Part shown: piece after piece, positions 1-24,865 of the stretch | How the letters are laid out: the number at the start of each line of letters is the position of its first letter | Position numbering within the stretch: the stretch's first letter is position 1 | Source: a virus | Lineage: Duplodnaviria; Caudoviricetes | Direction: 5' to 3' (one strand) | DNA: 24,865 bases | Virus record (IMG/VR): IMGVR_UViG_3300025502_001035 | Location: 1 to 24,865 of that record | Program-made: the position numbers and the translations under genes | Notes under the pieces: generated by a model | The model's input: only the letters and a program-made list of their open reading frames with translations | Told to the model about the DNA's origin: nothing | Databases searched by the model: none

Positions 1-31
1 TATACATAGCAGTTTAAGTATAATACTTTTG

Positions 32-63
32 AAAAACCCTGCTTTTTTAAGTGGGGTTTTTTA
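32..63 (+). terminator. Rho-independent terminator of an upstream, out-of-window gene
   Basis: AAAACCCTGC-loop-GTGGGGTTTT stem (two G-U pairs) running into a T tract. Confidence 0.7.
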
Positions 64-80
64 TTGGCTTAAATATCATT

Positions 81-323
81 ATGAATCCAAAACAAGAAGA
101 CTGGATATACGAAAGTCCTGATCGTGGTGAGACTGTATTTAGGCGTAAGTTCGGTGACAAGCATTTCCAGCGAGAAGAAATAACACCCGACAAGCCATTA
201 ACTATCTATAATGACTTTATGTGGATATACAGAAAAGACTGGGATGACCTAGCTAATAAACATCCAGCAGTAAAAGAACTTCTTGGGAAACTAATCACAA
301 TTACAAAGTTAGTAGACGAATGA
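81..323 (+). CDS. hypothetical phage protein
   Basis: The track start at 51 lies inside the terminator; ATG at 81 (MNPKQEDWIYESPDRGETVFRR) follows TAAATA at 70-75. Confidence 0.7.
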   Translation: MNPKQEDWIYESPDRGETVFRRKFGDKHFQREEITPDKPLTIYNDFMWIYRKDWDDLANKHPAVKELLGKLITITKLVDE

Positions 324-748
324 TAGTCTGTTGGACATTGGCAGATATTACTAATACAGGAGTTACTCGTATGCCTAGTAATAGTCCAAGTATAAAATTA
401 CGTAATCAGCAACGTAATTACGAAACATTTTTGCAATTAATAAGTATGCGTGGTCAGCCTACAGTTATAATAGCTCCAACAATGTTGACTAATAGAGATA
501 TTACTACACTACCCTTTGGCAAAACTTATCTTCAGGACCTGGGATTCAAATACAATGTGTGGATGTTTGCATTTGAAAGTGAGCAAGAAAAAGTATTTGA
601 TAATACAAGTGGACAATTAGGAGCGTTAATGTCTGATTTTAATGGTTGTCCTATCATAATTGGTATGGACGAAAATGCTAAAATAACTAATACAATCAAT
701 ACGATAGGTGAAAAGTGTAATACCTTTTTCCTACACCAAAACCAGTAA
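320..748 (+). CDS. hypothetical phage protein
   Basis: 142-aa ORF with ATGA overlap on the previous gene; no recognisable catalytic motif. Confidence 0.75.
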   Translation: MIVCWTLADITNTGVTRMPSNSPSIKLRNQQRNYETFLQLISMRGQPTVIIAPTMLTNRDITTLPFGKTYLQDLGFKYNVWMFAFESEQEKVFDNTSGQLGALMSDFNGCPIIIGMDENAKITNTINTIGEKCNTFFLHQNQ

Positions 749-752
749 CGAT

Positions 753-760
753 GATAAATA
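753..760 (+). promoter_or_regulatory. putative T4-type late promoter (GATAAATA)
   Basis: Intergenic NATAAATA motif upstream of the 862-2757 gene run. Confidence 0.55.
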
Positions 761-861
761 AACGCAAAGCATCACAGAACGAACACAAAGACTAGGCACA
801 TTAAGGCTCATTACCAACCCACTAGATTCAGTGATAGAAACCTATTGATGGAATTTATAAA

Positions 862-1140
862 ATGAGTGCTGTAAAAATTGAAAAAGAAAACCTAGAAGCT
901 CACGTGGAATTGTGTGCAGAGAGGTATAACGCATTGGAAGATAAACTCGACAACGTTGAGAGAAAAGTTAGTTCACTAGAACTAGTTGTTAATGAAATCA
1001 AAGAAATGATTACACATAACAATAATTCACGACAAAAACAATTAATCAAATATAGTGTAACCATAATCGGTTCGCTAATAGTATTAGTAGGATGGATGGC
1101 GGCAAACTATATGTTACCTTACATCTTTACTGCTGTATAA
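862..1140 (+). CDS. coiled-coil protein with C-terminal transmembrane helix (XhlA/holin-like architecture)
   Basis: Heptad-like N-terminus (LEDKLDNVERKVSSLE) followed by hydrophobic SVTIIGSLIVLVGWMAANYML. The function is inferred. Confidence 0.6.
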   Translation: MSAVKIEKENLEAHVELCAERYNALEDKLDNVERKVSSLELVVNEIKEMITHNNNSRQKQLIKYSVTIIGSLIVLVGWMAANYMLPYIFTAV

Positions 1141-1148
1141 TCGTGACT

Positions 1149-1613
1149 ATGGCAACTTTAACATTTGATAAATTTAACAGTCTTGCCAAGCAGAGTCTTG
1201 CATCAGTATCTAAAAATATAATTGTAAAAAAACAAAACACATACGAAGTATTTGGAGAGTTTAGAATAATTAAAGATGAATATGGTTTTGCTGTCCACCG
1301 TAATGGAAATGAAGTTGCATCTTTTCTTTCATCACGCAATGCTCTTAGCTATTGTATATTTCAAAAATACTTTCGTTATGAGGATGCTGGCTTATTAGAA
1401 AGATTAGACGGTAGATTACAGTCAAAGATATTTGATATTGAGGTAGCAAAAAATATTTTGACTAACTCAGCAGACCAATTAAAGAGATTCACAGCTTTAG
1501 CCAGAGTTGAAATATACATTGATGACACAAAGGTGATTAAAGAACAAATCAATGATGTTGTCAACATGGCTAAATACTTCCAACAAAGGGAATTAAACAA
1601 TGAAGTTAACTGA
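1149..1613 (+). CDS. hypothetical phage protein
   Basis: In-frame ATG at 1149 (MATLTFDKF) avoids a 49-nt overlap with the upstream gene. Confidence 0.7.
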   Translation: MATLTFDKFNSLAKQSLASVSKNIIVKKQNTYEVFGEFRIIKDEYGFAVHRNGNEVASFLSSRNALSYCIFQKYFRYEDAGLLERLDGRLQSKIFDIEVAKNILTNSADQLKRFTALARVEIYIDDTKVIKEQINDVVNMAKYFQQRELNNEVN

Positions 1614-2433
1614 TATACAACAAAAGACAGACGCTAAATTTATTAATCGCGTGATGAATGCACACTTTGAATCAAAAGTAAATGTTTCTGCATTGAAAGA
1701 AAATACTGCACGTACAATGCTTACTAAAGTTAGAGCGTTAATCAAAGAAACTAAAGGTACACACAAGTTCCATACCAGTGAGAAAAGCCCAGCTTATCTA
1801 CAACTGCTTATGATGGAACAATCACTAACTGCTCAATTACAAGAGTATGGTGCTGACAGTGCTAGGTATCAGGGTGGAACTGCTTATTCTGCAAATACTA
1901 CACCATCAGTGATGACAGACATTAAAGATGAAGATGAAGACGAAGACGAAGATGAAGACGAAATGGAAGAAGCATGTGGATCTTCACATAAAAAGAAAAA
2001 AATGAAAGAGTCTAAATTAACAGAATCAGAAGTTGAAACAGCACAGGTTGTTTTAGCCGCACAAGATATGTTAGATAAAGTACAAAGCATGTTAGAAGAT
2101 GTTGCAGATATGCAATTTAAAGATCTTCCTAATCTTGTCGAAATGATGAGAAATGAAGTTGGTGTTAATGAAGCACAGGCTTACCTAGATTCACAAACAG
2201 CAACACTATCTAGTTTAGTAACAACATTAGAACAAGCTAAAGCCGCCATGACAACAACAATGGCACCGTTAACGGGTGACCAAGCATTAACACCAGATGA
2301 GTTTGCTACAGAACCAGACTTAGATGCAGGTGTTGACAACGATACACCACCAGATTCTGGCATTGAAGCAGATAGCGATGGTGACATCACTGAACCAGAT
2401 TTAGAACCAGACCTAGGCAGAGAAAGAAGATAA
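1600..2433 (+). CDS. acidic protein, possible prohead core/internal head protein
   Basis: 277 aa with an acidic DE tract, basic patch, helical region and acidic tail; LxE sites (LKE, LQE, LTE) resemble T4 gp21-type cleavage sites. The function is inferred. Confidence 0.55.
   Translation: MKLTDIQQKTDAKFINRVMNAHFESKVNVSALKENTARTMLTKVRALIKETKGTHKFHTSEKSPAYLQLLMMEQSLTAQLQEYGADSARYQGGTAYSANTTPSVMTDIKDEDEDEDEDEDEMEEACGSSHKKKKMKESKLTESEVETAQVVLAAQDMLDKVQSMLEDVADMQFKDLPNLVEMMRNEVGVNEAQAYLDSQTATLSSLVTTLEQAKAAMTTTMAPLTGDQALTPDEFATEPDLDAGVDNDTPPDSGIEADSDGDITEPDLEPDLGRERR
1927..1962 (+). repeat. (GAYGAA)6 coding microsatellite encoding (DE)6
   Basis: GATGAA GATGAA GACGAA GACGAA GATGAA GACGAA. Confidence 0.9.
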
Positions 2434-2757
2434 ATGAAACTGTTTGAGGTCAGTGGACCCGCACTAGAACTAGCCTCTTTAGTACAGTACCTAATAGGTA
2501 AGAGTGACGAGCTTAATACTAAACCTCAAATTAAAACAGATACATTCATTGATATGGCAAGACAAACAGGTATAAACATATCGTTTAGTAATTTGCAAGC
2601 ACTATCAAATCAAAACCCTTTAAAAAATATGATCACAAATCTAAATCAAGACACTATTGAATTTGGAATTGCAAATGGTGATCAAAAAATGCCTGTTGAT
2701 AAAGCAAGAGATGTTGTTAAACAAATGGCAAAAAGATCACTACGCAAAAGAAATTAG
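2434..2757 (+). CDS. hypothetical protein, possibly head-associated
   Basis: 107 aa abutting the previous stop; MKLFE N-terminus parallels MKLTD of the upstream gene. Confidence 0.7.
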   Translation: MKLFEVSGPALELASLVQYLIGKSDELNTKPQIKTDTFIDMARQTGINISFSNLQALSNQNPLKNMITNLNQDTIEFGIANGDQKMPVDKARDVVKQMAKRSLRKRN

Positions 2758-2782
2758 ATAACTACTATTATATGCTCCAAGC

Positions 2783-2816
2783 AAGAACCCATTCTCTAGC
2801 CAGACTGGGTTTTTTT
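2783..2816 (+). terminator. Rho-independent terminator
   Basis: AACCCA.TCT / AGA.TGGGTT stem with one mismatch, followed by a T run. Confidence 0.7.
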
Positions 2817-2821
2817 ATGTC

Positions 2822-2853
2822 TTGACATTAGCTTATAAATAGTGTAGTATAAT
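2822..2853 (+). promoter_or_regulatory. sigma70-like promoter with a nested perfect T4 late promoter
   Basis: TTGACA 2822-2827, 17-nt spacer, TAGTAT 2845-2850 (TATAAT at 2848-2853); TATAAATA at 2834-2841; AGGAG RBS before iscU. Confidence 0.7.
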
Positions 2854-2877
2854 AATTGTATACAGGAGAAGTTTATT

Positions 2878-3261
2878 ATGGCTTATAGCGAAAAGGTATT
2901 AGATCATTACGAGAACCCAAGAAACGTAGGTTCTTTTGATAAAACTGACCCAACAGTTGGAACTGGCATGGTTGGTGCACCTGCTTGTGGTGATGTTATG
3001 AAACTACAAATTAAAGTAGAAGATGGAGTTATTACAGATGCGAAGTTCAAAACGTATGGATGTGGTTCTGCGATTGCAAGTTCAAGCCTTGTTACAGAAA
3101 TGCTCAAAGGCAAAACAATCGAGCAAGCACAAGAAATTAAAAATATGGAGATTGTTGAAGAACTATCTTTACCACCGGTAAAGATCCATTGCTCAGTACT
3201 AGCAGAAGATGCTATTAAAAGTGCATTAGCAGATTATAAGAGTAAACAAGAAACCGCATAA
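2878..3261 (+). CDS. iscU: Fe-S cluster scaffold IscU
   Basis: YSEKVLDHYENPRNVG, GAPACGDVM, KTYGCGSAIAS and the HscA-binding LPPVKIHC motif are all intact. Confidence 0.97.
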   Translation: MAYSEKVLDHYENPRNVGSFDKTDPTVGTGMVGAPACGDVMKLQIKVEDGVITDAKFKTYGCGSAIASSSLVTEMLKGKTIEQAQEIKNMEIVEELSLPPVKIHCSVLAEDAIKSALADYKSKQETA

Positions 3262-3431
3262 TGGAAGAAACTCAATCGCCCTGCGTGTCGATATGTGCTA
3301 TGGACAACGGTATATGTGTGGGGTGTGGGAGAACATCTAAGGAAGTTAGTGAGTGGCTTAACTATACAGATGAACAACGTATAACTATAATGGAAAGATT
3401 GGAGAAAGAACAAAATGATATCTTTAACTGA
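3261..3431 (+). CDS. DUF1289/YdhL-family small Cys protein (predicted Fe-S protein), 56 aa, absent from the ORF track
   Basis: Hand translation MEETQSPCVSICAMDNGICVGCGRTSKEVSEWLNYTDEQRITIMERLEKEQNDIFN shows the SPCxxxC..CxGCxRTxxExxxW signature; TAATG coupling to iscU. Confidence 0.88.
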   Translation: MEETQSPCVSICAMDNGICVGCGRTSKEVSEWLNYTDEQRITIMERLEKEQNDIFN

Positions 3432-3432
3432 T
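3413..3432 (+). repeat. 20-bp direct repeat, left copy (AAATGATATCTTTAACTGAT)
   Basis: Identical to 4645-4664. Confidence 0.95.
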
Positions 3433-3449
3433 GAAAATGGAGAAATAAA

Positions 3450-4646
3450 ATGAAAGTGTTATGTATATTATATGATGACCCTAAAGGTGGAATGCCTGAG
3501 AGTTATCCATTAAGCAATTTACCTAAAATAGACAAATATCCTGATGGCATGACATTGCCAAATCCTCAAGGACGAGATTTTAAACCTGGAGAATTATTAG
3601 GTTGTGTATCTGGTGAGTTAGGTCTTAGAAAGTTTTTAGAAGATGCTGGTCATACATTAGTCGTTACGTCTGACAAAGATGGCAAAGGATGTACGGCAGA
3701 TAAAGAATTAGTTGATGCAGATATTGTTATATCTCAACCATTTTGGCCATATTATGTAACAAGAGAATTGATGGAAACTGCCCCGAATTTAAAGATGGCG
3801 ATTACTGCCGGCATTGGTTCAGACCATGTTGACTTACAAGCCGCCATGGACCATAACATTGATGTTGTTGAAGTAACTTATTGTAACTCAAGGTCTGTTG
3901 CTGAACATATCATTATGCAGATTCTAGTTTTAGTAAGAGATTTTACTACTCAACATAAGATTGTTAATGATGGCGGTTGGCATATTGCTGATGCTGTTTC
4001 TAGGTCTTATGATGTAGAGGGTATGAATGTTGGTACAATTGCGGCTGGTCGTATTGGTCTAGATGTATTAAGAAAGATGGAGGCATTTGATGTACATCTC
4101 CATTACTTTGATAAACATAGATTAAGTATAGAACAAGAACAAAAGTTAAATCTTACATATCACGATTCAGTCGAATCAATGGTTGCAGTTTGTGATGTGA
4201 TTAACATTAGTTGTCCTTTACATCCTGAAACTGAACATCTGTTTGATGATGAGATGATTGCTAAATGTAAAAAAGGTGCTTATATAATTAATACTGCAAG
4301 AGGAAAGATTTGTGATAAAGATGCAATTGCTAGAGGTCTAGAATCAGGACATCTAAGTGGTTATGCTGGTGATGTATGGTTCCCACAACCTGCACCTAAT
4401 GACCATGTTTGGAGGACAATGCCAAATCATGCAATGACTCCTCATACATCTGGAACATCTCTATCTGCTCAGACTCGATATGCAGACGGAGTTAGAGAGA
4501 TATTAGAGTGTGTATTCAATGAGGTTGATATCAGAGATGAATATCTAATTGTTCAGAACGGAGAATTGGCTGGTGTTGGTGCTCACTCTTACACTAAAGG
4601 AACTTCAACAGGCGGCTCAGAAGAAGCGGCAGAGTTCAAAAAGTAA
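3450..4646 (+). CDS. fdh: NAD-dependent formate dehydrogenase (metal-independent, D-2-hydroxyacid dehydrogenase family)
   Basis: LLGCVSGELGLR, AGIGSDHVD, YCNS, AAGRIG Rossmann motif, YFD (NAD-specifying Asp), NTARG, WFPQP and TPHTSG; GGAGA RBS. Confidence 0.96.
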   Translation: MKVLCILYDDPKGGMPESYPLSNLPKIDKYPDGMTLPNPQGRDFKPGELLGCVSGELGLRKFLEDAGHTLVVTSDKDGKGCTADKELVDADIVISQPFWPYYVTRELMETAPNLKMAITAGIGSDHVDLQAAMDHNIDVVEVTYCNSRSVAEHIIMQILVLVRDFTTQHKIVNDGGWHIADAVSRSYDVEGMNVGTIAAGRIGLDVLRKMEAFDVHLHYFDKHRLSIEQEQKLNLTYHDSVESMVAVCDVINISCPLHPETEHLFDDEMIAKCKKGAYIINTARGKICDKDAIARGLESGHLSGYAGDVWFPQPAPNDHVWRTMPNHAMTPHTSGTSLSAQTRYADGVREILECVFNEVDIRDEYLIVQNGELAGVGAHSYTKGTSTGGSEEAAEFKK

Positions 4647-4664
4647 ATGATATCTTTAACTGAT
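4645..4664 (+). repeat. 20-bp direct repeat, right copy (start of iscA)
   Basis: Identical to 3413-3432; encodes MISLTD. Confidence 0.95.
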
Positions 4665-4967
4665 ATAGCGGCAGAGAAAGCTAGCAAAGCAATTACAAGC
4701 AGAGAAAATACTGTAGGGCTTCGTATTGGTGTAAAAACTACAGGGTGTTCAGGACTTGCTTACGTAATAGAGTTTGTTGACAGTATATTACCTGAAGACA
4801 ATACGTACACTGACAAGGGTGTTACACTAATAATAAATAAAAAAGATTTAACATACCTAGATGGCTTACAACTAGACTATCAGAAAAAAGGATTAAACGA
4901 AGGATATGAATTCATCAACCCAAATGAATCAGCAAGATGTGGATGCGGTGAAAGTTTCACGGTCTAA
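4647..4967 (+). CDS. iscA: A-type Fe-S carrier IscA
   Basis: GLRIGVKTTGCSGLAY, LDY, GLNEGYEFINPN and CGCGESF motifs. Confidence 0.95.
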   Translation: MISLTDIAAEKASKAITSRENTVGLRIGVKTTGCSGLAYVIEFVDSILPEDNTYTDKGVTLIINKKDLTYLDGLQLDYQKKGLNEGYEFINPNESARCGCGESFTV

Positions 4968-5925
4968 TAGGCGACTGTTTACTTTTGGATGCAGTTTTAC
5001 AAACTACCAATGGCCTACCTGGGCAGATATAGTAGGTCAGGAATTTAAAGAACACCAAAATTGGGGAGCAGTAGGAGGAGGTAATCTTTTTATACTCTGC
5101 TCACTCTTAGAAGCTATACAAAGAGAATCTATTAGTATTAACGACACTGTAATTGTAATGTGGTCATCTATAGGTAGAGAGGATAGATGGATCAAAGGAA
5201 GATGGGAAACTCCAGGTAGTATATATAATCAGCTTGTGTATCCCAAAGACTGGGTAGACAAATTTGCAGATCCAGATGGTTATTTAATACGTGACGCCGC
5301 ACTGATATCTGCAGTTATGAATACCTTAGATAACATTAAGTGTGAATATTACATGTTAAGCATGTTACCGTTCAACATCGTCAATGACGCAGATCTTAAT
5401 ATCCTACAAAAAATAAAATCTAAGTTCAACTTACTCAATGGTACTGAGAGACACAACACCATTGATTCAATAAGTGATACAAGTAAAGTATTAGAAATTT
5501 ATCAAGATGTGTTTGATAGAATACGCCCATCTGTCTTTGAGACCATATTTGATAATGATTGGTATAGCAGGAAAGGATTTAAGTCCATGACATGGATAGA
5601 AACCAGTTATAGAGATTCTAAAAACACATGGGCCCAACACTGGCCTCCCTATGAAGATTTTATTAACAAAGATGTTGATGATAAAACGCTACACGAAATA
5701 AAACAAGTTTATGACTTTGACAACCTAGACCAATTCTTAGAAGAAATTAAAAGATTTGAAAGTAGAAATGATCAGCACCCAACCCCCTTAGAGCATCTAG
5801 AATATCTAGATAGCGTATTACCAGAGATACTAATTAGCCAAGAAACTAGAAGTTGGACTGAAAAAAAACATCTAGATGCCGAAAAGGGAATTACCTGGGA
5901 AACAAAAAAAGTGGAGAGGCTATAG
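4948..5925 (+). CDS. SGNH-hydrolase-like phage protein
   Basis: RLFTFGCSFT N-terminal block, NWGAVGGGN, VIVMWSSIGRED and C-terminal DQHP. The start is uncertain (GTG 4948 preferred over ATG 4906). Confidence 0.6.
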   Translation: MKVSRSNRRLFTFGCSFTNYQWPTWADIVGQEFKEHQNWGAVGGGNLFILCSLLEAIQRESISINDTVIVMWSSIGREDRWIKGRWETPGSIYNQLVYPKDWVDKFADPDGYLIRDAALISAVMNTLDNIKCEYYMLSMLPFNIVNDADLNILQKIKSKFNLLNGTERHNTIDSISDTSKVLEIYQDVFDRIRPSVFETIFDNDWYSRKGFKSMTWIETSYRDSKNTWAQHWPPYEDFINKDVDDKTLHEIKQVYDFDNLDQFLEEIKRFESRNDQHPTPLEHLEYLDSVLPEILISQETRSWTEKKHLDAEKGITWETKKVERL

Positions 5926-5948
5926 CACCGTGCAAAAGGTATTTACGA

Positions 5949-6434
5949 ATGGCTGACTATAAATCTCTCTATCAAGAGGTCATCCTCGATCACAACAAGA
6001 AGCCGCGTAATTACGGTACCCTCGACCAAGCAAGTCACTCTGCGGCAGGCCATAACCCGCTGTGTGGTGATCACATTAAAGTGGCACTCAATCTTGAACA
6101 CGAGTGCATATCCTGTATAGTATTTCAGGGAGAATCATGTGCGATCTGCAAAGCGTCAGCGTCAATGATGACGACAGCCATTAAAGGTAAGTCCCGTACT
6201 GACGCAGAAGTTCTGATTCAGGAATTTCTTGCCATGGCTACTGGAAAACTCAGCCTTGACAAACTAAATCACATTGGACGGCTTGCGGTGTTTGCAGGTG
6301 TGTGCGACTTGCCTACACGTGTTAAGTGTGCAATACTGCCGTGGCACACGCTTCATGCCGCATTTAACTCAATTAACAGCACATCGACTGAAGCAGATGC
6401 AGACCCGATGCACGCCACAATAGGCAACGCATGA
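5949..6434 (+). CDS. sufU: SUF-system NifU-family protein SufU
   Basis: LYQEVILDHNKKPRN, NPLCGD, CAICKASASMM and RVKCAILPW, with the SufU-type insertion and no LPPVK motif. Confidence 0.92.
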   Translation: MADYKSLYQEVILDHNKKPRNYGTLDQASHSAAGHNPLCGDHIKVALNLEHECISCIVFQGESCAICKASASMMTTAIKGKSRTDAEVLIQEFLAMATGKLSLDKLNHIGRLAVFAGVCDLPTRVKCAILPWHTLHAAFNSINSTSTEADADPMHATIGNA

Positions 6435-6462
6435 TGTAATGCCGAATTTTTAGGGGGTTAAG

Positions 6463-7017
6463 ATGCCGAAAATAGCAGAAATTGAAGACACACCCAATCC
6501 GAACGCGGTGAAGTTTATTCTTAAAGAACCGCTGACTTGGGGGATAACACACTCGTACGACAACGCCGAGCAGGCGCAGGATGATACCCTTGCCTCCACA
6601 CTATTCGATATCGAACACGTGACCAATGTGTTTTACATCGATCGCTGGCTCACGGTCACACAGGACGGTGAAGCCGACTGGCCAGAATTAGTTCGTAAAG
6701 TCGCCGTGCCGATTCGAGCCGCACCAGCGGCAGAGGAGCAATCTGCTACCACTGTTGCGGCCTCTGCTGATACTGACCTAAGCCCTGAGGATCAGCGGCG
6801 CCTTGATGTGATCAACGTGATGTTGGACGAGCAGATCCGTCCTTCGCTACAAGGTGATGGCGGCGATCTAAAAATACTTGATCTCAACGGTAACCAGCTA
6901 ACAGTACACTACCAAGGTGCATGCGGAACCTGTCCGTCCTCAATAGCAGGAACGTTGCGTGGCATCGAGAATCTACTTCGATCAATTGAACCTGATATCG
7001 AACTTGTAGCTGTTTAA
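6463..7017 (+). CDS. Nfu/NifU-family Fe-S carrier (Nfu_N + NifU-C domains)
   Basis: TPNPNAVKF N-terminal motif; IRPSLQGDGGD...GACGTCPSS C-terminal CxxC. Confidence 0.92.
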   Translation: MPKIAEIEDTPNPNAVKFILKEPLTWGITHSYDNAEQAQDDTLASTLFDIEHVTNVFYIDRWLTVTQDGEADWPELVRKVAVPIRAAPAAEEQSATTVAASADTDLSPEDQRRLDVINVMLDEQIRPSLQGDGGDLKILDLNGNQLTVHYQGACGTCPSSIAGTLRGIENLLRSIEPDIELVAV

Positions 7018-7042
7018 GTTATTAACTCTGACAAAATAATAG

Positions 7043-7081
7043 TTGACATTATTAAAAAATCGTGTAAAATTGTATTAAATA
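7043..7081 (+). promoter_or_regulatory. sigma70-like promoter plus downstream TAAATA motif
   Basis: TTGACA 7043-7048, 16-nt spacer, TAAAAT 7065-7070; TAAATA 7076-7081. Confidence 0.55.
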
Positions 7082-7125
7082 GAACTTATCCTACGTAGTA
7101 ACACATTAAAAATCAAGGACACTGC

Positions 7126-7809
7126 ATGATAACAAATAAATTTGATTATAAAGAGTTAACTAGAACAACCACAGAACATCAACGGTTGTATCAATGTCCA
7201 GATGGTAATGCTGTTCCTAGTGTAACAACTATCTTAGATAAAACAAAATCAGCAGAAAAAACTAAAGCATTAGCAAATTGGCGTAGGAGCATAGGTGAAG
7301 CAAAAGCAACTGAAATAGTTACTGAAGCCGCCAACAGAGGAACACGTATGCACACTTACTTAGAAAATTATGTTCTAGGTGAAGAACTAAAAGAGACAGT
7401 GTCTAATCCTTATGCTCAACAGAGTCTAGACATGGCTAAGATTGTTATTAAAGAAGGTCTATCAAATGTAGATGAGTATTGGGGGACTGAAGTTGCTTTA
7501 TACTTTCCGGAAATTTATGCAGGTACAACTGACCTAGTAGGTGTACACAAAGGTGACGATGCAATACTTGATTTTAAACAATCAAACAAACCAAAGAAGC
7601 GTGAATGGATTGAAGATTACTTTCTTCAACTAGTAGCCTACGCAGAAGCACACAACGAAGTGTACGGAACTAATATACGCAAAGGTGTAGTACTGATGTG
7701 TACCAAGGACTATAAATACCAAGAGTTCATAACAGAAGGCGTAGAATGGGATATGTGGAAACAGAAATGGTGGGACCGGGTAGAGCAATACTATAAAAAA
7801 CATAGATGA
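7126..7809 (+). CDS. PD-(D/E)XK exonuclease (phage/MGME1-like)
   Basis: PSVTTIL, RGTRMH, E..., YAGTTD, ILDFKQS and LQLVAY motifs. Confidence 0.85.
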   Translation: MITNKFDYKELTRTTTEHQRLYQCPDGNAVPSVTTILDKTKSAEKTKALANWRRSIGEAKATEIVTEAANRGTRMHTYLENYVLGEELKETVSNPYAQQSLDMAKIVIKEGLSNVDEYWGTEVALYFPEIYAGTTDLVGVHKGDDAILDFKQSNKPKKREWIEDYFLQLVAYAEAHNEVYGTNIRKGVVLMCTKDYKYQEFITEGVEWDMWKQKWWDRVEQYYKKHR

Positions 7810-8330
7810 TTAAGTTTGCATTTGGGTGTAGTCACACTGCCGGAGTTGGTGTAGAATTACATGAGGCGTTTCCTAATCTTCTTAATGCAACTAACTACGG
7901 AGTTGAAGGAATCAGTGCTAACTTTCTTGCCAGACATCTAATAGAAAAAGTACAAGAACAAAAGCCAGATGTAATTTATATTCTTTGGCCTGATTGGTCC
8001 CGCTTTGAATATATAGATAACGACGGTAATACACAACAGTCACTTCCTACAGATACTAATCGAATTCATTTTATGGAAACTGCTACTGACGATTGGTTAA
8101 AGAGCAATTTTAAAAAAGTTGTTGATAGCGTGCATACCTATTGCGTAGATAACAAAATTACGTTGATAGATGCAACACTGTATGATCTTATACCGTTTAT
8201 TAATCATGCAGACAAATGGCCCGTATCTAAATTAGGACATCACTATAGCGAAATTTGGCATCAATGGGTAGCTGACATTTTTAATAACGCATTACAAAAT
8301 AATACAAGATTTCCACTTAATAATGAATAA
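7806..8330 (+). CDS. SGNH-like hypothetical protein
   Basis: FAFGCSHTAGVG, NYGVEGIS, ILWPDWSRFE and C-terminal GHH. Confidence 0.55.
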   Translation: MIKFAFGCSHTAGVGVELHEAFPNLLNATNYGVEGISANFLARHLIEKVQEQKPDVIYILWPDWSRFEYIDNDGNTQQSLPTDTNRIHFMETATDDWLKSNFKKVVDSVHTYCVDNKITLIDATLYDLIPFINHADKWPVSKLGHHYSEIWHQWVADIFNNALQNNTRFPLNNE

Positions 8331-8336
8331 ACATAA

Positions 8337-8696
8337 ATGATTGACATACTATTTGCTCTCGTCGTTAAACACTGTATAATTGATTTAGGATTACAGAGCC
8401 AACTCCTTGCCAACAAAACACATAAAAAAGTGTTTTATTTTGGATGTCACGAACATTATATACATCATGCTATAGGAACATTTGTAGCACTGTATTTTTT
8501 TACAGATATATCAATAGTACTATTAGCAAGTGTTATAGATTACCTAGCACACTGGCATATCGACTTTGCAAAACATAATCTAAATAATTGGTTAGAATAT
8601 ACTAGAAAAGATAAACTTTTTTGGTGGGTAGCAGTAGTTGATCAGTTGTTACATTTCTTAACTTACTATCTTTTGGTCCTCTATGTTATTTCCTAG
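8337..8696 (+). CDS. His-rich membrane protein (DUF3307-like)
   Basis: Hydrophobic helices with KHxxxD, HxxxH, HWHID and DQLLH motifs. Confidence 0.7.
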   Translation: MIDILFALVVKHCIIDLGLQSQLLANKTHKKVFYFGCHEHYIHHAIGTFVALYFFTDISIVLLASVIDYLAHWHIDFAKHNLNNWLEYTRKDKLFWWVAVVDQLLHFLTYYLLVLYVIS

Positions 8697-8703
8697 ATAA
8701 ATA
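8696..8703 (+). promoter_or_regulatory. putative late promoter GATAAATA
   Basis: Immediately upstream of a virion structural gene. Confidence 0.6.
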
Positions 8704-8731
8704 TACTGATAACAATGGAACTTTAAAAAAG

Positions 8732-10309
8732 ATGGCTACAGTACAAATCTCAAGAATACAGCATAGACAAGGTCTAGCAGAAAACTTACCTCAACTAGCA
8801 GGTGGTGAATTAGGCTGGAGTATAGATAATAGACAGTTATATATTGGTAACGGAACCATTGCAAATGGTGCACCGGTAGTTGGTAACACAGAGATACTAA
8901 CTCAATTCTCAGATATCGTTCAACTAGCAGATACTTACACATATAAAGGTGATGCCGCAGGATACACATCCAAGACAGGAGCATTAACAAGTACACCTGT
9001 AACAAGAACATTACAAGGTAAATTAGATGACTTTGTATCAGTAAAAGACTTTGGCGCAGTAGGTGACGGAGTTACAAATGATACACTTGCGATTAATAGA
9101 GCATTGTATGAAATATTCTGTCGTGAAGTAAACCCAGAAGTACGAAGAGGCTTGTATTTTCCAGCAGGAACATATCTAACAAATGATACAATATTAATTC
9201 CACCTTATGCTAAGATATGGGGAGAAGGAATGCACTCAACAGTGATCAAACTAGATGTTGATCCATCGAGTACTATTGCAACATATATGGCTAGAACAAC
9301 AGACAGTCTACAACAAACAGGAATTAACATTGGTACTAACTCAGCAATAACACCTAAGAATGTTGAAATATCATCACTGACATTTGAAGCCGCTGAGATT
9401 ACTAATATCTTTTTAGTAGAATCAATTGATCAAATGTATTTTGATTCAGTAGGTTTTAAAGGAACACTAACATCCGCAGATTTAAATGTAGCTACAGATG
9501 ATGCAAGTTGTGTACGAGTTAATGGAACAAGTGCAAACATTTCACGTGCAGTAACATTTGATAAATGTGCATTTACTAATATGACTTACGCATTTAAAAT
9601 TGATGAACGTTGTCAAGGATGGACAGTAAGTAACTCAAAATTTGAAACACTATACAATGGTGTAGTTTTAGGTACTTCACTAGTTGACGGTGGACCAGTC
9701 GGCTTCCGTACAGTACATAACTTCTTTGATGAAATTTATGGTTCAGCAATTGTTTATGATCTAGTTAGCACTTGTGCTACTGCTCATAACATATTCTTAG
9801 ATAATTGTGGTAAACAATTCGGTGCAAGTCCACAGGTACCAGTAATTGATTTTAATACTAATAATAATATATCAATTGGTGATATGTTTGAACGTAGTGA
9901 TGCTGATAGTTTAACATTCCCAAGAATTGATGTAGGCACAACAACATCAATTGGTTTAGACAATACTAAACAAATTCAGTTAGGTAGTTTTGTTCGTGAA
10001 AGTGGTAAAACTGCTACACTAACAGATAATACAGCAGTTGCGGCATCAGTATTCACAGTGGCATCTGGAGATATAACAGCTTGGTCAATGGATTATACTA
10101 TAACAAGAGGATCTAACATAAGACATGGTAAAATGGCAGTACGCAATGCGTCTTCTCCGAGTTACTCAGATGAATATGTTGAAGATGCATCAACAGGTGT
10201 TACCTTAACAGTTGTTAATACATCAGGCACAACATATGCTTTGCAATATGTATCAACTAGTACAGGTAGTAACGCTACATTAACTTACAGTCTAACACAG
10301 TTAGGATAG
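8732..10309 (+). CDS. virion tail/baseplate protein with pectate-lyase-like beta-helix domain
   Basis: N-terminal LAGGELGWSIDNRQLYIGNG tail-fibre-type motif; SVKDFGAVGDGVTNDTLAINRA...LYFPAGTY beta-helix entry motif; Thr/Ser-rich. Confidence 0.8.
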   Translation: MATVQISRIQHRQGLAENLPQLAGGELGWSIDNRQLYIGNGTIANGAPVVGNTEILTQFSDIVQLADTYTYKGDAAGYTSKTGALTSTPVTRTLQGKLDDFVSVKDFGAVGDGVTNDTLAINRALYEIFCREVNPEVRRGLYFPAGTYLTNDTILIPPYAKIWGEGMHSTVIKLDVDPSSTIATYMARTTDSLQQTGINIGTNSAITPKNVEISSLTFEAAEITNIFLVESIDQMYFDSVGFKGTLTSADLNVATDDASCVRVNGTSANISRAVTFDKCAFTNMTYAFKIDERCQGWTVSNSKFETLYNGVVLGTSLVDGGPVGFRTVHNFFDEIYGSAIVYDLVSTCATAHNIFLDNCGKQFGASPQVPVIDFNTNNNISIGDMFERSDADSLTFPRIDVGTTTSIGLDNTKQIQLGSFVRESGKTATLTDNTAVAASVFTVASGDITAWSMDYTITRGSNIRHGKMAVRNASSPSYSDEYVEDASTGVTLTVVNTSGTTYALQYVSTSTGSNATLTYSLTQLG

Positions 10310-10310
10310 T

Positions 10311-10748
10311 ATGTGGCCCGTCGGCTATGAAGAACGGCTCCAATCCTGGGTTCAACTCAGACAAGATTGTGAAAACAAATCCCTTAAAGCACAACTTAAC
10401 CAAATAGCAGGATGGTGGGGTCATGCTCCTCGAGTAAAAAATGTATTACATTGGCAGGATAAAACAACCTGGCCAACCCCCTGGGAACTTTTGGCAGATA
10501 ATAACTTCGATGAGCTTGCTATTTCCTTAGGAATGTCATATACTTTATTGATGCTAGAAAGTAATAATACCACAGTTGAGATTGTACAAGCAAAGGACAT
10601 CTCCGCTAACGAGTATAATTTAGTTATGGTTGACAATCAGAAATATATACTTAATTATGATCCGTGGTTAGCAATAAATAGCGAGCAGGTAGATTTTAAA
10701 ATATTAAATACAGTTGGCAGTGATCAACTATTACAAAAAATAGGATAG
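10311..10748 (+). CDS. hypothetical phage protein
   Basis: 145-aa Trp-rich ORF (WPTPWELL) packed between the tail gene and nrdA. Confidence 0.75.
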   Translation: MWPVGYEERLQSWVQLRQDCENKSLKAQLNQIAGWWGHAPRVKNVLHWQDKTTWPTPWELLADNNFDELAISLGMSYTLLMLESNNTTVEIVQAKDISANEYNLVMVDNQKYILNYDPWLAINSEQVDFKILNTVGSDQLLQKIG

Positions 10749-10750
10749 AG

Positions 10751-13054
10751 ATGGCAGAGATTATAGTTACTAAAAGAGACGGAAGTAAAGAACCTTTAAA
10801 CATCGAAAAACTGCACAAAGTTGTAATGTGGGCATGTGAAGGTACCACAGGTGTATCAGCCAGTGAAGTTGAGATTAAAAGTCACTTACAATTTTACAAT
10901 GGTATTAAATCGTCAGACATTCAGGAAACTGTTATTAAGTCTGCCGCTGATTTAATAACAGAAGATACTCCTAACTATCAACATGTTGCTGGTAGATTAA
11001 TTAGTTATCATATTCGTAAAGATGTATATGCACAGTTTGATCCTTGGCATATTACAAAATTAGTTAAACAAAATATTGAACTTGGTCTGTATGATCCTCA
11101 TCTATTAGAAGATTACACAGAAGATGAATGGGACCAAATTAATTCATATATTAAGCACAATCGTGATGAAATGCTAACGTATGTTGCTATGGAACAATTC
11201 CGTGGTAAGTACCTCGTACAAAATCGAGTTACAGGACAAATATACGAAAGCCCACAAATGACATATATGTTAATAGCAGTAACGTTATTTTCAACTTATG
11301 CAAGAAGCTCTAGATTACAATACGTTAAAGATTATTATGACGCAATATCAACTCATCAGATAAGTTTACCTACTCCTGTAATGGCAGGCGTAAGAACTAG
11401 TCAACGACAGTTTAGTTCATGTGTACTAATTGAAACAGATGACAGTTTAGATTCTATTAATGCCACAGCGGCGAGTATTGTTAGGTATGTGTCACAGAAA
11501 GCAGGTATTGGTGTAAATGCAGGTCGAATTAGAGCTATTAAAAGTCCTATTAGGAAAGGCGATGCTTACCATACTGGTGTTATCCCATTCTTTAAATTAT
11601 TTCAGGCGGCAACACGATCGTGTTCACAAGGTGGGGTAAGGAATGGCGCGGCAACCTTGTACTATCCTATATGGCATTTAGAAGTAGAGGACTTATTAGT
11701 ACTTAAAAACAACAAAGGTACAGATGATAATCGTGTTCGTCATATGGATTATGGTGTGCAGTTTAATAAATTAATGTATGAAAGATTGTTAGCAGGTGGA
11801 GACATAACGTTATTCTCACCACATGATGTTCCGGGTATGTATGATGCGTTCTTCCAAGATCAAGATAAGTTTAAAGAACTATATGAAACTGCAGAACGTA
11901 ATACAAAAATTCGTAAGAAAACATTAAAAGCAATTGATTTGTTTAGTTCATTTATACAAGAACGTAAAGATACAGGTAGGATATATTTACAAAATGTTGA
12001 TCATGCTAACACACACGGGTCGTTTGACCCTAAAGTAGCACCAATTAGACAAAGTAACTTATGTTGCGAAATTAATTTACCAACCAAACCGTTAAACGAT
12101 TTAAATGATCCCGATGGTGAAATAGCATTATGTACATTAAGTGCTATTAATTGGGGTGCATTCAGAGCTCCGGAAGAGATGGAAAAGGCGTGCGGGCTTG
12201 CTGTGCGAGGATTAGACGCCCTTTTAACCTATCAGAACTATCCAGTACTAGCGGCCAGAATGGCTACAGAAAACAGGCGACCTTTAGGTGTAGGCATTAT
12301 TAATTTGGCATATTGGTTAGCAAAGAATGACTTTACATACAGTGATCCTGGTTGCTTACCTGAATTAGATCGATGGGCACAGCACTGGTCATATTACCTG
12401 ATTAAAGCATCTGCAGACTTAGCAGAAGAATATGGTGCTTGTCCTAAATCAGATGAAACTAAATATCATCATGGTATATTACCGGTTGACACATATAAAC
12501 GAGATGTCGACGAGCTAGTACCACACAAAGATCTAGTTGATTGGTCTGGATTGCGTAAGCAACTTAAGAAGACTGGTATACGTAACTCAACACTAATGGC
12601 ACTAATGCCAGCAGAGACATCTGCACAAATTAGTAACTCAACAAACGGTGTAGAACCTCCACGTAGCTATATTAGTATTAAGCAAAGTAAACACGGAGCG
12701 TTAACACAAGTAGTACCTGAGTTTAGAAGATTGAAAAACAAATACGAACTATTGTGGGATCAGAAGTCTCCAATAGGGTATTTGAAGATAATGGCTGTAC
12801 TCCAAAAATATATTGACCAAGGAATATCGGTAAATACTTCTTACAATCCAGAGCATTATGAGGATGAAAAGATCCCAATGAGTGAGCTGTTACAACACGT
12901 TATTATGTTTTATAAATACGGTGGCAAGCAGTTATACTACAACAACACACACGATGGTCAAGGCGAAATTGATATTGACCGTGATGTAAAAGATAGTGTC
13001 GAATTTAATGAAAGTGACCTGGATGATGCAGACTGCGATAGTTGTAAACTTTAA
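10751..13054 (+). CDS. nrdA: ribonucleotide reductase class Ia alpha subunit
   Basis: ATP cone (VTKRDG), TPVMAG, FSSCVL, SNLCCEI, LYY and C-terminal CDSC. Confidence 0.98.
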   Translation: MAEIIVTKRDGSKEPLNIEKLHKVVMWACEGTTGVSASEVEIKSHLQFYNGIKSSDIQETVIKSAADLITEDTPNYQHVAGRLISYHIRKDVYAQFDPWHITKLVKQNIELGLYDPHLLEDYTEDEWDQINSYIKHNRDEMLTYVAMEQFRGKYLVQNRVTGQIYESPQMTYMLIAVTLFSTYARSSRLQYVKDYYDAISTHQISLPTPVMAGVRTSQRQFSSCVLIETDDSLDSINATAASIVRYVSQKAGIGVNAGRIRAIKSPIRKGDAYHTGVIPFFKLFQAATRSCSQGGVRNGAATLYYPIWHLEVEDLLVLKNNKGTDDNRVRHMDYGVQFNKLMYERLLAGGDITLFSPHDVPGMYDAFFQDQDKFKELYETAERNTKIRKKTLKAIDLFSSFIQERKDTGRIYLQNVDHANTHGSFDPKVAPIRQSNLCCEINLPTKPLNDLNDPDGEIALCTLSAINWGAFRAPEEMEKACGLAVRGLDALLTYQNYPVLAARMATENRRPLGVGIINLAYWLAKNDFTYSDPGCLPELDRWAQHWSYYLIKASADLAEEYGACPKSDETKYHHGILPVDTYKRDVDELVPHKDLVDWSGLRKQLKKTGIRNSTLMALMPAETSAQISNSTNGVEPPRSYISIKQSKHGALTQVVPEFRRLKNKYELLWDQKSPIGYLKIMAVLQKYIDQGISVNTSYNPEHYEDEKIPMSELLQHVIMFYKYGGKQLYYNNTHDGQGEIDIDRDVKDSVEFNESDLDDADCDSCKL

Positions 13055-13078
13055 ATAACCACAATAAGAATATACTAC

Positions 13079-14200
13079 ATGAGCGTTCTAAATACAAAAA
13101 CAAATCATCTTAAGAGCCTAGCATTTCTTGACAAAAGCGGTGGCCGTGGCATACAAAGATATGATACCCTGAAATATAAACAGTTTGATAAATTAACTGA
13201 TCGCCAGTTAGGTTTCTTTTGGCGGCCAGAAGAAGTAGATGTAATGCGTGATAGTAAAGACTTTAAAGATCTTACACCGTATGAACAACACATCTTTACT
13301 AGTAATCTGAAACGTCAAATACTGTTAGATAGTGTTCAAGGACGTTCACCTAACTTAGCCCTATTACCTCTTGTTAGTTTACCAGAGATCGAAACCTGGA
13401 TTCAGACCTGGGCATTTAACGAAACAATTCATTCACGTTCGTACACACACATTATACGTAATGTATTTGCTGACCCATCAAAAGTATTTGATGAAATGAT
13501 GAACATTGAAGAAATAATTAATTGTGGAACTGAAGTTACTAGATATTATGACGACTTAATTGAATATGGATCTTGGTATAACTTACTAGGTGAAGGAGTT
13601 CATACAGTAAATGGTAAGAAAATTACAGTCGATCGTTACGAACTTAAGAAGAAACTATGGTTATGTATCAATTCAGTTAATGCGTTAGAAGGAATACGCT
13701 TTTATGTTTCATTTGCATGTTCGTGGGCATTTGCTGAACTTAAGAAAATGGAAGGCAATGCTAAAATTATTAAACTAATTGCACGTGACGAAAATGTACA
13801 TTTAGCATCAACACAGCATATGTTAAAAATGTTACCACAAGATGACAAAGACTATATTAAAATTAAAAAAGAATGTGAACAAGAAGTAGTTGATATATTT
13901 AGAACTGCTGTTGAACAAGAAGGAGCATGGGCTAGTTACTTGTTTAAAGATGGATCAATGATTGGTCTTAACGAAGAACTACTAAAAGACTATGTAGAAT
14001 GGATAGCATCAAAACGTATGAGTAGTATAGGACTTCCTCAAATTTATAAAGGTGGTTCTAACCCTCTTCCGTGGACACAGAAATGGATAGCAGGTGGTGA
14101 TGTACAGGTGGCCCCTCAGCAAACTCAAATATCCTCATACACAATTGGAGCTGTCAAACAAGATGTTTCTAAAGACACATTTAAAGGACTTAGTTTATAA
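13079..14200 (+). CDS. nrdB: ribonucleotide reductase class Ia beta subunit
   Basis: FFWRPEEV, LDSVQG, ETIHSRSY (radical Tyr), EGIRFYVSF and RDENVH. Confidence 0.98.
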   Translation: MSVLNTKTNHLKSLAFLDKSGGRGIQRYDTLKYKQFDKLTDRQLGFFWRPEEVDVMRDSKDFKDLTPYEQHIFTSNLKRQILLDSVQGRSPNLALLPLVSLPEIETWIQTWAFNETIHSRSYTHIIRNVFADPSKVFDEMMNIEEIINCGTEVTRYYDDLIEYGSWYNLLGEGVHTVNGKKITVDRYELKKKLWLCINSVNALEGIRFYVSFACSWAFAELKKMEGNAKIIKLIARDENVHLASTQHMLKMLPQDDKDYIKIKKECEQEVVDIFRTAVEQEGAWASYLFKDGSMIGLNEELLKDYVEWIASKRMSSIGLPQIYKGGSNPLPWTQKWIAGGDVQVAPQQTQISSYTIGAVKQDVSKDTFKGLSL

Positions 14201-15349
14201 ATGTGGAATAACCCAGATACAATTGACAATGAAATTATATCTATGGCAAAAGATCTCAAATGTAATTGGATAGGAGCAGTTAAAGTTGACGCACAGTCTG
14301 CATACGAGTATAATAACTGCCACAACAATGTTAGAATACACTCTAGTATATATGGGGGTAAGGAAGTAGTTGGCTATTATTTTGTGAAAGGGTTTAATGT
14401 TGTACAAGCTATAAGACATAGTGTATGGGAAGACAACACGTTAGTAGATGTCACCCCATACAAGGATAACAGAGAACATATTATTTTTGCATTAAGTGTA
14501 GACCAATCTAACGATTACTCGATACCTAACTGTTACTCTCAGTCTCTTTCTAAATACTTAGAACAGGAGAGTGAGAGCATGTATTATGTATATCAAATAG
14601 TAGATCCGAGAAACAACCAACCATTTTATATCGGCAAAGGTACAGGTAACAGAGCATCAACACATTTACGGACTGTGCCTGACACTAGAAATGTGTACAA
14701 AGAAAATAAAATCGCTAGTATAAGAAAGTCCGGAGTAGAACCAGTAATTGAATATATCGCTGAAAACATATTAGACGAGAAATTAGCGTATGATATTGAG
14801 GCTACTGTAATTAAAAAGTATGGTAGAAAAGGATATGACAAGAATGGCATATTAACTAATATATGCCCTGACGCTCGCCCACCTAATCACAAAGGTAAAA
14901 CATACGAAGAAATATACGGGGTTAATAAAGCAAAGCAACAACGAGAATTAAGATCACGCCTCCAGAAAGAGAGAGGTGGGTATGGTCCTAAACAACATAG
15001 CATCGAAACACGAAAACGATTTAGTGAATTAAATTCTGGCACCGGAAACCCAATGTACGGTAAAACACAGAAAGAAAGTACTAAGGCGTTAATTAGCGAA
15101 AAAGCAAAGTTGCTTGTCGGCAAAAAAAATAAAAATAGCCACACTTACAGACTAACATCTCCAATTGGGGATGAGCACATATTATACGGCGGAGAAGCCG
15201 CTGATTTCTGTAAAACACATAATTTAAGTTGGAGTACTCTTAAAATGCAAATTGAAAAGAAATGGGGTATTCCAAAAAAAGGCAAAACTAAAGGGTGGAG
15301 GTTAGAAGATTTAACGGCTCCTACAATATTTAAAGGATTTAGTCTATAA
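14201..15349 (+). CDS. GIY-YIG (LEM-3-like)/NUMOD3 homing endonuclease with an in-frame 126-aa N-terminal domain; probable internal start at 14579
   Basis: YYVYQIVDPRNNQPFYIGKGTGNR; NUMOD3-like KQHSIETRKRFSE and GNPMYGKTQKESTKALISEK; AGGAGA RBS before ATG 14579. Confidence 0.85.
   Translation: MWNNPDTIDNEIISMAKDLKCNWIGAVKVDAQSAYEYNNCHNNVRIHSSIYGGKEVVGYYFVKGFNVVQAIRHSVWEDNTLVDVTPYKDNREHIIFALSVDQSNDYSIPNCYSQSLSKYLEQESESMYYVYQIVDPRNNQPFYIGKGTGNRASTHLRTVPDTRNVYKENKIASIRKSGVEPVIEYIAENILDEKLAYDIEATVIKKYGRKGYDKNGILTNICPDARPPNHKGKTYEEIYGVNKAKQQRELRSRLQKERGGYGPKQHSIETRKRFSELNSGTGNPMYGKTQKESTKALISEKAKLLVGKKNKNSHTYRLTSPIGDEHILYGGEAADFCKTHNLSWSTLKMQIEKKWGIPKKGKTKGWRLEDLTAPTIFKGFSL
14536..14577 (+). promoter_or_regulatory. 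RBS-sequestering hairpin with late-promoter motif TAAATA (14551-14556) at its apex
   Basis: CTCTCA.TCTCT.TTCTAA pairs with TTAGAA..GGAGA.TGAGAG (17 bp, one G-U). Confidence 0.75.
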
Positions 15350-15594
15350 TGTTAACAATGTATTCAAAAACAAACTGCCCGTATTGCGACAAAGCAAAAG
15401 CATTTTTAGAAAATAAAGGTATAGAGTTCCGTATAGTTAAGATTGACGAGAATGAAACAGCAAGAGAATTTTTAATGCAACAAGGGTTTAAGAGTGTCCC
15501 CCAAATATTTAATGATAAAGAATTATTCGTCGAGGGTGGGTTTCAAGGGCTAATTAAGTTAACAGACGCCGAATTAACTAATAAACTAGGATAA
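15349..15594 (+). CDS. glutaredoxin
   Basis: CPYC active site, SVPQIF and VEGGF. Confidence 0.93.
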   Translation: MLTMYSKTNCPYCDKAKAFLENKGIEFRIVKIDENETAREFLMQQGFKSVPQIFNDKELFVEGGFQGLIKLTDAELTNKLG

Positions 15595-15596
15595 AA

Positions 15597-15899
15597 ATGA
15601 ATATTACAGCAAACAGCATTTACACATTTAAACTGAATTCAGGCGAGGAAATGGTCACAAAAGTGTTAGAAGTAGAAGACACATTTTTTCTAATAGAAAA
15701 GCCTGTATCAATAGCCCCAGGGAAAAACGGTATGCAAATGATTCCAAGTGCATTTACTATGGAATTGGAAAAACCAGTAAGACTAAATATTAGTGCAGTA
15801 ACAATGATTTTTGAAACTAACCCTGAAGTACAAGCTAGTTATAAAACAGCAACAACAGGTATAGTTCAACCAACAGAAAAGAGAATTTTACAAGGATAA
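15597..15899 (+). CDS. conserved-type phage hypothetical protein (KLxSGEE motif, possibly Sm-like fold)
   Basis: FKLNSGEEMV N-terminus and TTGIV C-terminus. Confidence 0.7.
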   Translation: MNITANSIYTFKLNSGEEMVTKVLEVEDTFFLIEKPVSIAPGKNGMQMIPSAFTMELEKPVRLNISAVTMIFETNPEVQASYKTATTGIVQPTEKRILQG

Positions 15900-15902
15900 A
15901 CA

Positions 15903-16190
15903 ATGGCCGGAGTTGTACGTAGAGGTGATATAAACTGGGCAGGCGGATTGGCCATCGATGCAAGCACGACTGTGCTAGTTAATGGTAGGGGAGTAGTATA
16001 CCCAGGTAGTCGTGTGACTCCTCACCCATGTTGTGGGGCAAAAGGGTGCGATATTCACTGTACGGCTGTAGTAGTAGGTCCAGGCAGTTCAACAGTACTA
16101 GTTGAAGGCAAACGTGTAATACGCCAAGGCGAATACGATTTATGTGGCCACACTAGAGCAACAGCTAGTTTTGACGTGATCTGTGGGTAA
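15903..16190 (+). CDS. PAAR-like spike-tip protein (T4 gp5.4-like)
   Basis: RRGD, STTVLVNG, GSSTVLVEGK..IRQGE..CGH repeats with Cys/His ligands; CTAAATA at 15783-15789 upstream. Confidence 0.8.
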   Translation: MAGVVRRGDINWAGGLAIDASTTVLVNGRGVVYPGSRVTPHPCCGAKGCDIHCTAVVVGPGSSTVLVEGKRVIRQGEYDLCGHTRATASFDVICG

Positions 16191-16196
16191 TTAAGA

Positions 16197-17255
16197 ATGG
16201 CCTGCGGCGGACTTCTGACTTCAATGTTAATGACAGTAGGTGCTAGCCTATTGAAAGGAGTCGGAGAAGGCTTAATAAAAAGTTCAGGCATTGGTAGTGC
16301 AATATCTAAATTAGGATCAAATTTCCCAGGATTTAATACAATAACAGAAGCCATTGGGGCCGCTAGCGGCCAAGGTGGAACAGCCTTGATATCAATGGGA
16401 GGTCTTACATTTCCAGGAGTTGGTAATGCAGTACCTAGCAGTTTCTTAAGTAATCTAGGCAGTAATTTTAGTATGACAGGTCTTATTAATAATACAGCAG
16501 ATCAGATAATGGGAGTTGACCTCGGCGTATTCACTCAACACTTTAATGCCGCAGATGCATTAGTCCAAGGGTCAAATCAATTTATAACTGCTCTCCAAAG
16601 TTTTGCCGGTGAGACATTTTCTTCATATAGTCAGAATAGTTTAATGACAGGGGCACTAACAGATGCCAACAAAGCCCTACCATCATTTGGCACTGACATG
16701 TTTAATGTAGGTAATATTGTTAACTTAGCAGATCTAAATAATCTAGGAAATCCGTTAAGCCTTGTTAAAAATTTAAGCCAGCAATCCGGCGGACTTGCTG
16801 TTCTAAATAAAAGTCTATTAAATGCAGGTATTGATCCTAACTATCTTAACACAGTACTGAATTCAACAGATGTTGGGGCATTAACTAATGCTACCTTAGG
16901 CGACGCCCTAGGAACAGGTGGCCTGGTAGAGTTCGCTGGCACAAGAAATTCTCAAGACTTATTAAGTGGTGGAAGTACAAATTATGCCACCTTAGGAAGT
17001 GCTCCTGCATCTAAAGGACTAATGAGTGCTGTATATGATGCGATGGCTAATATTAAAGGAGAAGACCTGGCCCAGGTACAGGCTATATTAGGAAGTAATG
17101 TATCAGGACTAGTAACAATGCAAGACATGTTAGATCCTGGTAAGATACTACCAAATAGTTTTCCTAGTCTTGCATCAATTCCTTCAGCTGGAACAGAAGC
17201 CGGTGCAAGTCAGCAATCAACAGCCGCAAGTTCATTGAGTAGGGTTTACGTATAA
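16197..17255 (+). CDS. Gly/Ser/Leu-rich hypothetical protein, probably virion structural
   Basis: 352 aa, directly downstream of the PAAR gene; low-charge composition. Confidence 0.6.
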   Translation: MACGGLLTSMLMTVGASLLKGVGEGLIKSSGIGSAISKLGSNFPGFNTITEAIGAASGQGGTALISMGGLTFPGVGNAVPSSFLSNLGSNFSMTGLINNTADQIMGVDLGVFTQHFNAADALVQGSNQFITALQSFAGETFSSYSQNSLMTGALTDANKALPSFGTDMFNVGNIVNLADLNNLGNPLSLVKNLSQQSGGLAVLNKSLLNAGIDPNYLNTVLNSTDVGALTNATLGDALGTGGLVEFAGTRNSQDLLSGGSTNYATLGSAPASKGLMSAVYDAMANIKGEDLAQVQAILGSNVSGLVTMQDMLDPGKILPNSFPSLASIPSAGTEAGASQQSTAASSLSRVYV

Positions 17256-18310
17256 TGGCAACACTAAACGAAAAATTTAACGGATTAGGACAAGAGCTAT
17301 ACACTGCTCTGCCTGAAGATATTGCAGATGCTAACAAAGCATTAGCAAGAGCACTAGGACAAATTAAAAATGTATTTGAACTAACAACTAGTCAACTAGG
17401 AGAGGTGGCACCAACTCTTGAAACAACTAAAGGATTGAGTTTAATTAGTAGTGGAGGCGGATTAGATCAAGATGTAATTGATTTTTACACTGTGGACTTA
17501 GCCACTGGCAGTGGACAAAATGGAGAATTGTTATTAACTGATGTTATTGGAACAGCCGCTGGCTGGGTCCACGTAGACGAACTTAATGCAGAAGCTAGTA
17601 GACTTAAAGCTATAAACGATCTGGGTGAATTTGATGATTTACAAGCATGGCCCGAACCTAAGGAATATGACAATGCTGGAAATGGAATGTATACTGTCTT
17701 GCATTATCATTGGGTAAGCAATGCTTATTACACTCCTATAGTTAACCCATTAGTTCTTGACGACGAAGGTAATCCAACAATAACACCTCAATGGACATTG
17801 CCATCTAAGATAACACTTACTGCATCTAAGGCCGCAACGTATTCTAGTAGATTAGGATTAAGCAATGCAGTATGTGAACTAGTAAACAATGAAATAGAAC
17901 GTATAGCTAACGCATATCCATTACAAGCAGGTCAGAGTATAACATCGTTTACTAACATGGGTAATCAGATGACAAAAGAAAAAACAAATAGAGCGGCCGC
18001 AGGAATAGTACCAGCTGACACACAAACAGGAACTAAAACTCCTGTGCAAGGATTAGTTAGTAACTTACACAGCATAGGTCAAGACACTAGTTTAGGTGGC
18101 AGTGCTTATGTATTAGAAAAACTTGCTGATACTAGTATCAAAGGTGGTCAAGCAGTAATAGCCGCAATGCGAGAAGGACGTAACATACAAAGATTGGCGA
18201 ATGCTGGAATACCAAGTTCACTGTTTGCAACATCTGCCTCTAAAACAACACAACAAGCAACTTTGCTTACATCAACATACACAGTTGATGAAGCAAAAGC
18301 TGATTTATAA
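17255..18310 (+). CDS. hypothetical protein, probably virion structural
   Basis: 351 aa, TAATG-coupled to the previous gene. Confidence 0.6.
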   Translation: MATLNEKFNGLGQELYTALPEDIADANKALARALGQIKNVFELTTSQLGEVAPTLETTKGLSLISSGGGLDQDVIDFYTVDLATGSGQNGELLLTDVIGTAAGWVHVDELNAEASRLKAINDLGEFDDLQAWPEPKEYDNAGNGMYTVLHYHWVSNAYYTPIVNPLVLDDEGNPTITPQWTLPSKITLTASKAATYSSRLGLSNAVCELVNNEIERIANAYPLQAGQSITSFTNMGNQMTKEKTNRAAAGIVPADTQTGTKTPVQGLVSNLHSIGQDTSLGGSAYVLEKLADTSIKGGQAVIAAMREGRNIQRLANAGIPSSLFATSASKTTQQATLLTSTYTVDEAKADL

Positions 18311-18321
18311 CTTAATAAGTG

Positions 18322-18349
18322 TTGACATCAATTATACAGACTGTATAAT
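18322..18349 (+). promoter_or_regulatory. sigma70-like promoter
   Basis: TTGACA-N16-TATAAT; ATG follows 6 nt later, so the mRNA is probably leaderless. Confidence 0.7.
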
Positions 18350-18355
18350 AAATTT

Positions 18356-18787
18356 ATGAAATACTTTTCCTATGCGTTAACTGTAAACGAATTTACTATG
18401 ATAGATATTTGTCCCGATGCAGTTCGTTTTGGCCCTAGCACTTTACATGGTCATGAACTACGCTTTGCAGAGTCAGCAGATATTATTCATAATATACAAT
18501 CAACCGTTGACGGAATACTATGGGAAATTCCTGAAGAATACATTGATATGATTACTACTATAGAACATCATGATGATAAACAACAGGTACTAGTTTCATT
18601 TGGAAAACAAACAATTAGAGCATGGGTGTCAAAAAGAAAAATGCACATACCTCCTGATGTCCCATCATGGGAATATTGGGAAGAACTTGAAGATGCTTAT
18701 GATCAACAAGGATTACCAATAATGCAAATAGTGAAAGCAATTGATTCAATTGAATATTATATAGATACAGGAATAAAAAATGATTGA
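18356..18787 (+). CDS. gamma-glutamylcyclotransferase-like protein (divergent)
   Basis: YFSY...M...CPDA..LHGHELRF..DI..VDGILWEI pattern; the YGS loop is replaced by YAL. Confidence 0.65.
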   Translation: MKYFSYALTVNEFTMIDICPDAVRFGPSTLHGHELRFAESADIIHNIQSTVDGILWEIPEEYIDMITTIEHHDDKQQVLVSFGKQTIRAWVSKRKMHIPPDVPSWEYWEELEDAYDQQGLPIMQIVKAIDSIEYYIDTGIKND

Positions 18788-19130
18788 AGGAAAAGTATGG
18801 GGAAATACTGAGGTAATTGAAGCCAATTCAAGTCTGGAGTTTCATAGAATTGACATTAAGAAGGGTGGAACTTGTTCCAAGCACAAGCACAAATATAAAT
18901 GGAACGGATTTTATGTAATGTCTGGAGAGCTGTCTGTTAAGGTATGGAAGAATAATTATGACCTAATAGACGAAACAATATTAACTCAAGGACAATGGAC
19001 CAGAATTGCTCCAGGAGAAATGCATCAGTTTGAAGCACTTGCTGATACAATAGCATTTGAACTGTATTGGGCCAATTTTGATCATAACGATATTGAAAGA
19101 GAATCAGTAGGCCACTTATCAAGTGAATGA
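18780..19130 (+). CDS. cupin-domain protein
   Basis: GKVWG, CSKHKH...FYVMSG and IAPGEMHQF. Confidence 0.8.
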   Translation: MIEGKVWGNTEVIEANSSLEFHRIDIKKGGTCSKHKHKYKWNGFYVMSGELSVKVWKNNYDLIDETILTQGQWTRIAPGEMHQFEALADTIAFELYWANFDHNDIERESVGHLSSE

Positions 19131-19773
19131 AGAACTGCATAATCACCTAGCTGGACTAGACCATACTAATCATTATGGTGGAGGAATGTTATCGCCTGAT
19201 GGTAAGTCGTTTTACGTAAACATACCTAAGAATGCTACCTCGTTTATTACTCAATGGTTATCAGAAAACAATTGGAAATTTCCACCTGGTGGAAATGCCG
19301 TTGAGGAAGTTGTTGTGGTCCTGCGTGATCCAATAGAACGTTTTGTGTCAGGATTCTGTCAATACATACAAGGAAGTATTCTATATCCAACATTTGGTAA
19401 CATCGGACAGCCTTTCTCCATTAAAGAACTAACCAATTATTGGCCAATGGTCGAACGTTTTATGGCAAACCAAGTTGTATGGTTTGATGATCATACATGG
19501 TTCCAGCACTATTATATTAAAGATGTATTACCTAATATTCCGCGTCGATATTTCTGGCTAGATAAAACTCAATTAACCATTGACCTTAAACAGGCATATA
19601 ATCTCAATGATCCTAGCCCGCAGGTACTTGCTGATACAAACGTCAGTAAAGGTGAGGCTATAGAGATACAACAACTGATTAGAGGAAGTCTAGATAATCC
19701 GGTAATACTTGAACGAGTTAAAGAAATCCTTGCACCTGACTATGCAATCATTAGTAAGGCCTTGACAAAATAA
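19123..19773 (+). CDS. sulfotransferase family 2-like protein
   Basis: YVNIPKNATSF (5'-PSB-like), LRDPIERFVSG (3'-PB-like) and DDHTWFQ. Confidence 0.7.
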   Translation: MNEELHNHLAGLDHTNHYGGGMLSPDGKSFYVNIPKNATSFITQWLSENNWKFPPGGNAVEEVVVVLRDPIERFVSGFCQYIQGSILYPTFGNIGQPFSIKELTNYWPMVERFMANQVVWFDDHTWFQHYYIKDVLPNIPRRYFWLDKTQLTIDLKQAYNLNDPSPQVLADTNVSKGEAIEIQQLIRGSLDNPVILERVKEILAPDYAIISKALTK

Positions 19774-19790
19774 TTAAATGACGTTATAAT
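19762..19790 (+). promoter_or_regulatory. consensus sigma70 promoter
   Basis: TTGACA-N17-TATAAT; TAAATA also present at 19809-19814. Confidence 0.8.
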
Positions 19791-19838
19791 ATATACACTT
19801 AAATGCCGTAAATAGTTAAACGAAAGGAGAATAAAGGT

Positions 19839-20459
19839 ATGAAGTTAACCTTGAAGGTACTGTACGCAACACTAGCAATGATAATATTAGGATCAATAAT
19901 TTTAGGCCCACATGTGATTAGAGTAGTTCAGGCCAATCAACAAGCTCATGAAATTGCTGAGAATATCACTAAATTAGAACAAGAAGAACAAACACGTATT
20001 GCTCATGAATTGCTTGTTCGAGAAGAGAGGTGGATGACAGAAATCGGATGCCTGGCTCGCAATGTTTATTATGAGGCAAGAGGTGAAAGCAGAGAAGGAC
20101 AACTAGCAGTTGCTCTGGTCACAATAAACAGAACTGAGAACAACATGTTTCCAAACAGTATTTGCGGAGTTGTTAATGAACGCAAAAAATCTAAAGGTGA
20201 ACTAGTTTGCCAATTTAGCTGGCGGTGTGAAGCACATACTAATCCAAAGAAAACAGTACGACAACAACATGAGAGTTATCAAGTGGCATTACAGGCAATT
20301 CAGCAATACGATTATCTATCAACAACACTAGTACCAAAAAGTACATACTGGTTCCATGCTAATTATGTAAAACCTACCTGGCGTAAAGTCAAACAACGAA
20401 TAGTTAGAATTGATAATCACATCTTTTATAAACAAAAACCTGGTGACCATCGTCGATAA
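19839..20459 (+). CDS. cell wall hydrolase, SleB/Hydrolase_2 family, with N-terminal membrane anchor
   Basis: CLARNVYYEARGE, GQLAVA.VTINR, FPNSICGVV, CQFSW and IDNHIFY; AAGGAG RBS. Confidence 0.9.
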   Translation: MKLTLKVLYATLAMIILGSIILGPHVIRVVQANQQAHEIAENITKLEQEEQTRIAHELLVREERWMTEIGCLARNVYYEARGESREGQLAVALVTINRTENNMFPNSICGVVNERKKSKGELVCQFSWRCEAHTNPKKTVRQQHESYQVALQAIQQYDYLSTTLVPKSTYWFHANYVKPTWRKVKQRIVRIDNHIFYKQKPGDHRR

Positions 20460-20533
20460 TTGTTGTTAAAAAATCCCTAAAAAATAACAACAACCAAAAT
20501 TGTTGTTAAAAAACAACAGGAAATTAACAACAA
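20458..20533. repeat. two 40-bp-period units, each TTGTTGTTA-N16-TAACAACAA
   Basis: AATTGTTGTTAAAAAA at 20458 and 20498; TAACAACAA at 20485 and 20525. Confidence 0.9.
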
Positions 20534-20560
20534 ATACCTCTAAAAAAGAGGTATTTTTTT
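20532..20560 (+). terminator. Rho-independent terminator
   Basis: AAATACCTCT-AAAAA-AGAGGTATTT followed by more Ts. Confidence 0.85.
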
Positions 20561-20571
20561 GGATAAAATGG

Positions 20572-20600
20572 TTGACCAATAAATCCAGAACTGCTATAAT
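20572..20600 (+). promoter_or_regulatory. strong early sigma70-type promoter
   Basis: TTGACC-N17-TATAAT with extended -10 TGn. Confidence 0.8.
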
Positions 20601-20648
20601 GTATTTAAGAAGTTAGGAAAGTAAGTTAATTATTTAGGGGTAGATAAA

Positions 20649-21092
20649 ATGACTGTATCAACTGAAAATCCAACATTAGCAAAACTAGAAGAAAAGTACA
20701 ACTCAACAGAGTTACGTGTTAATCCATTTGAAAAACAAGGTGGTAGAACATTTACAGATACTGTAGGTGAACGTAACCGTGACGGAGTTTGTATATTAGG
20801 TGATCGTCCAGATGATTACACAACCATTGACAGTATAGTTAGATGGGTTAGCAATGATAGTGTTCCTCCAATAGATATTTTAGAAATGGCAGTGGTTGAT
20901 GGTACTATTACATTTGACGAGTTTCTTACTTCAGTTGAAGTTAGCTCTAAGGAAAGTGCTGAACATCTTGAAGCATATTTTAACATGCGTGCGAAACATG
21001 GTTATTCAGAAGAAGAAAAAGCTGAGATGCGTGCTAACTTTGGTGACGAAGAGGTAGTTGATATCATCACTGGTCAACAGGTAGCTATATAA
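20649..21092 (+). CDS. hypothetical (early) protein
   Basis: 147-aa acidic ORF with AGGGG RBS. Confidence 0.75.
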   Translation: MTVSTENPTLAKLEEKYNSTELRVNPFEKQGGRTFTDTVGERNRDGVCILGDRPDDYTTIDSIVRWVSNDSVPPIDILEMAVVDGTITFDEFLTSVEVSSKESAEHLEAYFNMRAKHGYSEEEKAEMRANFGDEEVVDIITGQQVAI

Positions 21093-21373
21093 TGGAATAT
21101 TTCTTTTTAGCATTTGTGGGCTTGGTATTAATAGTATCTTTAGCAACACACGGAATATTTGGTACATTATTGATTATGGGTGTTGGTTACGGCATCGGTT
21201 GGTATTTTTGGGGTGAAGGTGCCGGAGTTATAATTGCAGGCTTCTTAGTTTTTATGTCAGTAGCTGGAGGCGACAGTACTAATTTTAGAGTAAGAAGAAC
21301 TAATTGGAGTCCGGAACTTAAAAAGAAAAACGGATTCATTGAAGACTTTGACATTGACATCCATAAGAAATAA
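21092..21373 (+). CDS. small membrane protein
   Basis: Gly-rich hydrophobic N-terminal ~58 aa (2-3 TM helices) and a charged tail. Confidence 0.7.
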   Translation: MEYFFLAFVGLVLIVSLATHGIFGTLLIMGVGYGIGWYFWGEGAGVIIAGFLVFMSVAGGDSTNFRVRRTNWSPELKKKNGFIEDFDIDIHKK

Positions 21374-21375
21374 TA

Positions 21376-21756
21376 ATGAATAGACCAACTACAAGCACTG
21401 AGGTAACAGTAACTACAGAAAGCCGTATGCGAAGTGTGTACGGTGACTATGGGTACCATGAGATTACAGGAACTGTGATAGCTAGTCCTAAATGGTTAAA
21501 GCCAAATGAGTTTGCTGTTAGCAATACTGAACACCCAAATGGCTTTTCAGTTATTAGTTTAGATCATGTGGTAGACATTAGAGATGTCAATGGCCGCGAA
21601 CTTAAATTTACTACAGATAATTCAGTAAGAGTTTGGGCAATTACAGGTAGCAAAGGCGACAAATATACTGTAACATTAGAAGATGCTAATTACAGATGCA
21701 CATGCCCAGGCTTTCAATATAGAAAACATTGTAGACATATAACGGAATGTATATAG
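21376..21756 (+). CDS. SWIM zinc-finger protein
   Basis: GSKGDKYTV...CTCPGFQYRKHCRH (CxC...CxH). Confidence 0.8.
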   Translation: MNRPTTSTEVTVTTESRMRSVYGDYGYHEITGTVIASPKWLKPNEFAVSNTEHPNGFSVISLDHVVDIRDVNGRELKFTTDNSVRVWAITGSKGDKYTVTLEDANYRCTCPGFQYRKHCRHITECI

Positions 21757-21764
21757 GACTTAAA

Positions 21765-23078
21765 ATGCAACCATGGGATATAATACAACTGCTTGAAGCA
21801 GACAACAGTAGATTAGCGAAGGAAAAGATACTTCGTGATGAAGCTGGTTGTGCGAATCAAGAGTTTTTTTCCGGAGTTCGACTAGCCCTCGATCCACTCA
21901 CTACATTTGGTATTAAAAAAGTAGCAGAATCAGTTACGAGTGGACCTGGGTTAGATTGGACCACATTTAAGCAAGCCTGTGATGGATTTACATCACGAGA
22001 AGTAACAGGTAATTCAGCCCAAGAAGTTCTACAAGAACTTATGAAGACAGCTACACAAGAACAATGGAACAATTGGTATCGCAGGATATTAATTAAAGAT
22101 TTGCGTTGTGGTGTGAGTGAAAAGACTGTGAATAACGTAGTCAAAAAAGATTACCCCTCTTACGTTATTCCGGTCTTCACTTGCCAACTAGCACACGATG
22201 GTGCTAATCATGAAAAGAAGATTGCAGGTAAAAAACAATTAGAAGTTAAACTTGATGGCGTTAGAGTTATTTGTATTCTACATAAAGATCGCCGTCCAGA
22301 AGTGTTTAGTCGTAACGGTAAACAGTTTCATAATTTTGAACATATTGTTGATCAACTAGCACATGTTGTTCAGACTTATGGTATCGCATGCGATAGGATA
22401 TTAGATGGTGAGGTTATGTCCAACTCTTTTCAGGACTTAATGAAACAAGTACACCGTAAAACTAATGTCCAATCTAACGATGCCGTCCTACATTGTTTTG
22501 ATATGATTACTCTTGAAGAGTTTCAACAAGGTGGATCACTTGTTCCACAATATGTTCGTTCAGGACTAGTTAAAGAGTTCATTGATGGGAATCAAGAGGA
22601 ATTACCAAACGTAGCAGTATTAGATTGGATTAATGTTGACTTAGACACTCCTGAAGGTCAAGAATCGCTTAAACAGGTCAACAAGCAGGCTATTGACGGC
22701 GGGTATGAGGGTATTATGATTAAAGATCCAAGAGCAGGATATGAATGTAAGCGTAGTCATAGTTGGCTTAAAATGAAACCGTTTATTGAAGTAACATTAG
22801 TAGTTGAGGACGTTGAAGAAGGCACTGGACGTAACCAAGGACGATTGGGTGCTTTAATTTGTAAAGGAGAAGATGATGGACATATTATTAGCGTTAATTG
22901 CGGCAGTGGCTTTTCTGATAGCGATCGCGACAGTTTCTGGGATTCCAGGACCGACCTTATTGGAAGTTTGGTCGAAGTTAGAGCAGATGCGATCACGCAA
23001 AACCAAGACCAAACGTACTCGTTAAGATTTCCTAGATTTAAAGGATTCCGTGGCACGGAGCCAGGCGAGAAATTATAA
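21765..23078 (+). CDS. lig: ATP-dependent DNA ligase
   Basis: KLDGVR (motif I), LDGE, FD, EGIMIK, WLKMK and SLRFPRF; start at 21765 chosen from the AGGA RBS. Confidence 0.95.
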   Translation: MQPWDIIQLLEADNSRLAKEKILRDEAGCANQEFFSGVRLALDPLTTFGIKKVAESVTSGPGLDWTTFKQACDGFTSREVTGNSAQEVLQELMKTATQEQWNNWYRRILIKDLRCGVSEKTVNNVVKKDYPSYVIPVFTCQLAHDGANHEKKIAGKKQLEVKLDGVRVICILHKDRRPEVFSRNGKQFHNFEHIVDQLAHVVQTYGIACDRILDGEVMSNSFQDLMKQVHRKTNVQSNDAVLHCFDMITLEEFQQGGSLVPQYVRSGLVKEFIDGNQEELPNVAVLDWINVDLDTPEGQESLKQVNKQAIDGGYEGIMIKDPRAGYECKRSHSWLKMKPFIEVTLVVEDVEEGTGRNQGRLGALICKGEDDGHIISVNCGSGFSDSDRDSFWDSRTDLIGSLVEVRADAITQNQDQTYSLRFPRFKGFRGTEPGEKL

Positions 23079-23365
23079 TGAAATATAAACTTCCGATCCT
23101 ATATAGTCAAGCAACTTCAAAAGAACGTAGACTTGTTAGGGAACAGTATGTGGAAGAACAACACGGACTTTGCTATTGGTGCAAGTCCCCTCTAGATAGT
23201 AAACCAACAGTTGACATCACAAATAAAAAGATAAATTGGGAACTTTTTCCACCTTTCTTTCTTAAACATCCTATACACTTACAACATGATCATGCAAGTG
23301 ATCTAACAGAAGGTGCTGTCCATGCCTATTGCAATGCAGTCATGTGGCAATATCACGATAGGTAG
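23078..23365 (+). CDS. endonuclease VII/HNH-like small protein
   Basis: QHGLCYWC...HLQHDH...GAVHAYCN beta-beta-alpha-metal-like pattern. Confidence 0.65.
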   Translation: MKYKLPILYSQATSKERRLVREQYVEEQHGLCYWCKSPLDSKPTVDITNKKINWELFPPFFLKHPIHLQHDHASDLTEGAVHAYCNAVMWQYHDR

Positions 23366-23370
23366 GCATT

Positions 23371-23517
23371 ATGAGTATTCCACAAAAACCTAAACCTTGG
23401 CGCCAGCGTATACGTGACTTGTTCGAAAGGGACTTACCTTTTGGACATAAAGTAGAACGTGATCGTACCAAATATACTCGAAAAGAAAAGCATAAACCAA
23501 AGGACCTTGACGAATAA
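23371..23517 (+). CDS. 48-aa basic protein with an ArfA-like motif (not in ORF track)
   Basis: MSIPQKPKPWRQRIRDLFERDLPFGHKVERDRTKYTRKEKHKPKDLDE fills the gap exactly. Confidence 0.7.
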   Translation: MSIPQKPKPWRQRIRDLFERDLPFGHKVERDRTKYTRKEKHKPKDLDE

Positions 23518-23535
23518 ATGGAAAACGTATATAAT
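23507..23535 (+). promoter_or_regulatory. sigma70-like promoter
   Basis: TTGACG-N17-TATAAT spanning a gene junction. Confidence 0.55.
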
Positions 23536-23688
23536 TGTTCAGTATGTAGCACAGATTTCGATGAATACAACGAAGGTGGAACCGTTGGTAATTTTGGTAT
23601 ACTGCCAGTAGCATTTTGTCCAACTTGTTTAGCATGTATGTGTGATATGGCACAACAACTAACAAATAACTTTGAAGAGGGAGAGTAA
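23518..23688 (+). CDS. 56-aa Cys-rich zinc-finger-like protein (not in ORF track)
   Basis: MENVYNCSVCSTDFDEYNEGGTVGNFGILPVAFCPTCLACMCDMAQQLTNNFEEGE; CxxC...CxxC; abuts neighbours on both sides. Confidence 0.7.
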   Translation: MENVYNCSVCSTDFDEYNEGGTVGNFGILPVAFCPTCLACMCDMAQQLTNNFEEGE

Positions 23689-23853
23689 ATGAATATAGCA
23701 GAGGCAGTTGCGACATTACACGATATTGCTCGTAAACTTGAAAAGAATGATGGTCAGTTATCACTTGAGATCCGCTTAATTGCTGATAGACTTAACAAAA
23801 AGAAAACATTTTTAGATGAAGATGATATGGAAGAAGTTAGGAGGGCTACATAA
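23689..23853 (+). CDS. 54-aa hypothetical protein (not in ORF track)
   Basis: MNIAEAVATLHDIARKLEKNDGQLSLEIRLIADRLNKKKTFLDEDDMEEVRRAT; GGAG RBS. Confidence 0.7.
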   Translation: MNIAEAVATLHDIARKLEKNDGQLSLEIRLIADRLNKKKTFLDEDDMEEVRRAT

Positions 23854-24413
23854 TGTTAAACATTACTTCGCTTAAACACACACTAGTTGGGAAAAAAGTA
23901 CCTAGTAAGTTCAACGGAGAAGCAGGTAGATATGTTGAAGAGTTACTTCGATTAGATGGGTTTCTTATCTCTAAGAGAGGTGTCGACTTGTATCTACACA
24001 ATCAGGGAATTGAGGTAAAGACTCGAGATATAGATTCTACTAGTCCGCACACACTTGGTACAATGATAATCAATGACATTATACAGTTACCATATGATAT
24101 GAGTCCCATGTTTGACAAATTTCAAAAACAGTTTAGGGTAAAAACTCAAAACAACGTAATTATTAGTGCTGAAATTTACAATTTTAACATTCTTCACATA
24201 CAGAGAAAGATTGAAGAAGGATACCAAGCAGGTCGCAACCAAATGATCGCCGGCAATACTAACTCCTATATTAGAGGAAACTATTGGTGCTATTGGGAAG
24301 AAATATCACCTGATGGCAATAGCTATGCGTTAAGATTTCCAAATTCTCGCATAGAAGAATTAGAGCGAATGACCAAGTCAACTTATAATACACTTTTTGA
24401 GGAGGTAGCATAA
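23853..24413 (+). CDS. PD-(D/E)XK restriction-endonuclease-like protein
   Basis: GEAGRYVEELL...GVDL...IEVKTR (E...D...ExK); AGGAGG RBS. Confidence 0.6.
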   Translation: MLNITSLKHTLVGKKVPSKFNGEAGRYVEELLRLDGFLISKRGVDLYLHNQGIEVKTRDIDSTSPHTLGTMIINDIIQLPYDMSPMFDKFQKQFRVKTQNNVIISAEIYNFNILHIQRKIEEGYQAGRNQMIAGNTNSYIRGNYWCYWEEISPDGNSYALRFPNSRIEELERMTKSTYNTLFEEVA

Positions 24414-24598
24414 TGTTAACAAAAACTTACGATGTGGTATATTGGGACGAAAGTGGAAAGAAAGAAATTGTTAACTCGTTCCCAACAATGGAAGAAGCTC
24501 AACAGGCATTCTTTAAATGTACGGAAGGTGATAAAGAAGCCCAAATTAATTCTAGCTACGATATTGAAGAAGGATACGTCGGAGTACCTGGATACTAA
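24413..24598 (+). CDS. hypothetical protein
   Basis: 61 aa with GAGGAGG RBS. Confidence 0.7.
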   Translation: MLTKTYDVVYWDESGKKEIVNSFPTMEEAQQAFFKCTEGDKEAQINSSYDIEEGYVGVPGY

Positions 24599-24599
24599 T

Positions 24600-24865
24600 A
24601 TGAGTATGCACATGGAAGGTCCTGCCCTAACTACAACAAGGACTAAAAAATACAAACTTAATTTAACTAAATCTAAACGTGCTGAGTTAGAAATGGATAT
24701 GTTTCACTACAATAAAAAACAAAAACGTAATGGAGTACCTAAAGTTACATTTGAGGAATACCTAGACTTTAGATGTGGGCGTATAGTTAAGAAACGATTA
24801 CACCCTAGTGAGCAAGGCACATTAAGAGCTGACTATTTAGAGCTACCGCCGCATAGACAAAATGA
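24600..24865 (+). CDS. hypothetical protein, truncated by the window edge
   Basis: MSMHMEGPALTTTRTKKYK... is open to the end of the window. Confidence 0.7.
   Translation, partial: MSMHMEGPALTTTRTKKYKLNLTKSKRAELEMDMFHYNKKQKRNGVPKVTFEEYLDFRCGRIVKKRLHPSEQGTLRADYLELPPHRQN

What the first reader, a model, noticed from the sequence alone, without database searches (positions are those of the whole stretch)
2878..7017. Phage operon combining ISC, SUF and Nfu Fe-S biogenesis proteins with formate dehydrogenase
Seen: iscU - DUF1289 - fdh - iscA - SGNH-like - sufU - nfu are co-oriented and tightly spaced between a promoter (2822) and the next promoter (7043), flanked by phage genes, with all Cys ligands intact. 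Known: IscU (LPPVK, HscA-dependent) and SufU (SufS partner) belong to different pathways that are normally encoded separately; single iscU or iscA genes occur in phages. Inferred: a virus-assembled hybrid module able to plug into either host desulfurase system, with formate oxidation supplying NADH. No cysteine desulfurase is present in this window. I do not know of a described phage operon with this combination.
Basis: partly seen in the sequence, partly recalled or inferred. Interest (0 to 1): 0.9.

Follow-up and report, generated by a model that had tools for sequence, protein, structure and literature searches.

The report
Jumbo-phage iron-sulfur gene accretion island
A large uncultured lake phage carries a real, stepwise-assembled cluster of small iron-sulfur assembly genes, two of them trimmed from a captured bacterial operon and conserved in a second phage, which likely tops up the host's own cluster-building machinery, while the formate dehydrogenase in the cluster is likely an unrelated recent arrival.

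Summary
The seven genes are real, intact and not chimeric: contigs from other runs bridge both suspected junctions. The cluster is not one invented operon. It fills a variable slot of a jumbo-phage family (the window is about 5% of the genome). iscU-(DUF1289)-iscA is the old, common core. fdh is a recent insertion, marked by a 20-nt duplication and near-identical to fdh in two other phages. sufU-nfu (GC about 50% versus 36%) is the tail of a proteobacterial suf operon, with the last sufS codons still attached. A second, distantly related phage carries the same capture trimmed differently (sufB, sufU, grxD, nfu). Both lack sufCDS and keep sufU and nfu with dN/dS about 0.1. The likely job is to add small sulfur acceptors and cluster carriers to host ISC and SUF machinery, for phage Fe-S enzymes. 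Formate coupling is unsupported: 39 of 40 other phage fdh loci have no Fe-S gene nearby. Phage iscU/iscA, sufB and fdh are in print; I found no report of this combination. This scan earlier noted phage FDH and a reduced jumbo-phage ISC/SUF kit on other DNA. Expression and host are untested. New variant of a known kind; interest 0.5.

The parts
2822..2850 (+). Sigma-70-like promoter candidate upstream of iscU (10 of 12 consensus matches)
   Evidence: consensus match only, and the count of sites is not above shuffles
2878..3261 (+). iscU scaffold (Y3, C37, D39, C62, LPPVK 98-102, H104, C105); old core of the slot, phage-like codon usage
   Evidence: TIGR01999 above cut-off; motifs; GC3 0.23; in 18 of 36 related loci with both flanking genes
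3261..3431 (+). DUF1289 four-cysteine protein; its 3' end uses a leftover copy of the iscA start
   Evidence: PF06945; overlaps the iscA start in relatives L003, L013, L018
3413..3432 (+). First copy of an exact 20-nt direct repeat (second copy 4645-4664): the duplicated iscA start left by the fdh insertion
   Evidence: longest repeat in 200 codon shuffles was 17 nt
3450..4646 (+). Metal-independent NAD-dependent formate dehydrogenase; recent phage-to-phage insertion
   Evidence: NF005750 643 bits; PDB 2gsd/2nac E<1e-180; 4 synonymous differences from L083 and 1 difference from L205 over 398 codons
4647..4967 (+). A-type Fe-S carrier, IscA-like (C34, C98, C100)
   Evidence: TIGR00049 above cut-off; IscA equivalog 131 bits against cut-off 150.6
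4906..5925 (+). Phage SGNH-fold hydrolase-like protein (S30, N60, D289/H291); start codon uncertain; no Fe-S link shown
   Evidence: 979 homologues of 2044 candidates; same slot in L009, L010, L011, L018
5926..5948 (+). Stub of the 3' end of bacterial sufS (about seven codons), probably kept as the sufU ribosome-binding region
   Evidence: alignment with 7 cellular suf operons; the ribosome-binding role is inference
5949..6434 (+). sufU sulfur-transfer protein (C39, D41, C64, R124, C127; no LPPVK); GC3 0.46
   Evidence: TIGR01994 above cut-off; dN/dS 0.088 against L205
6463..7017 (+). Nfu carrier with Nfu_N + NifU domains (CGTC 154-157); not NfuA; GC3 0.49
   Evidence: dN/dS 0.099 against L209; groups with L209 inside proteobacterial Nfu
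7043..7070 (+). Sigma-70-like promoter candidate for the downstream exonuclease (11 of 12 matches); the same nfu-promoter-exonuclease junction is in phage B

Best explanation
This is a real, variable gene slot of a jumbo phage in which iscU, iscA, a recently inserted fdh and the trimmed tail of a bacterial suf operon (sufU-nfu) sit together, and its small Fe-S proteins likely add sulfur-acceptor and carrier capacity to the host's own ISC and SUF machinery to mature phage iron-sulfur enzymes. Shown: layered origin, intact ligands, loss of sufC/sufD/sufS, retention of sufU and nfu in two differently trimmed phage copies, and a synonymous excess between those copies. Inferred from known chemistry: IscU takes sulfur from an IscS (host, or phage-coded elsewhere), SufU takes persulfide from the host SufS and passes it to host SufBCD, and IscA and Nfu deliver clusters to clients such as the radical-SAM enzymes common in relatives. 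FDH likely acts separately as a general NADH source.
For: Slot: of 36 related loci with both flanking genes, 18 have iscU, 20 iscA and 9 are empty (54-55 nt); 0 of 79 have fdh, sufU or nfu. fdh scar: 20-nt repeat, a 959-nt run identical to T4-like L083, identity ending about 40 nt into iscA. suf capture: GC3 0.46-0.49 against about 0.25; sufS stub; cellular order sufB-C-D-S-U-bolA-grxD-nfu in L126. Phage B keeps sufB, a sufC/sufS fusion stub, sufU, grxD and nfu. A and B carry different deletions that both leave sufU and nfu open. sufU 10 synonymous/3 non-synonymous changes, nfu 25/9. An independent sufB-nfu pair lies in L309/L310. Radical SAM genes occur in 12 of 19 records, up to 15 each, and in this same slot in L008, L046, L056. 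3 of 5 cellular genomes with this suf operon also hold IscU at 72-80%. SufU needs its cognate SufS (PMC13066941, passages).
Against: No expression data and no host. The window's own record has no radical SAM gene, so the clients are inferred from relatives. The synonymous excess could come from re-templating by host alleles rather than from selection in the phage. The control meant to show decay of the sufS stub was inconclusive (dN/dS 0.21 and 0.11 against two references). The independent capture L310 kept sufB-nfu but not sufU. sufU was seen in only this one capture among the viral loci I fetched. The join of L205 and L209 into one phage rests on a 39-nt overlap with one mismatch.
Confidence: 0.6

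Rival explanations
1. An integrated module: ISC, SUF and Nfu parts are co-expressed and co-selected with FDH, whose NADH drives cluster assembly.
For: All genes are co-oriented with short gaps between two promoter-like sites. DUF1289-fdh-iscA travelled together with the suf fragment between phages A and B. fdh lies beside Fe-S genes in two further phages: between iscU and iscA in L083, and about 430 nt after sufB in L110. One cellular operon (L126) has a distant fdh (64%) right after nfu.
Against: 39 of 40 other viral fdh loci have no Fe-S assembly gene in the fetched flank, many of which are short; their neighbours are terminase, neck, helicase or clamp-loader genes. 0 of 79 iscU loci have fdh within 5 kb. 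A, B and L083 share one recent allele, so they are not independent. No ferredoxin or reductase gene is in the cluster. An unrelated SGNH gene sits in the middle.
Confidence: 0.15
2. sufU is a passenger. Only nfu (or nothing) is useful, the suf operon is decaying, and sufU has simply not been deleted yet.
For: Codon usage is still foreign. sufC, sufD, sufS and bolA are already lost. The independent capture L309/L310 kept nfu but no sufU. The stub-decay control was inconclusive.
Against: sufU shows 10 synonymous against 3 non-synonymous changes, p about 8e-5 under neutrality. Deletions on both sides of sufU, different in A and B, leave its frame and all ligands intact.
Confidence: 0.2
3. The sufU-nfu block is a mis-assembly of bacterial DNA into a phage contig.
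For: GC steps from about 0.37 to 0.50 and back at 5926 and 7017.
Against: Contigs from runs not flagged as the source bridge both junctions without differences and at phage-like depth (X5: 5433-8500; X4: 5706-5988 and 6459-7908). A different phage shares the nfu-promoter-exonuclease junction at 94%, and three freshwater runs bridge it.
Confidence: 0.02

Closest known systems
Marine phage iscU and A-type carrier genes (Nishimura et al. 2017, PMC5332604; passages read)
   Same: Large phages carrying IscU and A-type carriers together with Fe-S client enzymes such as radical SAM proteins; patchy among relatives.
   Different: The passages read do not mention SufU, Nfu or FDH; here a trimmed suf operon tail and fdh share the slot.
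Proteobacterial sufBCDSU-(bolA)-grxD-nfu operon (L126, L128 and Nitrosomonadaceae)
   Same: Source of sufU-nfu: same order, 78-80% nucleotide identity to L126, sufS 3' end retained.
   Different: Scaffold, ATPase and desulfurase genes are gone, so the phage fragment cannot build clusters alone.
Bacillus subtilis SufS-SufU sulfur transfer (PDB 5xt5; PMC13066941 passages)
   Same: Cys/Asp/Cys/Cys zinc ligands, the Arg before the last Cys, and the insertion absent from IscU.
   Different: Proteobacterial lineage, no cognate sufS in cis, activity untested.
Pseudomonas sp. 101 / Moraxella NAD-dependent FDH (PDB 2nac, 2gsd) and the pelagimyophage fdh (PMC7029224 passage)
   Same: Full-length enzyme with the active-site residues; phage fdh is already mentioned in print, and 43 viral loci were found here.
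   Different: Here it is inserted between DUF1289 and iscA.
Other phage SUF genes: sufB in amoC phages (bioRxiv 10.64898/2026.06.18.733297, passages), sufE without sufS in viromes (PMC8940887, passages), lone SufU-like genes in mycobacteriophage records, sufBCDS-sufT in jumbo-phage contigs
   Same: Phages holding single SUF parts without the desulfurase; the 'limiting small partner' idea was already proposed for sufE.
   Different: I did not see IscU and SufU together in any of them (0 of 20 sufB-bearing virus records had a NifU_N protein).

Membership tests
IscU (ISC scaffold) | TIGR01999 above cut-off; three Cys, Asp, His and LPPVK | tested here: met
   223.5 against 192.4 bits; C37, D39, C62, LPPVK, H104, C105
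SufU (zinc sulfur-transfer protein) | TIGR01994 above cut-off; C/D/C/C ligands, conserved Arg, insertion between Cys2 and Cys3, no LPPVK | tested here: met
   142.7 against 92.5 bits
SufU (zinc sulfur-transfer protein) | Binds zinc and accepts persulfide from SufS | not testable with these tools
   needs biochemistry; no complex prediction was run
IscA sensu stricto | TIGR02011 / PRK09502 cut-off | tested here: not met
   131 against 150.6 and 131.9 against 181 bits; the general A-type carrier model TIGR00049 is met
NfuA (E. coli type) | N-terminal degenerate A-type domain plus Nfu domain | tested here: not met
   Nfu_N + NifU domains instead; TIGR03341 23 against 269 bits
Nfu-type carrier | C-terminal NifU domain with CxxC | tested here: met
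   PF01106 above cut-off; CGTC 154-157
NAD-dependent FDH | NF005750 cut-off; N146, D221, R284, Q313, H332 | tested here: met
   643 against 329 bits; residues located; their roles and the Pseudomonas numbering are recalled
SGNH hydrolase | Fold plus Ser, Gly, Asn, Asp-x-His motifs | tested here: inconclusive
   All top Foldseek hits are SGNH enzymes but weak (best E 2.6e-4, TM 0.31/0.54); motifs invariant or nearly so in 78 homologues; no Pfam hit
Complete ISC system | iscS, iscU, hscBA, fdx | tested here: not met
   only iscU and the A-type carrier are in the cluster; about 95% of the genome is unseen
Complete SUF system | sufB, sufC, sufD, sufS with sufU or sufE | tested here: not met
   only sufU and a sufS stub are present
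Operon | One transcript from iscU to nfu | not tested

The most novel reading that the evidence does not exclude
A phage captured a whole suf operon and, in two lineages independently, whittled it down to the small sulfur acceptor and carrier (SufU, Nfu) beside its own IscU and IscA: an evolved dual-pathway tap that draws sulfur from both host desulfurases at once and routes the clusters to phage radical-SAM enzymes.
Probability: 0.35. Interest if true: 0.72.

Novelty: new variant of a known kind. Interest (0 to 1): 0.5.

Why it matters
It gives a rare, readable record of how a phage turns a captured host operon into auxiliary genes: one capture, two different trims, the large enzymes dropped and the small partners kept under selection. 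If the proteins work as inferred, it tests the standing idea that phages supply the limiting small partner of a host enzyme. It also shows that jumbo phages sample ISC and SUF parts repeatedly (iscS, iscU, iscA, erpA, sufB, sufT, nfu, grxD all appear in fetched loci), pointing to Fe-S supply as a bottleneck for phages rich in radical-SAM enzymes. The enzymes themselves are ordinary.

Tried and rejected
Chimera: rejected. Reading runs X10-X12 as a strain of the window's phage: rejected; their loose ends match L205/L209, so they hold phage B. Host identification: not achieved. The iscU DNA reached at most 79% in 201 genomes of the family of G023; the sufU-nfu DNA matched strongly only G021 itself among 101 genomes of its family; the only named close FDH hit was a Pelagibacteraceae MAG at 90%; no cultured phage exceeds 52% on the exonuclease. 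Stub decay as a neutral control: inconclusive over 39 codons; the grxD comparison in that call was out of frame and is discarded. The SufU tree did not finish and the Nfu tree is the quick method only. The exonuclease 5' remnant in phage B gave dN/dS 0.42, not significant. Promoter and terminator scans were not above chance. sufU-like hits in Staphylococcus, Listeria and Enterococcus phage records, and the sufBCDS-U block at the very end of Microcystis phage MaAM05, look like host DNA (only ISU935 and MaAM05 were opened); the 16 mycobacteriophage records look genuine but were seen only as a listing. No complex prediction was run, because SufS-SufU and IscS-IscU are textbook pairs.
Full report
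Observation. The seven ORFs are present on the + strand at the stated places. They match IscU, DUF1289, NAD-dependent FDH, an A-type carrier, SufU and a two-domain Nfu. The carrier falls below the IscA equivalog cut-off and the Nfu is not NfuA. All expected ligands are intact. The 339-aa ORF has no family hit, but a confident model (pLDDT 89) resembles SGNH hydrolases weakly and consistently, so 'SGNH-like' is fair. The neighbours are phage genes: exonuclease, tail spike, nrdAB, PAAR protein, ligase. CheckV rates the window at about 5% complete, and related records of 212-289 kb at 55-80%, so this is a fragment of a jumbo phage. No cultured phage is close (best exonuclease identity 52%).

Not a chimera. 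sufU-nfu has GC3 0.46-0.49 against about 0.25 for the backbone, which is what a mis-join would look like. However, a contig of run X5 covers 5433-8500 with no differences at depth 5.75, similar to the flanks (7-8), and run X4 bridges 5926 and 7017 separately. These runs share a habitat label with the possible source runs and may belong to one campaign. Independent support comes from a different phage, below, which shares the nfu-promoter-exonuclease junction.

Layer 1, the old core. Among 79 related viral loci found with the downstream exonuclease, 36 also hold the upstream flanking gene. The slot between them runs from 54 to 4751 nt: 18 of 36 have iscU, 20 have iscA, 9 are empty, and none of the 79 has fdh, sufU or nfu (several loci are near-duplicates). 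Other cargo in this slot includes ErpA, a cold-shock protein, a flavin monooxygenase and radical-SAM enzymes. iscU is common in viral contigs (about 5200 stretches estimated from 8 of 64 parts). Of 79 iscU loci, 67 have iscA and 14 have DUF1289 within 5 kb, and none has fdh, sufU or nfu.

Layer 2, fdh. In close relatives DUF1289 overlaps the iscA start directly. In the window that start is duplicated as an exact 20-nt repeat on both sides of fdh (3413 and 4645); 200 shuffles gave at most 17 nt. fdh is nearly identical to the gene in T4-like phage L083 (959-nt identical run, identity ending about 40 nt into iscA). This fits a recent recombination into iscA (inference). Phage FDH is widespread: 43 viral loci, mostly next to terminase, neck, helicase or clamp-loader genes. 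Of the 40 loci other than the window's own copies and L083, only L110 has an Fe-S gene nearby (sufB). That argues against a dedicated formate-to-cluster link, although many of those loci are short.

Layer 3, a trimmed suf operon. The closest cellular Nfu proteins lie in proteobacterial suf operons (the scan covered 21 of 64 parts), usually just after sufU. Window 5926-5948 aligns with the last codons of sufS in 7 of 7 operons compared. An exact-match scan of metagenomes gave 3 contigs: the window itself, L205 and L206. L205 is a distantly related phage (flanking proteins 27-51% identical) that carries an intein-split iscU, DUF1289 (95%), fdh (one amino-acid difference), iscA (96%), an intact sufB, a sufC/sufS fusion stub, sufU (98%) and grxD. 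L209 continues with nfu (94%), the same promoter, and a fragment of the window-type exonuclease fused to an iscA. I treat L205 and L209 as one phage B on a 39-nt overlap with one mismatch and on runs X10-X12, which show features of both. Against the cellular order sufS-sufU-bolA-grxD-nfu, the window lost bolA-grxD but kept the original sufU end, whereas B lost bolA, kept grxD and gained a new sufU end. Neither arrangement derives from the other, so both come from one longer capture (inference). The two phage Nfu proteins group together at 100% support inside proteobacterial sequences (quick tree, 84 rows). Between A and B, sufU shows 10 synonymous and 3 non-synonymous changes (dN/dS 0.088) and nfu 25 and 9 (0.099), like iscA (0.095) (simple pairwise counts). 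Re-templating from host alleles could give the same signal, and the stub-decay control was inconclusive.

Wider pattern. A separate sufB-nfu pair (Nfu 54% identical, on another branch) sits in a 289-kb relative with no IscU/SufU-type gene and only a weak aminotransferase-V hit. Other large virus records carry iscS alone (G014, above the IscS cut-off), iscS-iscU (L302, L304, L305), sufT-nfu-iscS (L303), grxD-iscU-iscA (L231) or sufBCDS-sufT (L318 and others). Kinship of G014 to the window's family rests on one short shared protein, and it is not shown for L302-L305 or L318. Radical-SAM genes occur in 12 of 19 records searched, up to 15 per record, but not in the window. 19 of 20 records searched, all incomplete, have no desulfurase.

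How it likely works. IscU needs IscS, and SufU is a zinc sulfur-transfer partner restricted to its cognate SufS (PMC13066941, passages; PMC8593673, passages). The phage keeps only small acceptors and carriers. The simplest reading is that they raise flux through host ISC and SUF and hand clusters to phage Fe-S enzymes. Hosts with both systems are ordinary: 3 of 5 genomes with this suf operon also encode a close IscU, and Myxococcus has isc plus sufBCDSUT (PMC9973013, passages). None of these functional steps was tested here. The host is unknown.

Novelty. Phage iscU and A-type carriers with radical-SAM clients (PMC5332604), phage fdh (PMC7029224), phage sufB (bioRxiv 10.64898/2026.06.18.733297) and viral sufE without sufS (PMC8940887) are in print; I read matching passages only, and no supplements, where gene tables could list such loci. 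Lone SufU-like genes occur in 16 mycobacteriophage records. Nine literature searches showed no phage locus with IscU, SufU and Nfu together; the library lacks most subscription journals. Earlier AI notes of this scan describe phage FDH, IscU inteins and a reduced ISC/SUF kit in another jumbo phage; these are leads, not support. Verdict: a real, well-documented new variant of phage Fe-S auxiliary genes, with an unusually clear evolutionary history and ordinary enzymes. Interest 0.5.

Noticed in passing
L205:5193-7724 (-): Phage B's iscU is an 843-aa ORF with two inteins, each inserted just before a cluster-ligating cysteine, followed by a probable homing nuclease gene.
   Followed up: partly
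L209:699-1109: In-frame fusion of 57 codons of the window-type exonuclease to the 3' part of an iscA, keeping all three cysteines; possibly a second working A-type carrier.
   Followed up: partly
L290 (G014:C1:9976-11064); L302-L308: Full-length phage-borne IscS, in G014 between dnaJ and peptide deformylase; 8 viral loci found, three with iscU next to it.
   Followed up: partly
L311, L322, L332, L349 and others: sufB stands alone, without sufC or sufD in the fetched flank, among phage genes in many large viral contigs; its role without partners is unexplained.
   Followed up: no
L314, L318, L320, L331, L338; G340: Virus records with sufB-sufC-sufD-sufS-sufT runs; a complete 328-kb record has sufB, sufC, sufD and a SufS-like gene but no IscU/SufU-type gene.
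   Followed up: partly
window 3261-3431; L349:8428-8649: DUF1289 sits between iscU and iscA in 14 of 79 iscU loci and right after sufB in L349, which hints at a role in Fe-S biogenesis; six papers hold the term, seen as a listing only.
   Followed up: no
window 14201-15349: GIY-YIG/NUMOD3 homing-endonuclease-like gene between nrdB and glutaredoxin, absent from the 96%-identical relative L002.
   Followed up: no
window 2878-3078 in runs X10-X12: A very deep contig (depth 580-1230) about 87% identical to the phage iscU, with unlike sequence upstream; possibly a cellular iscU of an abundant organism and a host lead.
   Followed up: no
window 7806-8330: A second short ORF beginning with a motif like that of the SGNH-fold ORF; absent from several relatives.
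   Followed up: no
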